From a virus (lineage: Duplodnaviria > Caudoviricetes): a DNA stretch of 64,000 bases. The position numbers and the translations under genes were made by a program. The notes under the pieces were generated by a model. The model was given only the letters and a program-made list of their open reading frames with translations, did no database searches and had not been told where the DNA came from. This document shows, in pieces, positions 1-64,000 of this stretch (within the stretch, counting starts at the first letter, position 1; every line of letters begins with the position of its first letter). The DNA is taken from positions 1 through 64,000 of the IMG/VR virus record IMGVR_UViG_2643221888_000001. One strand, written 5' to 3'.

Positions 1-1002
1 TTACTTCACGATCAAGTCCGATAAACGATCCAGCGCCTCGCGCTGGGCCTCGACCTGCAAGTGGGCATAGCGCTGAGTCGTTTGCACATTCGCGTGGCCC
101 AGGATTTTACCGATGGTGTACAGATCCGCCCCCAGGGCCAGCAGGATGCTCGCGCACGAGTGCCGCAGGTCGTGGAAATTCGCGTGCGGCAAGCCAGCCT
201 TCACGCGAGCTCGGCGCCAAGCGGACTGCACGCCGTATAGGGTCATACGCAGGGGGTAATGGTACAGCCATGGCCGCAGTGCCGGGATAATTGGGACCAC
301 GCGCATCTTCGCAGTTTTGGTATTGCTCGATGGGAAGGTGATCGAATCCTTTCCGATGTGTTGTTTCTCGATTTTGAAGAGCTCCCCCCTGCGGGCGCCG
401 GTAAGAAGCGCACCCCAAATCGCCGCCTGCGCCACGATGCTGCAGTGTGAGGCAATTCGCTGTACCTGGGCAATGGTGAGAAAAACCTCCCGCTTGTTGT
501 TCACCGGCACGCTTTCGATCCTCAAGCCGTAGTTTTCCGGCGTCATTCGGTGACGCCAGGCCAGCGTAAGGCCCTTCTTTGCACACGCCAGCGATCGATT
601 GATCGTGGCTGGCGCGTACGCCGGTTCCAGCTCGCCAGTCTTTCTGTTGGGGATGCGCTTGCTCATATCGCGAATCACGTGGTCCGCAAACTCTTGCGCC
701 TGGCTCGCTTTGTATTTCTCAGCCCACAACCCGAGCCGCTTGGCGTGGTGTTTCGATGTTTCGGCGCTGCGCAGGCCCTCGGAATGTTCGATGTAGAGGG
801 CCAGAATGGCCGCCATAGGCGGGTCGCCAGGAATGACCACCTGCTTCTTCTTGGGCGCCCGCGCCACGGCGGAGCGCAGCTCGGCCTCTACTCGCTTGGC
901 ATCACTCGCAGTTGCACCTTCCGGCAACTTTCGGTGAACTCTCTTGCCGTCGACCATGATACCGACGTGCTTCCTGCCATGTTTATCGTCCCAGATGGAC
1001 AT
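1..1002 (-). CDS. int: Tyrosine recombinase / phage integrase
   Basis: TGARRGEL, FHDLRHS and LGH..VQTTQRYAH catalytic motifs; start taken at MSIWDDK. Confidence 0.95.
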   Translation of the reverse strand: MSIWDDKHGRKHVGIMVDGKRVHRKLPEGATASDAKRVEAELRSAVARAPKKKQVVIPGDPPMAAILALYIEHSEGLRSAETSKHHAKRLGLWAEKYKASQAQEFADHVIRDMSKRIPNRKTGELEPAYAPATINRSLACAKKGLTLAWRHRMTPENYGLRIESVPVNNKREVFLTIAQVQRIASHCSIVAQAAIWGALLTGARRGELFKIEKQHIGKDSITFPSSNTKTAKMRVVPIIPALRPWLYHYPLRMTLYGVQSAWRRARVKAGLPHANFHDLRHSCASILLALGADLYTIGKILGHANVQTTQRYAHLQVEAQREALDRLSDLIVK

Positions 1003-1220
1003 TGCTGATTTTCCTTTAACCAAGTTTTGCATTCCGCCAAGTCGTAGCGCTTCGAACGCTTGCCGACTGGCGTATAAGGTAATCCGTTTTGCTCGAGTCG
1101 TCGCACTGTTGATTCACTGACCCCGAGCGCAGCGCAGAGCTGCTGGCGATTTAGCCCGCCAGCTGTTTGACTTGCAACAAGCTCTGCGATTCGCTTGAGC
1201 TCGTTCTCGTTCATCATCAT
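888..1220 (-). CDS. Excisionase-like HTH DNA-binding protein
   Basis: LNRQQLCAALGVSESTVRRLEQNGLP..KRYDLAECKTWL winged HTH, directly upstream of and overlapping int. Confidence 0.75.
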   Translation of the reverse strand: MMMNENELKRIAELVASQTAGGLNRQQLCAALGVSESTVRRLEQNGLPYTPVGKRSKRYDLAECKTWLKENQQCPSGTINMAGSTSVSWSTAREFTESCRKVQLRVMPSE

Positions 1221-1837
1221 GGTGGCGTCTCCAGCGTAGGTTGCGAAGTGTGGCGAGGCGCGGCAGCGATCATCGCCCGGTAGGCTGGCGCCATGGTAGC
1301 CAGCGTCGCCGCCAGCAGGTCCGCTGTTACGCCTGGCGCCGCATCCATTTGCATAAGCACCAGCAGCGCGGCGCGGCGCGCCAGCTCGATGTCGGCGGGC
1401 TTGGCAGTTGGCCAGATGGCGACTGCGGCGCCGGCGATGATCTCGGGCGTGGGTTCCGTCGGGACGAGCTGCCAGCCGGGCGGCGCCGTCGGCGGGGTGG
1501 CGGCGATCAGCGCAAGTACATCCGCCTTCACCTCGCACCAGGTCACGTCGTCAGGACCGAAGCCGCGGCCACACCAGGCCCTGAAGCGGCGATACAGCGC
1601 GCTCACGATCTCGTCGGCGCCGGCATGCACCGGTACCAGCGTGTAGCCTGCGGGTGCGGCCAGCGCCGGGGCGTGTGCGGCCAGTTGTGCGCGCAGCTCA
1701 GCATTCTCGCGCTCCGCGCGCTGGACCCGGTCGGCCGCCTCCAGCGCGCGGCTGTGGAACTGCCGCCGGCTGATCTCGTCGGCCATGGCCAGCTCGTAGG
1801 GCATGCGCAGCACGCCGTAGAACATGGTGTCACCCAT
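1217..1837 (-). CDS. Hypothetical phage protein
   Basis: Start/stop-coupled ORF; GWQLVPTEPT motif typical of early phage proteins. Confidence 0.7.
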   Translation of the reverse strand: MGDTMFYGVLRMPYELAMADEISRRQFHSRALEAADRVQRAERENAELRAQLAAHAPALAAPAGYTLVPVHAGADEIVSALYRRFRAWCGRGFGPDDVTWCEVKADVLALIAATPPTAPPGWQLVPTEPTPEIIAGAAVAIWPTAKPADIELARRAALLVLMQMDAAPGVTADLLAATLATMAPAYRAMIAAAPRHTSQPTLETPP

Positions 1838-2655
1838 CACGCACCGCCTTTCGCTGCAGCGGCGCCACGTAGCTCGCGCACGGCGTCGGCGCATTGCAGG
1901 CACGCCGAGCGATAGGGGCCATTAGTGCCATCCGCCTGCTGATCACATGCCTGCGCGGCCTGCTCAAAAGCCAGCACCACGTCGTGCCCGCCATCCGGCT
2001 TCCCAAACTGTGCCGTCAGTTCGGCAGCCAGGGCCGGATGCGTCGCCGCGCAGGACGTAGCATACGCGGCCAGTGCAGGCCCGGCGTGCTGGTCGTGATC
2101 CATATCCAGAACGAAGTAGCGGCAGCCGCGATGCTTGCCGCCTGGCGCATCGCTTCCGTTCACGCGGCGCACCTCGAACTTGTGGAACAAGCCTTGCTGC
2201 CCGGCGGGCTGGGATTGGTCACGCTCGGGGAATGGGCCAGGCTGCACTCTGGCGGCAGGAACGTGAGCAGGAACGTGGGCAGCCAAGTCGGCGCGCACAT
2301 ACCGTACGTCCATGCTGTCGATGCGTTCCCAGCACCACGTCAGTTCAAGGCCGTCTGTATATGGGATGCACTCGTCAGCATTGGCCTCGCCCGGATTCAG
2401 CCAGATTTCTTCCGGGTACGTGGCCGCATGCGGGTTCGACTGCCCCGCCACTGGCGCAGGCTGCTGCACTGGCTGCGCGGCAGCCTGGCTTTCGAGGGTC
2501 CGGATCGCGGCCCATTGCTCCGGCGTAAAGCCGCCGGGGCCGGATAACGCTGACACCGCTGGCGAGTAGTAGCTATCACGCACATCCACAAATTTGTGCG
2601 TTGGCTCAGCCGCTGGTTGACGCGGTGCTGCCTCATTTTTATAAATGTCAGTCAT
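1837..2655 (-). CDS. Hypothetical mosaic phage protein
   Basis: 272-aa ORF coupled to both neighbours. Confidence 0.7.
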   Translation of the reverse strand: MTDIYKNEAAPRQPAAEPTHKFVDVRDSYYSPAVSALSGPGGFTPEQWAAIRTLESQAAAQPVQQPAPVAGQSNPHAATYPEEIWLNPGEANADECIPYTDGLELTWCWERIDSMDVRYVRADLAAHVPAHVPAARVQPGPFPERDQSQPAGQQGLFHKFEVRRVNGSDAPGGKHRGCRYFVLDMDHDQHAGPALAAYATSCAATHPALAAELTAQFGKPDGGHDVVLAFEQAAQACDQQADGTNGPYRSACLQCADAVRELRGAAAAKGGA

Positions 2656-2885
2656 GTCGGTTGCTCCAAAATCGTAATGTCAGCGGGCCGCACCGGTTCG
2701 GCGCTGCCCTCCATGTAGACGACCATTTCCCGGTCGCCCTTGTGCCAACAGAAGCCGGCGATGAATTTCTTTACTCCTGCATGCATCACCGGGCGCGCGA
2801 GCTGCTTCGCGCGGTGGATGCGCAGGTCGTGCTGGTCGGCCTGGTCCTGTGCCGTCGGCGCCGGCGCCTGGTCGCGCGCGCTCAC
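2652..2885 (-). CDS. Hypothetical phage protein
   Basis: 77-aa ORF with 4-bp overlaps on both sides. Confidence 0.65.
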   Translation of the reverse strand: MSARDQAPAPTAQDQADQHDLRIHRAKQLARPVMHAGVKKFIAGFCWHKGDREMVVYMEGSAEPVRPADITILEQPT

Positions 2886-2980
2886 CTCGACATCCAGTCG
2901 CAGAGCAGGGCGGCCAGGGCCAGGCCGTACAGCTTCAGGGCGCCAATGCAGGCGACGCGGCGGATGACGCTGGCGCTCAC
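2882..2980 (-). CDS. Small hydrophobic peptide (32 aa)
   Basis: Read by hand: MSASVIRRVACIGALKLYGLALAALLCDWMSR, GTG start; fills the gap exactly with GTGA overlaps. Confidence 0.55.
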   Translation of the reverse strand: MSASVIRRVACIGALKLYGLALAALLCDWMSR

Positions 2981-3372
2981 GGCGCCACCTTCACAGCACG
3001 GCCGCCGCGCCACCGCCAGCCTGGTGCGATCTGGTTGCGCTTAAAGCGTTCCCGCCGCTGCGCTTGCGTCAGAAGCGGATATGCTTCATCCCCATTCCTG
3101 AAGTGGCCGTCGGGAACCAGTCCCCAATAGTGGCAATCGATCCACTCGCTGCGTGGGCAATGCATATCCCACTCCGTGCCGCAATCCGTGTAGCATGAGC
3201 GCCAGAAGACGGGGCAGCCGTCAATCCCGATACCGTTTTTCTCCAGGCCAAAGGCTTGAGGATGGCTCCAGCGGTCCACCTTGGCAACGTCAGGAACGTC
3301 TGGCCAGCCGCCGCAGCTGCGCAGCAGCTCCACCGCGCGCTTCGCCTGCTTCTTGTAGATACGCGGATTCAT
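2977..3372 (-). CDS. Hypothetical phage protein
   Basis: MNPRIYKKQ start with ATGA overlap to the upstream gene. Confidence 0.65.
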   Translation of the reverse strand: MNPRIYKKQAKRAVELLRSCGGWPDVPDVAKVDRWSHPQAFGLEKNGIGIDGCPVFWRSCYTDCGTEWDMHCPRSEWIDCHYWGLVPDGHFRNGDEAYPLLTQAQRRERFKRNQIAPGWRWRGGRAVKVAP

Positions 3373-3995
3373 GGTGTCACCCGCTTGAACTCGACCACCC
3401 ACACCCACGGATTCGCCGCCCAGCTGCCGGCGCCGTTGATCTCGTCCCACAGCTCGCTATACGCACGAATCGCTGGGGGTAGATACTCGCCGGCGCAGTA
3501 GCCGCGCATGTGCCGATCCTCCAGGGTGATGCCCTCGGCACGCGCGTCCGCCTCGCTGCAGTCGTTCAGCCGCTCCACCCGCACGCTGACGATCGCCAAC
3601 AGGATCCGGCTGGCCCAGCGCGGCATGTGAATGCTGACGCGTGTCTTGCCGACGCACCGCTCGGCTGGCGCGGCGCCGTCGGCGTCATACCAGACCGGAT
3701 GCGGCTGCATGTCGCTCGGCGCCAGGTAGTCGGCGCGGCCGCCATCGCCTGTGGAGCGCCACGTCTCGCGCACCCACAGGCGGTCGCCCGGCTGGCCGTA
3801 TGGGCATTCACGCAGCAAGCTGGCCAGCGTGACTGCCTCGCGGCCTTCCATCTGGTAGCGGTTCGTGTGTGGGTCGCCAGCGATGACAATCGGGTATTCC
3901 GGCTGCCGCTTCATCACCCGCCGCGTCTGCGACTTGGTGCCGTCCAGCGTGGCGCGCACCATGGCGCCGTTCATGAGGATGGGGCGTTCAGTCAC
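3369..3995 (-). CDS. Conserved phage protein (ASCH/PUA-like)
   Basis: [48 protein letters not shown] and NPWVWVVEF motifs. Confidence 0.8.
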   Translation of the reverse strand: MTERPILMNGAMVRATLDGTKSQTRRVMKRQPEYPIVIAGDPHTNRYQMEGREAVTLASLLRECPYGQPGDRLWVRETWRSTGDGGRADYLAPSDMQPHPVWYDADGAAPAERCVGKTRVSIHMPRWASRILLAIVSVRVERLNDCSEADARAEGITLEDRHMRGYCAGEYLPPAIRAYSELWDEINGAGSWAANPWVWVVEFKRVTP

Positions 3996-4614
3996 AGCTG
4001 CCTCCCTCGGTGTCAGGCGACGTGCCGTCGAAGAGCGGCAGCCCAGTCTTGCCAGCCGCATCCGCATCAGCCTTGGCGCGGCCTTGTTCGTAGTGCGCAT
4101 CACTGCAAAACCCTCGGCCCATCCAGAGGGTATTCGACGGGCGGCCGCAGAAGCAGGTCGGAAACGGATCAGCCTTGTTGGCGCTGTACCAGGCCTGCGG
4201 CTCACTCGCCCACGGCGCGGCCTCATCCGGTACGCCAACACCCATGAGGCTGTTCTGCACCCAGGTCATTGCCGCCTCGGCGCCGGCGCCGCGCCGCCAC
4301 TCGATCCAAGCGGCCTGGTTGCCGACCAGCACGTCATGCATGATCTTGGCGTCGGAGTGGATGCGACGCTCCAGCGCGGCGATGCGCTCCATGCGCTCCC
4401 GGGCAACCTGAGTCACCTGCTGGCGCGGCAAGTCGCCACCGAGAAGGAGGCCGATATCGTTCACGAGGTCTTGCAGGCCACGGCAGGCTTTATGCCAGTT
4501 GCCTACCTGCGCATGCAGTTGAGCGACACGTTTGTCGCGTTCGGCCAGCTGCTGCTCGGCGCTGGCCAGGCTGATTTTTACTGCAGCCAGTTCCGTTTCC
4601 GTGTTTGCGCTCAT
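3988..4614 (-). CDS. Hypothetical coiled-coil phage protein
   Basis: 208-aa coupled ORF. Confidence 0.7.
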
Positions 4615-6083
4615 GCGGCACCGCCGTGCGCCAGCAGCTCGCGGTTGCCGTTCGACTGCATCGGGCCAACGACCGATCCCTCCATCGCCTCCAGCAGGCG
4701 CGCTGCCCGGTTGTAGCCGATCAACAGGTGGCGCTGGACCGGCGAGATCGACGCGCGCTGGTTGGTGCGCACCACTGCCACGGCCTGCTCGTACAGCGGA
4801 TCGACGGCACTGCCGTCGCCGGCCGGCACGTCAGCGGCCAGGTTCGTCACCACGCGCTGCTCGCGCACTGGCTCGTCGCCTTTGGCGGGTGCCTGGGTTG
4901 GCTCGACAATTTCGATGGCAGCGACGAGCAGCAGTTGCTGAGACTGCGAGCCGGCTGGCAGAGCCTTAGCCATGGCCAGCGCTGCCTCTACGGCGCCCAA
5001 GCTCTTTTCGGCCATGTGTTCGCGCACGCTTTCGATCACGGGCTGGATCGTTTTTTCATAGAGTTCGTTCAGCACGGCGCGGTGCATATCGCGCGTCTTG
5101 TACATTTCGGCCGTGAGGCGGATGGCGCGCTCGACGTTCTGCTGCGTGCCGGCTTGCGGGCGCTTCTCAACGCCCGGCGCGCCCACCGTCGCTTCACCGC
5201 CCAGCGCTTCCACGATATCGGCCAGCAGCTTGGCCAGCTCGCCCGTCATCAGCATGAAGTCGCCGTCGAAGCGTTCGTCGTCGTTGCGGCTGGTGCCGCG
5301 CGTTTCTTCTGTCAGCACGTCGAGCGGCTTGACGCTCTTGATGGCCAACGTCTCGTCCAGCACGAACGAAATCTTGCTGTCCCAGGTCATCGCCAGGCGA
5401 GTGCACTGCTTGCCGGCTGCAATGTGGCGGCGCACGTCGTCCGGCTCGAGGGTGTGGCGCTTATACGCGACCTGAGCTTTGCTCTCGCCAGTGGCGCGCA
5501 TGATGGCGTCCTGGTCGATGGTGAAGCCGGCCGGCGCTTCGTCGGACTGCAGCCACTCGGTCATCACGCCCACCGGCGAGCGCTGTACGCGCAAGCTTTC
5601 CAGCGGTATCTTGTCGACCGCCTTGAGCAGCAGCTTGATGACTTCGTCGGCCTTCGCCGGGCTGGCCGCGTCCACCACCAGCCAGCCGTTGACCGGATCG
5701 ATCCAGGTCCAGGTGTTTGACTCGATACTGAAAGCGCGTGGCAGCAGCTCGTCGGTGACGCGCTCCTTCAATTCCTTCATGGCCTTCTTGCCCGGCGCGA
5801 AGCCCTGGGCCTCTTCCATTTCGGCGGCGCGCGCCTTCGTCACCTGGTTGATGACGGTGGCCGGCAGCAGCTTCTTCTCGCCGCGCAGGCGGATCAGCAT
5901 CTGCTTGTTGACTGCGTGTACCAGCGCGCCGTCCTTGCGGGGCGAGTCCCAGCCCTGGCGGATCAGCTCGGTGCTGCTGGCCGGCGCGAAGGCGTTGGAA
6001 GCGAGCGCTTCGGCCAGCGCTTCGGCGGTCATTGCCCAGTGCGCCGGCAGCCGATAAACCTGTAAATTTTTAAACATCATCAA
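4611..6083 (-). CDS. rdgC: Recombination-associated protein RdgC fused to a C-terminal FtsK gamma domain
   Basis: [35 protein letters not shown] (RdgC); [33 protein letters not shown] (FtsK-gamma). Confidence 0.9.
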
Positions 6084-6087
6084 TCCT

Positions 6088-6552
6088 TTAATAGCCGCGC
6101 GGCGGCGCTTCGTGAAATTCGACGCCCATCTGGCCGCCGAAAGCGTGTATTTGCTCCATGTACTGGGCGAATCCCTTGACCGTAAGGTCGGTGCTGCTAC
6201 CCACCAGAACCGGCTGTCCGCCCGGATCGAAATCCCATTTGCGGTAGCTTTCTTCCTTGCACAGCTCTGGGTCGTATTCCTCCGGCAGAAACTGCTGCTT
6301 GAAGTACTCGTGCCAGATTTCAGCGCTGTACTGGCGCTGGTCGCTCCAGCACTGCTCTGCTATATCCTTAAGGGGCCCGGCCCACATGCGAGCGTTCTGA
6401 TCCAGCTTTCGGGCTTTCACTTCCTCCCGCACCAGCACCTCCAGCGGCTTCTCCGCGTCGAGTGGCAGGTTGCGGAGCAGGGCGATGGCGCGGTCGACAT
6501 GCTCTTGGCCGCGAAGCAGCAGCTTGCGCTGCTCGAACTTCGGGCGCGTCAT
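6088..6552 (-). CDS. ninB: NinB/Orf-family recombination protein
   Basis: [42 protein letters not shown]. Confidence 0.85.
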
Positions 6553-6580
6553 GGCGGTGCTCCCGCCGACCAGCGCGCCG

Positions 6581-7654
6581 TCATGCTGGCACCGCCTCGG
6601 AGCTGAGGGCGATGACCTTGTTCGGCGCCCGGTCCCAGCCGCGAACTTCGTCCTCCGTGAACTTGCCGGCTTCCGACAGGTCGCTGGTGTAACCGCACGT
6701 GCCGGCGCGGTGGTACAGGCTGTTCTGCTCGTTCCATATGGCAAACAGTGCTGGCTTCCCTGGGAACAGAATGTCGCGCAGCACGGCGGCGCGCTCGAAC
6801 TTCATCGCCTTGATCGCACTCGCCATTTCACCCTCGATCCGCTGGCGGCGCTGGCGCGCGTTGCGCTTTACGCGCGGGTCGCCCGGGCATGCCGCGTAAA
6901 GCTCCCGGTGATCTGCCCACTCAACGCCATGTTTACCCGTGACGACCATCCAGCGGCCATTCAGGCTGTAGTACGCAGCGCCGTAGACCACGCGCCCTTT
7001 GCGGGTGATCGCATAGACTTTTGCCCCATCTTCGATGGCAACGCCGTCGCGTGTGAAGCCGTTGCTTGGGCTGTTGAAAGAAGCGCGCCCAAGATGCTCG
7101 ACGTAGTGGCCCGAGGATCGCTGACTATGCTTGGCATATTCCAGCGCAGTTGCGCCGTTCAAGCCGATCTTCGGGGCCGATGGCTCGAACACATAGCCGG
7201 TGAAGGCGTTCAGCAGGTAGTCCCGTATGCGGAGCCTTGCTCGTTCCATTTCGATGCGCAACAGGTATGGCATGCGCGCCTCCTTACCGAAGTCGTAGCG
7301 CCCACCGTTGCGGTTCTCAGACAGCGTGACGTCCTGCCACATCTCGAATTTGATGCAGCGGCCCGACATCTCGAGCTGTCCCTTTAGGTCGCCCTTAGAG
7401 CAGGTGCGGTGGTTGAGCGCAATTGCCTTGTATTGGTCCGACTCATCCCAAGGCAAGACGCTCCATCCGATTCGGCGCAGGGTTTGCACAATCCGTGCAA
7501 ACACATCGCGCTTAAACTGTCGCTCCCATGCCTTTTCTGCCGGCCATCCGCCAGCGGCGCGCGCTGCCGAGATTCCTTCCTCTCGAATGTACACGTAGGC
7601 GTCACCGAAGCCGATGGCGCCTACGCGCTCGATGCGGCCCTTGGTCATCGTCAT
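6581..7654 (-). CDS. Hypothetical phage protein with UVR-like motif
   Basis: 357-aa ORF; EMASAIKAMKFERAAVLRD resembles a UVR coiled coil. Confidence 0.75.
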   Translation of the reverse strand: MTMTKGRIERVGAIGFGDAYVYIREEGISAARAAGGWPAEKAWERQFKRDVFARIVQTLRRIGWSVLPWDESDQYKAIALNHRTCSKGDLKGQLEMSGRCIKFEMWQDVTLSENRNGGRYDFGKEARMPYLLRIEMERARLRIRDYLLNAFTGYVFEPSAPKIGLNGATALEYAKHSQRSSGHYVEHLGRASFNSPSNGFTRDGVAIEDGAKVYAITRKGRVVYGAAYYSLNGRWMVVTGKHGVEWADHRELYAACPGDPRVKRNARQRRQRIEGEMASAIKAMKFERAAVLRDILFPGKPALFAIWNEQNSLYHRAGTCGYTSDLSEAGKFTEDEVRGWDRAPNKVIALSSEAVPA

Positions 7655-8355
7655 GGCGCTACGCCCAGGTCGACCACGTCGATGACGATGCCACGGCAGT
7701 ACACGATGCCGTCTTCCATGATGTCGAAGGTCGCGTGCGGCACGTCGGTGCGGTAGGTCCAGCTGGTGTCATCTTCCGCGCACCACAGGGCTTCGACCTT
7801 GCGCGCCAGCGGTTCGCGCGAGAAGTAGTCCTTGAGCTCGACGTCGTCTTCAATGTTCTCGCGCCCAGGCAGCATGCCCTGCACATCAATCAGCGCCGTG
7901 CCACCGTCGTAGCAGCCGAATTCATCATCGATGGCGCCGCGCAGTTCCATCAGGTCGTCGCTGGCGCCGAAGATCACCACCAGGCCGGCGGCAGCCGCCT
8001 GGGCTTGCTCTTCCTTCGTCATGTCGAATGGGTATTCGCGGCCGTCCAGCGTCACGGCCAGCAGTTCCTTGCTCAGCTTCGGTGCCGCGACCGGCGCCGC
8101 CGCCGGCACACCCATGTTGGTGTACGGGTGCTTGTCCTTGTGCGGCTGGATGTGCGCAATGAAGTGCTTGCCGATCGATTCGGCAGTGGCGAAGGCAGCG
8201 AACTCCTGGGCCGTGAAATTGGCGTAGTGGTACACGTTGCCGGGCGCGCCCTTGGCAAAGAACTGGATGGCCAGAGTCTGGCTGGCGGCGTCGTGACCGA
8301 TGGCCGCGAGCTTGCTGGATTTGACCGGGGTGAGGGCGATGCTATTTGCGTTCAT
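7651..8355 (-). CDS. KTSC-domain protein fused to a conserved phage domain
   Basis: VKSSKLAAIGHD..TLAIQF..VYHYAN..AESIGKHF (KTSC); GLVVIFGASDDLMELRGA second domain. Confidence 0.85.
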   Translation of the reverse strand: MNANSIALTPVKSSKLAAIGHDAASQTLAIQFFAKGAPGNVYHYANFTAQEFAAFATAESIGKHFIAHIQPHKDKHPYTNMGVPAAAPVAAPKLSKELLAVTLDGREYPFDMTKEEQAQAAAAGLVVIFGASDDLMELRGAIDDEFGCYDGGTALIDVQGMLPGRENIEDDVELKDYFSREPLARKVEALWCAEDDTSWTYRTDVPHATFDIMEDGIVYCRGIVIDVVDLGVAP

Positions 8356-8379
8356 GGATGACTCCTGGTGGTGATGGGG

Positions 8380-10281
8380 TTATGCGGCGTACTTCGTCTG
8401 CACGGCGGCGATGTGGCGGGTCAGAGCAGCGCACATGCGCGGGAAATCAGCTTCGTGATACAACTTGGCGGCGCGGTCGGTGGCCGCCGGCGCAAAGCCC
8501 AACGCGGTCAGAAAGTCAGCGGTCAGCGTGATGCCGAGGCGTTCGCTGATCTGGCCTAGGCGCAGCGCCGGCGGTGTTTGCGCGTTCACCGCGGCGCCGG
8601 TCGAGAACAGATCTGCCTCAGCAGTGCCTGCCTGCGAGTTGGCGAGGTCGCTCAGCCGGCCCTGTTCGGCCAGTGCTGCAGCCTGGTCTCGCGCGATGCT
8701 GGCGTGTGCAGCTGCAAGGGCGCTTTCGCGGGTTGGCTGCGCGTCCTGGGCGGCGCGGTCGGCTGCTGCCTGGCTGGCGCGCTGTTCGGCGAGCGCGGCG
8801 GCCTGCTGTTCCATCTGCGCCTTCGTGGCAGCGGCGACGCGCTCGCGCTCTGCCTGGTCGGCTGCGGCTTGACGCTCGGCATCGGCGCGGCGCTGGGCGG
8901 CCAGCTCGGCAGCCGCAGCAGCTTCGGCCTTGGCCTTTTCCTCGGCCGCGATCTTGGCGCGCAGCGCTTCCTGCTTGGCGGCCTCGGCGCGCTCGTGATC
9001 AGCGATGCGGGTGCGCACCACCAGCTGGAAGTCGTCCATCGGCTTGCCGATGATCTGCGCCATATCCATGAACAGGGCGCCGTACCCGGTGGCGTTTTCT
9101 TTGCACCATGCCTGCTTGAGGCGGTAATCGCCGGCCTTCTGGTTGGCTTCGATCTTGGCATTCGCCAACGTAGTGTTCACGGCATCGTGCAGGCTGGCCA
9201 GCGTGCGCTTGTTTTTCATGGCGCCAGCGAAGTCGGGCGGCAGCAGAGCCAGGCGCAGCGGTGCAATTTCCTTTTCCAGCCCTGCGATGTGGTCTGCGTA
9301 ATCGCGCTTGCCTTCGTTGAGGATCGTTTCCTTGATCTGTTCTTTGCGGGTCTTGACCAGCTTTTCCAGTTCCAGGCGCTTTGCGCGGAACTGGGCCTTG
9401 ATGTGGTCGACCGTGCGCATCACCTCGTCGATGGTCGAGGTCTGCGCCAGCGCGGCCGCCTTGGCCAGATCGAGCTTGTCCTCGGCCTCACCGCAGAACT
9501 TCACGTTGTATTCGGCGTCCGCGAAGTCCTGGTCATCCTGCAGGTCGGTCTTGATAGTGCCGAGGAACTTCTCGGCAGCCTTCTGGTAGGCCATAAGGTT
9601 GCTGCTGACCACTTTGCCCTCGGTCTGCACGACCAGCGCGGGCAGCGCGGCGGCCGGCGCGGCTTCCGGCTTCACTGCATGGTCCACCTGCTTGTAGCTG
9701 GCAACATCGGCGTCGAATTGCTCCCAGCCAGCGCGGATGCGGTCGAACCAGGCGGCGTCCGGATACACCCACATCCAGACCATGTTTTCCTCGGTGCCGT
9801 CGGACACCATGAACATCCATTTCTCTGCACCGGTGACCATCAGCTGCTGTTGGACCTGTGGCTTGTGGTCGTCGGGCAGCTCGTTGCCGGCCACGGCGGC
9901 GGCCAGCTCTTCGTTCCACTGCTTGTGCTCGAAGCCGATGGTCTCGTCCATGGTCAGGCCGTCGCAGGATGCGCTCTCGCGCCCCAGCGACAGTGTCACC
10001 GGGTACAGGTCGTCGCCCAAGATTTTCTCGGCGTTCGGGCGGGCCGTGGCCTCGACCTGGTGGCCGTAGTCCAGGATGTGTTCCTGCACCCACTCGCTGA
10101 ATTCTTCCGCGAGGCCGGTTGCCTTCATGCGCACCAGCTCTGATCGGGTGACCTTTTTTGACAGGCCCAGCATGGCAGCCGCCTCGCTGGCGCCGTGGTG
10201 CGCGAAGCGGAAGGCGTGCCAGTCGTCGCTGCCCTGCAGCAGGTTGTGGATTTCACGGGTGAGGGTGGTCTCGCGTTGCAT
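8380..10281 (-). CDS. YqaJ/lambda-exonuclease family nuclease with long coiled-coil extension
   Basis: QGSDDWHAFR..GASEAAAMLG, ASCDG, FEHK, QVQQQL motifs; adjacent to RecT. Confidence 0.9.
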   Translation of the reverse strand: MQRETTLTREIHNLLQGSDDWHAFRFAHHGASEAAAMLGLSKKVTRSELVRMKATGLAEEFSEWVQEHILDYGHQVEATARPNAEKILGDDLYPVTLSLGRESASCDGLTMDETIGFEHKQWNEELAAAVAGNELPDDHKPQVQQQLMVTGAEKWMFMVSDGTEENMVWMWVYPDAAWFDRIRAGWEQFDADVASYKQVDHAVKPEAAPAAALPALVVQTEGKVVSSNLMAYQKAAEKFLGTIKTDLQDDQDFADAEYNVKFCGEAEDKLDLAKAAALAQTSTIDEVMRTVDHIKAQFRAKRLELEKLVKTRKEQIKETILNEGKRDYADHIAGLEKEIAPLRLALLPPDFAGAMKNKRTLASLHDAVNTTLANAKIEANQKAGDYRLKQAWCKENATGYGALFMDMAQIIGKPMDDFQLVVRTRIADHERAEAAKQEALRAKIAAEEKAKAEAAAAAELAAQRRADAERQAAADQAERERVAAATKAQMEQQAAALAEQRASQAAADRAAQDAQPTRESALAAAHASIARDQAAALAEQGRLSDLANSQAGTAEADLFSTGAAVNAQTPPALRLGQISERLGITLTADFLTALGFAPAATDRAAKLYHEADFPRMCAALTRHIAAVQTKYAA

Positions 10282-10329
10282 GTTCTGTCCTGGTAGTTTT
10301 CGGGGTGTGGTCGGTGGTGCTGCTGCGGA

Positions 10330-11259
10330 TTACTCTTGCTCGTGGGCCCAACTGTCGATGGTCAGTTTTTGGGCCTCGGTGAACGTGGCGCGAGTACTCA
10401 ACATCGCGATCAGCTGCGCCGGCGTCTTCTTCTTGCTCAAGACCATTTCGCGCCACACCGGCGTTTTCTCGGCAAACAGCTCATCCGTGCATTCCGGCAG
10501 CTGGTCGATGGTGTGCGGCTCAGCGGCAGCCTGGTGCGGCGCCGGGGTGATGTCGCGAATTTCGCGGCTCGACTCGTCGAGCTCGTCAGGGGTGTAGACA
10601 CCCAGGATCACGTCCGGCGCATACAGGCGCGCCCAACGCTTCACGGCGAGGTATGCCAGCTGCTGTTTGGGATCGGTGGCCCACAGCGGGGAGTTGCGCA
10701 CGCTGGCCTGCACCAGCAGCAGTTCGAGGGTGCGCGGCTGTGTCTCGCCGCGCAGCGTGGCCGAGATACGGATGCCCAGGCCGATCTCGGCGTTCAAGTC
10801 GTAGTCGGGCGCATGGAACTGATAGGCCTTGCGGTAATCCTTGTCGCCCTTTTTGCCGCGTTCGGGCACGCTGACCACCTTGGTCTTGCCGATGATGCGC
10901 TCCCATGGGCCGAACCACTCATAGTTGAAGCGGTCTTGCGTCACGCCGCTCGATACGATGGCCGCATTCACAAGCTGACCTTCGTAGCCAAGGGCGCCGT
11001 TGACCACGTGTGTCTTCTGCGCAACCGCAAAAGGGTTCATCTGCCACTGCATTGCCTGCATGATCACGGCCGCGCAATCCGAGGCACTGCTCTTGAGGTG
11101 GTCGGGGATCGTCGCGCGCCCCTTGGCCATGATGTCGGCCAGGCGCATGATGCTTTCCATGCTGCTGACATCGAGGACGAGTGAGGCGGTGCTGGCCGGC
11201 GCCATTGGGGCGCTCGACAGCTGCATGGCGGATTGCGCTTCTCGGGTGACTGCGTTCAT
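10330..11259 (-). CDS. recT: RecT-family single-strand annealing protein
   Basis: QWQMNPFAVAQKTH..GYEGQLVNA, WATDPKQQLAYLA..LGVYTPDEL. Confidence 0.9.
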   Translation of the reverse strand: MNAVTREAQSAMQLSSAPMAPASTASLVLDVSSMESIMRLADIMAKGRATIPDHLKSSASDCAAVIMQAMQWQMNPFAVAQKTHVVNGALGYEGQLVNAAIVSSGVTQDRFNYEWFGPWERIIGKTKVVSVPERGKKGDKDYRKAYQFHAPDYDLNAEIGLGIRISATLRGETQPRTLELLLVQASVRNSPLWATDPKQQLAYLAVKRWARLYAPDVILGVYTPDELDESSREIRDITPAPHQAAAEPHTIDQLPECTDELFAEKTPVWREMVLSKKKTPAQLIAMLSTRATFTEAQKLTIDSWAHEQE

Positions 11260-11326
11260 GCTTCTCTCCTGTTTAACTTCGTTGTTGCCGCCGGTGGCAG
11301 GTATTTTCGCGGTGTTGGGGCGCCAG

Positions 11327-11461
11327 CTACTTGTCGCCTTTGCCGATCCAGATTTCTTGCTCCCGCTGCGCGGCGCGCGCATCGGCTTGCTGCATGTGTC
11401 CATAGGTCGCCGCGATCAAGATCAGCAGCGCTGCGATGGTCAGAAATTCACGCAGATTCAT
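11327..11461 (-). CDS. Small membrane protein
   Basis: MNLREFLTIAALLILIAATYG, one TM segment; GGAGG SD upstream. Confidence 0.6.
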   Translation of the reverse strand: MNLREFLTIAALLILIAATYGHMQQADARAAQREQEIWIGKGDK

Positions 11462-11717
11462 CGGTGCCTCCGTGGGGCGTTGCGCGCTCAGCCATGACAC
11501 GGTCGCGCTTGAGCTGGATCGCTGCTTGCACAGCCTGGCGTCTCTTCCAACTCGGCACGCCCAAACCCTCCAGCGCAATTTTTAGCACGCGCAGCTCGTG
11601 GCCCGTCATCATCGAGTTGCCGGTGTACAGGCTGACGATGCGGCGCAGCGCACGCTCATGTGGCGTCCACGGCGTCCTGGGCAACTGGGCGATCAGGCCC
11701 GTCTCCAGCGCGCTCAC
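11448..11717 (-). CDS. Hypothetical phage protein
   Basis: GTG start overlapping the previous stop. Confidence 0.55.
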   Translation of the reverse strand: MSALETGLIAQLPRTPWTPHERALRRIVSLYTGNSMMTGHELRVLKIALEGLGVPSWKRRQAVQAAIQLKRDRVMAERATPHGGTDESA

Positions 11718-11848
11718 GTGCGCACCATGGCGGTTACGCCCAGCGCGCCAGCGTCGTACAGCGCGTCGCAGATCGCGCCCAGGGCGCCGATGGCAGTCCG
11801 GTGCTCGATGCGGCCGTCCTCGTGCTTGATGGTGAGCTGGTAGATCAT
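11714..11848 (-). CDS. Small hypothetical protein (44 aa)
   Basis: Read by hand: MIYQLTIKHEDGRIEHRTAIG..; coupled overlaps. Confidence 0.55.
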   Translation of the reverse strand: MIYQLTIKHEDGRIEHRTAIGALGAICDALYDAGALGVTAMVRT

Positions 11849-11961
11849 GGCAACACCACCGATTTGAGAGCGCCGAACCAGAGGGCGCCGGCGGCCGCAC
11901 TACCCATCACGAAGCCGGCGACGGACCCAACCAGGATGGCGCGGAGGAAGCGATATTTCAC
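11845..11961 (-). CDS. Small membrane peptide (38 aa)
   Basis: Read by hand: MKYRFLRAILVGSVAGFVMGSAAAGALWFG.., GTG start; GGAG SD. Confidence 0.55.
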   Translation of the reverse strand: MKYRFLRAILVGSVAGFVMGSAAAGALWFGALKSVVLP

Positions 11962-12179
11962 GATGCGGCTCCCTCGCGGTAGGTCAGCTGCAGACGGATC
12001 GCGTTGCGGCCAGCGGTGGCCGGCGCGCTGCAGCAGCTGCCGGCGGGCACTTGCTCAGCTGCGTCGAGGTTGCCGCTGGTCAGCGCGTCCTCGAAGCCGC
12101 TATCCTGGTAGTCGAAGGCGAGGGCGCTCGATACGGCGAGGCGCGAGGCGCGGCCGGCGGTGATGTGGCGGGCGATCAC
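11958..12179 (-). CDS. Hypothetical protein
   Basis: Coupled 73-aa ORF. Confidence 0.5.
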   Translation of the reverse strand: MIARHITAGRASRLAVSSALAFDYQDSGFEDALTSGNLDAAEQVPAGSCCSAPATAGRNAIRLQLTYREGAAS

Positions 12180-12433
12180 TTCGCACGCTCCGCAAGCATG
12201 GCATCGGCGAACGCATACGCACGGGTGGCGATCTCCTGCTCGTTCCTATATTCGCAACTACCTTTGGTCTTGTTTTCGATCATCGGCGCCAACGCTCGCA
12301 CCGCGAAGTAGTCGCGCATCGACATCCCGCCATATGCCTCGGTGTCGATCCGCTCCTGGCCGTCGCTGTCGATGCCGGTTACCGTAGCCTCCAGACTCGG
12401 GAACGCCGGACCGCCGTTGTTCGTGATGCTCAT
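12176..12433 (-). CDS. Conserved phage protein (GGPAFP / GMSMRDYFA family)
   Basis: NGGPAFP..GMSMRDYFA..AYAFADAMLAER motif. Confidence 0.85.
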   Translation of the reverse strand: MSITNNGGPAFPSLEATVTGIDSDGQERIDTEAYGGMSMRDYFAVRALAPMIENKTKGSCEYRNEQEIATRAYAFADAMLAERAK

Positions 12434-12486
12434 GTCGCTCTCCCTGTTCGTTTCGTTGTTGGGGACCGCGTTCGCCGGTCGCTGCG

Positions 12487-12589
12487 TGTGATGGCGGGAT
12501 TCGAACCCGCTTGGCGTGATGCGAATAGCTGAGCTTGCAGCGCCTTTCCACCGTGTTTCTCGCCCATCGTCATGGGGTTGCTCACCACA
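12487..12589 (-). ncRNA. tRNA-like RNA B (acceptor stem and T-arm; non-canonical middle; no CCA)
   Basis: Acceptor TGTGGTG/CATCACA; T-arm GCGGG-TTCGAAT-CCCGC. Confidence 0.55.
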
Positions 12590-12590
12590 T

Positions 12591-12672
12591 CGAAGCCGGC
12601 TGGATTCGAACCAGCGTTCCCCGTTACCGTCGCGCTCGGAATAGGTGCCCTTAGCCGCTAGACGACAGCTTC
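12591..12672 (-). ncRNA. tRNA-like RNA A (pseudo-tRNA with enlarged anticodon arm; no CCA)
   Basis: GAAGCTG/CGGCTTC acceptor; D-arm GTCT-AGCGGCTAA-GGGC; T-arm GCTGG-TTCGAAT-CCAGC. Confidence 0.7.
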
Positions 12673-12738
12673 GATGTGGTTCCCGCGCTTGCCCGGCGCG
12701 GGACGGGTGCTGCTGGCGGCCAGGCGGCCACCAAAGGA

Positions 12739-12918
12739 TCAGGCCGCTGCCACCTGCGACGCGCGGAATTTCGTCGTAGCCGTCGAGCCTTCGAGCAGGA
12801 CCTCGATGAAGTCGCCGCGCAAAGACGGATGGGTAGCGATGTATTTGCCAGGGCGACGTTCTGGCGCTGCCTTGGTGCCCACGACGGTGACTGCCTGATT
12901 TTTCTTGAACGAACTCAT
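12739..12918 (-). CDS. Small hypothetical protein (59 aa)
   Basis: MSSFKKNQAVTVV start with AGAAAGG SD. Confidence 0.7.
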   Translation of the reverse strand: MSSFKKNQAVTVVGTKAAPERRPGKYIATHPSLRGDFIEVLLEGSTATTKFRASQVAAA

Positions 12919-13069
12919 GTGATGCCTTTCTATGGTTGGTGGTGGCCGGATACGCCGGCCGGCGGCACGGTGCGAGTGCGACGCGGGCATTCCAGATCCC
13001 ACTGGGCGCGATTTCGTCGCCTGGCCAGGACTAGCCAGGTGGTAGCAGCACCCAGCGACCGCATTCGGA

Positions 13070-13408
13070 TTAGTGCGTGACCAGCACGTCGCCGATCGAC
13101 TGCGCGCCGTTCGGGTCGGTGCTTGTGCGGCCAGGACGGAGCGGGCCGGGCGCGGCATCAGCCAGGCATTCAGCTTTGACCTGTGCGGCGCTGGCGCCGG
13201 CGTACACGGCGCGGATGGCCTGGGCGACTTGTGTATTCGGCCGCTCGCCATTCAGTTCCTTGTGCACCTCGGCTTCCGGCGCGCCTTGCGCCTTGAGCAG
13301 CACGACGACATCAGCTACCTTCTGCAGTGCAGCGCACTGCTTTTCAACTGGTGCGGCCTGCAGGGTGGAGGCGATCAGCAGCGCGGCAACAACGATGACT
13401 TTTTTCAC
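13070..13408 (-). CDS. Secreted/periplasmic hypothetical protein
   Basis: Signal peptide MKKVIVVAALLIASTLQA; two Cys; AGGAG SD. Confidence 0.75.
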   Translation of the reverse strand: MKKVIVVAALLIASTLQAAPVEKQCAALQKVADVVVLLKAQGAPEAEVHKELNGERPNTQVAQAIRAVYAGASAAQVKAECLADAAPGPLRPGRTSTDPNGAQSIGDVLVTH

Positions 13409-13460
13409 GATGAACTCCTAAAATTGGTGGATGGGGCAGGACTTCACTTCCTGTCGCGTG

Positions 13461-13823
13461 TCACATCGGTGGGCGCTCCACGTTGAAGTTGCGCTCCCAC
13501 TCCATGCGCTCGATGCGCGCATCTTCGGCCGACACTTGGCGCAGCTCGTGCGCGCTCGGCAGCGTGCGGTTGCACCAGTCGTCGAATTCGAGCAATACGG
13601 GGCGCCTGAAGAATGCGGTCAGCGCCACGTCGTGGCCGGTCAGCGTCACGTCCGTTACTTCGTAGCCGGCCGCGTCGAGCGTTCCGTGCAGGTCGAGCAG
13701 CACGCCGTCATGTTCGTAGCCCACTACCAGCACGCGGGTACCGGGTGTCACGGTCGGCTGCTGTGCTGGCACGGCCGGCGCGCTGGCACGCTGGAGCAGC
13801 GCGAAGTTGATCGGAGCATTCAT
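13461..13823 (-). CDS. Hypothetical phage protein
   Basis: 120-aa ORF with TAATG coupling. Confidence 0.7.
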   Translation of the reverse strand: MNAPINFALLQRASAPAVPAQQPTVTPGTRVLVVGYEHDGVLLDLHGTLDAAGYEVTDVTLTGHDVALTAFFRRPVLLEFDDWCNRTLPSAHELRQVSAEDARIERMEWERNFNVERPPM

Positions 13824-14143
13824 TACGCAGCCTCGGCAGCTTCGAAGGCCTGGGTCAGCACTGCCGGCTCGTACGTGTTGACCTCGCCGTACGCCTCAAA
13901 CACGCGGCCGATCAGGTGGCCTGCGGCGCGGCTCAGCGCCGCAGCGCGGCGACCGATCCGGCTCATTTCGGTGTTGGTACGGGTCATGCCGCGTGCGGCA
14001 CAGAACTGCGCAACGGTCTGGCGACCGTCTGCCGGTGCTGCTGCGACCAGGCTCAAGCGCGGCGCGCGCGGCGCCAGGTCAGCAGCCAATTCGGTGAAGT
14101 GGAAGGCGCTGCCAGATGGCGCGCCAACGATCAGGGCGATCAC
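13823..14143 (-). CDS. Hypothetical phage protein
   Basis: 106-aa coupled ORF. Confidence 0.65.
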   Translation of the reverse strand: MIALIVGAPSGSAFHFTELAADLAPRAPRLSLVAAAPADGRQTVAQFCAARGMTRTNTEMSRIGRRAAALSRAAGHLIGRVFEAYGEVNTYEPAVLTQAFEAAEAA

Positions 14144-14223
14144 TTCGCCACCTGCTGGGCGGCGTATGCGACCTCACCGCGGAGGGCGGCTTCGGCAAGT
14201 GCTGCAAGTTCGGCTGGTGACAT
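14140..14223 (-). CDS. First small ORF of the leftward operon (27 aa)
   Basis: Read by hand: MSPAELAALAEAALRGEVAYAAQQVAK; GGAG SD; GTGA overlap with next gene. Confidence 0.55.
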   Translation of the reverse strand: MSPAELAALAEAALRGEVAYAAQQVAK

Positions 14224-14259
14224 TTCGTTCTCCATCGCTGTGTTTGCTTCGATGGATGA

Positions 14260-14343
14260 ACTATAGCGCAGCTATATTTCACTTGCAATAGCAGCGCTAC
14301 AGTTCTTCAAAATTATTTTTGCATGATGTGCAGCATTGCTACA
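14260..14343 (-). promoter_or_regulatory. PL promoter with three OL operators
   Basis: Minus strand TTGCAA-17-TATAGT; operators TATAGC-gca-GCTATA (14262), AATAGC-agc-GCTACA (14287), TGCAGC-att-GCTACA (14329). Confidence 0.8.
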
Positions 14344-14471
14344 GAAAAGGTGCTTTCACCGGGTGGTCGGGGGCGCGCAGCAGCCCCATGGGTACTTGGC
14401 TGCCGTTCATTTGTACGATGGCCATTCTGTCAGGCTCGGAGCCCGAAGAACCGATCGGAAAGCTTTAGACG

Positions 14472-14494
14472 AAAAAAAGCCCGCATGTGCGGGC
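14472..14494 (-). terminator. Intrinsic terminator of the cI transcript
   Basis: AGCCCGC-ACAT-GCGGGCT hairpin followed by a T-run on the minus strand. Confidence 0.8.
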
Positions 14495-14517
14495 TGGTTA
14501 AGAGACAGTGGAGAGTC

Positions 14518-15036
14518 CTATGCGGGCGGGCTACTCGCTTCGCAGATTTCTTTCCAGTGGTCTTTAAAAACCTCACGCCGAGCGAGCTCGTACTGAGTAT
14601 CTACAGAGTCGTTTGGCGTTGGGATGTTAGGGAACTGCTTTCTTAAATTTGCAATCCGATCGAGTCGTTCATTAACTTTGGTCAATACAAGCAAAAACTC
14701 CTCGGGCGACTCTTCGCCAAGCATACCCTCACTCTCGATATACACGGTTTTGGTCTGGCGGCCGGAAATAAATTTTTCAAAACCGGTGTAGGCGCCCATT
14801 CTGTTCTTGGAATTAAACTCTCCGCAATGCCAGTTGAAGTCAACGAGTCGATCGTTTCGGAAAAGTATGGTGGTAGGGTCTATTACACGCTCGGCGACCA
14901 ACTCGCGTGCCTTGGGTAGCGTCACCCAGCTTTCATATTTAAGCCAAAAAATCGCGCAGCTGATGGCGGCTGCTACCACTACCAGGAGTGCGACGCGTTT
15001 AGAAGTTGATGACGGTTTATTCATCGCATTGACCAA
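14518..15036 (-). CDS. Membrane-anchored accessory protein co-transcribed with cI
   Basis: N-terminal TM; CGEFNSKNRMGAYTGFEKF motif; lower GC; rexAB-like position. Confidence 0.8.
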   Translation of the reverse strand: MVNAMNKPSSTSKRVALLVVVAAAISCAIFWLKYESWVTLPKARELVAERVIDPTTILFRNDRLVDFNWHCGEFNSKNRMGAYTGFEKFISGRQTKTVYIESEGMLGEESPEEFLLVLTKVNERLDRIANLRKQFPNIPTPNDSVDTQYELARREVFKDHWKEICEASSPPA

Positions 15037-15047
15037 TATTCCATTAT

Positions 15048-15785
15048 TTAAATGTGATCTGTTTCTCGCCGCACAACCCTTCCTATGATGCCGCAGTCCC
15101 GACTACGACATCCTTTCGGCCTGTGGCGAGCCTGATCAGGATTATCGGAAAATAGCCACCACTCGCCGCGCTCCTTCACCAAGCGCTTTATCACCGACTC
15201 GCCATCGTAATTGAAGGCATACACCTCGCCGTCTTTCATTATCCTGTCGGCAGTATCTACCACCACAACATCGCCATCGTAAAGACTTGGTTCCATGCTC
15301 TCTCCCGTTACGGAAAGAGCGAGTAGGGTGCTAGGGTGAATGCCTTTGCGATCTACCCAGTTTTTCCTCAAACTTATCGTGTCACCATCATAGATATCGG
15401 GCACCGTCTGAAAGCCAGTTACCCCGGCGCGCAACTGAAGTTTTACTTTCTTGATATGGTAGAAATTTTGATCTTCTGGGTCATCGATTACCACTCTCAT
15501 CGCGCCCTTCGGTAACTCACTCGCTGGTGGCACCAGTTCCAAATGGCTCGCAGCTGCTTGCGCCTCCTTGGCCAGCCTTGGGCTTATATCCTCCAAGGTA
15601 CAGCCAAACCCCCGCGCATAAGCCATTGCTGCCTCCATGCTTATGGGCCTCCGGCCAGTGATGTTCTGATAGATCATGGACTGGCCGCCCTTGATCTCGT
15701 GCACACGCGCGAACTCCGCACGATTCACCCCCGCGAATCGTTCCTTGAGGCGCGCGGCCTCTTCCTCGATAGTCAATATCTTCAT
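15048..15785 (-). CDS. cI: CI-like repressor (HTH + S24 autopeptidase)
   Basis: AG cleavage site (LRAGVTG), GESMEP catalytic Ser, IKRL catalytic Lys. Confidence 0.93.
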   Translation of the reverse strand: MKILTIEEEAARLKERFAGVNRAEFARVHEIKGGQSMIYQNITGRRPISMEAAMAYARGFGCTLEDISPRLAKEAQAAASHLELVPPASELPKGAMRVVIDDPEDQNFYHIKKVKLQLRAGVTGFQTVPDIYDGDTISLRKNWVDRKGIHPSTLLALSVTGESMEPSLYDGDVVVVDTADRIMKDGEVYAFNYDGESVIKRLVKERGEWWLFSDNPDQARHRPKGCRSRDCGIIGRVVRRETDHI

Positions 15786-15849
15786 ATAGCAATGCTATCT
15801 AAAAAAGAATGTAGCAGGGCTTGTGTTTAAACTGTAGCGGCGCTATAGT
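15785..15849. promoter_or_regulatory. OR operators with divergent PR and PRM
   Basis: TATAGC-aat-GCTATC (15785), TGTAGC-agg-GCTTGT (15810), TGTAGC-ggc-GCTATA (15833); PR is TTGTGT-17-TATAGT. Confidence 0.8.
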
Positions 15850-15855
15850 TCGCAC

Positions 15856-16137
15856 ATGAACCTCAAAACATACTCGGCACAGGCGGAAGTGAAGAAAGCG
15901 AAATTAGCTCGCTCCGTCGGCGTTTCGCCAGCGCTGCTACACCAGTGGATCGAAGGAATTCGACCGGTTGCCATTCGTCACTGCCTCGCTATCGAGCGTG
16001 CTACCGAGGGCCAGGTTACGCGTCAGGACCTTCGCCCGGACGATTGGCAGAACATCTGGCCAGAGCTGGCGCCATCGTGCGCCGCTGCCGCTCCTACAGA
16101 CGTGACCTCGCTCAACCGCGCCGGAGAACCCGCATGA
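15856..16137 (+). CDS. cro: Cro/YdaS-family HTH regulator
   Basis: LARSVGVSPALLHQW..IERATEGQVTRQDLRPDDWQNIWPEL; divergent from cI. Confidence 0.9.
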   Translation: MNLKTYSAQAEVKKAKLARSVGVSPALLHQWIEGIRPVAIRHCLAIERATEGQVTRQDLRPDDWQNIWPELAPSCAAAAPTDVTSLNRAGEPA

Positions 16138-16502
16138 AAGCCGCACTCAACCGGATCGCTGCGCTGCTCGGCTACGTGCCGGCGCCGGCCAAGCTCGCGC
16201 CGAGCGTCATCACGATGGAACTCGACTTCGAGATCGACAGCGCACCGCTGGACACCGCGATAGCGAAGCTCGACCAGGCTGCCGAGGCTGCGCGTCGTGC
16301 CGAAGCTGCTATCAACGATGCGCTGATGGCGCAGGCCGGCGAGTTCATCGAGTCCGTGTTGGTGGCTGACGATTCTCAGGCCCCGATCCTTGCCGAACTT
16401 CGCCGCGCCACCACGCTGCTGGAAGTTCTGGCCAAGCAGGGCGACCGCGCATCCCAAGTCGAGCCCGCCACTGGCGCCGCTGCATCCGGCCTTCCCGGCT
16501 GA
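16134..16502 (+). CDS. Hypothetical protein
   Basis: ATGA overlap with cro; GGAG SD. Confidence 0.65.
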   Translation: MKAALNRIAALLGYVPAPAKLAPSVITMELDFEIDSAPLDTAIAKLDQAAEAARRAEAAINDALMAQAGEFIESVLVADDSQAPILAELRRATTLLEVLAKQGDRASQVEPATGAAASGLPG

Positions 16503-16590
16503 CGGCGACCGACGCAAACAATTTCGCAAATCGCCGGCTCAGACCTTGCCGGTTCCATCCTGAAGTCCGCATCACTATAGGAGCAACACC

Positions 16591-16881
16591 ATGAGCAGCA
16601 CCAACCATAAGCCAAGCCCCCGCTTGAACGTCATCAAGGTCTATGTCGGCGACGAAGAGCATGCCGCCTTACAGAGCCACTGCCACGCCGCTGACATCGG
16701 CGTGAGCGCCTTCCTGCGCAAGGCCGGCATGCGCATCGCAACCGCACACCAGCAGGTTACGCGCCTGCCTGGCCGCCGTGAAGGCCCTGATGCAGGCCTG
16801 CGCCGGGCCTTCTCGTTCCCCGGCCACGCCCAGGGCGTGCGCCGGGTATCGCGAGGCGCGCTGCGCCCGATGCGTTCCTGA
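16591..16881 (+). CDS. Ribbon-helix-helix-like regulator at the CII position
   Basis: IKVYVGDEEHAAL..GVSAFLRKAG; AGGAG SD. Confidence 0.6.
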   Translation: MSSTNHKPSPRLNVIKVYVGDEEHAALQSHCHAADIGVSAFLRKAGMRIATAHQQVTRLPGRREGPDAGLRRAFSFPGHAQGVRRVSRGALRPMRS

Positions 16882-16928
16882 ATCGCCACCAAGTCCCGCA
16901 CCCGCCGGGCGCAACCAAAGGAAGAGCC

Positions 16929-17705
16929 GTGAACCAGCTGATCATTGCCAACGTACCAATCCGCTCCGACGACCTCGGCCGCTACTCGCTGAACGACCTG
17001 CATAAGGCAGCCGGCGCCGCACCGCGCCACCGCCCGCCGCTTTGGCTCGAAAACCAGCAGGCCCAGGACCTGGTCGCGCAGCTCGCTGCCGAAGCAGGCG
17101 ATGCAGGAATTCCTGCATCGGTCGTCAGTATCAAGGGCGGCCTGAACCAGGGCACCTACGCCGGCAAGGAACTGGTCTACGCCTACGCGATGTGGATCAG
17201 CGCCAAGTTCCACCTGGAAGTAATCCGTACGTTTGATGCATTGGTCACCGGCGCGCTCCCGGCGCCAGCAGCAAAGCCTGCGCGCGCGGTACCTGCGAAG
17301 TCGCCCTTGATGGTTGCCGCCAGCATGGCGCCGACGGTTGTACGCGCGCTGCGCTCGTTCGGCATCGACAAAAATGCGGCCGCCATCGGCGCCAACCAGA
17401 TCATCACCGCGCAGACCGGCGTGAACCTTCTAGCGCTCGCCGGCCAGCAGCACATGCCGACGCCAGACCAGAAAATTTGCTTCACGCCCACCGAGCTCGG
17501 TAAGCGCTTTTGCCAGAGCGCCATCCGCTTCAACCAGCGCCTGCTCGACGCCGGCCTGCAAGAGAGCATCGCCGGCCATTGGGTGCCGACTGAGAAGGGG
17601 CGCCAGCACGCCGTCGTGCTCGACACCGGCAAGGCCCACGGCAATGGCACGCCGATCCAGCAGGTGAAGTGGAAGGATTCGGTACTCGCGGAGGTGGCCC
17701 TGTGA
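16929..17705 (+). CDS. KilA-N domain protein (antirepressor-like)
   Basis: GRYSLNDLHKAAG, QGTYAGKELVYAYAMWISAKFHLEVIRTFD. Confidence 0.9.
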   Translation: MNQLIIANVPIRSDDLGRYSLNDLHKAAGAAPRHRPPLWLENQQAQDLVAQLAAEAGDAGIPASVVSIKGGLNQGTYAGKELVYAYAMWISAKFHLEVIRTFDALVTGALPAPAAKPARAVPAKSPLMVAASMAPTVVRALRSFGIDKNAAAIGANQIITAQTGVNLLALAGQQHMPTPDQKICFTPTELGKRFCQSAIRFNQRLLDAGLQESIAGHWVPTEKGRQHAVVLDTGKAHGNGTPIQQVKWKDSVLAEVAL

Positions 17706-18184
17706 ATAGCCCAGCGAACAATCAGCCGCGCGCAGCGGCGATAGGAATCGAGGACATCGCTGCTGAAATGGACCTCGAGCGCCGTATTGGACTGCATTTG
17801 GCCGCCACTACAGTGCTCGACGGTTTCACGGCTGGCCGCATCGCCTTCGACATTGTGAAGATGCTGCCGCATGCTGCTCTCGCGCCCGCCGTAGCTGATA
17901 TCGGCTTGCCCGAGCTGCGCGACCACTTGGCAACGGCCAAGGTAATGGACCGCTCGATCACGCTGTCGCCGGCCTCCGCCGGCGCGCTGCACCTGGCGAT
18001 GACCACGGCGCCGGCACAGCCTGAGCCCGGCGCCGCGCCGCAGCTGGCCGGCTACGTCGAGCCGCAGGAAATTCCGTGCATCGGCCAGTGCCGCACCACG
18101 CTGTGGGCCACGAAGCAAAGCGCTGACGCGCAGGCGGTGTACCTGCCGCCAACCATGGCGCCAAAGAAAGAAGGTGGACTGTGA
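17702..18184 (+). CDS. Hypothetical protein
   Basis: GTGA coupling; GGAGG SD. Confidence 0.6.
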   Translation: MNSPANNQPRAAAIGIEDIAAEMDLERRIGLHLAATTVLDGFTAGRIAFDIVKMLPHAALAPAVADIGLPELRDHLATAKVMDRSITLSPASAGALHLAMTTAPAQPEPGAAPQLAGYVEPQEIPCIGQCRTTLWATKQSADAQAVYLPPTMAPKKEGGL

Positions 18185-18366
18185 GTCACCACGACGAAGA
18201 CAAAGGCCGCGTCAAGCTGGCCGTGCTGGTTCGCGAAATGCGCGAGAACCTGGTCGCTCACATCGAGATAGCGCAACTCAGCGCGAAGATCAGCCGCGCT
18301 AAGTATTTGGCGTTGGTGGCCGAAGGCTTTACCGAGCAGCAGGCGCTGGAGCTGTGCGAACCATGA
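18181..18366 (+). CDS. Small conserved phage protein
   Basis: KYLALVAEGFTEQQALELC motif. Confidence 0.7.
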   Translation: MSHHDEDKGRVKLAVLVREMRENLVAHIEIAQLSAKISRAKYLALVAEGFTEQQALELCEP

Positions 18367-18394
18367 GCTACTCGACTTCGGCCGGAGCACCCCC

Positions 18395-18667
18395 ATGACA
18401 GCAGGCCCCGTGCCGCCCAGCGTGCGCGAACTGCTGGATTACCTGATCACCGAACACCGTTTAAAAAATTACGCCGAGTTGGCCCGGGAAATGGGCGAGA
18501 CGGGCGCCACGATCAGCCGCCTGGTGAGCGGCCGACAGCGCCTCTCGGCAAAGCAGATCCTGTTCATCCATGAGTACTTCGGCATGGGCGTTCAAGAGAT
18601 CCGCGAGAGGTCCGGACAGTACGGCCCGATTGCGGAAATAGAAAAGCCGGCGTCCAGGCCGGCTTAG
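18395..18667 (+). CDS. XRE-like HTH protein
   Basis: NYAELAREMGETGATISRLVSG. Confidence 0.75.
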   Translation: MTAGPVPPSVRELLDYLITEHRLKNYAELAREMGETGATISRLVSGRQRLSAKQILFIHEYFGMGVQEIRERSGQYGPIAEIEKPASRPA

Positions 18668-18721
18668 CAAATCAACTACAGAGGGCACCATGATAACACG
18701 TTACACCCGGAGGTCAGAACC

Positions 18722-18913
18722 ATGACGACCTCGATCAACTACGCCGAGAGCAAAGCCCTGGCCGCCGTCAAGGACTGGCGCGTTACTGACAAGGCGAAGA
18801 TCGCCGCGCCGCCGGCCGAGAAGGACCGCGCACGCACGAAGCACCGCCACAACGAGCAGAAGCTGCGCGCCTGCGCCGACCAGCTGCTGAAAGGCGAGGG
18901 TGGCCAGCCATGA
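18722..18913 (+). CDS. Hypothetical protein
   Basis: GGAGG SD; coupled to next gene. Confidence 0.65.
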   Translation: MTTSINYAESKALAAVKDWRVTDKAKIAAPPAEKDRARTKHRHNEQKLRACADQLLKGEGGQP

Positions 18914-19230
18914 CGCACAAACGCGCACCCCACCACGGCAGCCGCACGTTGCTGCTGCTCGCCGCACTGAAGCAAGGCCCCGCCACGTTCTACCAGCTCT
19001 GCGAGCGCGCCAACGTGAACATCGAAAAAAACTCCGATGAAAATGCCGTTCGCGACATGGTCAGCAATATGATCGGGCGCAACGTCAGTTTTGACGGTCT
19101 GCTCTACCGCTTGACCGATCTGTCTCGCGATCTGCCAGCTGCCGGCCAGGTCGCTGGTCCAGCATACCGCGGGACGCCCTATCACGCACCGGTGCGCATC
19201 GTTCGCCGTGCTGCAGGAGCGCGAGCATGA
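18910..19230 (+). CDS. Hypothetical protein, possibly winged helix
   Basis: ATGA overlaps on both sides. Confidence 0.65.
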   Translation: MTHKRAPHHGSRTLLLLAALKQGPATFYQLCERANVNIEKNSDENAVRDMVSNMIGRNVSFDGLLYRLTDLSRDLPAAGQVAGPAYRGTPYHAPVRIVRRAAGARA

Positions 19231-21218
19231 AGCGCGACGACTTCACCATGTCGCTGGACCTGGGCCACGAGCTGATCATTGACAACTTCGCCGGAGGCGG
19301 CGGCACCAGCACCGGCCTGGAAGAAGCCTTCGGCCGCCCGGTCGATATCGCCATCAACCACGACCCCGAAGCGCTGGCAATGCACGCCATGAACCACCCA
19401 CACACGAAGCACCTGTGCGAAAGTGTGTGGGACGTGGACCCGATCAAGGTCACGAACAACCAGCCGGTGGGCCTGGTCTGGCTGTCGCCGGACTGCAAGC
19501 ATTTCAGCAAGGCCAAGGGCGGCACTCCGGTGGCAAAGAATATTCGCGGGCTGGCCTGGGTGACGCTGCGCTGGGCGGCGAAGTGCAAGCCGCGCGTGAT
19601 CATGCTCGAGAACGTCGAAGAATTTAAGACTTGGGGGCCGCTGCTGGTGGACGCAGAGGGTAACTTCCGGCCGGATCCGGCGAAGAAGGGCAAAACCTTC
19701 GAGAGCTTTCTGCGCCAGCTGCGCGCGCACGGTTACACGGTGGACCACCGCGAGCTGCGCGCCAGCGACCACGACACCCCGACCATTCGCAAACGCTTCT
19801 TCCTCGTGGCGCGCCGCGACGGCCTGCCGATCCGCTGGCCGGCGGCCACGCATGGTGCGCCGACCTCGCCGGGCGTGCTGGCGGGCAAGCTGCTGCCGCA
19901 CCGCACGGCGGCCGAATGCATCGACTGGTCAATTCCGTGTCCGTCGATTTTCGAGCGCAAGCGCCCGCTGGCGCCGGCAACGCTGCGTCGCATCGCCAAG
20001 GGCATCATGCGCTACGTGGTGGAAGCGCCCGCGCCATTCATCGTGGGGCAGGGCGGCCCGATCTATTCCGGCAAGCCAGTGTCTGTCGGGCAGCCATTCG
20101 GCACCCTCACGACCGAAAACCACCGCGCCGTAGTCCTGCCTACCATCATCCCGGTCACCCATCAGAGCGGCGACAGGAGCGAGTCCGTGAGCGAACCGTT
20201 TCGCACGATCACCGGCGCGCAGCGCGGCGAGAAGGCGTTGGCCGTGGCCTCGATGGTGCAGATTGGTTACGGCGAGCGCGAGGGCCAAGCGCCGCGCGCG
20301 CTGGACATAGAGAAGCCGCTGGGCACCGTCACCGCCGGAGGCGGCAAGGCGGCGTTGGTCAGCGCATTCTTGAACGAACACGCCAACGCGAGCAACCAGC
20401 GCGTGATGCCGGTGAACGAGCCGCTGCGTACGATCTGCGCGCAAGTGAAGGGCGGCCACATCAGCATGGTCACCGCGCATATTACGAAGTTTCGCACCGG
20501 CGCCACTGGCAGCGACATGATGGAGCCGGTACCGACGATCACGGCCGGCCCGAAAGAAAACCCGGCCGGCGCGCCGCACGCGCTGGGCGTCGTGACGGCG
20601 AACTTGATTCATATGGGCCATGGGGAAGGCAAGGAAGGCGGCAAACGTTTCAGCCACGGAATCCGTGATGTCGAGCAGCCGATCAACACCATCACCGCGA
20701 GCGGCGCCACGGCTGGCGTCGTTACCAGCAGTCTGGTGAAATTGCGCGGCACCAGCAGCACCGCGAGCGTCGAGGAGCCGCTACACACCATCAGCGCCGG
20801 CGGCCAGCATCACGCCGAGGTGCGAGCCTTCCTGCTCAAGTACTACGGCACCGACCAGCATCCTCGCCTCGAGGAGCCGCTGCACACCGTGACCACCAAA
20901 GACCGCTATGGCCTGGTCACCATCCAAGGCGTGGACTACCAGATCGTGGATATCGGTCTGCGCATGCTCGACCCGGCCGAGCTTTACCGTGCTCAGGGCT
21001 TTCCAGCCGACTACGTGATCCGCGAAATCCCGGATCCAGCGCTGCTATTCAAGGACGGCAGCCAGGTAGAAGGCAGCCCGCTGGATCTGCCGCGCATTTC
21101 GCTCACGAAGTCAGCACAGGTGCGCATGTGCGGCAACAGCGTTTGCCCGCCAATGGCGCGCGCGCTGATACAAGCAAACTTTATGCATGAGCGTGACGTG
21201 GGTTGGGTGGCAGCGTGA
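19227..21218 (+). CDS. C5 DNA cytosine methyltransferase
   Basis: FAGGGG (motif I), SPDC (catalytic Cys), ENV, RKRFF, GNSV; repeated EPL(H/R)T units. Confidence 0.95.
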   Translation: MKRDDFTMSLDLGHELIIDNFAGGGGTSTGLEEAFGRPVDIAINHDPEALAMHAMNHPHTKHLCESVWDVDPIKVTNNQPVGLVWLSPDCKHFSKAKGGTPVAKNIRGLAWVTLRWAAKCKPRVIMLENVEEFKTWGPLLVDAEGNFRPDPAKKGKTFESFLRQLRAHGYTVDHRELRASDHDTPTIRKRFFLVARRDGLPIRWPAATHGAPTSPGVLAGKLLPHRTAAECIDWSIPCPSIFERKRPLAPATLRRIAKGIMRYVVEAPAPFIVGQGGPIYSGKPVSVGQPFGTLTTENHRAVVLPTIIPVTHQSGDRSESVSEPFRTITGAQRGEKALAVASMVQIGYGEREGQAPRALDIEKPLGTVTAGGGKAALVSAFLNEHANASNQRVMPVNEPLRTICAQVKGGHISMVTAHITKFRTGATGSDMMEPVPTITAGPKENPAGAPHALGVVTANLIHMGHGEGKEGGKRFSHGIRDVEQPINTITASGATAGVVTSSLVKLRGTSSTASVEEPLHTISAGGQHHAEVRAFLLKYYGTDQHPRLEEPLHTVTTKDRYGLVTIQGVDYQIVDIGLRMLDPAELYRAQGFPADYVIREIPDPALLFKDGSQVEGSPLDLPRISLTKSAQVRMCGNSVCPPMARALIQANFMHERDVGWVAA

Positions 21219-21229
21219 ATATTTTTGCA

Positions 21230-21643
21230 CTAGATCGTGAATGTGTTGCCGAGACTCATAGCCATGTACCGAAATTCGGCAAATCTAACGTCGAATTCTT
21301 CCGCTGTGGCATTGCTATCAAACAGCCATCGCAACGCTGCTTTGGCTTCTTCAGCCGACGGGAATTGGTAGAAGAAGGTACCGACAAGCACTATTGTGCC
21401 AGTCGTGCTTTGTTCCGCAGATTTTTTTGCACGCCAAGTCTCTGCAAAGTTGCGACCCAAGAGAAGAGCCATCTTTGCAGCCTCTTTCTGGCTTGCGAAA
21501 TTTCCCTCCAGCTTCGGCATCCCAACTTGTTTTCCTTGATATCTCACTGTTACGTGAGCGGTCCAAGAGTGGTCCTGCATGGGGGTTGTTTTTATCTCGA
21601 TCTCAAACTCTCGGTAGGGCTCTACCACGGTTGCAGCGTCCAT
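21230..21643 (-). CDS. Antisense accessory protein
   Basis: 137 aa, lower GC, opposite to the operon, GAGG SD. Confidence 0.65.
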   Translation of the reverse strand: MDAATVVEPYREFEIEIKTTPMQDHSWTAHVTVRYQGKQVGMPKLEGNFASQKEAAKMALLLGRNFAETWRAKKSAEQSTTGTIVLVGTFFYQFPSAEEAKAALRWLFDSNATAEEFDVRFAEFRYMAMSLGNTFTI

Positions 21644-21678
21644 TTAAACCTCAAAAGTTATCCAAAAGGAATCGTATC

Positions 21679-22116
21679 ATGATATACGACTTGTCCCGCG
21701 AAGAGCGCCGTCACCGCGCCATCGCCAACGAAAAGCCGGCGCCTGTGCTCAGGCCCCAGCGCTGCGCCTGCGGCAAGGCCGCGCCGGCCAAGCAGCTAGT
21801 CCAGCATCAGCACTGCGTCGCCTGCCTGTTCGCCGCGCGCGTCGCGACGCTGCAAGACGACGACCTCGACGTGCTTCACCACATGCTGGGCGCCACCGGG
21901 CACCACCCGCAGTCCCGCTGGGGCTTCCGCAACGAATACCTGGCCAACCGCCGCGACCTGCTTGCGCTTGAGCGGCTGGTGGCTGGCGGCTTCGTGCGCG
22001 CTGGCACAATGCTTTTGGACTTGCGCTACTTCCACGCCACTCGTGATGGTTGCAAGCTGGCGGGTTTGAGCGCAGTCGCGGCACGCCACGCGTTGGAGCT
22101 ACTTCATGAGCATTAA
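21679..22116 (+). CDS. Hypothetical phage protein with Cys cluster
   Basis: AAGGA SD; CACG..CVAC. Confidence 0.7.
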   Translation: MIYDLSREERRHRAIANEKPAPVLRPQRCACGKAAPAKQLVQHQHCVACLFAARVATLQDDDLDVLHHMLGATGHHPQSRWGFRNEYLANRRDLLALERLVAGGFVRAGTMLLDLRYFHATRDGCKLAGLSAVAARHALELLHEH

Positions 22117-22150
22117 AACTCGGCCCGGCAGTATAAAAACTAAATCGCGC

Positions 22151-22807
22151 TCAAGTTTCTTGGCTCAGCAAAGCCCGTGCGCGATCGACTCCATTGGACA
22201 CGCGTTCAAACGCGTCTTCGCTGGCCAGGCGGAATTCTTCGACCTGAGCGAACCATTCGTCAATGTTTTGATTATCCAGATGGGGATTTTCGCGACCAAA
22301 TTCGGTGAGGCGATACGCCGAAGCAAGGCAGTTTTGTACGCCGAGCACCCCTTTAATCATTTCAGTCGAGCGCAGTTCATGCAGAGGTATCAACTCAATG
22401 GCCCTTTTCCCTCCGTGAAAATCCAGGTAATAGGACGAGACGAGGAAATAGCCCATGAAGGATCCCTTGTTGCTCATATTGGTGAATGCTTCGTCGATAA
22501 TTTCTTTGGCATGTGCGACCACGGCAAACGCGGAGAGGAGTCGCTCAACGTCCTCCTCAAGTCTTTCCCTTTTTGCGAGCGCTGCGGCACTCTGAGCTTG
22601 TCGATTTGCAAGCGCAAAACCAGAAGCGATGGCGATTACCGAGCCTATAGCTTGAACCCAACCAGCCGCCTCACTCGACGCCAATCCCTTTTTCGGATCC
22701 TGCATGACAAGCCGAAGCGCAAACAACATCGAGGCAAATATCCCCAACATAAAGGCGATGGCCACAATATTCGTCGTCGTGCGAACTGCAGCTTTAAGTT
22801 TGGACAT
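22151..22807 (-). CDS. Antisense accessory membrane protein
   Basis: Two N-terminal TM segments (AAGWVQAIGSVIAIASG); lower GC. Confidence 0.7.
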   Translation of the reverse strand: MSKLKAAVRTTTNIVAIAFMLGIFASMLFALRLVMQDPKKGLASSEAAGWVQAIGSVIAIASGFALANRQAQSAAALAKRERLEEDVERLLSAFAVVAHAKEIIDEAFTNMSNKGSFMGYFLVSSYYLDFHGGKRAIELIPLHELRSTEMIKGVLGVQNCLASAYRLTEFGRENPHLDNQNIDEWFAQVEEFRLASEDAFERVSNGVDRARALLSQET

Positions 22808-22839
22808 TTCGCTATCCCAGTGAAATTGCGGATCGTAGC

Positions 22840-23535
22840 ATGATGCGCCGCACACCCATGAAAACTGGCTCCTCCCCAATGAAGCGCCAGGCCTTCGCGC
22901 GCACTGAGCGTATCGAAGCGCGTGAGGTTACGAAGACCATCACCAAGGCTGCGCGCGAGAAGAAGCACAAGTGCGTGGTCAAGTCGTGCCGCGCCGAGTT
23001 CGTTCGACCGCAGCCGTTCGTGACCTGGTGCTCGCCTGAGTGCGGCACGGTGGTGGCGCTGGCGAAGCTCGACAAGCAACGCCAGGCCACGGCCAAGGCC
23101 GAGCGCAAGGACCGCCAGGAGAAGCTGGCCAAGTTCAAGCGCAAGGCTGACCACGTGGCCGACTGCCAGAAGGCTTTCAACGCCTGGGTGCGTTTTCGCG
23201 ATCGGCTGCTGCCGTGCATCTGCTGCGGCCGCGCCCTGACCGGCGTGGATGGCCTGGGCGCCCACGGCTGGGATGCCGGCCACTATCGCAGCGTCGGCAG
23301 CGCTCCACACCTGCGCTTCCATCCGGACAACGTGCACCGCCAGCTGGTGCACTGCAACCGCTACGGCGCCGGCCGCGCGGTCGACTACCGCATCGGCCTG
23401 ATCAAACGCATTGGCCAGGCAGCTGTGGAGGCGCTGGAGGCCGACAACGAACCGCGCCACTACACGGCCGACCAGCTGATCGCCATGACCGCGCACTACC
23501 GAAAACTTTTAAAAGAACTCAAGGCGGCGGCCTGA
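22840..23535 (+). CDS. ninG: NinG/Rap-family endonuclease
   Basis: WCSPECG, FNAWVRFRD..PCICCG, WDAGHYRSVG, NVHRQLVHCN. Confidence 0.92.
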   Translation: MMRRTPMKTGSSPMKRQAFARTERIEAREVTKTITKAAREKKHKCVVKSCRAEFVRPQPFVTWCSPECGTVVALAKLDKQRQATAKAERKDRQEKLAKFKRKADHVADCQKAFNAWVRFRDRLLPCICCGRALTGVDGLGAHGWDAGHYRSVGSAPHLRFHPDNVHRQLVHCNRYGAGRAVDYRIGLIKRIGQAAVEALEADNEPRHYTADQLIAMTAHYRKLLKELKAAA

Positions 23536-23568
23536 CGGCCGTCGTCAACATCACCAACGGAAATTACC

Positions 23569-26199
23569 ATGAGCGCATTTAGCCACGAAGAACAGAAACT
23601 GCTGATCCAGGCCGAATACGGCCAGTTCCTCCGCGACAAAATCAAGCTGGCGCCGTCTAAAGGCTTCGACGTACCGCTCGAGCAAATCCACCCGGGCTTG
23701 AAGCCGCACACTCGCGACATCGTGCGCTGGGCACTCGCCGGCGGCCAGCGCGCCGTCTTCGCTTCATTTGGCCTGCACAAGACCAGCACTAATCTTGAGG
23801 TGATGCGCCAGATCGGCATCCACCGGCCCGGCGGGATCCGTGGCATAGTCGCGCCGCTGGGCGTGCGCCAGGAGTTCTCGCGCGAGGTGGCGAAACGCTT
23901 CACTGGCGACCAGGCCATCGACCTGCGCTTCATCCGCTCGGACGCTGAAATAGACGACCCGGCCACGATTTACATGACCAATTACGAGTCTGTGCGCGAG
24001 GCCAAGGTGGACGTGACGAAGTGGCAGGCCTCGGGCCTTGACGAAGCCAGCGTGTTGCGCAGCTACGGCAGCAAGACCTACCAAGAATTCCTGCCGATGT
24101 TCGCGCCGGTGGAGTTCAAATTCGTGTACACCGCCACGCCGAGTCCCAACCGGTTCAAAGAACTGATCCATTACGCCGGCTACCTGGGCGTGATGGACAC
24201 TGGCCAGGCCCTGACGCGCTTCTTCCAGCGCGATAGCGAGAAGGCGGGCAATCTCACACTCTACCCGCACAAGGAGCATGAATTCTGGCTGTGGGTAGCC
24301 AGCTGGGCAGTCTTCATCCAAAAGCCCAGCGACCTGGGCCACTCGGACGAAGGCTACGACCTGCCGCCGATCGAGGTCCGGTACCACGAGGTGCCCAGCA
24401 ACTACGACACAGCCGGCGCCGAGAAGAACGGCCAGGGCCTGCTGATCCCTAATGTGGCCATGGGCCTGTCCGCCGCCGCCGGCGAGAAGCGCGACAGCAT
24501 GGGCGCGCGCGTGGCGAAGGTGGCCGAGATCATCGCGGCCGATCCCGCTGATCACTTTCTTGTATGGCACGATCTTGAGGATGAGCGCCACGCAATCCAG
24601 GCGGCGATTCCGTCTGCCGTGAGCGTGTGGGGTACGCAGCAGATCGACGAGCGCGAGCAGCGGATCGCTGACTTCAGCGACGGCAAGGTGCAGATCCTGT
24701 CCACCAAACCCATCATTGCCGGCAGCGGCTGCAATTTCCAGCAGCACTGCCACCGCGAGATTTTCGCGGGGATCGGATTCAAGTTCAACGATTTCATCCA
24801 GGCCGTCCACCGCGTGCAGCGCTTCCAGCAGGCGCACCCGGTCATCATCGACATCGTGCATACCGAGGTCGAGCGCAAGGTGCTGGCCGACCTGCAGGTG
24901 AAGTGGCGACAGCACGAGGAAATGCAGGCCAAGATGGGCGAGATCATCCGCACCTACGGGCTCGACCAACTGTCGATGCAGGATTCGCTGGCGCGCACGA
25001 TCGGCGTGCAGCGCCAGGTCGTCGCCGGCGACCGCTTCGAGGTGGCAAACAACGACTGCGTGCTCGAAGCGCTCGAGCAGCCCGACAACTCGGTGGGCAT
25101 GATCATCACCAGCATCCCGTTCGCCAACCATTACGAATACACGCCGAGCTACAACGACTTCGGCCACACGCAGAACAACGACCACTTTTGGCGCCAGATG
25201 GATTTCCTGACGCCGCAGCTGCTGCGCATCTTGCAGCCGGGCCGTATCTACGCTTGCCACGTGAAGGACCGCATCAATTTCGGCAACGTCACCGGCGCCG
25301 GCGTGCCCACGGTCAGCCCGTTCCACGCCGAGGCGCTGTTCCATGGCATCAAGCACGGCTTCGACTACATCGGCATGATCACGGTCACAACCGACGTCGT
25401 GCGCGAAAATAATCAGACCTACCGCCTGGGTTATTCCGAGGTTTGCAAGGACGGCACGAAGATGGGCGTCGGATCACCAGAATACATCCTGCTGTTCCAC
25501 AAGCCGCAGACCGACCGTAGCCGTGGCTATGCCGACGTGCCGGTCACCAAGGCCAAGCCGATGTGTCTGGATGAGCAGGGCGCCGCCGTACCTTTCGACC
25601 GCAAGCTGGCGCCGATCCCGGGCTCAGGCTACAGCGTTGGCCGCTGGCAGCTTGATGCGCATGCGTACTGGAAAACCAGTGGCGACCGGCTGCTGAGCGC
25701 CCAGGAGCTGGCCAGCTACGGTCCGGCCAAGTTGGCCAAGTTGTTCACCGAGCTGTCACTAACCAATGTCTACAACTATGAGTACCACGTGGACGTGGCC
25801 GAGGCGATGCTGGCGAACAAGGCTTTGCCGGCTGACTATATGAGCCTGGCCCCGGGCAGCAACGATCCGATGGTGTGGCACGACATCGTGCGCATGAGGA
25901 CGCTAAACGGCGAGCAGTCAGCCCGCGCGGTAGAGAAACACGTATGCCCCTTCCAGATCGACATTGTGGACCGGCTGGTTAGCCGTTATACCAACCCGGG
26001 CGAGGTTGTGTACGACCCCTTCTGCGGCCTGGGCACGGTGCCTGTGCGCGCGATGAAGCTGGGCCGGCGCGGCGCTGGCTCGGAACTGAATCCGGCGTAC
26101 TTCGCCGACCAAGTGCACTACTGCCGCACTATGGAGCGCGAGCTGTCGGTGCCGACGCTGTTCGATTTCGAAGCCCTGGACTTGGAGAATGAAAAGTGA
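23569..26199 (+). CDS. SNF2-like helicase fused to N4/N6 DNA methyltransferase
   Basis: FGLHKT, DEAS, TATPSPN, QAVHRVQRFQQ; then TSIPF (motif IV) before DPFCGLGT (motif I), beta-class order. Confidence 0.9.
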   Translation: MSAFSHEEQKLLIQAEYGQFLRDKIKLAPSKGFDVPLEQIHPGLKPHTRDIVRWALAGGQRAVFASFGLHKTSTNLEVMRQIGIHRPGGIRGIVAPLGVRQEFSREVAKRFTGDQAIDLRFIRSDAEIDDPATIYMTNYESVREAKVDVTKWQASGLDEASVLRSYGSKTYQEFLPMFAPVEFKFVYTATPSPNRFKELIHYAGYLGVMDTGQALTRFFQRDSEKAGNLTLYPHKEHEFWLWVASWAVFIQKPSDLGHSDEGYDLPPIEVRYHEVPSNYDTAGAEKNGQGLLIPNVAMGLSAAAGEKRDSMGARVAKVAEIIAADPADHFLVWHDLEDERHAIQAAIPSAVSVWGTQQIDEREQRIADFSDGKVQILSTKPIIAGSGCNFQQHCHREIFAGIGFKFNDFIQAVHRVQRFQQAHPVIIDIVHTEVERKVLADLQVKWRQHEEMQAKMGEIIRTYGLDQLSMQDSLARTIGVQRQVVAGDRFEVANNDCVLEALEQPDNSVGMIITSIPFANHYEYTPSYNDFGHTQNNDHFWRQMDFLTPQLLRILQPGRIYACHVKDRINFGNVTGAGVPTVSPFHAEALFHGIKHGFDYIGMITVTTDVVRENNQTYRLGYSEVCKDGTKMGVGSPEYILLFHKPQTDRSRGYADVPVTKAKPMCLDEQGAAVPFDRKLAPIPGSGYSVGRWQLDAHAYWKTSGDRLLSAQELASYGPAKLAKLFTELSLTNVYNYEYHVDVAEAMLANKALPADYMSLAPGSNDPMVWHDIVRMRTLNGEQSARAVEKHVCPFQIDIVDRLVSRYTNPGEVVYDPFCGLGTVPVRAMKLGRRGAGSELNPAYFADQVHYCRTMERELSVPTLFDFEALDLENEK

Positions 26200-26612
26200 A
26201 GGCCGATCACCCACTCACCGCACGCCGAATCGCCGCCATCACGGCAGCACTCCAAGCCGGCCCGCTGTGCGCGCACGACCTGGCGCCGAAAGTATTTTTA
26301 TGCTTTGAGCAGGCGCGCCGTTACCTGCAGTTCATGCAGGCCCAAGGCCTGGCCCACATCGCGAAATGGCCACTGCGTTGCACGCCTCGCGCAACCCGCG
26401 TTGCCGCATATGCCCTGGGCGGCGGCGCGGACGCGAAGAAGCCCGCACGTCGGACCGGGCAGCAGCGCCAGGCGCGCGCTAAAGCGAAGCTGCGGGCAGA
26501 CGCTGAGCGGTACGAGTTCCACCTCGCTAAGTGCCGGGCGCGCAAGCGCAAGGCTGCGCGCGACCCGCTCGTCGCTGCAATGTTTGGTAGCACCGTGGAG
26601 TCCCGACCATGA
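26196..26612 (+). CDS. Hypothetical basic, HTH-like protein
   Basis: Coupled ORF ending RDPLVAAMFG. Confidence 0.7.
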   Translation: MKADHPLTARRIAAITAALQAGPLCAHDLAPKVFLCFEQARRYLQFMQAQGLAHIAKWPLRCTPRATRVAAYALGGGADAKKPARRTGQQRQARAKAKLRADAERYEFHLAKCRARKRKAARDPLVAAMFGSTVESRP

Positions 26613-27457
26613 ACTATTACCAGCACCACATTGGCGACTTCCGCGCCGGTACTTTCACCATGGGGCGTCTGGAGCGCTGGCTATACCGCGACATGATGGA
26701 CATGTACTACGACACCGAAAAACCGCTGCCTTTGGACCATGAAGAGCTGTTCTACATCCTTGGAACGACCGTTGAACAGGAGCGAACGGCCGTTGAACGT
26801 CTGTTGAAATTTAAGTTCCAAAAGACAACAGATGGGTACGTCCACGAGCGCTGCGACAGTGAAATTCGAGCGTTTCACGAGAAGGCTGAGAAAGCTTCGG
26901 CTGCAGGTAGAGCTTCTGCTGCCAGTCGTACAACAAAAAAGCCAACGGGCGTTGAACAAGATTTGAACGGACGTTCAACGGACGTTCAACGTCCGTCAAC
27001 TAACCATAAACCATTAACCAATAACCATAAGAATAAAACCTTGTCGGCGCAGAGCCCCGACGCGCCGAACGCGAGCGACGAGCAGATTGACGACGAGGGC
27101 AGGGAGCGCCGCAAGCAGCGCCGCAGCACGCCTGAAGACGAGACGTGCGCGCGCTGGCTCTACGGCCGCATCCTGACGAACAACCCCGGCCATAAGGCGC
27201 CGAACTTCGAAGTATGGGCCGACGAGGTGCGCCTGATGCGCGAGCGCGACCACCGGTCCCACCGCGAGATCTGCGAGCTGTTCGGCTGGGCGCAGGACGA
27301 CGACTTCTGGAAAGCCAACATGCTGTCGCCCGCCAAGCTGCGCGAGAAGTGGGACCAACTGACGATCAAACGCGGCACGCCGCAGAAAGGCACGAAACAT
27401 GGAAACTTCGCTTCGCAGGATTACCGGGCCGGGGTTAGCGCTGATGGCAAATTCTGA
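26609..27457 (+). CDS. DUF1376/YdaU replication initiator (O-like)
   Basis: MNYYQHHIGDF N-terminus; lambda O-like C-terminus DDFWKANMLSPAKLREKWDQL. Confidence 0.9.
   Translation: MNYYQHHIGDFRAGTFTMGRLERWLYRDMMDMYYDTEKPLPLDHEELFYILGTTVEQERTAVERLLKFKFQKTTDGYVHERCDSEIRAFHEKAEKASAAGRASAASRTTKKPTGVEQDLNGRSTDVQRPSTNHKPLTNNHKNKTLSAQSPDAPNASDEQIDDEGRERRKQRRSTPEDETCARWLYGRILTNNPGHKAPNFEVWADEVRLMRERDHRSHREICELFGWAQDDDFWKANMLSPAKLREKWDQLTIKRGTPQKGTKHGNFASQDYRAGVSADGKF
26769..27040 (+). repeat. Probable replication origin: iterons plus AT-rich repeats
   Basis: Multiple GTTGAAC/GTTCAAC units followed by (T/A)AACCA repeats at 27001-27040, inside the initiator gene. Confidence 0.7.
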
Positions 27458-28217
27458 GCGCCGCCCGCGCTTCATGAGCGCGATCCTCGAAACCTGCCAG
27501 CAGCACGGCGAATATACCTCGCTGCTGCTGACCGGCGGCTGGTCTGCCTGCGTGAAGTGCGAGCACGCGGCCGAGGCGGCGGCTACGGCAGCCGCACAGG
27601 CCTTGTGGCAGGCCGAACTTCGCAACCGAGCTTGGGAGGCGCGGCTGGGCCGCGCGGCGATCCCTGAGCGCTTCTCCGACCGCCGGCTGGGCACCTACGT
27701 GCCGACGTGCGAGGAGGCCGAGAAGGCGCTGCGCATGGTCACTCGGTATGCGGACAATTTCGCCGCCGTGCGCAAGGCCGGCGCCTGCCTGATCCTGTGC
27801 GGTGACGTCGGTACCGGGAAGACCCACCTGGCCGTCGGCGTGGCGCACGTGGTGCTGGAGCAGGGCGGCCAGGCCGTCTTCACTTCGGTGATGCGCGCGG
27901 TCAGGTCCGTGAAGGAAACCTATGCCAAGGGCAACCCGAAGACCGAAGCGCAGGCGATCGCCGACCTAGTCGAGCCGGACCTGCTGATCCTCGACGAGGT
28001 GGGCGTACAGCACGGCAGCGACACCGAGAAGCTGGTGCTGTTCGAGATCATCAATGGCCGATACGAAGCTGGCCGCCCTACGATCGTCATCAGCAACTTG
28101 GCGATCAAACTGCTCGAGGAATACCTCGGCGCGCGCGCGTTCGACCGGTTGCGCGAGGGCGGCGGCCAGCTTGTGGTGTGCGACTGGGAATCGTACCGGT
28201 CGCGGCGGGCTGCCTGA
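27444..28217 (+). CDS. DnaC/IstB-like helicase loader ATPase
   Basis: GDVGTGKT Walker A, LLILDEVG Walker B, TIVISN, DRL. Confidence 0.92.
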   Translation: MANSERRPRFMSAILETCQQHGEYTSLLLTGGWSACVKCEHAAEAAATAAAQALWQAELRNRAWEARLGRAAIPERFSDRRLGTYVPTCEEAEKALRMVTRYADNFAAVRKAGACLILCGDVGTGKTHLAVGVAHVVLEQGGQAVFTSVMRAVRSVKETYAKGNPKTEAQAIADLVEPDLLILDEVGVQHGSDTEKLVLFEIINGRYEAGRPTIVISNLAIKLLEEYLGARAFDRLREGGGQLVVCDWESYRSRRAA

Positions 28218-28627
28218 TGGGCGCGCGCCACACCTTCGTCGCCAACCCGCTCGACGTCCTGGCCGCCAAGCGCCTGATCGAGCCGGAGGACGTCGATCGC
28301 ATCGCGCTGCTGGTGCTGATCGCGCTGGACGCGGCCAAGCGCGGCGCAGCGCCGGCGTCGCTGGCCAACACGCTCACCGAGCACCTGCTGACCAGCGCGG
28401 CGCTGTGGTCGCAGCAAGGCAATCGGCGACTGTACGAAAAGTCGGTGTTGGCCTGGGAGGCGCTGCGCAAGGCCTGCGCGCGCCCGACGGCGCTTCTCGA
28501 CCTCACCACTGGCGAGTACGCGGCGATTCGCCTGTCGATCGCGTACTACGTCCGGGCGCTGTCCAGGGTCGAGGTAGGAGCGCTCGCGGCGGCCCACGTC
28601 AAGGCGCTGGAGCAGTTGCGCGGCTGA
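28217..28627 (+). CDS. Hypothetical phage protein
   Basis: TGATG coupling. Confidence 0.7.
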   Translation: MGARHTFVANPLDVLAAKRLIEPEDVDRIALLVLIALDAAKRGAAPASLANTLTEHLLTSAALWSQQGNRRLYEKSVLAWEALRKACARPTALLDLTTGEYAAIRLSIAYYVRALSRVEVGALAAAHVKALEQLRG

Positions 28628-28740
28628 AACTGCGGCCAGCAGGAAACCGTTCGTCAGAAATTGCAACACTTTGCCAATCTGCCCATTGTTTCTGGGATTT
28701 CCGTGTGTTAACGTCCTGCCGTCGCCACGGGAGAACGCAC

Positions 28741-29271
28741 ATGGGTTATGCAGATCGGTTTGTAATGAGTTTGGGCGCCAGCACGTTGCAGGACGACGCG
28801 CAGCATCACGCGGCCGAGCCGTTGGCCGCCGCAGCTCTAGCCGACCTGACTGGCGCGGGGTTCGGTGCGCTGCTGACCCGCGTGAAGTACGCCGATGGAT
28901 CGATCAGCAAAACTTTCGAATCGGGCACGCAAAACCTAGCGCAACTGCTACGCATCTGGACCGAGCGCGTTACCCAGAAGGGCCGCGAACGCAAGTGGGT
29001 GAAGGAGGGCACCGAGTGGGACGTCCGTGCCGCCCTGACCTTGTATCGCCGCGTCGCCGAGCGCTCGCTGGCTTACTGGCTCGACGGGAAATGCGGCACC
29101 TGCCACGGTACCGGTACGGCAAACCGCATGCTGTGTTCGCCATGCAAAGGCAGTGGCCGAGGCGAGATCGGTGGCGGCGGCTTCGAGCGCGAAAAGGCGC
29201 TTGACATGGTTAGCGAGCTGGAGGGACTGCTCCAGTCGCACAACGCTCGCTCAGCAGTACTTCTACGCTAG
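28741..29271 (+). CDS. Q-like late antiterminator (putative)
   Basis: CGTCHGTG..CSPCKGSG zinc finger; last gene of the early-right operon. Confidence 0.65.
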   Translation: MGYADRFVMSLGASTLQDDAQHHAAEPLAAAALADLTGAGFGALLTRVKYADGSISKTFESGTQNLAQLLRIWTERVTQKGRERKWVKEGTEWDVRAALTLYRRVAERSLAYWLDGKCGTCHGTGTANRMLCSPCKGSGRGEIGGGGFEREKALDMVSELEGLLQSHNARSAVLLR

Positions 29272-30803
29272 TGCGCTACCGGCTGAAAAAAATCTTCTAG
29301 TTTTGGTCGGAATATTTGTGGCATGGATTCCCGGGTGAGATCAGTAAATGAAATATCCCGGTCTTGGAAGTCGGCTGCAGAAAGCAGCATGTACCGCTCG
29401 ATTTTCTCGTTCCGCTCGTCGAGCACGGCGCCAAACAGGAAATCGAACCCCGTCGCAAGCCGTTTGTTGATCCTCCATCGAACATAGCCCCATCTTTTGT
29501 CTACCGCGCATCTGATGACGCGGATTGAAACTGTTACTGAATCGTTGATCCGCAATGTATGGGGAATTTCAGTTTCTGTCCAACTTGCTCCTGCTAGAGC
29601 AATTGCCGCCTTTACCTGGTCAACGATGATCGCCTTTAGCGACAGTGTTCTGATTCGGGTGGCGAGTGCTTGACCGTTGAAATCTCCAGGTATCCCTGCC
29701 AACTCGTAGGCTTTGTAAAGGCTACCAAAGCGACGATTAAAAAGCTGGCAGGCCGGCGCTTCAGAATCACGATCTATCAATCCGCTCGTGATGCGACCGT
29801 GCTCGCGGTAGATTCTTTGCAAGGTGGCCATCAGCTCTTCGGTGGTGTACCGGTAGTTCCTGTCGCACCGTTCCGCGCGGGCCGCGTGGAAAAGCTCGAG
29901 CGGGACTATCGGAGGAAACGCGCCGTCGCAGCGAACCCATAAGTGCGGTGGATTGCGAACTGCCGTTTTTTTCAGCTTGTACGATCCCTTGTTGAACACA
30001 AGATTTCCGATGTATTTTTCGTTGCGTAGCATCCCGCGAATTAACGCGCCCGTCCAAGGCCTCCCAGACTCTGACGCGACATTTTGTTCGTTGAGGACCG
30101 CCGCGATGCGCCGGTCACCAATTTGGTCGGCAGCATACCATTTAAATATTAGATTGACGACTTCAATTTCCTCTTTCGGGCCTGGAACTAGCACCACGCG
30201 ATGTGTCTGAACGGCCTTCCACTCGCCTTTTTCCATAAGTCGTAAAAATTTTCCATCAGCGTCAAGCAACGCTCGGCGCAACCCATATCCAGCCATCCCG
30301 CCCAATTTGTATCCCATCCGGATAATTCGGCACTGAGCAACGAACACTTTCGAAGATAGCTCGCGACTGTAGTCCGCGGCGGCTATGCGCTTCATCGCTT
30401 TGATGATCGATGTATATGGTGAATCGTCGTTGGAGAACGATTCGGTGCAGTAAGTGACCTGGACCCCATTCAGCCGGCAGATGTATTCGTAGTGGGCGCT
30501 TTCATCGACATCCTGAAACCTTCCCCATCGGCTCACATCGTAGACCAGGATCGAGGTGAAGTCGTCCTTCGTCTGTACATCCGCCAGCAGCTGCTGAAGC
30601 CCAGGCCTTCCCCGCATAGTGAGTCCGCTCTTGCCCGAATCTTCGTACACCGCGACTATGGTTATGTCATGCTCCGCTGCATACTCTTTGATGCGCTGCA
30701 TCTGATTCGCTGTAGAGTATGTCTGTTTTTCCGTAGACATCCTGACATAAGCCGCAGCGCGACGTAATGGTATCTCGCTCGGTAATCCATGCATGCTGGT
30801 CAT
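29268..30803 (-). CDS. Large serine recombinase (resolvase + recombinase domains)
   Basis: AAAYVRMST catalytic Ser, DSGKSG, DVSRWGR, LRNEKYIG; GGAG SD. Confidence 0.93.
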   Translation of the reverse strand: MTSMHGLPSEIPLRRAAAYVRMSTEKQTYSTANQMQRIKEYAAEHDITIVAVYEDSGKSGLTMRGRPGLQQLLADVQTKDDFTSILVYDVSRWGRFQDVDESAHYEYICRLNGVQVTYCTESFSNDDSPYTSIIKAMKRIAAADYSRELSSKVFVAQCRIIRMGYKLGGMAGYGLRRALLDADGKFLRLMEKGEWKAVQTHRVVLVPGPKEEIEVVNLIFKWYAADQIGDRRIAAVLNEQNVASESGRPWTGALIRGMLRNEKYIGNLVFNKGSYKLKKTAVRNPPHLWVRCDGAFPPIVPLELFHAARAERCDRNYRYTTEELMATLQRIYREHGRITSGLIDRDSEAPACQLFNRRFGSLYKAYELAGIPGDFNGQALATRIRTLSLKAIIVDQVKAAIALAGASWTETEIPHTLRINDSVTVSIRVIRCAVDKRWGYVRWRINKRLATGFDFLFGAVLDERNEKIERYMLLSAADFQDRDISFTDLTRESMPQIFRPKLEDFFQPVAH

Positions 30804-30987
30804 CGCGTCGCTCCGTTCGAATGGTGGAAAAGCAGCGACAGGATAGCGCGGCGAGCGGTCTCGTCAGATATTTTATGGCCATGTCGAAGGGCACCCCGTT
30901 TTCATGCAGTAGCGCTGCGGCGAACGGGATGCCGTGGGTGGCCGCTAGCGCGCGGGCAGCGAAGCAAAGGCGTAGTTGTTTTTTCAT
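30667..30987 (-). CDS. Small hypothetical protein upstream of the serine recombinase
   Basis: MKKQLRLCFAARALAATHG..; its 3' part overlaps the recombinase. Confidence 0.45.
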   Translation of the reverse strand: MKKQLRLCFAARALAATHGIPFAAALLHENGVPFDMAIKYLTRPLAALSCRCFSTIRTERRDDQHAWITERDTITSRCGLCQDVYGKTDILYSESDAAHQRVCSGA

Positions 30988-31059
30988 GTGCCTACAATAC
31001 AGCCGACGCGACCATGGGCACTTGATGTAGCTCAAATTGCAGAATCTGCAAAAGCCCTA

Positions 31060-31089
31060 TTGCGCACAATAAAATTTCTATGTTAACTT
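31060..31089 (+). promoter_or_regulatory. Candidate late promoter PR'
   Basis: TTGCGC, 17-18 nt, then TTAACT/TAACTT in an AT-rich stretch before the late operon. Confidence 0.55.
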
Positions 31090-31223
31090 GCGGCTACACA
31101 CTTCCTGCACTCGTAATGATCGCTTCTGCGGCACCGATAGCATGAATTTGCGAGTAGACCAGCCGATGTGCCTCCGCTCGCGTGTGTCTCCCGCTCACTT
31201 CGCAGATAGCGCTGGAGCACCCC

Positions 31224-31247
31224 AAGCCACCCGTGCGGTGGCTTTTC
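31224..31247 (+). terminator. Candidate tR' terminator
   Basis: AGCCAC-CCGTGCG-GTGGCT followed by TTT. Confidence 0.65.
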
Positions 31248-31276
31248 TAATTCCGCATTCGAAACGCGAGGCGGCC

Positions 31277-31441
31277 ATGCCTGACACGACCCGCCCGCCG
31301 AAGGAACTCGTCCGCGAGTACCTGGAGCGCCGCACGCACGCGCCGCTGGAGCCGCCGCCGACGCCTGACGAGATCCGGCGCCAGTTGGGCTGGCATCTAC
31401 TGCCGACGATTTGCCAACCGGACCGCGACGAACGAGATTGA
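31277..31441 (+). CDS. Small conserved protein
   Basis: MPDTTRPPKELVREYL..PPTPDEIRRQLGW; GAGG SD. Confidence 0.7.
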   Translation: MPDTTRPPKELVREYLERRTHAPLEPPPTPDEIRRQLGWHLLPTICQPDRDERD

Positions 31442-31753
31442 AAGTGCAGGCCACAGCACGCTGGCCGCCCAGGAGGTGCGATATGAAGTAGGCAAACCTG
31501 ACAGCTTGGGTCGCAAGGCCAACCCCCCCCCAGCCGGACGCCGCCTACGGGCTGCGTGCCAAACCGGCCGCCGAGACGCTGTAACTCGGCATCCCTCGCA
31601 AGAGGCGCTACACGCATGGCATCTGCAGTCGGGAGTCCCCGGCCAGCGCAGCAGGTGCCATTCGTGTAACGATTCGCCGCACCCGCATTAATCCCGAGGC
31701 TTCGGCAGAGGATGAGACTGTGGGGCGGCTCATATGTCTCCTGTAGCGCCTTT

Positions 31754-31792
31754 GCCGCCGGCCGCATCACTGCGCTGGCGGCTTTTTTATTT
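31754..31792 (+). terminator. Intrinsic terminator
   Basis: GCCGCC..GGCGGC stem followed by TTTTTTATTT. Confidence 0.7.
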
Positions 31793-31801
31793 GAGGTGGC
31801 C

Positions 31802-31948
31802 ATGCCCAGTATCGACTTCCGCGGCATCTTCATCGTGGGCGTGCTGCTCGGCGCCGCGTTCGTTGGCGTCATTGCCGGCGCTGTGGTGCTGGCCTGGCCG
31901 CACGTGTGGAGCTGGCTCAAGCCGCTGCTGCACGCTGCAACATCCTGA
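31802..31948 (+). CDS. Small membrane protein (48 aa)
   Basis: GAGGT SD; one long hydrophobic segment. Confidence 0.65.
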   Translation: MPSIDFRGIFIVGVLLGAAFVGVIAGAVVLAWPHVWSWLKPLLHAATS

Positions 31949-32121
31949 GCCCTCTGCGCATTTAGAACACGGGCGTACCTGCCATCGCACTCCAGCGGCA
32001 GGGCTTGCAAAAGCGGGTGCAGTTCGCCGACGAAACAAGACCGGGTGGGTCCGGCCGCCGGGCGCAGATCAGCGCGCCCTGCGGTCCCAGCCTGGAGCGG
32101 GCGGCGACGCCAAGGAACACT

Positions 32122-32367
32122 ATGAACAAGCACCAGCACCACAGCAACAACGACGTGCTGGGCGCTCCGCTCGGCTGGAGCCAGGCACAGCTGCCATGCA
32201 GCGCCTTACCGATCACCCGCACCGAGTGCGACGGCATCCCCGCCGTGGTGAGTTACTGGAAACCCTCACAGAACGAGCTGGCTATTCTGGCCGGAGGCGG
32301 TTCTATCGCTCTGTGGGTGATTGGCTCGACTATGCCGCCGGTCATGCTCGCGGTAGATCCCGCGTAG
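32122..32367 (+). CDS. Hypothetical phage protein
   Basis: AAGGA SD; SYWKPSQNELAIL..GGSIAL motif. Confidence 0.75.
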   Translation: MNKHQHHSNNDVLGAPLGWSQAQLPCSALPITRTECDGIPAVVSYWKPSQNELAILAGGGSIALWVIGSTMPPVMLAVDPA

Positions 32368-32370
32368 GAC

Positions 32371-32610
32371 TTAAATGCGCGTAATACGCTGCGTGTCTCG
32401 CCCGTGCGTCCAGATGATTTGAAATTCGGTGTCGGAGATAGGAATCACCTCTTCGCCAGTGGTCAGCGTGTAGCGCCGCAACCTTCCGCCCGTCGAGGCT
32501 TGGGACTGCGCGCAGGCATCGACGTATGACTGGAATATGTGCACCTCGTAGACAACACCTTCGTCGCTAACAGCTTCAAGATTCCCCACAAATTCTTCGG
32601 TTCGCAACAT
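32371..32610 (-). CDS. Antisense small accessory protein
   Basis: 79-aa ORF with GAGG SD. Confidence 0.55.
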   Translation of the reverse strand: MLRTEEFVGNLEAVSDEGVVYEVHIFQSYVDACAQSQASTGGRLRRYTLTTGEEVIPISDTEFQIIWTHGRDTQRITRI

Positions 32611-32686
32611 TTACAGCCTCTGACTCGGTGGGGGTTACCCATTCTAAGCGCATTTAGCTTTATCCGCAGGACTATACGAGGGACAA

Positions 32687-33256
32687 ATGGGGCGTAAATC
32701 ATCCCTGACAGAAAAGCAGTGGTCGGAGATCGAGCGCCGCCTCCTCGCAGGGGAGAAGGGCAGAGCCCTCGCCCGCGAGTTCGACATCTCCGAAGCCGCC
32801 ATACGCAAGCGCTGTGGTGCGCAGACGAAACAAGTAAAAGATGTTGCAAATCAATTAGTTGCAGCAGAGACAGCCTTCCGCGCACTTCCGATTAGTGCGC
32901 AAATTCAAGCGCGTACCTTGGCCGATGAGCTCAAGGAGATCTCGATGCACCTGGCTGGCGCCGCACGCTTCGGCGCTGCCACCGCGCACCGCCTGTCGGG
33001 CATTGCCCACGCCAAGGTTGCCGAGATCGATGACGCCAAGCCGATGGACGATGAAAGCCGGGTCGCTCTGTCCGACATCGGCGCGCTGACACGGCTCGCC
33101 AACGGCGCCGCTGAGATCGGTCTGGACCTGATCAAGGCTACGAAGGACATCAAGCCCGAGGACGACAAGCCGACGCCTGTGCAGATCGTGATCGGCGTTA
33201 AGGACGCTGCGCGGCATGACGACACCCAACCTCGAACTGAACATCCCGCAGGCTAA
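32687..33256 (+). CDS. terS: Terminase small subunit
   Basis: N-terminal HTH; directly upstream of terL. Confidence 0.8.
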   Translation: MGRKSSLTEKQWSEIERRLLAGEKGRALAREFDISEAAIRKRCGAQTKQVKDVANQLVAAETAFRALPISAQIQARTLADELKEISMHLAGAARFGAATAHRLSGIAHAKVAEIDDAKPMDDESRVALSDIGALTRLANGAAEIGLDLIKATKDIKPEDDKPTPVQIVIGVKDAARHDDTQPRTEHPAG

Positions 33257-34502
33257 CTTTCTAAACCTGCCGCACAAGTACAAGGCCTACGTGGCCGGCT
33301 TCGGCTCCGGCAAGACATTCGTCGGCTGCGTGGGCATCTGCATGCACTTCTGGCAGTGGCCGGGCATCAGCCAGGGCTACTTCGCACCGACCTATCCGCA
33401 GATTCGCGACATCTTCTATCCCACGATGGAGGAGGTGGCCCACGCGATGGGCTTGAAGATCAAGGTCAAGCAGGGCGACCACGAAGTCGAGGTGTACGAG
33501 GGCCGGCTCTACCGCGGCACGGTCATCTGCCGCTCGATGGAGAAGCCGGAAACGATCGTGGGCTTCAAGATCGGCCATGCACTGATCGACGAGCTCGATG
33601 TGATGCCGATGAAGAAGGCTGAGACGGCCTGGCGCAAGATCATCGCGCGGATGCGCTACAACGTGCCAGGGCTGCTGAACGGCATCGACGTGACCACCAC
33701 GCCGGAGGGCTTCAAGTTCGTCTACGCGCAGTTTGTGAAGGCGGTGCGAGACAAGCCAGAGCTGGCGGCGCTGTACGGCCTGATCCAGGCGAGCACGTTC
33801 GACAACGAGCTCAATCTGCCGGCGGACTATATCCCGTCGCTGCTGGCCAGCTACCCGCCGGCGCTGATCGACGCCTACCTGCGCGGCAAGTTCACCAACT
33901 TGACCAGCGGTAGCGTGTACCCGGACTTCGACCGGATCAAGAACCGCAGCACGGCGATCATCCTGCCGGGCGAGCCGCTGCAGGTGGGCCTGGACTTCAA
34001 CGTGCAGAACATGACTGCCTGCATCAACGTGGTCCGCGAGGGAATGCCGTTGACGCTGGCCGAGCGCGTGAAGGTGCGGGACACGCCGGCCATGGCCCGA
34101 ATCCTGAAAGAGGACTTCGCCAATAAGGGCCACCAGATCAAGATTTACCCGGATGCCTCCGGCCAGAACACCAGCAGCAAGAATGCCAGCGAATCGGATC
34201 TGTCGATCCTGCGCGCGGCCGGCTTCCAACTGGAGGTGAACCACACCAACCCTGCGGTGAAGGACCGTGTCAACGCCTACAACGCGATGATCCTAAACGC
34301 AGCAGGCGAACGGCAGTGGAAGATCAACACTGACCTGTGCCCGACCACCACCGAAGCGCTCGAACAGCAGGTGTGGGGCGCGGACGGCCAGCCAGATAAG
34401 AAGTCTGGGCACGACCACCCGAACGACGCCAACGGCTACTTCATCGTCAAGCGGTACCCGATAGTAAAGCGCGAGACCTCGGTGTCGTCGCTGCGTCTGT
34501 AA
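33216..34502 (+). CDS. terL: Terminase large subunit
   Basis: AGFGSGKT Walker A, LIDE, TTTPEG, GLDFN nuclease, DHPNDANGY. Confidence 0.96.
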   Translation: MTTPNLELNIPQANFLNLPHKYKAYVAGFGSGKTFVGCVGICMHFWQWPGISQGYFAPTYPQIRDIFYPTMEEVAHAMGLKIKVKQGDHEVEVYEGRLYRGTVICRSMEKPETIVGFKIGHALIDELDVMPMKKAETAWRKIIARMRYNVPGLLNGIDVTTTPEGFKFVYAQFVKAVRDKPELAALYGLIQASTFDNELNLPADYIPSLLASYPPALIDAYLRGKFTNLTSGSVYPDFDRIKNRSTAIILPGEPLQVGLDFNVQNMTACINVVREGMPLTLAERVKVRDTPAMARILKEDFANKGHQIKIYPDASGQNTSSKNASESDLSILRAAGFQLEVNHTNPAVKDRVNAYNAMILNAAGERQWKINTDLCPTTTEALEQQVWGADGQPDKKSGHDHPNDANGYFIVKRYPIVKRETSVSSLRL

Positions 34503-34517
34503 TCACAAGGAATTCCC

Positions 34518-35948
34518 ATGGTTCACCCAGTACGCAAACAATCCGACGAGGCCACAGCGCTCAACGAGCACTGCGCGCTGATCGACGCGCTGCTGGGCGG
34601 TACGAAGGCCATGCGCGCCGCCGGCGAGCAGTACCTGCCGCGCTGGCCGGCAGAGGATTCGGATTCGCACAAAACGCGCCTGGCCGTGGCAACGTTGTTC
34701 CCGGCCTACCAGCGCACGATCGAGGTGCTGGGCGCCAAGCCGTTCAGCAAGCCGGTCACGCTGGGCAAGGACGTGCCCGCGAAGCTGCAGCCGTGGCTCG
34801 AAGACGTCGATCGCCAGGGACGCAACCTGCATGCTTTCCTCGCTGAGGTGGGCCAGGAGGCGCTGGGCTATGGTTTCTCGGGCATCCTGGTGGACTACCC
34901 GCCGACGCAGGACAAGGACGGCAAGCAACTCTACGTCACCAAGGCGGACGAGCAGGCCGCTGCGGTACGGCCGTACTTCGTGCAGATTCACCCCAAGAAC
35001 ATCCTGGGCTGGCTGACCGACAGGAATGGCCTCAAGCAGCTGCGCTTGCTGGAAACGGCCACCGAGGAGGACGGCGAATTCGCAACGAAGGAAGTCGAGC
35101 AGGTGCGCGTGCTGACGCGCGGCGCCTGGGCGACGTGGCGCAAGGTCGAGGGCGGCAACAAGCAGGACGACTGGCAGATTCATGAACGTGGTGTGACCAC
35201 CATCAAGGGCATCCCGTTCGTTCCCGTCTACGGCAACCGCCTGGGCTTCATGCGTGCTCGGCCGGCGCTGCTCGAGCTGGCCTATGCCAACGTCGAGCAC
35301 TGGCAGAGCAAGAGCGATCAGCAGAACATCCTGCACGTCGCTCGCGTGCCGATCCTGTTCGGGAAGGGATTGGGCGAGAGCCAGATCTCGGTTGGTGCTG
35401 GCACGGCGGTAAAGGCTGAACATCCAGACGCTGACCTTAAATTCGTGGAGCACAGCGGCAAGGCAATCGATGCCGGCCGCCTGTCGATCCTCGACCTTGA
35501 AGACCGCATGCGCCAGGCCGGCGCCGAGCTGCTGGTGATCAAGCCCGGCAACGTCACCGAGAGCCAGACGCTGGCCGACAACGAGCAGGGCGCTTGCGCG
35601 CTGCAGAAGGTGGCCGAGAACATCGAGGACTCGGGCGACCAGGCGCTGCAGTTCATGGCTGAGTGGGTGGGTGAGGCGCAAGGCGGCCACATCACCGTGT
35701 TCAAGGACTTCGGCGCCGCAACCCTGGCCGAGGCCAGTGCCGAGCTGCTGCTGAAGGTCAATCAGGCCGGCCGACTGTCCAACGAATCGCTGTATGGCGA
35801 GTTGCAGCGGCGCGGCATCGTCCGGCCCGACGCCACATGGGCGGAAGAGCAAGAGCGCATCGATGCGCAGGGGCCGGCACTGGCAAACCTGCCCGATCCT
35901 GACGCGCCGCCGGCACCGCAACCGAAGGCCAAGCCTAAAGCAACATGA
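34518..35948 (+). CDS. Portal protein (DUF4055-like)
   Basis: Follows terL; GGTKAMRAAGEQYLPRWPAE motif. Confidence 0.88.
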   Translation: MVHPVRKQSDEATALNEHCALIDALLGGTKAMRAAGEQYLPRWPAEDSDSHKTRLAVATLFPAYQRTIEVLGAKPFSKPVTLGKDVPAKLQPWLEDVDRQGRNLHAFLAEVGQEALGYGFSGILVDYPPTQDKDGKQLYVTKADEQAAAVRPYFVQIHPKNILGWLTDRNGLKQLRLLETATEEDGEFATKEVEQVRVLTRGAWATWRKVEGGNKQDDWQIHERGVTTIKGIPFVPVYGNRLGFMRARPALLELAYANVEHWQSKSDQQNILHVARVPILFGKGLGESQISVGAGTAVKAEHPDADLKFVEHSGKAIDAGRLSILDLEDRMRQAGAELLVIKPGNVTESQTLADNEQGACALQKVAENIEDSGDQALQFMAEWVGEAQGGHITVFKDFGAATLAEASAELLLKVNQAGRLSNESLYGELQRRGIVRPDATWAEEQERIDAQGPALANLPDPDAPPAPQPKAKPKAT

Positions 35949-37546
35949 TCGATCCGCTGCTCGACCATACCGTCCGCCACCAGGTGAACATGGCCCAATA
36001 CGGCAATTACGTACTGGCGAAAATGATCCGGGTGCTGAACCTTACCGATGCTGACCTGATCGGCGCCCTGAACGCGGCGCTGGAGGAGGTCGACGCGGAC
36101 TCCTTCAAGGTCCAGCGCCTGGACAAGCTGCTGGCCAGCGTGCGGGAAGTGAATGCCCAGGCTTACGCGAAGCTGTACGGCGCCATGGCCGACGAGCTCC
36201 AGGCCTACGTGGAGTACGAAGGCCAGTTCCAGTACGACCTGTACAAGCAGGTGGTTCCGGCGACGTTCAGCATTTCCAGTGTGGTACCGGAGCAGGTCTA
36301 CGCCGCCGCGATGGCGCAGCCGATGCAGGGCCGCCTGCTCAAGGACTGGGCGGCCAACCTGTCGGCCAGCCGGCTGCAGCGCGTCAAAGACACCATCGCC
36401 GTGGGCTATACCCAAGGCAAGACGACCAGCGACATCGTGCGTGAGATTCGCGGCACGAAAGCCCTGAACTACGCCGACGGCTTGCTCGACACGAGCCGCC
36501 GGGAGGTGGACGCGGTGGTGCGCACTGCGCTGAGCCACACGGCCCAGGTCACGCGCACGCGCTTCACGAAAGAAAACGATGACATCCTCGGCGACGAGAT
36601 GTGGGTCAGCACCCTGGACGGCCGCACCAGCCCGGAGTGCCGCGCCCGCGACCACCTGCTGTACACCAGGGGCGACCATCAGCCGGTCGGTCACGACCTA
36701 CCATGGCGCGCCGGCCCTGGCCGCATCCACTGGTGCTGCCGCTCGTCCTCGATCGCGCTGCTGAAAGGCCAGAAGTCGCTGACGGGCGCGCGTGCGTCCG
36801 CTGGCGGTTCGGTCGATGCGAACCTGGCCTACTCGGACTGGTTCAAGCAGCAGACCGCTGACGTGCAGGACCAGGTCATCGGCCCGGCGCGGGGCGACCT
36901 CTACCGCGCCGGCAAGTTTGACGTCAAAGACTTCACGAACGACAAGGGCCGGATGGCCTCGCTAAAGGAATTGCGCGCGCGCGACGGCGCCGCCTTCCGG
37001 CAGCCGCCCGGCGACTTCACTGTGTACGATTCGACCTATCCGCGCACGCTGCCCGACACCTCGACGCCGGCACGCCAGCAAGCTGTAGCAATCGAGGAGC
37101 GCATCCGAGACGACACGCTGGAGACAGGCGCTTTCGTGGCGCCTGATGGCAAGGTGCTGGCGCAGCGCCAGGGGCAGCCAGATCGGGTAACCTTCAAAGG
37201 GTCGGATTTCGATGGCGTGGCCGGCGCGGTGTTCACGCACAACCACCCAGGCGGCACGTCGTTCTCGCTGGCCGACGTGGCCCATGCGGCAGATCTCAAC
37301 CTGGCTGAGTTGCGAGCCGTGACACCGCTGCAGCGGTTCAGCATGATGCCGGGCAAGGCCTGGCCTGATCCTGGCACCATCCAGAAGGCTTATAATGCTG
37401 AGTTGAAGCACGCCCAGCTGGACGTGCACAATCGCGTCACGGGCGGCGAACTGCAGGCGAAGTTCAAGGCCGCCGAAACTGCCCACATCCTGTGGGAGCG
37501 CGTGGCGAAACGACTCGGCATGCAGTACACCAGGGAGAATTCGTAG
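35945..37546 (+). CDS. MuF/gp7 head morphogenesis protein with C-terminal JAB-like domain
   Basis: VRTA..WVSTLDGRTS..CRARD..HWCCRS (MuF); C-terminal E..THNHPGGTSFSLAD. Confidence 0.88.
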   Translation: MIDPLLDHTVRHQVNMAQYGNYVLAKMIRVLNLTDADLIGALNAALEEVDADSFKVQRLDKLLASVREVNAQAYAKLYGAMADELQAYVEYEGQFQYDLYKQVVPATFSISSVVPEQVYAAAMAQPMQGRLLKDWAANLSASRLQRVKDTIAVGYTQGKTTSDIVREIRGTKALNYADGLLDTSRREVDAVVRTALSHTAQVTRTRFTKENDDILGDEMWVSTLDGRTSPECRARDHLLYTRGDHQPVGHDLPWRAGPGRIHWCCRSSSIALLKGQKSLTGARASAGGSVDANLAYSDWFKQQTADVQDQVIGPARGDLYRAGKFDVKDFTNDKGRMASLKELRARDGAAFRQPPGDFTVYDSTYPRTLPDTSTPARQQAVAIEERIRDDTLETGAFVAPDGKVLAQRQGQPDRVTFKGSDFDGVAGAVFTHNHPGGTSFSLADVAHAADLNLAELRAVTPLQRFSMMPGKAWPDPGTIQKAYNAELKHAQLDVHNRVTGGELQAKFKAAETAHILWERVAKRLGMQYTRENS

Positions 37547-37717
37547 ATGGAACCGCAAAAGTGGCCGGAGAAGCACATCGGCGACGTCATTGTCGAGCGC
37601 AAGGGGCATCCAGTCTGGTGCACCCGTGCTGACGTTCGGCCGGACGACGGGCGTTGCTTCTACGATGGCGATCTGTCTGACGTGCTCGAGCCTGATGACC
37701 CTCGTGTGGCGGACTGA
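37547..37717 (+). CDS. Small acidic protein (56 aa), candidate immunity protein
   Basis: Read by hand: MEPQKWPEKHIGDVIVERK..EPDDPRVAD; ATG directly after the MuF stop; GGGAG SD. Confidence 0.65.
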   Translation: MEPQKWPEKHIGDVIVERKGHPVWCTRADVRPDDGRCFYDGDLSDVLEPDDPRVAD

Positions 37718-37941
37718 TGCTGCACCTGGTCCCTGACACTCCGGCACCTGAGAAGCCGAAGCTGCGTAGCGCCCGCGCCAGCAAGCCGGCCGACATGCTG
37801 CAATGCCCGCGCTGCCAAGGCCGGGAGTTCATCGAGACGGTGATTGGCGCCATGGTGCAGGCGCGCAAGCTCAAGGGCGGCACCCGGCAGATCGTCTGCT
37901 TCGGCTGCATGCTGAATGGTGAGCGCGTGGTCGTCGCATAA
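37717..37941 (+). CDS. Small zinc-ribbon protein
   Basis: CPRC..CFGC; TGATG coupling. Confidence 0.75.
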   Translation: MLHLVPDTPAPEKPKLRSARASKPADMLQCPRCQGREFIETVIGAMVQARKLKGGTRQIVCFGCMLNGERVVVA

Positions 37942-37973
37942 ATCGACCACAAATATTCCAAAAATTATTCTAA

Positions 37974-38004
37974 AGGCCGCCCGGGCAACCTGGCGGCTTT
38001 TTTT
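37974..38004 (+). terminator. Intrinsic terminator
   Basis: GCCGCC-CGGGCAACCT-GGCGGC followed by T7. Confidence 0.75.
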
Positions 38005-38017
38005 ATGCCTGGGCCAT

Positions 38018-38422
38018 ATGCACATAGCCATCAACATCATCTGCTGGCTGTGGGGCTGCTGGGTCGCGTTCAACCTGCTCATGGTCGCTCTGGCCGCCAC
38101 AGTGCTGCCAGTCCACCAAGCGCACTTTGACGGGTTCCGCGCTCGGTTGCCGTCCTGGTTGCCTGAACTGCTAACCAGCGACGAGATTGCCGCGGTGGTT
38201 TCGCACGAGCATGGTCACCGATACCATCTGCACGTCTGGACCAACCTCGCGCTGCGCTGCCTGCTCCTGACCCCGGGCGCGCGCTGCCGGCGCCGACAGG
38301 AGATCGAAGCCGACGACTACGCCGTCGCTCACGGGCACGGCCGCCACATGGCCAGCGCGCTCCGAAAGCTGTCGAGTCACCCTGACGACATATCCCGGGC
38401 CGAGCGCCTGGAACGAATGTAA
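38018..38422 (+). CDS. Small membrane M48/M56-like zinc metallopeptidase
   Basis: N-terminal TM; EIAAVVSHEHGH (HEXXH); RRQEIEADDYA; SSHP..R. Confidence 0.82.
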   Translation: MHIAINIICWLWGCWVAFNLLMVALAATVLPVHQAHFDGFRARLPSWLPELLTSDEIAAVVSHEHGHRYHLHVWTNLALRCLLLTPGARCRRRQEIEADDYAVAHGHGRHMASALRKLSSHPDDISRAERLERM

Positions 38423-38441
38423 GACCAACCTGAATTTCACC

Positions 38442-38465
38442 AAGCCGCCTTCGAGCGGTTTTTTT
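38442..38465 (+). terminator. Intrinsic terminator
   Basis: GCCGC-CTTCGA-GCGGT followed by a T-run. Confidence 0.7.
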
Positions 38466-38538
38466 ATGCCGCAAGCGGACGCGACGCGGTGCACGGCCGG
38501 AAGGCCATCGATAGGGCGGATGCCCGGAAAGTCATACC

Positions 38539-39351
38539 ATGCCATTCAAATACAACGCCGACGGCACGATCGCTCTGGACGACAAGAAGCTGCCGATCTT
38601 CATCCATTCGAACGGCACCGAGGCGGCATTTGACGCCGAGGCCACGCTCGGAACCATCTCCCGCTTGAACGGTGAAGCGAAGGCGCATCGCGAAGCGAAG
38701 GAAGCGGCCGAGACCAAGCTGAAGTCGTTCGACGGCATCGAAGACGGCGTGGCGGCACTGGCGGCCCTGAACACCGTGAAGAGCCTGAGCTCCGGTGAGC
38801 TGAAGACTGCCGCCCAGGTGAAAGAAATCCAGGATGCCGCCGCCAAGACCGCGCAGGAGCAAGTAGCCGCCCAGGCCAAAGCCAGCGCCCAGCAGTTGCA
38901 GGAACTGACCGCGACGCTGGAAAAGCGCACCAATGAATTGAACAACCACATGATCGGCGGTGGCTTTACTGGCTCCAAGCTGTTCAACAAAGAAGCGAAG
39001 CATCCAAGCCAGCTGGCAATCCCGCCTGAGATGGCGCGCGCCTACTTCGGCGGCAACTTCAAGGTCGAAGACGGCAAGATGGTTCCTTACGACGCCGCTG
39101 GTAATAAGATTTTTTCGCCGACACGCCCTGGTGAGATTGCCGACTTCGATGAAGGCCTGGCTCAGCTCGTCGCCGCCTGCCCGTTCAAGGAGCAGATTCT
39201 GGCAAGCTCGGGCGCATCCGGTGGTGGCGCCCAAGGCAACGGCGGGAAGACGCCAGGCGGCAAGAAGCAGATTACGCGCGCCGAGTACGACGCCATGGAT
39301 CCCATGGCCCGCGCCGGCGCAATGAAAGAAGGTGCCGCGATCGTTGATTGA
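38539..39351 (+). CDS. Capsid scaffolding protein
   Basis: Coiled coil; ISRLNGEAKAHRE; Gly-rich linker and terminal helix; precedes the capsid gene. Confidence 0.85.
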   Translation: MPFKYNADGTIALDDKKLPIFIHSNGTEAAFDAEATLGTISRLNGEAKAHREAKEAAETKLKSFDGIEDGVAALAALNTVKSLSSGELKTAAQVKEIQDAAAKTAQEQVAAQAKASAQQLQELTATLEKRTNELNNHMIGGGFTGSKLFNKEAKHPSQLAIPPEMARAYFGGNFKVEDGKMVPYDAAGNKIFSPTRPGEIADFDEGLAQLVAACPFKEQILASSGASGGGAQGNGGKTPGGKKQITRAEYDAMDPMARAGAMKEGAAIVD

Positions 39352-39509
39352 TCCCGCTCGCTCCACACACGAGGCCCGCTACATGCGGGCTTCTTCGTTT
39401 TCGCAGTACCGCAGTGCTTTGCCGGCGCCTGGATGGGCAAGTCGGTGCTTTTGGGCTGGATGGCCTCTCTGTTCAAAACCTCAAACCACCAATTAAAGGC
39501 AATTCCAAC

Positions 39510-40844
39510 ATGAAGAAAATGATGATTTCCATCGTCGCCCTGGCTGCGATGGCACTGACCTCCACGGCCCAGGCCGTCAGCACCTGCGCCGACAAGATGG
39601 CATTCGGTACCAAGGTCGTCTGCGAAATGGTCCAGGCCCACATCTGGAACTACGCTACCAAAACCGGCCTGGCACTGGGCTCGAACAACCTGACCGGCCT
39701 GATCACCACGCTGTACAACGCGATGGATGTGGTATCACGCGAGCAGGTGGGTATGATCCCGGCCGTGTCCGCAGACATGACATTCGCCCGCGCTGCCGTC
39801 GGCCAAGTTGTGACTTCGCCAGTCGCGCCAGCGGCAACCGCGACCGACATCACGCCGGCCGTGACGCCACCGAATGACGGCGACCAGAACATCGGCAACA
39901 AGTCGGTAACCCTGACCAAGGCACGCCGTGTGCCGATCCGCTGGAACGGCGAAGAGAAGCTGGCTCTGGACAACAGCGGTAACAGCTACAACATCATCCT
40001 GCGAGACCAGTTCGCCCAGGCGATGCGCACGCTGTGCAATGAAGTCGAATCGGACCTGACTGCGCTGCACGTCAAGGCCTCCCGCGCCTACGGCACCCCG
40101 GGCACTGCGCCTTTCAGCATTGCCAACGATCTCGGCGACACCGCCGGCGCCCTGCGCATCCTGGAAGACAACGGCGCCCAAGGCCTCGACTTCCAGATGG
40201 TGCTGGGCTCGGCCGCGATGCAGAACATGCGGGGCAAGCAATCGGGCTTGTTCAACGTCGAGAAGGCTGGTCGCGAGGACATGCTTCGCGACGGCATCAC
40301 CGACCGTCTGCAAGGCCTGGCGCTGCGCCAGTCTGCGCAGATCAAGCGCCCAGCGAAGGGCACCGCCGCCGGCGCGACCACTAACGCAAACGGCTATGCA
40401 TTCGGTGCCACAGTCATCACGCTGGCCGCCGCCGGTACCGGTTCGTTCATAGCGGGCGACGTAATCGCTTTCGCCGGCGATCCCGAAAACAAATATGTCG
40501 TCTCGTCCGGCGACGCTAGCACGGCGGATGGCGGCACCATCACCATCGCTGCGCCAGGTCTGCTGCAAGCAATCCCGCCCGCTGCGACCGCGATCACCGT
40601 CGCCAACGTCGGCTTCCGCAATATGTTCTTCGCCCGCTCGGCAATCGTGCTGGCAACTCGCGTTCCGGCGCTGCCAGCGCAGGGCGACTCAGCCGCCGAC
40701 CGCACCATCATCACCGACCCTGTGTCGGGCCTGTCGTTCGAGGTGAGCATGTACATGCAGTACCGCCAGGTCCAGTACGAGATCGCACTGGTGTGGGGCG
40801 TCGGCGCTGCCAAGGACGAGCACATCGGCATCCTGCTGGGCTAA
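39510..40844 (+). CDS. Major capsid protein (P22 coat-like) with N-terminal leader
   Basis: NNLTGLITTLYNAMDVVSRE..QFAQAMRTLCNEVESD..YEIALVWG; AAAGG SD before MKKMM. Confidence 0.9.
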   Translation: MKKMMISIVALAAMALTSTAQAVSTCADKMAFGTKVVCEMVQAHIWNYATKTGLALGSNNLTGLITTLYNAMDVVSREQVGMIPAVSADMTFARAAVGQVVTSPVAPAATATDITPAVTPPNDGDQNIGNKSVTLTKARRVPIRWNGEEKLALDNSGNSYNIILRDQFAQAMRTLCNEVESDLTALHVKASRAYGTPGTAPFSIANDLGDTAGALRILEDNGAQGLDFQMVLGSAAMQNMRGKQSGLFNVEKAGREDMLRDGITDRLQGLALRQSAQIKRPAKGTAAGATTNANGYAFGATVITLAAAGTGSFIAGDVIAFAGDPENKYVVSSGDASTADGGTITIAAPGLLQAIPPAATAITVANVGFRNMFFARSAIVLATRVPALPAQGDSAADRTIITDPVSGLSFEVSMYMQYRQVQYEIALVWGVGAAKDEHIGILLG

Positions 40845-40898
40845 TCCATCAACACCACCCGGCGGCCAGGACGGCGCCGGGCAACCTGCGAGAACGCA

Positions 40899-41270
40899 AT
40901 GCCAACCATCAAAATCAAGTCCAGCGACCCTGCTACCCAAGGTCCTTTCGTCATTATCGAAAAGGGCGACTTCAACCCAGATTTCCACGAACTTTACGAC
41001 GACGGCTCCGACCAAGGCATGGGCGACGTAGAGCGCGCGCCGACCATGGCCGAGCTGTTGGCCGCCCGCGACCAGCTGATCGCGCGCGAGCGCCAACTCG
41101 CCGACCTCGAGCAGAGCCTCACCGAACAGGCGCGAGCCAACGAGGTCGAGGCCCAGCGCCTGGCCGACGAGCGCTCCGCTGCCGAAAAGGCGAAGACTGC
41201 TTCCGACGCTGCCGACAAGGCTACCAAGAAGGCCGCCGACAAAGCTGCAGCCGACGCGAACAAGTCGTAA
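40899..41270 (+). CDS. Small head-associated protein
   Basis: FVIIEKGDFNPDFHELY followed by coiled coil; post-capsid position. Confidence 0.75.
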   Translation: MPTIKIKSSDPATQGPFVIIEKGDFNPDFHELYDDGSDQGMGDVERAPTMAELLAARDQLIARERQLADLEQSLTEQARANEVEAQRLADERSAAEKAKTASDAADKATKKAADKAAADANKS

Positions 41271-41293
41271 GCACTACCTCCAGCACCACAAAC

Positions 41294-41318
41294 AGCCCGC
41301 CGCGTGCGGGCTTTTTCA
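41294..41318 (+). terminator. Intrinsic terminator
   Basis: AGCCCGC-CGCGT-GCGGGCT followed by TTTT. Confidence 0.75.
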
Positions 41319-41339
41319 ATTCCGCCACCGAGATAGCTA

Positions 41340-43361
41340 ATGTCCACAACCACCAAGATTAAAGTAGGCGAGTCCGCCAAGACCATTTCGCTGCCCGAGG
41401 GGCAGGCGCTGGTTCTCACAGGCTCGACCGGCGCTGCCGGCGTGGCCTACTTGCTGGACCAGGCGCTCGGCGGCACCAATTCACTGCGGTCGTGGGTCAT
41501 CGGCGCCGGAGCGCTGGCTGCCATTGGCCCGTACGAAAACACGCAGCTGATCCATGTGACGTGCTCGGCCGGCTCGATCGCGGCGACTGTCAAAGATGCG
41601 GTGCTGACGATCTCTGTCTCGACAACGCCGACACCAACGCCGACCCCGACGCCAACCACGCCAGGCCAGCCGGCAAAACCGGTCCTGACTGCTATGGCGG
41701 GCGCCGTGAGCCTGGCCTGGACGCCGGGCGCCGCCGGCAGCACGGCTACCACCGGGAACATCTGGACCGACATCAACGGCAACGTCACGCAGCTGACCAC
41801 TAATCCGCAAACGATCACGGCGCCGGCCGGAACGCCGTACACCGGCACGGTGTCCACGGTAAATGCTCAGGGCGCTGGGCCAGCATCTGCGCAGGCCGAT
41901 CCCGTCACGCCCATCTCGATGCCGACCGTCGTGCCGTTCGACAGCACGGTGGCATTTCCCGCTGGCCAGCAGGTCACGTATGCCGGTGGCCTGTACACAT
42001 TCACCGCCGCGCATCCTGCCGGGAACTGGACCGGTGCCGACGTGACGTACAACGGCCAGAGCGGCACGCGCGCGCTCAATACAGTGGGCATGAGCAAACC
42101 ACTCGGCGTGGTCAGCTCGTTCACCTCCGGCGGCATGGACACCACCACGACGACAGCCCCCAGCGGCTCGCGCGGCGGCAAATGCCAGATGGAAGCGCCC
42201 TTCACGAAGCTGCGTGTGGTGCGCTACCAGCGCGAGGCGGCACCTACTCGTGGATTCGCGATTTCGGTTGCCTCGACCGAGACCGACAGCGCGTCGAGCA
42301 TTTCGAATGCTGTTGACCCGATCGTCGGCGGCGTCGCGTACAGTGTGCTGCGGGCAAACTCGCAGTATGGCTTTGCCCGCGTCCCTTGGGGCGGCCAGCC
42401 ACGCTCGCCGATCCAAGCGCCAGCAGGCGTCAGCTCGCCAGGCCAGGGCTACGTCACGCATATGAGCACGGCGATCTCCGACTGGGTGGACTGCGCCAGC
42501 GTGACGCCGCTCAACAACAAACTGCCGATGGTTGTCTTCCGCTACAACGGCCTGGCCAACGCCGGCGACGTCGGCTCGAACGCCAACCAGGGCACGCTGG
42601 GCGCCATGTACAACGCCTACATCAACGGCACCGCGACCGGGCGCTTTCTCGTCGCACCGAGCGTAGGCGCTGGCGATCACGTGGCCGATCCGACGTTGTC
42701 GCGCGCTGGCGCCACGATGTACGACCCGACGCAGTACAACACCGGCATCTGGCAGAACATCGCATTCTGCGCCGAGCATGGCATCCCGACGCGGGTGGTT
42801 GCCGGGTTCGGCGACTCGATCACAGAGGGCTACTCCTGGTGGCAGAACGCGGTCTACGCGCTCAGCACGCAGAAAGCGCCGGCTTACGTGGTGAATTTTG
42901 GCTGCAGCACCAACCGCGCCGCGCAGTACCTGGAATTGCTCAAGTCTCAGTTGCGTGAGGAAAACTACTTCACCGACATTTTGATTCCGTCGTTTTCGCC
43001 GAACGAAGTGCAAGCGATGACCAGCACGCTGGCCGATGGATTTATCGCCGGCCTGCAGGATGCCATTGAGCTGTGCCGAGTCTATAACAAGCGTCTGTAC
43101 ATCTGGACTAGCTACGCCGCCAAAACCACCCGCTATGCAGGCAACTCGACAGCGACCGCCGCGATTCGAAAAATCAACGACTGGGTACGCGCTGAAGCTG
43201 GCAAAACTGGCGCGCTGTTCAACCTGATCGAGATCGAAAACGGCTGGGACAACGCCAGCATGATCGTGACCGCGAACAGCGACAACACGCACCCGAACGC
43301 CACGGCCGGCATCCCCTACATGACCTCTCGCTGCCTGCCAGCCATCCAACTCGGAGCGTAA
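41340..43361 (+). CDS. Multidomain protein: PT linker, FN3-like, CBM5/12-like and SGNH hydrolase domains
   Basis: TPTPTPTPTP linker; FPAGQQVTYAGGLY..W; FGDSITEG and DNTHPN (SGNH blocks I and V). Confidence 0.8.
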   Translation: MSTTTKIKVGESAKTISLPEGQALVLTGSTGAAGVAYLLDQALGGTNSLRSWVIGAGALAAIGPYENTQLIHVTCSAGSIAATVKDAVLTISVSTTPTPTPTPTPTTPGQPAKPVLTAMAGAVSLAWTPGAAGSTATTGNIWTDINGNVTQLTTNPQTITAPAGTPYTGTVSTVNAQGAGPASAQADPVTPISMPTVVPFDSTVAFPAGQQVTYAGGLYTFTAAHPAGNWTGADVTYNGQSGTRALNTVGMSKPLGVVSSFTSGGMDTTTTTAPSGSRGGKCQMEAPFTKLRVVRYQREAAPTRGFAISVASTETDSASSISNAVDPIVGGVAYSVLRANSQYGFARVPWGGQPRSPIQAPAGVSSPGQGYVTHMSTAISDWVDCASVTPLNNKLPMVVFRYNGLANAGDVGSNANQGTLGAMYNAYINGTATGRFLVAPSVGAGDHVADPTLSRAGATMYDPTQYNTGIWQNIAFCAEHGIPTRVVAGFGDSITEGYSWWQNAVYALSTQKAPAYVVNFGCSTNRAAQYLELLKSQLREENYFTDILIPSFSPNEVQAMTSTLADGFIAGLQDAIELCRVYNKRLYIWTSYAAKTTRYAGNSTATAAIRKINDWVRAEAGKTGALFNLIEIENGWDNASMIVTANSDNTHPNATAGIPYMTSRCLPAIQLGA

Positions 43362-43364
43362 AAC

Positions 43365-43922
43365 ATGCCAATAGCAACCATCAGTATTTCGGCGCTGGTC
43401 GGCAAGGCCAGCAGCGTGTCGGGCTCATTCACGACCGACGCCAACCCGGAAGTGACGACCACCACCACTGCGGACGCTACCGCGAACCAGACCGCGCTGA
43501 CGGTCGTCACTACCGCCGGCTTCGAGTCGGCCGCCGACTACCTGACGCTGGCCGGCGCGGGCTTGAACGGCGCCGACGCGAACATTCAGGTGACGGCGCT
43601 GGGCGTGTCGGGCGTGAACGCGGCTACGCGCGTAACCATTCCCGGATTCGCGATCAAAACCACAGCCCCATCCGGCGCCGCCGTGGCCCGCTGGAACCGG
43701 ATCGCCATCACGGCGCGCCCGAAGCATGTGCGAATCACACGCCGCGACAACGGCGATTATTTCGATTGGACCGACGGCATGGAGCCGGTCAGCGCAAACA
43801 CCTCGATCGGTGGCGTGCAATCGTTGCAGGCCCGGGTGATGCTGTGCCAGCCGGGCGCCATTCACATTGCCCCGGGAATTCTGGCCGCCTCGCAGACCTA
43901 CGACATTGTTATTGACTACTGA
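43365..43922 (+). CDS. Hypothetical beta-rich structural protein
   Basis: 185 aa, Thr/Ala-rich; GGAG SD. Confidence 0.7.
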   Translation: MPIATISISALVGKASSVSGSFTTDANPEVTTTTTADATANQTALTVVTTAGFESAADYLTLAGAGLNGADANIQVTALGVSGVNAATRVTIPGFAIKTTAPSGAAVARWNRIAITARPKHVRITRRDNGDYFDWTDGMEPVSANTSIGGVQSLQARVMLCQPGAIHIAPGILAASQTYDIVIDY

Positions 43923-43934
43923 CCGGGGGGGGAT

Positions 43935-45311
43935 ATGCGCAAATACGGGACTTTCTTCCGGCCGTTTGCGGCTGATTCGCTGTGGAACAGCCGGCCCATC
44001 AATCCGGTGCTGGACACGTGGGTGATCCCGCCGTGCTTCAAGCCCAGGGGTAGCACTGCAAAATGCTATCCCTCGGTCGCCGCCGGCGCCTGGTCGAGCG
44101 GGGTGTACCAGGCCCTGCCGACCGACCCGGCGCAGACCGTCTACCCGCAGTCCGGGCAAGCTGGTGTGTTCGACTCGGACGCCGATGAGTGGAAGTCAGC
44201 GATCACCATCCCGCATTGGCCGGCGGGCGCCGTCGGCGCTACCGGCTCGGATGGCCACTGCGACATCATCGACGAGGAGGCCGGTGTGATCCATTCGTTC
44301 TGGCAGCTCAAGAGCGACAGCACCGGGCGCTTCACGGCGCGCCAGTATGGCTGGGCGCCCCTGCAGGGTACTGGCTTCGGAGACGCCGCACACTACTCGC
44401 AAGGCGCCCGCGCAACCGGCGTGCCGGCCTCGGCTGGCATGATTCGCACGCACGAAGTGAACGATGGCAAAGCGATGTTCGAGCACGCGCTGGCTTGCTC
44501 GCTGGACCAGACTGGCCTGTCCGCGTCGCCGGCGTTCATCCCGCCAGCCACCTCGTCGGACTATAACCCGCAAGTCAATACCGGCCAGATCCCCGAAGGC
44601 GCGCTGATCATGCTGCCGGCCAGCTACGACACCGCGCGCCTGGCGCGCTGGCCGCTGCTCCAGAAGGTGGCCGAGACGCTCAAGGTCTTCGGCGCCCGTG
44701 TCGTCGACCGCAACGAATTCACGCCCTTCGTGATCTACGTGGAGAATGGCTCGGGCTGGAAGATGTCGCCGCTCGCATGGGATACCGACATGGCCAACGA
44801 GCTGGAACTGATCCGTGCGCATCTGCGCCAGGTGATGTCGCAGGACGGGTTCATCGCCGGCGAAGAGGACGGGGTGGCGGAGGATAGCATCCTTTCGCTG
44901 CGCGGTCCGTGGAAGCACGAGAAGACCGGCGCCGTGGCACGCGGGCTGTACGACACCCTGGCGCAGGGCCTGCGGTTTGATGCCAATACGACGCTGGTCA
45001 GCGTCAAGAACAGCGACGGTACCGGCCTGCGCGTCCAGCGCTACAAGCCGCAGGCTGGCGATTACCTGCAGCTCGCCACGGCTTCCGACTGCGGCGCGCG
45101 CCTCAAGATGGTTGTCCACGGCCAGAAGGCCGGCGGCGGCGTGGCGCCCGATCTCGTAATCGTTCCACTCGATGGCGCGCCGGTAGCGTTCACGTGGCCT
45201 CCCGGCGGCTGGATGGAGTTGGTGGCATGGAAGTTTCCGGGGGCGGGCGGAGTGTTGAGGGCAACGTTAAAGAAAATCACAGAGGCCGAGTATCTGGCGG
45301 CGACGAAATAG
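43935..45311 (+). CDS. Hypothetical protein, possibly carbohydrate-active
   Basis: 458 aa; RPFAADSLWN, GSDGH..IID, FEHALA motifs. Confidence 0.75.
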   Translation: MRKYGTFFRPFAADSLWNSRPINPVLDTWVIPPCFKPRGSTAKCYPSVAAGAWSSGVYQALPTDPAQTVYPQSGQAGVFDSDADEWKSAITIPHWPAGAVGATGSDGHCDIIDEEAGVIHSFWQLKSDSTGRFTARQYGWAPLQGTGFGDAAHYSQGARATGVPASAGMIRTHEVNDGKAMFEHALACSLDQTGLSASPAFIPPATSSDYNPQVNTGQIPEGALIMLPASYDTARLARWPLLQKVAETLKVFGARVVDRNEFTPFVIYVENGSGWKMSPLAWDTDMANELELIRAHLRQVMSQDGFIAGEEDGVAEDSILSLRGPWKHEKTGAVARGLYDTLAQGLRFDANTTLVSVKNSDGTGLRVQRYKPQAGDYLQLATASDCGARLKMVVHGQKAGGGVAPDLVIVPLDGAPVAFTWPPGGWMELVAWKFPGAGGVLRATLKKITEAEYLAATK

Positions 45312-45319
45312 GGACGGTC

Positions 45320-45835
45320 ATGCTTAATCTTGAAACCGGCGCCGGCCTGCCGGATGCTGACAGCTACGCCAGCGTGGAGCAGGCTGATCGACAGCTCGAA
45401 GCTCTTGGTGTGGCCGACTGGTCGCCACTGGACCAGGCCGCGAAGGAAATCGCGCTGCGCAACGCGACGCGCTTCATGGCCGCAAACTACCGGCTGCGCT
45501 GGGCCGGCCGCCGCGTGCATCAAGCGCAGGCGCTGGATTGGCCGCGCTACGGTGTGTGCGTTGACGAATGGCCGGTGCGCAGCGATGTTGTGCCACGCGA
45601 AGTCGTGAGCGCGTGCATTGACCTGGCGGCGCGAGCAGGGCGCGGCGAGCAGCTGCTGCCTGACCTCGAAGTCGGCAACAACCAGGTCAAGCGGGACAAG
45701 ACCGGCCCCTTAGAAACCGAATACTTCGAAAACAACACCGATGCCGCATTCCGGTTCGTCGCCGTCGACGCCGCGCTGGCGCCGTTTTTCGGCGCGTCTG
45801 GCGGCGCTGGCATGATCAAGCTGGTGCGGGGATGA
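45320..45835 (+). CDS. Head-tail adaptor (DnaT-like family)
   Basis: ETGAGLPDADSYASV..QALDWPR..KTGPLETEY. Confidence 0.82.
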   Translation: MLNLETGAGLPDADSYASVEQADRQLEALGVADWSPLDQAAKEIALRNATRFMAANYRLRWAGRRVHQAQALDWPRYGVCVDEWPVRSDVVPREVVSACIDLAARAGRGEQLLPDLEVGNNQVKRDKTGPLETEYFENNTDAAFRFVAVDAALAPFFGASGGAGMIKLVRG

Positions 45836-46206
45836 ACGGCTACGCCAAGAAGGCACGCGAGACAGACGTCAAGCTGCGCAAGAAGGGTGGCACGGTCACA
45901 CTGCGCCGGATCGTGCTTGGTGACGACGACCCGGACACCGGCAAGCCCGAGCAGACGATCACGGAATATACGGCCTTCGGCGTCAAGCTGAACTACAGCG
46001 CTGACCGCATCGATGGCACGCTGATCCAGTCCGGCGACCAGGAGCTGCTGCTCTCGCCGCTGCAGCTGAACGGCCAGCCGCTGCCGGAACCGACTGCCGG
46101 CGACCTGGTTCTGATTGGTGGGGTCCGCTACGCCATCCACAACGTCGCCAAGCTCGAGCCGATCGACATAGCGATTCTGTTCACCCTGCAGCTGCGAGGT
46201 AACTGA
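45832..46206 (+). CDS. Head closure protein
   Basis: Position; IDGTLIQSGD motif. Confidence 0.75.
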   Translation: MNGYAKKARETDVKLRKKGGTVTLRRIVLGDDDPDTGKPEQTITEYTAFGVKLNYSADRIDGTLIQSGDQELLLSPLQLNGQPLPEPTAGDLVLIGGVRYAIHNVAKLEPIDIAILFTLQLRGN

Positions 46207-46604
46207 TGGCCGGATCATTCAGCGCTGACCTGACTAGCTTCATTCGCCACGCCGGCGGCAACATCGACAAGGCGCACCGCATGGCCGTTGTCCTGGTGGC
46301 GCAGGGCGTGGTGATGGGCAGCCCCGTTGACACGGGCCGCTTCCGCGGCAACTGGCAATTTGGCAAGGTGCTGCCGCAGGGCGTATTGCCCACGCTCGAC
46401 ACTTCCGGCGCCGCTGCTATCGCGCGCATCGCTGGCCAGACCGTTGGAATAAAACCCGGCGGGGAGGTGTGGGTCGTCAACAACCTGCCTTATGCCGGCA
46501 AACTGGAATACGGCTACAGCCAGCAGGCGCCAAGCGGCATGGTCCGCGTCACGCTGGCCAACCTGCCAGCGGCGCTGGAAAACTACGTACGAGGCCTGCA
46601 ATGA
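46206..46604 (+). CDS. HK97 gp10-like neck protein
   Basis: SPVDTGRFRGNW..NNLPYA..LEYGYSQQAPSGMV. Confidence 0.88.
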   Translation: MAGSFSADLTSFIRHAGGNIDKAHRMAVVLVAQGVVMGSPVDTGRFRGNWQFGKVLPQGVLPTLDTSGAAAIARIAGQTVGIKPGGEVWVVNNLPYAGKLEYGYSQQAPSGMVRVTLANLPAALENYVRGLQ

Positions 46605-47023
46605 GCAACAAAATTATCCGGTCCGCGCTCGAAGGCCGCCTCAAGGGCTGGGCCGCTGCGCAGGTGCCGCCTATCCCCGTATTCCTTGAGAATCGCGGCA
46701 AGACCCCGACGGTGGGCGAGCGCCACCTGCGCGCCGACCTGCTGCCGGGCGATACGCACGACCCGAGCCAGGGCGCGCAGCACCGCCGATACCACGGCAT
46801 GTACCAGGTGGGCGTGTTCCTGCCAGAGAACGACGGCACGGGCGACGCGGACGACCTGGCCAAGGCCATCGAAGTGCTGTTCCGCTGCCCGACCGTGCTG
46901 ACGAAACAGGGCCTCAACGTGCGCATCATGCAGACGCCATCTATCGCCCAGTCGCGGCCCGACGGCAATGGCTTCTGGATGACGCCCATCACCATCAAAT
47001 ATTCGGCTGACGATTTCAGCTAA
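46601..47023 (+). CDS. Tail terminator protein
   Basis: Position; GMYQVGVF..GTG motif. Confidence 0.78.
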   Translation: MSNKIIRSALEGRLKGWAAAQVPPIPVFLENRGKTPTVGERHLRADLLPGDTHDPSQGAQHRRYHGMYQVGVFLPENDGTGDADDLAKAIEVLFRCPTVLTKQGLNVRIMQTPSIAQSRPDGNGFWMTPITIKYSADDFS

Positions 47024-47047
47024 ACCCAGTACACAGCAACATCCACC

Positions 47048-47070
47048 AGCGCCTTCGGGCGCTTTTTTTT
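47048..47070 (+). terminator. Intrinsic terminator
   Basis: GCGCC-TTCG-GGCGC followed by T8. Confidence 0.85.
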
Positions 47071-47088
47071 CGTCCGAAAGGTTACACC

Positions 47089-48273
47089 ATGGCTATTCAA
47101 ACCCAAGTCCTGACAAAGGTGATTCGCAAGAAGGAAGGCCCGAATTCCTTCGGCGTATTGCCCGGCGCCGCCGGCGCGCGCGAGTTCCGTAAGGTCAGCG
47201 ACAGCATCGCGCTGAAGAAGAACAAAATCCAGTCGGCCGCGATTCAGACCAATGCGCAGCGCCCGATGGCGCGCCACGGCGGCCGCACGGTGGACGGCAA
47301 CATCGGCGTCGAGCTGGCCCTGGGCCTGATCGATTCCGAGCTGGCGTCGGTCGTGCGCCGCGACTGGACGGCGGTGGCTCCGCTCAACAACCTGACCGTG
47401 ACGGCCTCTGCCGCGGCGCCGCACTTCGTGCGATCCGCAGGCTCATGGATCGCCGACGGCCTGGCCCTCGGCATGCTGGTCAAATTCACCGGCTTCACCG
47501 CTGGCGCCACTTCGAATAACGGCAAGCTGTACACGATCATCGCGCTCACCGCTACCGAGATCACTGTCGCCGAAACCGTCGTGGCGGCCGCCAGTTCCGC
47601 ATCGATCGGCCTGACCGTGCCCGGCAAAGTTACCTTCATCCCCGAGAGCGGTCATACCAACGACAGCTACACCATCGAGAAATGGTACAGCGCGGTGGGC
47701 GAGTCGTACCGCTTCACTGGCCAGCGCGTGGCCTCGGTGAACATCGGCCTGGCAGCCGACGACAAGGTGTCTGCCGAGATCGCCTACATGGGCCAGGACC
47801 GCCAAAAGGCGACCGCCGCATACTTCACCAACCCGGCCGCGCCTGGTGGTGGCGACATGCTGGTAACGCCTTCGGGCCTGGCCATCATCAACGGCAAAGC
47901 CACCAAGGTCTGCACGAACTTCACGCTCGACATCAACGGCAACGCGTCGGTGGGCAAGGTCGTCGGCTCCAATGTGACGCCGGACGTGTTCATGGACATG
48001 ATCGACGTCACCGGCCAGATCAGCGTGTACTACGAGAACGGCGAGATGGATGACTACTTCGACCAGGAGCAGTCGATCTCGTTGATTAACCGCCTCGACG
48101 ACGGTATCGGCGGTGCGTTCGTCATCGCCATGCCATACGTGAAAGTGTTCGGCGGCGGCGAGTCGGGCGACAAGGAAATCATCCGTCAATACGACTACAC
48201 GGCCGGCCCGAATGCTGCCGGTACCGGCGCCGGTCGCTCGACGATTCTTTTGCAAGACACAACGCTTTCTTAA
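47089..48273 (+). CDS. Major tail tube protein
   Basis: 394 aa between tail terminator and chaperone genes; internal beta-rich insertion. Confidence 0.85.
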   Translation: MAIQTQVLTKVIRKKEGPNSFGVLPGAAGAREFRKVSDSIALKKNKIQSAAIQTNAQRPMARHGGRTVDGNIGVELALGLIDSELASVVRRDWTAVAPLNNLTVTASAAAPHFVRSAGSWIADGLALGMLVKFTGFTAGATSNNGKLYTIIALTATEITVAETVVAAASSASIGLTVPGKVTFIPESGHTNDSYTIEKWYSAVGESYRFTGQRVASVNIGLAADDKVSAEIAYMGQDRQKATAAYFTNPAAPGGGDMLVTPSGLAIINGKATKVCTNFTLDINGNASVGKVVGSNVTPDVFMDMIDVTGQISVYYENGEMDDYFDQEQSISLINRLDDGIGGAFVIAMPYVKVFGGGESGDKEIIRQYDYTAGPNAAGTGAGRSTILLQDTTLS

Positions 48274-48347
48274 TTCGCAATATCGAATTCGAGCCGGCCA
48301 CGTGCCGGCTTATCAATGCCCGATGGGCAATAGCAGAAAGGTATCAG

Positions 48348-48845
48348 ATGAATGAACTTATTTTCGATGGTCGCAAGTTGCGCGTCATCGAGCGCAACGG
48401 ACAGGCATGGCTCACGGCGGTTGATATTGCAGCGGCGCTGGGCTACAGCCGCAGCGACAAAGTGTCGCGCATCTATCAGCTGCACGCCAACGAATTTCGC
48501 ACCTCAATGACCGATCTCATCGAGACCCCCGTTTCGGGGTTCTCGGGGATCACGGCAGAAGTACGAATTTTTAGTCTGCGAGGTGCGCACCTGATTGGCA
48601 TGTTTGCCAGGACCAAAAAAGGCGCCGAGTTTCGTGCGTGGGTGCTCGATCAACTGGAGGCCCAGTGCGCGCCAGGCAAGTCGCTGATGTTTGCATGGTT
48701 CGACGCAAAGGCCGCCGTTGATGCGCAGGACAAGTTTGCCAGTATGTGCGGCAAAGGTTTGAGTGAACACAGAAAACGCAAGCCGCCACTGGCGGAAAAA
48801 CTCAAAGCACTCAGCGATCAGATTCAACCATCTCTTCTCAACTGA
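48348..48845 (+). CDS. BRO-N domain protein
   Basis: WLTAVDIAAALGY..RIFSLRGAHLIGMFART..AEFRAWVLD. Confidence 0.9.
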   Translation: MNELIFDGRKLRVIERNGQAWLTAVDIAAALGYSRSDKVSRIYQLHANEFRTSMTDLIETPVSGFSGITAEVRIFSLRGAHLIGMFARTKKGAEFRAWVLDQLEAQCAPGKSLMFAWFDAKAAVDAQDKFASMCGKGLSEHRKRKPPLAEKLKALSDQIQPSLLN

Positions 48846-48966
48846 CCCGGCCACGCGCCGGGTTTCTTTTTGGCGCAAGCCACCCCCAGTACGGACCGGA
48901 CGCTGTCGCCTTCGTCGGCGCAGCGGCCGGCACCGGCACCTATTCATCCGACGAAAGGCATTACCC

Positions 48967-49425
48967 ATGAACACCATCAACAACGCAGTAAAACTCGCAA
49001 CCGCTGGCTTTGACGTGGCCCTGCTGGCCAGCCCCGAAAAGATCGCCAAGACCCACACCGTCGAAGTCGCTCACGACGATGACGGCAACATGCTGGCCGG
49101 CTTCGACATTGTCGGCAAGAACTCGGTCCAGTATCGCGACGTGGTGCGCGCCACCTCCGTCACCGCGATCAAACGCAGCCAGACCAAGAAAGAGCAGATC
49201 GACGCCAAGACCGATGCCGGCGCCGGCGCCGTGTACGACCTGTCCGAATCGCGCAACCGCAAGATTGCCATCGCCGTGGTCGTCGGCGCTCCGGGCTTCG
49301 TGTCGAACGGCCAGCCCGTCGAGCTGACGGAGGGCTTCCTCAACCTCTGCTTCGATGCGCAGCCAACCTGGCAAGACAAGATCCTGACCGCGCTGGAAGC
49401 TGATGCCAATTTTTTGGCGATCTAA
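48967..49425 (+). CDS. Tail assembly chaperone (G-like)
   Basis: GAAAGG SD; ends ANFLAI at a slippery site. Confidence 0.85.
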   Translation: MNTINNAVKLATAGFDVALLASPEKIAKTHTVEVAHDDDGNMLAGFDIVGKNSVQYRDVVRATSVTAIKRSQTKKEQIDAKTDAGAGAVYDLSESRNRKIAIAVVVGAPGFVSNGQPVELTEGFLNLCFDAQPTWQDKILTALEADANFLAI

Positions 49426-49757
49426 AGCGGCAACTACTTGAGCATGCGCAGGCGTCGCTCAAGCTGGCCGCCAAGCAGAAGGACGGCAAAACCCTGCGCT
49501 GGCACCTCGAGCGCGTGCTCGAGCAGACCGGCATCGTGCCGCCGCAACTCGATGTCCCGGCGATTCCGATCGAGCTCGAGCACGTCTGGGAGTACTTCTG
49601 CCAGATGAGTTCGAAGCGGACCTGCGGCGCCATGGCGCCGAATCCGATCAGCGACGAGCAGGTGATGGCCTGGGAACGGCGGCACGGCATCCGCCTGTCG
49701 CCGTTTGAAGGCGAATGCATCGACGCGCTTGACCAGGTTTTCTTAGCCGGCGAGTAG
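49410..49757 (+). CDS. -1 frameshift extension of the tail chaperone (GT-like)
   Basis: T TTT TTG at 49410-49416; the -1 frame is open and continues into ORF 49515..49757. Confidence 0.82.
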   Translation, partial: FFGDLKRQLLEHAQASLKLAAKQKDGKTLRWHLERVLEQTGIVPPQLDVPAIPIELEHVWEYFCQMSSKRTCGAMAPNPISDEQVMAWERRHGIRLSPFEGECIDALDQVFLAGE

Positions 49758-49825
49758 GGCGGCCACACGCTGCCCGCACCGAATTACAAGCCGCCTTCGA
49801 GGCGGCATTTTTTATTGGGCCTCCC

Positions 49826-52800
49826 ATGACCGTTGATGTCGCTACCCTCGCAATCCGAATCGACTCGTCTGCAGCGCAGACTGCTGCGCAGGACATGGAC
49901 CGCATGCGCGAGGCTGGCGGCCGCGCCGAGAAGCAGACTGCGATCCTTGAAGATGCGACGCGCAAGCTGACCGGTGCATTGGCGATGCTGGGCCTGGGCG
50001 CTGGTATCAGCGCCATCATCCACCTGGCAGACGAATACACCAAATACAACGCGCAGTTGAAACTCGCTACCCAGTCCGCGCGCGAGCACGCCCAAGCGCT
50101 TGAAGACGTGCGCCGGATCGCAACGACCGCCCAGCAAGACCTGGCCGCCACCGGTATGCTGTACGCGCGTATCTCCAACGGCACGCGCGAGCTGGGCGTG
50201 CAGCAGAAGCAGGTGGCCGCCATCACGGAAACCGTCAACCTGGCTTTGAAAGTGTCTGGCGCCACCGCGATGGAGTCGGCATCGGCCCAGCTGCAGTTGT
50301 CGCAGGCCTTCGCGCAGGGCGCGCTGCGCGGCGAAGAATTCAATTCCGTGAACGAGGCCGCACCTCGCCTAATGAAGGCGCTGGCGGACGGCCTGGGGAT
50401 TCCGGTGGGCGCACTGCGCGCAATGGCTGCCGAGGGCCAAATTACGTCCAAAATTATGGCCGAGGTGCTGCCCGGCGCGCTTGAGCAACTGCGCGAGGAA
50501 GCCAAGCAGGTGCAGACCATTGGCGGCGCGTTCACGGTCCTCAAGAACAACCTCATGGAGTTCGTGGGCGTGCAGGCCCAGGCCAGCGGCTTCGTGTCGC
50601 TCTTGGTGACCGGCATCGAGGCGCTGGCCAGCAACCTGACCTTGCTGGCCGGGGTGATCGGCACTTTAGTGGCAGTCAATGTCGTGAACTGGCTCACAAG
50701 CTGGATCGCAAAGACTTACGAACGTATTACCGCTGCTTACGCCCAGGTTGCGGCCGAGAATGCCTTGCGCGCTTCGGCAATTGCGGCCGCAGAAGCAGAA
50801 AGCGCCCAGGCTGCCGCCACGCTTGCACGTGCGCAAGCTGGTCGTCTGGCTCTGGTTGCCACGCAGGAGGCCGTTGTCGCCCAACTTCGTGCCGCGAATG
50901 CCACGCTCGCTGGAGCGCAGGCTGCTGTTGCGGCGGCGAGTGCGGCGGGGGCGCAAAGTTACGCTCTTCGCGTACTGCGTGACGCTACTCGCGATCTCGC
51001 TGTCGCTGAGACCATGCGGGCTGCTTTGCTGACGGAATCGGCCGCGCTAGACCGGGCAAAAATCGCCGCATCAGCGCAAATCACAGCCGCAACTGCCGCG
51101 CAGACCGCTGCGCAAAACGCGTTGAATGCGGCAAATGGTGTTGGTGTTTCGTCGGTGGGGTTGCTTGGGCGCGCTGTTGGTGCATTGGGTGGGCCGATCG
51201 GCGCCATCGTGACGATACTCGGTCTGGCTGCCACTGCGTGGATGGTCTGGTCGAATCGCGCAAAGGAATCGAATGCCGCCGTCGCGGAATCATTCGACGA
51301 GGCGCACGCACGTATCGTGAAAGGCCTGGACGAGCAGATCGCCAAGAACGAAAAATTGATTCAACTGCAAAAGCTGGGTGTGCCGAAAGACAAAGCTGAA
51401 AAAGACCTGCCGATCATCGACCAGCTGGCCAAGGCATCCGCATTACTCAACGACATCAACCAGCGTGCCGGCGACTATGCTCCGGGCAAAGGCAAGAGCG
51501 AAACAGATGCTCTGTTTGACCGCGTGAAGGTGTTGAAGCAGATCGGCGAACTCACCGACAAAATGCAGAAACGTGATTCCACCGGTGACGCGGCTGCAGC
51601 CTTCGGGCCTGAGGCGAAAGCGCTCGAGGCTGTGCGACAGCGCTTGACCGGCGTTAATAAGCAATACCTCGACGATCTGAAAGCACTTCAAGCGGCCCGT
51701 GAAGCCAACGCCATTCCTGAGAAAGAATACATCGAACTGGTTTCGAAGTTGGCCACCGAAACTTGGAAGGCATCTGACGCTGGCAAGGACTTCGCCGCAT
51801 CGAGCAAAGCACAGGTGGAGGCACGTTTGGAGGCAATCAAATCCGGTGTTGAGCGCGAAAAAAGCATTCGAGCCGAAGGCGTGGCAGCGATCACCGAGTT
51901 GCAGCGGCAGGGCCTGGCGTCGGACTACGAGGTGTACGAAGCGAAGCGCTCGGCGGCGGTTCGCGCCGGCGAAGATGCGGGTCAAGTGCTCAGCGCCGAG
52001 ATTGCTGCACTGGCGGCTTACGGCGGCAAGGATGTCGCGGAGCGGATCGCGAACGATGCAAAAATCAAGAAGCTGAGCGCGGACCGCACTGAGGCGCTAC
52101 GGGCGTCACTGGTTGCAGAAAAGCAGCTGCGTGTCGCGTACGAATACGATCGGGACAAGCCGACACGCGATGCTGAGGCGGCCAACGCTAAAGAGCTGGT
52201 CGCGATCAACAATCAGATCGCGGCCACGGAGCTGCAAATTGCCAGCTACGGGAAACTGCCGTCGGCCATTAGCGCAGCGACCATCGCCCAACTGGAAGCG
52301 GAAAAGGCGACGGTCTCCGTCTTCGAGGGAAGTGAAAAGGCTGTTGCAGCAATCGATGCCAAGATCGCGGCATACGCACGCCTGTCGGCCGTCCAGAAGG
52401 TCAGCGAGGCTCTGGACACCAGCACCGACGTGGCCAAAGCCAAGGAGCTGCTGGAGATCCTGGTCGCAGTGGATAACGCGGCCAAGTCGGCCGCGCAGGG
52501 AATGGCCTCATCGTTCGGAGCGGTCGGGTCGGCCATCGGCGGGCTGACGACTGCGCTGACGGAATACGCCGTTCAGCAGCAGGCCGTGTCCGCGCAGCTG
52601 GCGGCGGTGAAGGCGGACCCGAAGAGCAGCGCTGACAAGATCGCCAAGGCGGAGATCGCCGCCTCGCATGCTTCGGCTCAGGCGCAGATCAAATCCTACG
52701 GTGACATGGCTGCGGCCTCGAAGGGATTCTTCAAAGAGAATTCCAAGGGTTACAAGCTGATGGAGACGACCGAGCGGGCCTTCCGAGCCTACGAAATGGC

Positions 52801-55342
52801 CATGGCTCTCGAGTCGATGGTCAAAAAGATCTTCTTCAAAGAGGGGGAGGTGGCGGCCAATGTGGCACTGAACGCGACCAAGCTCACGGGCGAGGCCGCA
52901 ACCACCGCGGCATCTACCGGACTGGCCGCGACCGAGGCGAGCGCTTGGGGCATTACGGCCGTGGTCAAGGCCATGGCGTCGCTGCCGTTTCCGCTGAACC
53001 TGGCGGCCGGCGCTGCGACGCTGGCTGCCGTCGTGGCAGTCGGCGCCAAGATGTTCGGCGGCGTCGGTGGCGGGGCCAGCGTTTCGCAGCAGCGGCAGGC
53101 AGCGAACGGCACGGGCTCTATTCTGGGCGACAGCAATGCAAAGTCGGACTCGATCGCGCACAGCCTGGCCATCATGGAAAAAAATTCCGGCCTCGGTCTG
53201 GCACACACGATCTCGATGGACCTGTCTTTGAAACAGATGGTGTCGAGCATCGGCAACCTTGCTGGCCTGTTGGCACGCGCTGGCGTCGTCGCGGCTGGTG
53301 GCGGTGCTGCGGCGGGCGTTCAGACTGGAACGACGACCCCGGGCGGCAACCTGGGCACTGCTGCTGGTATGGCGGCCGGCGGCCTGGGCGGCGCCGCGCT
53401 CGGCGCGTACGTTGGCATGGGCGGGTTCATGTCCACCTCCCTGCTCGCCGTGGGTGGCCCACTCGGTCTCGCCATCGGCGCCGTGCTCGGCACGGTGCTC
53501 GGCAAGCAGCTGGGCAAGCTGTTCGGCACCACGACTTCTATCACCGACCAGGGTATTACCGGCAAGGCGATGTCCCTGGGCCAGATCAACGATCTCGGCT
53601 TCACTGCGCAGGCCTACGCCGATGTGCAGACGAAGAAGAAAGCGTTCGGCTACACCTACAGCAACAAAAGCGATACCAAGCTGGCTTCGTTGTCTGATGA
53701 GATGAATGATCAGTTCACCATGATCATCACCGGGATGGGTGACACCATTCGAAGTGCAGCCGGCATCCTGGGCGTGGACGGCGCCGCATTCAATGCAAAG
53801 CTCAATTCCTTCGTAGTTGATCTTGGCAAGATCAGTTTGAAAGACCTGACCGGCGAAGAGCAGCAGAAGGCGCTGGAGACAGCCTTCTCAAAATTGGGCG
53901 ACGACATGGCCCGTTGGAGTGTGGCCGGCATTGCGAACTTTCAAAAAGTGGGGGAGGGCTATCTCGAAACGCTGGTGCGGGTCGCCAATGAACAGATGCA
54001 GGTCAATGATGTTCTGGCCGTGCTGGGCAAGTCGTTCAACGCGACCGGCCTCAGTGCGGTGCAGCTCAGCCAGGATCTGATCGCGGCAGCGGGAGGGCTG
54101 GAAAAACTGACTTCGGGTACCGCGTACTTCGCGCAGAACTTCCTCAGCGAGGCAGAGCGTATGGCACCGATTACGAAATCGGTCCGCGTCGCGATGACCT
54201 CGCTCGGGCAGTCCGGCGTGACCACTACCGAGCAGTTCAAGGCGCTCGTGCTGGCGCAGGATCTGAACACGGCTGCCGGCCAAGCGATGTATGCCCAACT
54301 GATCGCCATCGCGGAGCCATTTAAGCAGGCTGCGGATTACGCCGCCGAGCTTGCCGCTGTGACAGGGGATTTTGCTGCGGTAGCGAAGACCGCCAGTGAG
54401 ATCGCCAGCGAGCACCGCGATTTGCAACAGCAGTTGAACGAGTTGACGAAGAGCGACGCAGGGCTGCTGGCAATCCAGCGCGCCGGCATCGCCGACGTAA
54501 ATAAGGCGCTGTTCGACCAGGTGCAAGCCGCGAAGGCTGTTGTGTCGGCCAAGGACGCGCTGGCCAGCGCCTACGACAAAGAAGCGACAGCGGCCAAGAG
54601 CGCGATTGAGAAATCGAAAGCGTGGGTGACGACGCTCAACGGCCTCAACAGCAATCTTGCGCTGGGCAACCAGTCCACCCTCACGCCGGAGCAGAAATAC
54701 GCCGAGGCGCGGGCCCAATTCGAGAAGACACTGGCGGCGGCGAACGCCGGCGATTCGACAGCGCAGTCCGGGCTGTCGGCGGCGGAGCAGGCATTCCTCA
54801 CGGCCTCGCAGGTGGTCAACGCGTCCGACGCCAAATATGCTGCGGACTACGCGCGCGTGATCGCGGCCAACCAAGACGCGGCCAAATGGGCATCTGAGCA
54901 GGTCAATCTGCAGCAGGCCAGCTACGACGCGCTGGAGAAGCAGGTCAAGAGTTTGGTGACCATCAACGACAGCGTGCTGACGGTGGCGCAGGCCATTGCT
55001 CAACTGCAGGTGGCGATGGGGGTCTCCGATGCCCAGGGCGTGAAGTTCACCAACGCGCCTGCGGTGACCGCCACGGTCGCCGGCGCCGCGCCGGTGGTCG
55101 ACTACAGCCGCTACTCGGCTGCGTCGAATGCTGGATCGGACGCCCTTGTCGCCGAGGTCAAGGCGCTGCGCGAGGAAGTGAAAGCGCTGCGCTCCGACCA
55201 GGCTGCGCAGATCAGCGCGGTGGTAAAGGCGACCACCGAATCGAACGCGAAAGCCGCCGGAACAGTGGTGGCGGGCGTGGAGAAATCGGCCAAGGCTTCG
55301 GCCTGGGCCTCTACAGTGAAAAAGGATGCGTATGACCGATGA
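49826..55342 (+). CDS. Tape measure protein
   Basis: 1838 aa, Ala-rich; QLSQAFAQGALRGEEFNSV tape-measure motif. Confidence 0.95.
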   Translation: MTVDVATLAIRIDSSAAQTAAQDMDRMREAGGRAEKQTAILEDATRKLTGALAMLGLGAGISAIIHLADEYTKYNAQLKLATQSAREHAQALEDVRRIATTAQQDLAATGMLYARISNGTRELGVQQKQVAAITETVNLALKVSGATAMESASAQLQLSQAFAQGALRGEEFNSVNEAAPRLMKALADGLGIPVGALRAMAAEGQITSKIMAEVLPGALEQLREEAKQVQTIGGAFTVLKNNLMEFVGVQAQASGFVSLLVTGIEALASNLTLLAGVIGTLVAVNVVNWLTSWIAKTYERITAAYAQVAAENALRASAIAAAEAESAQAAATLARAQAGRLALVATQEAVVAQLRAANATLAGAQAAVAAASAAGAQSYALRVLRDATRDLAVAETMRAALLTESAALDRAKIAASAQITAATAAQTAAQNALNAANGVGVSSVGLLGRAVGALGGPIGAIVTILGLAATAWMVWSNRAKESNAAVAESFDEAHARIVKGLDEQIAKNEKLIQLQKLGVPKDKAEKDLPIIDQLAKASALLNDINQRAGDYAPGKGKSETDALFDRVKVLKQIGELTDKMQKRDSTGDAAAAFGPEAKALEAVRQRLTGVNKQYLDDLKALQAAREANAIPEKEYIELVSKLATETWKASDAGKDFAASSKAQVEARLEAIKSGVEREKSIRAEGVAAITELQRQGLASDYEVYEAKRSAAVRAGEDAGQVLSAEIAALAAYGGKDVAERIANDAKIKKLSADRTEALRASLVAEKQLRVAYEYDRDKPTRDAEAANAKELVAINNQIAATELQIASYGKLPSAISAATIAQLEAEKATVSVFEGSEKAVAAIDAKIAAYARLSAVQKVSEALDTSTDVAKAKELLEILVAVDNAAKSAAQGMASSFGAVGSAIGGLTTALTEYAVQQQAVSAQLAAVKADPKSSADKIAKAEIAASHASAQAQIKSYGDMAAASKGFFKENSKGYKLMETTERAFRAYEMAMALESMVKKIFFKEGEVAANVALNATKLTGEAATTAASTGLAATEASAWGITAVVKAMASLPFPLNLAAGAATLAAVVAVGAKMFGGVGGGASVSQQRQAANGTGSILGDSNAKSDSIAHSLAIMEKNSGLGLAHTISMDLSLKQMVSSIGNLAGLLARAGVVAAGGGAAAGVQTGTTTPGGNLGTAAGMAAGGLGGAALGAYVGMGGFMSTSLLAVGGPLGLAIGAVLGTVLGKQLGKLFGTTTSITDQGITGKAMSLGQINDLGFTAQAYADVQTKKKAFGYTYSNKSDTKLASLSDEMNDQFTMIITGMGDTIRSAAGILGVDGAAFNAKLNSFVVDLGKISLKDLTGEEQQKALETAFSKLGDDMARWSVAGIANFQKVGEGYLETLVRVANEQMQVNDVLAVLGKSFNATGLSAVQLSQDLIAAAGGLEKLTSGTAYFAQNFLSEAERMAPITKSVRVAMTSLGQSGVTTTEQFKALVLAQDLNTAAGQAMYAQLIAIAEPFKQAADYAAELAAVTGDFAAVAKTASEIASEHRDLQQQLNELTKSDAGLLAIQRAGIADVNKALFDQVQAAKAVVSAKDALASAYDKEATAAKSAIEKSKAWVTTLNGLNSNLALGNQSTLTPEQKYAEARAQFEKTLAAANAGDSTAQSGLSAAEQAFLTASQVVNASDAKYAADYARVIAANQDAAKWASEQVNLQQASYDALEKQVKSLVTINDSVLTVAQAIAQLQVAMGVSDAQGVKFTNAPAVTATVAGAAPVVDYSRYSAASNAGSDALVAEVKALREEVKALRSDQAAQISAVVKATTESNAKAAGTVVAGVEKSAKASAWASTVKKDAYDR

Positions 55343-56798
55343 GCAATACATGGCCTGGCTGAAAAATCCAGCCGCCGTGCGCATGGTGCTGATCGAGGCA
55401 CAGGTGAATGTGGCAGGCGCCGAGGTGACGCGCTACATCGCCTCGCGCGAGTATGTGACCAGACCGGCCGACACGCCGGCCAACACCGTGTACCGGGCGC
55501 TCGCCAAAGGCGGCCTGGCGTTCACCGAGCAGGTCAGCCTGACCGGTGAGGCCGCGCTGTCCGGCGGCGACATCGAGCTGGACAATGGCGACGGCGCGGT
55601 CGACAGCTGGTTGGGCGACGTGTGGCGCAACCGGCGCATCCGCGCCTGGCGCGGCGACCCGGCCTGGCCGCGCGCCGACTTCCGGTTAGTGTTCGACGGC
55701 ATCGTCGATGATGTGGGCAGTTCGAGCCGCGATACCGTGAACCTGGTGCTGCGCGACAAAATGCAGCGCCTGAACACGCCGATCAGCGAGGACAAACTGG
55801 GCGGCACGTCGACGAACAAGGACGCGGTCTTGCCGATCCCTTTCGGTGAATGCCACAACGTGTCGCCACTGCTCACCAATCCGGCTACGTTGGAATATGG
55901 ATTCCTCGGCGCCGTGGAATCGGTGTTCGAGGTGCGGACCAACGGCAAGCCGGTTCCCATCGAGGGGGGCGCACCGGGACGATTCAAGATGCAGATCAAC
56001 CCGCTGGCCAACGCGGTGACCTGCAGCGTGCAGGGCGACAACGGTGCCGGCTACGCGCCGCGCATCGCCCCGTTGGTGCGCCGGATTGCCACAGCCTACG
56101 GCAAACCTGCCGATCGATTCACCGACGCCGATCTGGACCTGGACAACCTCGCCGCGTTCGACGCCACCCACCAGCAGCCGGTGGGCCTGTACGTCGCCGA
56201 CCGGACTAACCAGGCGCTGGCGATCCAGCAGCTGGCCGCCAGCGTGGGCGCACAGGCGATCATGTCGGCCACCGGCAAGCTGCGACTGGTGCAGATCTCG
56301 TTGCCGGCGCCCGGCGCGCCAGTAGAGATCGGTCCCGATCAGATGCTGGCCAATTCGCTACGCCCGGCCGAGCGTCTGCCGGTGGTGGCCGCGGTGAAAA
56401 TCGCATTCGACCGCAACTACACCGTGCAGGCCGCGCTCACCACCGGCATTCCGGCGGAGCACGCCGACCTGTACGCGACCGAGTGGCTGACGGAAACAGT
56501 TGTGGACGAGGCCGTGCAGGCGCGGTACCGGCTGACGGACGACCCGGTGCAGATCGAAACCTATCTGAAACGGCGCGCCGATGCCAATGCCGAGGCCAGG
56601 CGCCGCCTGGCGCTGCGCAGCGTGCCGCGCACCATCTATGAACTCGACGGCGAGCCGGAGCTGGACGTGCTTGAGCTGGGCGCGTCGGTGGTGCTGCGCG
56701 ATCAGCGCTGGGGGCTGGCCGGCGGCGCGACCGGCGTGGTGGTGATGCTGCAGCGGAACTGGATGACCGGCCGCGTAACCGTAGGAGTGATGGTATGA
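55332..56798 (+). CDS. Tail tip / hub protein
   Basis: Follows the tape measure gene; PIPFGECHNVSP motif. Confidence 0.78.
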   Translation: MTDEQYMAWLKNPAAVRMVLIEAQVNVAGAEVTRYIASREYVTRPADTPANTVYRALAKGGLAFTEQVSLTGEAALSGGDIELDNGDGAVDSWLGDVWRNRRIRAWRGDPAWPRADFRLVFDGIVDDVGSSSRDTVNLVLRDKMQRLNTPISEDKLGGTSTNKDAVLPIPFGECHNVSPLLTNPATLEYGFLGAVESVFEVRTNGKPVPIEGGAPGRFKMQINPLANAVTCSVQGDNGAGYAPRIAPLVRRIATAYGKPADRFTDADLDLDNLAAFDATHQQPVGLYVADRTNQALAIQQLAASVGAQAIMSATGKLRLVQISLPAPGAPVEIGPDQMLANSLRPAERLPVVAAVKIAFDRNYTVQAALTTGIPAEHADLYATEWLTETVVDEAVQARYRLTDDPVQIETYLKRRADANAEARRRLALRSVPRTIYELDGEPELDVLELGASVVLRDQRWGLAGGATGVVVMLQRNWMTGRVTVGVMV

Positions 56799-57880
56799 GT
56801 GCAATCGTAGGGGAACGCGACAACCTGATTATGAACACCGTGCCTCGGTTCGCTGCGGCCGTTGATCGAGTGCTCCTGCTCGCTGTCTCGTCCTCGCTGT
56901 TTCGCGTGCCGACGGCCGGCCTGACCACGCCCAGCAGTGTGACGTTCACTGCCGGACTGATAAATATGAGCGGCGCTGTGGCGTTCTCGGCCAGCAATGC
57001 AAGCGTCCTGAGCCAGTCCGGCAACACGGTGGTGCTGGCGGCCGCCGGCATGGTCGGCAATACCGTGACGGTCACCGCGACGATCACTGTGGATGGAATT
57101 ACCTACACAGCCACGCAGACCGTGAGCAAAGTATTCGATGGCTACGACGGTAAGCCGGGTGCTCCCGGAGATCCAGGTTCGCCAGGCGTCAAAGGAAATT
57201 CGGCCCGCGTCTGCTACAGCAAGACCAGTCTGACGTCGCTATCGAATTCACCCACATCGATCAGCACCGAAGGGGATAACTCCTATCCGCCACCCAACAT
57301 GTGGGGGCAGGGCACCGTATGGGAGGGCTCGCCGCAGATCCTGGCAGCAGGCGAAAACCTCTATCGATCCGACGGCACATATAACCCCAACACCGGGGTG
57401 ACAAGTTGGGCCGCGCCGTACATGAATTCGTTCAAAGTATTCGCACTCGACGCCTTCACGGCGAACTTGGGCCGGATGACTTCCGGTGACATCACCGGCA
57501 CCGTCCTGCACGGCGGACCGGGCTACGCGCACAGCACCTACACGTGGCCGCAAAACCTTCAGGGCGGCTATCATCTGAGCGCGGACGGGCTACTTCTCGG
57601 CAATCCATTGACGGGCAGGTATTTTCAATTGACCGGAAGCGGCGACGTGTACGCGCCAGGCCTCTCGATCGTCAACGGGTCGGCGATATTCAGCGGCAAT
57701 CTGGCAGCCGCCACCGGAACATTTGCCGGCGAGCTGCAGGCCGCCACCGGCACGATAGGGCTGCTGCGCAGCAAAGCAGCCGGGCAGCGGACGGAGTTCG
57801 ATAGCAACGGCGTGCGGGCCTACGGGCCGAATTCCGGCAACCCAATGGGTGGTCTCGTAGCGCGCATGGGGGTGTGGTGA
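56795..57880 (+). CDS. Tail fibre / J-like C-terminal protein
   Basis: Short collagen-like GxY stretch; FSGNLAAATGTFAGELQAATG repeat; ends RMGVW. Confidence 0.72.
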   Translation: MSAIVGERDNLIMNTVPRFAAAVDRVLLLAVSSSLFRVPTAGLTTPSSVTFTAGLINMSGAVAFSASNASVLSQSGNTVVLAAAGMVGNTVTVTATITVDGITYTATQTVSKVFDGYDGKPGAPGDPGSPGVKGNSARVCYSKTSLTSLSNSPTSISTEGDNSYPPPNMWGQGTVWEGSPQILAAGENLYRSDGTYNPNTGVTSWAAPYMNSFKVFALDAFTANLGRMTSGDITGTVLHGGPGYAHSTYTWPQNLQGGYHLSADGLLLGNPLTGRYFQLTGSGDVYAPGLSIVNGSAIFSGNLAAATGTFAGELQAATGTIGLLRSKAAGQRTEFDSNGVRAYGPNSGNPMGGLVARMGVW

Positions 57881-58188
57881 TGGGGTCAGGTCTGCAAACA
57901 TTCGATTCCGTGACCGGTGATCTGGTGATGGATGTATCGACCTTAGTGGGCCGCCAGATCGCCATTATCGATGCCAGCGCGATGACCGGCTCGGCTGTGG
58001 TTGCGGGGCTGGATCAGGGCATCCCATTTGCGATTCCGGTGATGGATACCCGGACCGGGATCTCGGGGTATGCAGCAATTACGCTGCCGGTTGTCACGTT
58101 CTCTGGCAACACGGTTTCGTGGCAACGACAGGGCTACAACTTCGTCTCTGAAGTGCCACCTTGTCAGCTTGTGCTAGGAGTCTACTAA
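57880..58188 (+). CDS. Small tail tip protein
   Basis: GLQTFD..GDLVMD N-terminus; ends LGVY. Confidence 0.72.
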   Translation: MGSGLQTFDSVTGDLVMDVSTLVGRQIAIIDASAMTGSAVVAGLDQGIPFAIPVMDTRTGISGYAAITLPVVTFSGNTVSWQRQGYNFVSEVPPCQLVLGVY

Positions 58189-58880
58189 TGCCGGGCTTCC
58201 AGTGCTTCAACTCCGCCGGCAACTTTCAGATAGACGGCGTTTTCAAAAATTACGTGCTCGATCGCGTGATTGAAGTAGTCGTGGTATCGGAGGCGCTACA
58301 GGGATTCCCAACATCCGTACGTGTCGGGCGCACACCGATCAACCCCGGCGAGATCGTGGCAATCCGGTCCGCTTATCCATCTGCGGTCGCGTCGGTTTCG
58401 GACGGCAAGCTGGAGGTGCATCAGGGCCGCGAGAACGTGCCCAACAACGCCATCGTGACCTGCTATTTTTTCGCGCCGATCAGCACTTCGAACGCGACGT
58501 CAGGCCTACAGGTGTTTCACGAGGTATCGGGTGATCTGCTTTTCTGCGCCTCTAAGAAACCAATCCGAGTTGTCCGTGTCGTGGATGGACATGGTGATTT
58601 CAGCCTTGACGTGACCCGCACCTACGCCACTGTGCTGATCAATCAATACTACCGTTTGATCACTGGCGGATTCACGCAGAACAACCAGGGGACCAAAACG
58701 ATTCAGGCGGAGCGCAGCATGGTCATCCCGCTAAGCACCGGCCTTCGCATTGAGACGACGGTCGAAATATTCGGTGCCGCCTTCAACGGCGCCCCCGGCG
58801 AACGTCAGCCCGAGCAAGCCTCTTCAACGAGTGTCGGCGTTGCGAAGCACCTCATCATCGACGTCACTGGATACGCATGA
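58188..58880 (+). CDS. Putative receptor-binding tail protein
   Basis: GFQCFNSAGNFQID and GLQVF repeats; ends IIDVTGY. Confidence 0.7.
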   Translation: MPGFQCFNSAGNFQIDGVFKNYVLDRVIEVVVVSEALQGFPTSVRVGRTPINPGEIVAIRSAYPSAVASVSDGKLEVHQGRENVPNNAIVTCYFFAPISTSNATSGLQVFHEVSGDLLFCASKKPIRVVRVVDGHGDFSLDVTRTYATVLINQYYRLITGGFTQNNQGTKTIQAERSMVIPLSTGLRIETTVEIFGAAFNGAPGERQPEQASSTSVGVAKHLIIDVTGYA

Positions 58881-59731
58881 ACAATCTACGAATTTTGCAC
58901 GACAACGCTATTGACCGCGCGGTGCTGACGGCCTCAGGCCAGGCCGGATCGCTCGGCCCGGCCAATATGCAGAGCGACGAGCGCTCCGCCGTGTTCAGGG
59001 CACCTGGTACGTATGCAGGCATCGACGCCGTGTGGCCCACCCAGCAATCCATCGCATGTGTAGCGCTGATTTTCACGAACATGACAAGCAGCGCCCGCAT
59101 GCGCGTGCGCGGTTACGCACAGCCGGGCGACACGGTACCGGTGCTCGACACCGGGGATTTTTTCCCGTGCCCGGCGGCGCCGCATGGTTCATTCCCGTGG
59201 GGTACGATGCCGCTTGGATGGAATGCCTATCACGCAGGCGGCGTAAATACATGGGCGCGCGGTGGTGGTGCGCATGGGATTACCTGGTTCTCGCCAGTGC
59301 GGGTGCGACGCCTGTTTGTTCAAGTTGCAGTAACTCAAAGCTCTGGTGGATATCTGGAGATATCGCGTCTGGTGGCCGGCAATTACTGGTCGCCTCAACA
59401 CAACCCCGACTACGGGGCTGGCGTGACTCCTGTAGACACTAGCGAAGCCTACCGAACGGCCGCTGGCCAGGCGAAAAGCAACGTGGGTACGAAGCATAAG
59501 ATTCTCGATCTCAACCTGGGCTTTATGACGGAAGCTGATCGTGCATACATCTCCCGCATTGTGGACGAGCGCGGGACAGTCAAGCCTGTGCTGGCCAGCC
59601 TCTACCCTGAAAACACCAACAAGCTGAAAGAGCAGGCGCACATGCTGTACGGGCGATTCGTGAACCTCAGCGCGATCACCGCGCCGAGCTTCAGCCTCTA
59701 TTCCACTCCACTACAAATAGAAAGTATCTGA
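58877..59731 (+). CDS. Tail protein (distal-tail-like)
   Basis: 284 aa; YLEISRLVAGNYWSP..NPDYG. Confidence 0.7.
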   Translation: MNNLRILHDNAIDRAVLTASGQAGSLGPANMQSDERSAVFRAPGTYAGIDAVWPTQQSIACVALIFTNMTSSARMRVRGYAQPGDTVPVLDTGDFFPCPAAPHGSFPWGTMPLGWNAYHAGGVNTWARGGGAHGITWFSPVRVRRLFVQVAVTQSSGGYLEISRLVAGNYWSPQHNPDYGAGVTPVDTSEAYRTAAGQAKSNVGTKHKILDLNLGFMTEADRAYISRIVDERGTVKPVLASLYPENTNKLKEQAHMLYGRFVNLSAITAPSFSLYSTPLQIESI

Positions 59732-59733
59732 CC

Positions 59734-60879
59734 ATGGCCGACAAATTTTTCGATGGGATGGAAAACGTCAACGAAGAGCTCAATGCAATGAACCGCGCGT
59801 TCGAGGCCGGTCCATACAACGCGCTGCCGCTGACTGGCGGCAGCCTGACCGGGGAGGTAGCCAGCAACGCCGTGATTTACGTTGGCAGACTGGGCCAGCC
59901 TTTCACATCAAGCGCGTTCTTTAGCCCCTATGGAGGCGCCGATCCTATTACACGGCAACGCAGGTTGGTCGCGAGTCTGGCTGTCCGGGGTATTCCAGGG
60001 ATTGCATATGACGGGCAGTGGCAGGTGCTCACGTCCTCCGGCCCAGAAATTTCCCGCCAGGGCTACACGCTTTCGTTTGTTGCTACCGATGAGGTCACCG
60101 GGTTTTCCGGTAACACGCCGCTTACCCTGCAGGGTAATGGTGACGCTTCTGTAGATGGCGCTTTTTCTGCGGGTGGCTTGCTGCGCGCCGGGGTACCCAA
60201 CACCGAGGCGCAAGGCTTGTTGAAGATGGCCGTGGCCAACAGCGCGAATTTTTATGTGAGTGCTGGCCCCTCGGGATCGAGCCTTGGCTGTGCTTTAAAT
60301 ATCACGTCGAACACAGTCACCGGTCGTGGCGCGGTTTCCTCCGGCACGTTCAACGCGGTCGGCGCCGACTACGCCGAGTATATGGTCAAGCGAGCCGACT
60401 GCGGCGCGTTTGCAGCCGGCGCCATCGTTGGCATCGACGCGAGCGGCCACCTTACGGATAAATGGAAACTGGCTGTTGCGTTCGCCGTCAAATCCAGCAA
60501 CCCGTGCATGGTCGGCGGCGACAACTGGGCCGCGCACCTCGGTACCCGTCCAGAAGATCCGGCGCGCCAGGACGGTGAGGCGGACGCGGAGTGGTCAAAC
60601 ACACAGGCCGCCGCATTCGTCTCGCAGCAGGCGTTCGACGCCGCGCTCGAGCAGGCTCGCCAGACGGTGGACCGCATAGCATTCGCCGGCCAAGTGCCCG
60701 TGAACCTGCAGGGCACGACGCCCGGTCAGTACATCGTGCCCATGCAGGTTGGCACCGAGATCGCCGGCCAGGCCGTCGACGAGGCTGATATGACCCTGCA
60801 CCAATACTTGCGCGCCATCGGCCGCGTGATCGCTGTCGAGAGCGATGGCCGCGCGCGGATCATCGTCAAGGTCGCGTAG
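59734..60879 (+). CDS. Tail spike/fibre with intramolecular chaperone (peptidase G2-like)
   Basis: GADYAEY..KSSNP..VGGD..IAFAGQVPV. Confidence 0.8.
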   Translation: MADKFFDGMENVNEELNAMNRAFEAGPYNALPLTGGSLTGEVASNAVIYVGRLGQPFTSSAFFSPYGGADPITRQRRLVASLAVRGIPGIAYDGQWQVLTSSGPEISRQGYTLSFVATDEVTGFSGNTPLTLQGNGDASVDGAFSAGGLLRAGVPNTEAQGLLKMAVANSANFYVSAGPSGSSLGCALNITSNTVTGRGAVSSGTFNAVGADYAEYMVKRADCGAFAAGAIVGIDASGHLTDKWKLAVAFAVKSSNPCMVGGDNWAAHLGTRPEDPARQDGEADAEWSNTQAAAFVSQQAFDAALEQARQTVDRIAFAGQVPVNLQGTTPGQYIVPMQVGTEIAGQAVDEADMTLHQYLRAIGRVIAVESDGRARIIVKVA

Positions 60880-60939
60880 GTTCACCGATTCAATCACAAC
60901 CCGCGCTGGCGGGAATAAAAGCCCATAGAAAGGCAACAA

Positions 60940-61269
60940 ATGCCACTTCAAACACCCAATCCCGAGGACAGCATCGCCGGCATTAAATATGGCGTGCTGA
61001 TTTTCTCGTTCCTCGGCGCCGCCGTGTCGCTCAGCTACGCAAAGGAGTTGACGCGGCCGCAGGCCGTTACTGCGGTGCTCACCGGTACCGCAGTTGCGGT
61101 CATGGCCACGCCGGTGGCGCTGCATTACCTCGACCTGCCAGCCAGTCTGGAGCGGGCCGTGGCTTTCTTTGCCGGCCTGGCCGCGATGCGTGCTGTGCCG
61201 GTTTTCTTTACCCTCATCGACCGGTTGCGCGACATCAAGCTGCCCTGGTTGAGTGACCCGAAGGAGTGA
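60940..61269 (+). CDS. Holin
   Basis: Three TM segments; first gene of the lysis cassette. Confidence 0.78.
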   Translation: MPLQTPNPEDSIAGIKYGVLIFSFLGAAVSLSYAKELTRPQAVTAVLTGTAVAVMATPVALHYLDLPASLERAVAFFAGLAAMRAVPVFFTLIDRLRDIKLPWLSDPKE

Positions 61270-61514
61270 TTATGTCCGTGACCCCCATCATCCAGGCAAT
61301 CGCATGCTTATACGTGTTCTACATGAGCACGATTTCTCTCAATAAGATGACCAGGAAAACGCCGAACAGCATTCGGTTCGCGCATGTCGCGCTGCTGGCC
61401 GGCAGCGCCGCCGGGTTCGCCTCCTGTATCGCGGCACGCGACATGTTCGAATGCCTGTTTGCAGTAGGGATCGCGCTGTATGTAGCGGGCAGCCGCCGGG
61501 AGAATGAAGCATGA
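61266..61514 (+). CDS. Second lysis membrane protein (holin or antiholin)
   Basis: 82 aa, 2-3 TM segments, between holin and endolysin. Confidence 0.65.
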   Translation: MIMSVTPIIQAIACLYVFYMSTISLNKMTRKTPNSIRFAHVALLAGSAAGFASCIAARDMFECLFAVGIALYVAGSRRENEA

Positions 61515-62026
61515 CGCTCGACCAGCTCAGCAAAATTATGCCCTATGCGCGCGCACGCGCAGCAATCTTCCTCGGCCCGCTGAATGCTGCGATGGCCGAA
61601 TTCGGCATCAACACCCCCGCCCGGCAAGCATCGTTCCTGTCGCAGATCGCTCACGAGTCTGGGCAGCTGCAGTACGTCCGCGAGCTGGCCAGCGGCGACG
61701 CGTACGAGGGCCGTCGCGACCTCGGGAACACGATGGTCGGTGACGGCCGCCGATTCCGTGGGCGCGGCCTCATCCAAATCACGGGGCGCACCAACTACGT
61801 CGCCTGTGGCGCTGCGCTTGGCCTGGATCTGCTCGGCGCGCCGGAGTTGCTCGAGCAGCCGGTCAATGCATGCCGATCGGCCGCGTGGTTCTGGAAGACG
61901 CGCGGCCTCAACGAGCTGGCCGATATTGGTGATCAAGTGCGCGTGACACGCCGCGTCAATGGCGGCACCAACGGGCTGACCGAGCGCCTCGCCCTGTTCG
62001 CCGTGGCGCAGCAGGTGCTGACGTGA
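61511..62026 (+). CDS. GH19 endolysin
   Basis: FLSQIAHESG, FRGRGLIQITGRTNY, SAAWFW, VNGGTNGL. Confidence 0.95.
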   Translation: MTLDQLSKIMPYARARAAIFLGPLNAAMAEFGINTPARQASFLSQIAHESGQLQYVRELASGDAYEGRRDLGNTMVGDGRRFRGRGLIQITGRTNYVACGAALGLDLLGAPELLEQPVNACRSAAWFWKTRGLNELADIGDQVRVTRRVNGGTNGLTERLALFAVAQQVLT

Positions 62027-62418
62027 GTGCCCTGGACCTTGCCGGTGGCGCTGTCGTCGCCAGCATCTGGCGCCTGGCGGCCGTGCTGCTGGCCGGCCTG
62101 CTGCTGGTCGTCGGTACCGGCGCCGGCACGGGCTGGTGGCTGGCGGCCGCCGCGCGCGACAGGATGGAGGCCGATCTGAAAGCGGAGCTGGGCGCCAACG
62201 CCGCGCTCCGCGCCTCGATCAGCGTCCAGAACCAGGCCGTGGAGGCGATGCGGCGCTCTGCCTCCCAAGCGCAGGCACGCGGCGCGGCCGCCCGGGCCGC
62301 CGCTGCCGCTGCTGGCCGCCGGCTCGATGCAGCACAGGCCCAGCTGGCCAAAGCGCGCGCCACCACCTGTGACGAAGCCATGCCGTACGTGAACCAGCTG
62401 CTTAAGGACGTCAAATGA
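62023..62418 (+). CDS. Rz: Inner-membrane spanin
   Basis: TM followed by Ala-rich coiled coil, after the endolysin. Confidence 0.78.
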   Translation: MSALDLAGGAVVASIWRLAAVLLAGLLLVVGTGAGTGWWLAAAARDRMEADLKAELGANAALRASISVQNQAVEAMRRSASQAQARGAAARAAAAAAGRRLDAAQAQLAKARATTCDEAMPYVNQLLKDVK

Positions 62419-62702
62419 AACTGCACCTGCACCACCTGCAGCTTTTCGCTGCGCCTGCGGTTTTTCTCAGCGCCTGCGTGTTGCTGGCCGGCTGCGGCAC
62501 AGCGCCGCCATCAACGCAGATCGTCGAGGTGCCGGTGCATGTGCCGTGCGTGACGGACGTGCCAGCTACGCCGCTGTACGAGTTCGACAAGCTGCCGCTG
62601 GACGCGCCGGCGGGTGCTAAAGTTCTGGCGCTGGCGCGAGACTGGACTGTCGGGCGGAAGCATGAGGGCATGCTCGAGGCGGCGCTGGCCGGATGCCTCT
62701 GA
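62415..62702 (+). CDS. Rz1: Outer-membrane spanin lipoprotein
   Basis: LLAGC lipobox; Pro-rich. Confidence 0.8.
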   Translation: MKLHLHHLQLFAAPAVFLSACVLLAGCGTAPPSTQIVEVPVHVPCVTDVPATPLYEFDKLPLDAPAGAKVLALARDWTVGRKHEGMLEAALAGCL

Positions 62703-62706
62703 GCTG

Positions 62707-63198
62707 TCAGCCCTCGGTTTTTGCGGTGGCCTTGAGGCGGCGCTCTTCAGCCTTTCGCTTGCGATAATCGATCTGATATTGGCGCCTGTGGTCCGCATTG
62801 CGCCCGTCAGCCCGCTTCGCGCCTGGCGGCAGCCTACTGTGATCGCCTGGGCGGATTTTTGTAACAAGGGCGGAATGCTCAGCCTTCGCGACACCTACCT
62901 TCTCCCTAATCGAGACCTTGGACTTGGCGGTAGCGTTGGGCAAGTGATCATAGGTCAAAACTCCGTCCCTTTGCATCGCAAGAAGCCGCTGCCTACCCGC
63001 CTCGCGGTAAGCAGCGCCCGCCAAAGGCGTCATGGCAGGGATGCCCCATTGTTCGCGATATTCGTCCGCGTCGATTCCGTGCATGCGTTTGAGGTGCGCC
63101 CCGAGAAATTCAAAGCGCCTGCCGCATTCAAGACACTCGATGGTGTCGCCTGCGATGTAGGCATCGACCTCGGACCTGCTTTCGAATTTCCTCCTCAT
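62707..63198 (-). CDS. Ros/MucR-like zinc-finger protein
   Basis: IECLECGRRF..LGAHLKRMHG..EYREQWGIP..PL. Confidence 0.85.
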   Translation of the reverse strand: MRRKFESRSEVDAYIAGDTIECLECGRRFEFLGAHLKRMHGIDADEYREQWGIPAMTPLAGAAYREAGRQRLLAMQRDGVLTYDHLPNATAKSKVSIREKVGVAKAEHSALVTKIRPGDHSRLPPGAKRADGRNADHRRQYQIDYRKRKAEERRLKATAKTEG

Positions 63199-63199
63199 G

Positions 63200-63640
63200 C
63201 TATACCTCGCTGGGTGGCGCTATAGCCAGCGCTGCCCGCCGGATCCCTTCGGACAACTCGCCGCCGCCTAACTCCGTCAGCACGCGCACTGTCCGCTCGT
63301 CCAGGGAAACATTCTTACGCACCACAGGGCCGCCGTCGCTGGTCTGTATTTTCCGGCCGGCACCACTGCGCGCGCCGCCCCGACTGGCAACCGGCTCTGG
63401 CCATTCGATTTCATCCAGCCGCCCCCGCCAGTTGTCACTCTCTCCCTCGGGCCGATCGAACCGGTGGAACGCAAGCCGCTGCGCTTTGTGGCTCAGCACC
63501 GCCGCCACGCGCTGGCCATCAAGGTCTGCGCGCGCCACTAGGGCGGCAAACGCGGCGGCAGCGGCCACCTGGTTGCTGGTAGTGGTTTTTGAATCGCCAT
63601 CGACTTGCTGGTCGTGTGTGCGTAGGTATATTTTGTACAT
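63200..63640 (-). CDS. Hypothetical DNA-binding protein (AT-hook-like + RHH-like)
   Basis: RGGARSGAGRK; RKNVSLDE..LSEGIRRAA. Confidence 0.75.
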   Translation of the reverse strand: MYKIYLRTHDQQVDGDSKTTTSNQVAAAAAFAALVARADLDGQRVAAVLSHKAQRLAFHRFDRPEGESDNWRGRLDEIEWPEPVASRGGARSGAGRKIQTSDGGPVVRKNVSLDERTVRVLTELGGGELSEGIRRAALAIAPPSEV

Positions 63641-63697
63641 GGTCCGTCCATGAAAAATAGCCCGGCGAACCGAGCTGCATGCGATTGCGATGGTGAA

Positions 63698-63907
63698 TTA
63701 TTTTTCGATGATAAGGCCGATTCGCTCAGCATCCTCAATGGTCAACTCGATACCCTCAGGATGCTCCCAGTCCACCGACAGGCTGCTGCCGACAGGCCAT
63801 GCATCGATATCTTTCATGCGGGTGATTGCCGAGCCGTCTTCGATGTGCAGAACATTGACGTTACCTGCTGCGTTGATACGGCCGAACATGTTGGTGACTG
63901 CGCTCAT
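63698..63907 (-). CDS. Small hypothetical protein
   Basis: AAAGGA SD before MSAVTNMFG. Confidence 0.7.
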   Translation of the reverse strand: MSAVTNMFGRINAAGNVNVLHIEDGSAITRMKDIDAWPVGSSLSVDWEHPEGIELTIEDAERIGLIIEK

Positions 63908-64000
63908 GATTTTTCCTTTGATCTGCCAGAAACCGCTGGTTCGGTGGTCTGCGTTGCTGCATCCCATGTATTGAAGCATACACACGAATCAAATGCGGTG

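Follow-up and report, generated by a model that had tools for sequence, protein, structure and literature searches.

The major coat protein of a siphovirus-like prophage, encoded within the 64,000-nucleotide stretch of DNA analysed here (the window), begins with a 57-residue leader laid out like a Sec-type signal peptide. Judged from codon composition, substitution patterns and comparison with relatives, this leader exists, is translated, evolves under purifying selection and keeps its signal-peptide architecture over many lineages. Among the loci compared, it co-occurs one-sidedly with the gene of an M48-like zinc metalloprotease, and it hints at an undescribed route of phage capsid maturation. 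A full-text literature search found neither the leader nor the M48-like protease described.

The coat open reading frame lies on the plus strand at 39510..40844, starts with ATG and comprises 444 codons; it was the only P22-type coat gene of the genome matched with the coat query. The coat body, residues 58-444 with the stop codon (39681..40844, +), aligns with positions 2-383 of the 385 in the PHROG 283 profile (major head protein; E 2.6e-95) and scores 36.7 bits with Pfam P22_CoatProtein (PF11651), whose cut-off is 24. An AF2 monomer model of the whole precursor (pLDDT 75) shows an HK97-like fold with the P22-type insertion domain, and its best Foldseek matches are the coats of P22 (gp5), Sf6 and CUS-3 (E 2e-16 to 5e-13). 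Apart from its N-terminal leader, the coat is P22-type by profile and predicted fold. The exception is the family N-terminus, Met-Ala/Ser-Asn-Thr-Leu-Thr, since the place of the start methionine of leaderless homologues is occupied by Gly57 (codon GGC), with 56 additional residues ahead of it.

The leader can be divided into three parts. A signal-peptide-like segment, residues 1-22 (39510..39575, +; GC3 0.82), consists of an MKK n-region with positive charges at K2 and K3, an uncharged stretch of hydrophobic to small-polar residues (4-20; mean Kyte-Doolittle 1.91) and small residues at -3 and -1 (A20-Q21-A22), followed by V-S. It has the n-region, h-region and AxA of a Sec signal peptide, a call made with our own heuristic rule and inspection rather than SignalP, and the crude form of this rule passes 415 of 4106 crude host ORFs. 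A pro-segment predicted by AF2 to be helical follows at residues 23-51 (39576..39662, +), and then the junction TGLALG at residues 52-57 (39663..39680, +), which has the G-x-x-x-G-type tail seen in most leaders; together, residues 23-57 (35 amino acids) separate AQA from S58-N59-N60-L-T-G-L. The initial annotation had described exactly this plan, from MKK through AQA and V-S to a family N-terminus 35 residues on, and inspection of the sequence reproduced it in full. The MANTLTGL-like N-terminus that it gave for the family was equally well founded, as leaderless homologues start MANTLTGL or MSNTLTGL and PHROG 283 aligns from residue 58. In the AF2 monomer the leader forms a single helix over residues 2-52 (pLDDT 58-81) that does not dock onto the body, so the model gives no information on mechanism.

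Codon composition changes at the assigned start: GC3 is 0.82 in 39510-39680 and 0.81 in the coat body, against 0.50 in the same frame upstream. A ribosome-binding-like AAAGG motif stands 10 nt before the coat ATG (39495..39499, +), and AAAGG or AAGG is aligned at this place in all 17 relatives aligned. Its reported use by other late genes agrees with the similar AAGG or GAAAGG motifs ahead of several of them, e.g. 34518, 47089 and 60940. The leader shows dN/dS of 0.1-0.3 in close pairs, and the window differs from locus L004 in the leader by 12.3 non-synonymous and 15.7 synonymous differences. The only in-frame starts downstream in the window leader are ATG 39597 (M30) and ATG 39627 (M40); no A/G-rich ribosome-site motif precedes either of them or the junction in the window, in agreement with the earlier remark that the canonical point has neither ATG nor SD. 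An ATG is found at the canonical place in 113 of 118 leaderless loci. No ATG, GTG or TTG lies within six codons of the junction in 14 of the 49 listed leader-bearing loci, with the window included and duplicates counted; some relatives have a GTG, TTG or ATG 2-4 codons ahead of the junction. The internal methionine codons of leaders show no conservation among homologues. Internal initiation at M30, at M40 or at a GTG or TTG near the junction was considered and rejected, as none of these starts is conserved and none has a ribosome-site motif.

N-terminal extensions are found in 38 of the 120 best database homologues of the coat, and 35 of 155 unique coat loci are leader-bearing, with 118 leaderless and 2 unclassified. 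Alignment of homologue N-termini, a check that the initial annotation had proposed, revealed recurring leaders: a net-positive n-region followed by an uncharged core of 12-26 residues is present in 64 of 66 distinct leaders, the two exceptions being a core without an n-region (probably a mis-called start) and one misfit. Total leader length at the loci is 35-69 residues and the spacer varies widely. The c-region of most type A leaders has AQA, AHA, ASA or ATA, the other leaders have comparable sites, and in most of the 66 the tail G-[LVIM]-x-[LAMF]-G or G-V-A-A stands just before the canonical second residue; the same tail also precedes capsid genes of other families. In the coat tree (FastTree), leaders occupy at least five places, which takes a minimum of seven changes, five of them forced by starred branches, and on this topology the coat was retained through several gains or losses of the leader. 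In the cultured Rhizobium phages P106B and RHph_X2_24, ANTLT is immediately preceded by leaders of about 22-28 residues, which end AYA one residue before the canonical N-terminus and have no pro-segment. Their presence in cultured phages indicates that a leader is compatible with virion production. The window leader also resembles the host's own porin-type signal peptides.

The candidate protease is encoded at 38018..38422 (+) and is a 134-residue M48-like zinc metalloprotease with one N-terminal hydrophobic helix, as assigned by Pfam and AF2. Its longest ORF begins at 37916 and homologues begin at the methionine at 38018. Pfam Peptidase_M48 (PF01435) matches at 28.6 bits against a cut-off of 20.3, covering about 31 residues around HExxH, and neither the HExxH residues (H63, E64, H67) nor E95 vary across 121 sequences. 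The AF2 model (pLDDT 96) has helix 2-28 as its sole N-terminal helix and lacks the multi-pass architecture of HtpX, Ste24 and BlaR1. Foldseek places it closest to ZMPSTE24, Ste24, an uncharacterised M48 peptidase, BepA and BlaR1; prob reaches 1.0, but E values are only 0.035-0.7 and query TM-scores 0.45-0.63. The protein matched no NCBIfam family, and its M48-like family comprises 154 members. No relative of either M48-like type described here was found in 50,697 cultured-phage records, a search of 401 genomes of the host's order (E up to 1e-12) returned the window's own genome only, and a metagenome scan with the protease profile gave mostly distant cellular M48 genes.

In the window, the head genes are ordered portal, MuF-like, Zn-ribbon, M48-like, scaffold and coat, so that the protease is on the same strand as the coat and upstream of it; the same placement is found in L092, L171, L211-L213 and L216. 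No known prohead protease family of the serine type (HK97 gp4, T4 gp21, ClpP or S49) was found among the window head genes. The sole exception is a weak PHROG 595 match within the MuF-like protein. The slot that holds the protease is variable in the window's lineage and bounded by terminator-like hairpins, and in relatives it holds other cargo, namely an S1-like protease (2 loci) or a lipoprotein (1 locus); because of this, the protease could be an accessory gene that has nothing to do with the coat. The S1-like serine protease was rejected as a general substitute, as it occurs at 2 unique loci only and its Pfam Trypsin_2 match falls below the cut-off.

The interpretation in the initial annotation is supported in part: it had proposed the nearby M48 protease as a possible maturation enzyme, and the comparison of loci lends this link support. 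A match to the M48-like HMM within 7 kb of the coat was found at 15 of the 35 unique loci with a leader and at none of the 118 leaderless or the 2 unclassified ones, counts that take in related and not independent loci. Seen from the protease, 15 of the 22 full-length matches examined adjoin a leader-bearing PHROG 283 coat and 3 adjoin leader-bearing capsid genes (Pfam P22_CoatProtein, GP7 and Gp13-like); of the other 4, 1 (locus L207) lies by a leaderless coat, 1 has another context and 2 are truncated, and 11 of the 22 are records already included in the locus counts above. The enzyme cannot be a general requirement: none of the 10 near-complete M48-less leader-bearing virus records searched, 8 of which reach a completeness of 93% or more, has the M48-like gene, and the 2 complete genomes of the cultured Rhizobium phages with short leaders lack it too. 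Positive controls matched in 3 of 3 records.

A second, more distant M48-like group lacks the helix, and its gene is placed after the portal gene. In phages that carry it, up to three head proteins share the N-terminal word LLGLLFPG followed by V or I. A word repeated in this way, as read from the sequences, is the pattern that would be expected of the substrates of a head maturation protease.

Taking these observations together, we tentatively favour, at somewhat less than even chances, the reading that the leader is a cleavable membrane-directing propeptide, cut at the G-x-x-x-G junction by the M48-like protease or a host enzyme. The coat would be translated from the ATG at 39510 as a precursor with a three-part, 57-residue propeptide, of which residues 1-22 would direct the new subunit to the inner membrane or, failing that, keep it from assembling, and residues 23-51 would act as a helical spacer. 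Cutting at TGLALG (52-57) would then leave the N-terminus of leaderless relatives (Ala/Ser-Asn-x-Leu-Thr). The likeliest cutter here would be the single-helix, membrane-anchored M48-like protease encoded two genes upstream (38018-38422); in phages without it, a host membrane protease might take this role, either signal peptidase I at AxA or an HtpX-type enzyme. By the positive-inside rule, the coat domain behind a leader that begins MKK would come to lie in the periplasm, a compartment in which capsids cannot package DNA. The propeptide model needs incomplete translocation or peripheral binding. The AF2 monomer, with the leader as a single long helix that does not dock, also counts against it. 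Membrane targeting or tethering, export, cleavage, its site, the acting enzyme and control of assembly timing are all steps that we infer. That the leader hides the coat from CapRel or Lit, as was also suggested for this gene, is speculation. A wider version is possible though more doubtful: in several capsid families of tailed phages, a Sec/SRP-type signal-anchor would park the coat precursor at the inner membrane until a dedicated membrane-anchored M48-type protease of the phage, or a host substitute, freed subunits able to assemble, and a soluble sister system would trim the shared word from three head proteins, coat and scaffold among them.

The leader may instead be handled by host Sec and signal peptidase I only, with a cut after AQA (residue 22), a pro-segment that is kept or trimmed non-specifically and an M48-like gene that is unrelated cargo. 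We consider this unlikely, although it accounts for the textbook c-region, most type A leaders having small residues at both -3 and -1, for the likeness to host porin-type signal peptides, for the Rhizobium phage leaders that end AYA with neither a pro-segment nor an M48-like gene, and for the many leader-bearing phages in which the protease is missing. Signal peptidase works at the periplasmic face, however, and a cut there implies export of a coat that assembles around a leaderless cytoplasmic scaffold. Three further observations would be left unexplained: the conserved G-x-x-x-G junction at the canonical N-terminus, the one-sided co-occurrence with the M48-like gene, and the leader and junction on other capsid families beside that gene.

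The leader might also never be removed, its hydrophobic helices bundling under the capsomers as a built-in scaffold or delta-like domain inside the head. The N-arm of P22-type coats does point into the procapsid, the AF2 helix over residues 2-52 is continuous, the window head module yielded no classical prohead protease, and the coat has persisted through several gains or losses of the leader. The module also has a separate scaffold gene, which is counted on this side. We nevertheless regard retention as improbable: the basic-hydrophobic-AxA plan of 64 of 66 leaders is more elaborate and specific than bundling of helices would require, the spacer length varies widely, and the small-residue junction falls exactly at the canonical N-terminus. 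The association with the M48-like protease likewise speaks for the cleavable propeptide and not for a retained helix.

The region upstream of the coat bears on whether the gene has a second function. The scaffolding protein gene (38539..39351, +; Pfam DUF6651, PHROG 784 and PHROG 206, head scaffolding) has no leader and is followed on its 3' side by a terminator-like hairpin with a T-run (39371..39403, +), whose stem shows paired changes in relatives (GGCCCGC/GCGGGC vs GGCCTGC/GCAGGC). Locus comparison further revealed a conserved non-coding element with two CTGGATGG words at 39424..39470 (+), about 80 nt ahead of the coat ATG. Of the 35 leader-bearing loci, 27 have the CTGGATGG element on the coat strand, between -77 and -82, as does 1 short locus; it occurs a single time in the host genome, and a hairpin predicted in it shows compensatory changes at two pairs. 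No Rfam family was matched between scaffold and coat (E up to 1), and no sigma-70-like promoter was found in 38300-41400. With a terminator and a strongly conserved 5' element ahead of it, the coat gene could be regulated on its own, which would suit a full-length exported or membrane form with a role in the lysogen or during infection (exclusion, decoy or evading defences that sense capsids), the capsid subunit arising from a minor internal or non-canonical start such as the codons found 2-4 positions before the junction in some relatives. We hold this to be very improbable, given that a start near the junction is missing in the window and 13 other listed leader-bearing loci, that M30, M40 and the junction all lack a preceding ribosome-site motif, and that this is the only coat gene of the genome found with this query. 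An annotation artefact, with the true start downstream at one of the in-frame ATGs (39597 or 39627) and a non-coding frame upstream, is hardly credible in view of the rise in GC3 at 39510, the leader dN/dS below 1, the unconserved internal Met codons, the architecture kept in 64 of 66 leaders and the conserved ribosome-site motif ahead of 39510.

The proposed propeptide shares features with several known systems. Capsid propeptides are known from HK97, with the gp5 delta domain and the gp4 protease, and from T4, with the gp23 propeptide and gp21. To our knowledge, all prohead proteases described so far are serine enzymes that become packaged within the procapsid, and the corresponding propeptides are soluble and resemble scaffolds. 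As in HK97 and T4, the extension is N-terminal on the major capsid protein, where it is absent from their mature forms, and the protease gene lies between portal and coat. Unlike in those phages, the candidate enzyme here is an M48-like zinc protease that has a membrane-type helix, the leader is Sec-like, a separate scaffold gene is present and the protease is missing from many leader-bearing phages. In Staphylococcus phage 80alpha, N-terminal leaders of capsid and scaffold are reportedly cut by the host protease Prp; the short head-protein leader that copies a host leader is similar, and a host enzyme would fit the phages here that lack the protease. The 80alpha leader, however, is said to copy that of ribosomal protein L27 and to be cut by a cytoplasmic cysteine protease, whereas export signal peptides appear to be copied here.

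A virion coat with a Sec- or YidC-type leader is also known from the procoats of the filamentous phages M13 and Pf3, whose signal peptide is cut by leader peptidase; those are tiny helical coats assembled at the membrane, in contrast to the 387-residue HK97-fold coat of an icosahedral shell with a cytoplasmic scaffold. SAR (signal-anchor-release) endolysins, exported enzymes that act in the periplasm, offer a parallel in their N-terminal signal-anchor: the leader, too, is weakly hydrophobic and rich in Ala, Ser and Thr, and could keep a late protein inactive at the membrane until its release, but the coat must end in the cytoplasm. The window protease has HExxH and a downstream Glu like HtpX, Ste24 and BepA (M48) and BlaR1 (M56), and differs from them in its 134 residues, its single helix and its position in a phage head module. 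The P22 gp5 coat belongs to the same Pfam family, shares the predicted fold and also works with a separate scaffold protein; it is not known to undergo proteolytic processing or to have a leader, unlike the window coat with its 57 residues.

In the prevailing view, tailed phages mature their capsids with a few families of serine proteases, which act inside a cytoplasmic procapsid, and P22-type coats are the textbook example of coats that go unprocessed. If the propeptide reading is true, an M48-type metalloprotease would be a new enzyme class for head maturation, and the assembly of an icosahedral tailed-phage head would include a membrane step with a metalloprotease-based checkpoint. Gene callers and signal-peptide predictors would mark such coats as secreted. 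In the gene-cluster enrichment, the clusters specific to leader-bearing loci were, the protease aside, of a single lineage or made up of alternative-frame ORFs. Clusters 17 and 40 are alternative-frame ORFs over the start of the scaffold gene.

The late genes of this siphovirus-like prophage all lie on the + strand, beginning with the large terminase (start 33216), the portal (34518), the MuF-like head morphogenesis protein (35945-37546), a small Zn-ribbon protein (37717), the M48-like protein (38018) and the scaffold (38539). The coat (39510) is followed by a 123-aa protein (40899) and by a GDSL/SGNH esterase-domain protein of 673 aa (41340-43361), which separates the coat gene from the connector and tail genes downstream, and the tape measure (49826), holin (60940) and endolysin (61511) complete the series. 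Two Rhizobium phages that likewise have leader-bearing coats, P106B and RHph_X2_24, carry an SGNH esterase gene a few genes 3′ of the coat. A search with the window coat as query found a single member of the family in the genome, and its AF2 model resembles the coat structures of P22, Sf6 and CUS-3.

From the ATG at 39510, with AAAGG 10 nt upstream, the coat frame opens with MKK; residues 4-19 form an uncharged core, A-Q-A occupies 20-22, and 35 further residues lead to S58-N59-N60-L-T-G-L. Position 2 of the PHROG 283 profile aligns at residue 58, leaderless homologues start MANTLTGL or MSNTLTGL, and GGC (Gly57) occupies the codon place of their Met. The initial annotation had described this N-terminus as a signal peptide and pro-segment ahead of the family start, and its description proved accurate wherever it could be checked. 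Signal-peptide calls throughout follow our own rule.

The leader is translated as part of the gene by several measures. GC3 is 0.82 in the leader (39510-39680) and 0.81 in the coat body, against 0.50 in the same frame upstream. Leader dN/dS is 0.07-0.3 among close pairs of relatives; between the window and the related locus L004 it is 0.19 (12.3 non-synonymous and 15.7 synonymous differences), compared with 0.01 for the first 150 coat-body codons, so that the leader is less constrained than the body, yet clearly coding. An AAAGG/AAGG word is kept 5′ of the ATG in 17 of 17 aligned relatives. The GC3 step, the dN/dS of the leader and this conserved word oppose an annotation artefact with the true start downstream, which is very unlikely. 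The only in-frame starts after 39510 are at 39597 and 39627, with a ribosome-site motif before neither. Some relatives have a GTG or TTG (Val/Leu codon) 2-4 codons ahead of the junction (TGLALG, residues 52-57), but none is present in the window or in 13 further loci with leaders (duplicates included), and there is therefore no conserved alternative start.

Among the best 120 of 5323 database homologues, 38 have an N-terminal extension and 82 none. Species genomes and viral contigs supplied 196 coat loci, of which 193 were scorable and 155 unique; 35 of the latter bear a leader, 118 are leaderless (113 with an ATG at the canonical place) and 2 are unclear. Pooling loci and proteins gave 66 distinct leaders. 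In 64 of them the n-region is net-positive and the uncharged core runs for 12-26 residues; of the other two, one has no n-region, probably because its start was mis-called, and one departs from the pattern. At the loci, leaders span 35-69 residues and fall into several sequence types, and the canonical second residue is directly preceded by a tail of small residues, either G-[LVIM]-x-[LAMF]-G or G-V-A-A. Named leader-bearing records are Duganella, Janthinobacterium, Telluria and Caldimonas genomes and one Cupriavidus protein. In the cultured Rhizobium siphophages P106B and RHph_X2_24, the annotated coat starts give short leaders (~22-28 residues), basic and hydrophobic with A-Y-A, directly ahead of ANTLT; a leader is therefore compatible with infectious virions.

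A quick, unrooted FastTree phylogeny of 148 coat bodies places leaders in one all-leader clade of 26 and in at least four other positions. Leader presence requires a minimum of 7 changes, of which starred branches force 5, and without a root gains and losses are indistinguishable. The leaders of three loci, L122, L136 and L137, differ from one another by a dN of 0.13, versus 0.18-0.20 for the first 150 body codons, and their coat bodies sit in different clades, which suggests that the leader region moves by recombination.

The M48-like gene (38018-38422, +) encodes, judging by homologues, 134 residues with a single N-terminal hydrophobic helix followed by HExxH and a downstream Glu, both invariant in 121 sequences. 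Its Pfam M48 match is above cut-off and its AF2 model has very high confidence (pLDDT 96), with ZMPSTE24, Ste24, BepA and BlaR1 as top structural matches at weak E-values; neither an NCBIfam name nor a functional PHROG name applies. A search of 5.8 billion proteins returned 154 relatives at E up to 1e-5, and the cultured-phage collection held none. Within the host's order, 1 of 401 genomes has the gene, namely the window's own.

Run over all 155 unique coat loci translated in six frames, with up to 7 kb on each side, the M48-like profile matched 15 loci, all of them among the 35 with a leader and none among the 118 leaderless or the 2 unclear; these counts are not independent trials because the loci are related. 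Starting instead from the protease, we found 22 loci in viral contigs matching most of its length, 11 of them records already in that count. A leader-bearing PHROG 283 coat lies downstream in 15 of the 22, and some of these coats (L202, L211, L212, L218) share just 34-53% identity with that of the window. In three more, the protease is upstream of a capsid gene missed by tblastn with the window coat: L213 (Pfam P22_CoatProtein, profile beginning at residue 48), L216 (Pfam GP7/PHROG 212, residue 36) and L210 (Pfam Gp13-like, residue 32). All three capsids have a basic-hydrophobic N-terminal extension with a similar tail, weak in L210. The remainder comprise one leaderless coat (L207), two loci cut off before the coat and one other context. 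In L207 (L207:4405-6979) an intact M48-like gene accompanies a coat that begins M-G-T-L-T-L-T-G-L; of the relatives with a leader, L002 and L202 are closest to this locus. The PHROG 206 scaffold proteins adjoining the protease gene in L216 (5145-6191) and L210 (3057-3863) also carry N-terminal extensions, with tails like G-L-S-L-G or G-L-L-M-R-G, the profile beginning at residue 93 in L216; the window's scaffold, unlike these, has no extension.

The profile found all 3 positive controls, and matched none of 10 M48-less leader-bearing virus records (8 at least 93% complete) and nothing in the complete genomes of P106B and RHph_X2_24. These absences are evidence against a required role for the protease, as is its position in the cargo-like slot described below.

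Our best reading, held tentatively, is that the leader is a propeptide of the coat. Its signal-like head would take the precursor to the inner membrane, or hold it unable to assemble, and the junction would then be cut by the membrane-anchored M48-like protease where present and by a host membrane protease elsewhere, giving the coat the family's normal N-terminus. Topology is the main difficulty: by the positive-inside rule a basic-first leader should put the following part outside the cytoplasm, whereas DNA is packaged in the cytoplasm and the scaffold lacks a leader. Host signal peptidase acting alone at A-Q-A is a less probable rival. About as probable as that rival is an uncleaved leader whose internal helix serves as a small built-in scaffold. 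A separate exported function of the coat precursor is the least likely of the three. Escape from capsid-sensing defences such as CapRel or Lit, proposed in the initial annotation, is speculative. Among the matches listed in full-text literature searches, no paper describes a leader of signal-peptide type on the major capsid protein of a tailed phage, or a metalloprotease acting in capsid maturation.

Weaker matches of the M48-like profile in viral contigs (L219-L253) form a helix-less group of ~110 residues, encoded directly 3′ of a ~725-residue portal-like gene. Most of the loci encode, further downstream in the head module, as many as three proteins that start basic and continue with an LLGLLFPG-like word plus V or I: one of 170-200 residues, an acidic scaffold-like protein of ~245 and a PHROG 1357 capsid protein of ~474. 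An N-terminal word common to several head proteins beside a protease gene has the look of maturation-protease substrates, and the group resembles a head maturation system built on a metalloprotease, for which there is no cultured representative.

In the window's lineage the M48-like gene lies between two terminator-like hairpins (37975-38005 and 38442-38470), each followed by the same TTTTTATGCC word, which suggests a terminator-bounded cassette. Relatives' versions of the slot hold other, lower-GC cargo. Two loci without the M48-like gene (L009:4969-5775, L052:5109-5900) have a low-GC trypsin-like gene between the MuF-like and scaffold genes, with apparent His, Asp and Ser motifs (SAAHV, DLGV, GISGSP) and a Pfam Trypsin_2 match below cut-off. 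Since L061 has a lipoprotein-like ORF there as well, the slot behaves like a cargo site. The window's MuF-like protein has ~160 additional C-terminal residues, absent from relatives' MuF proteins, with an H-N-H-P-G-G ... S-x-x-D stretch reminiscent of JAB/MPN metalloenzyme motifs, the spacing being one residue short; this C-terminal third has no Pfam match.

A non-coding block (39424-39470, core 39429-39463), located 3′ of the scaffold terminator and 5′ of the coat ATG, is more conserved than the neighbouring genes; it has two CTGGATGG words 19 nt apart and no Rfam match. The host genome contains it once. Of the 35 leader-bearing loci, 27 have it at -77 to -82 relative to the coat ATG, as does a single leaderless locus, L147. 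A hairpin surrounding the first CTGGATGG word is predicted by RNAalifold, and two of its pairs carry compensatory changes (AU 9/GC 7; AU 8/GU 6/CG 2). The block may be an operator for a protein controlling coat expression.
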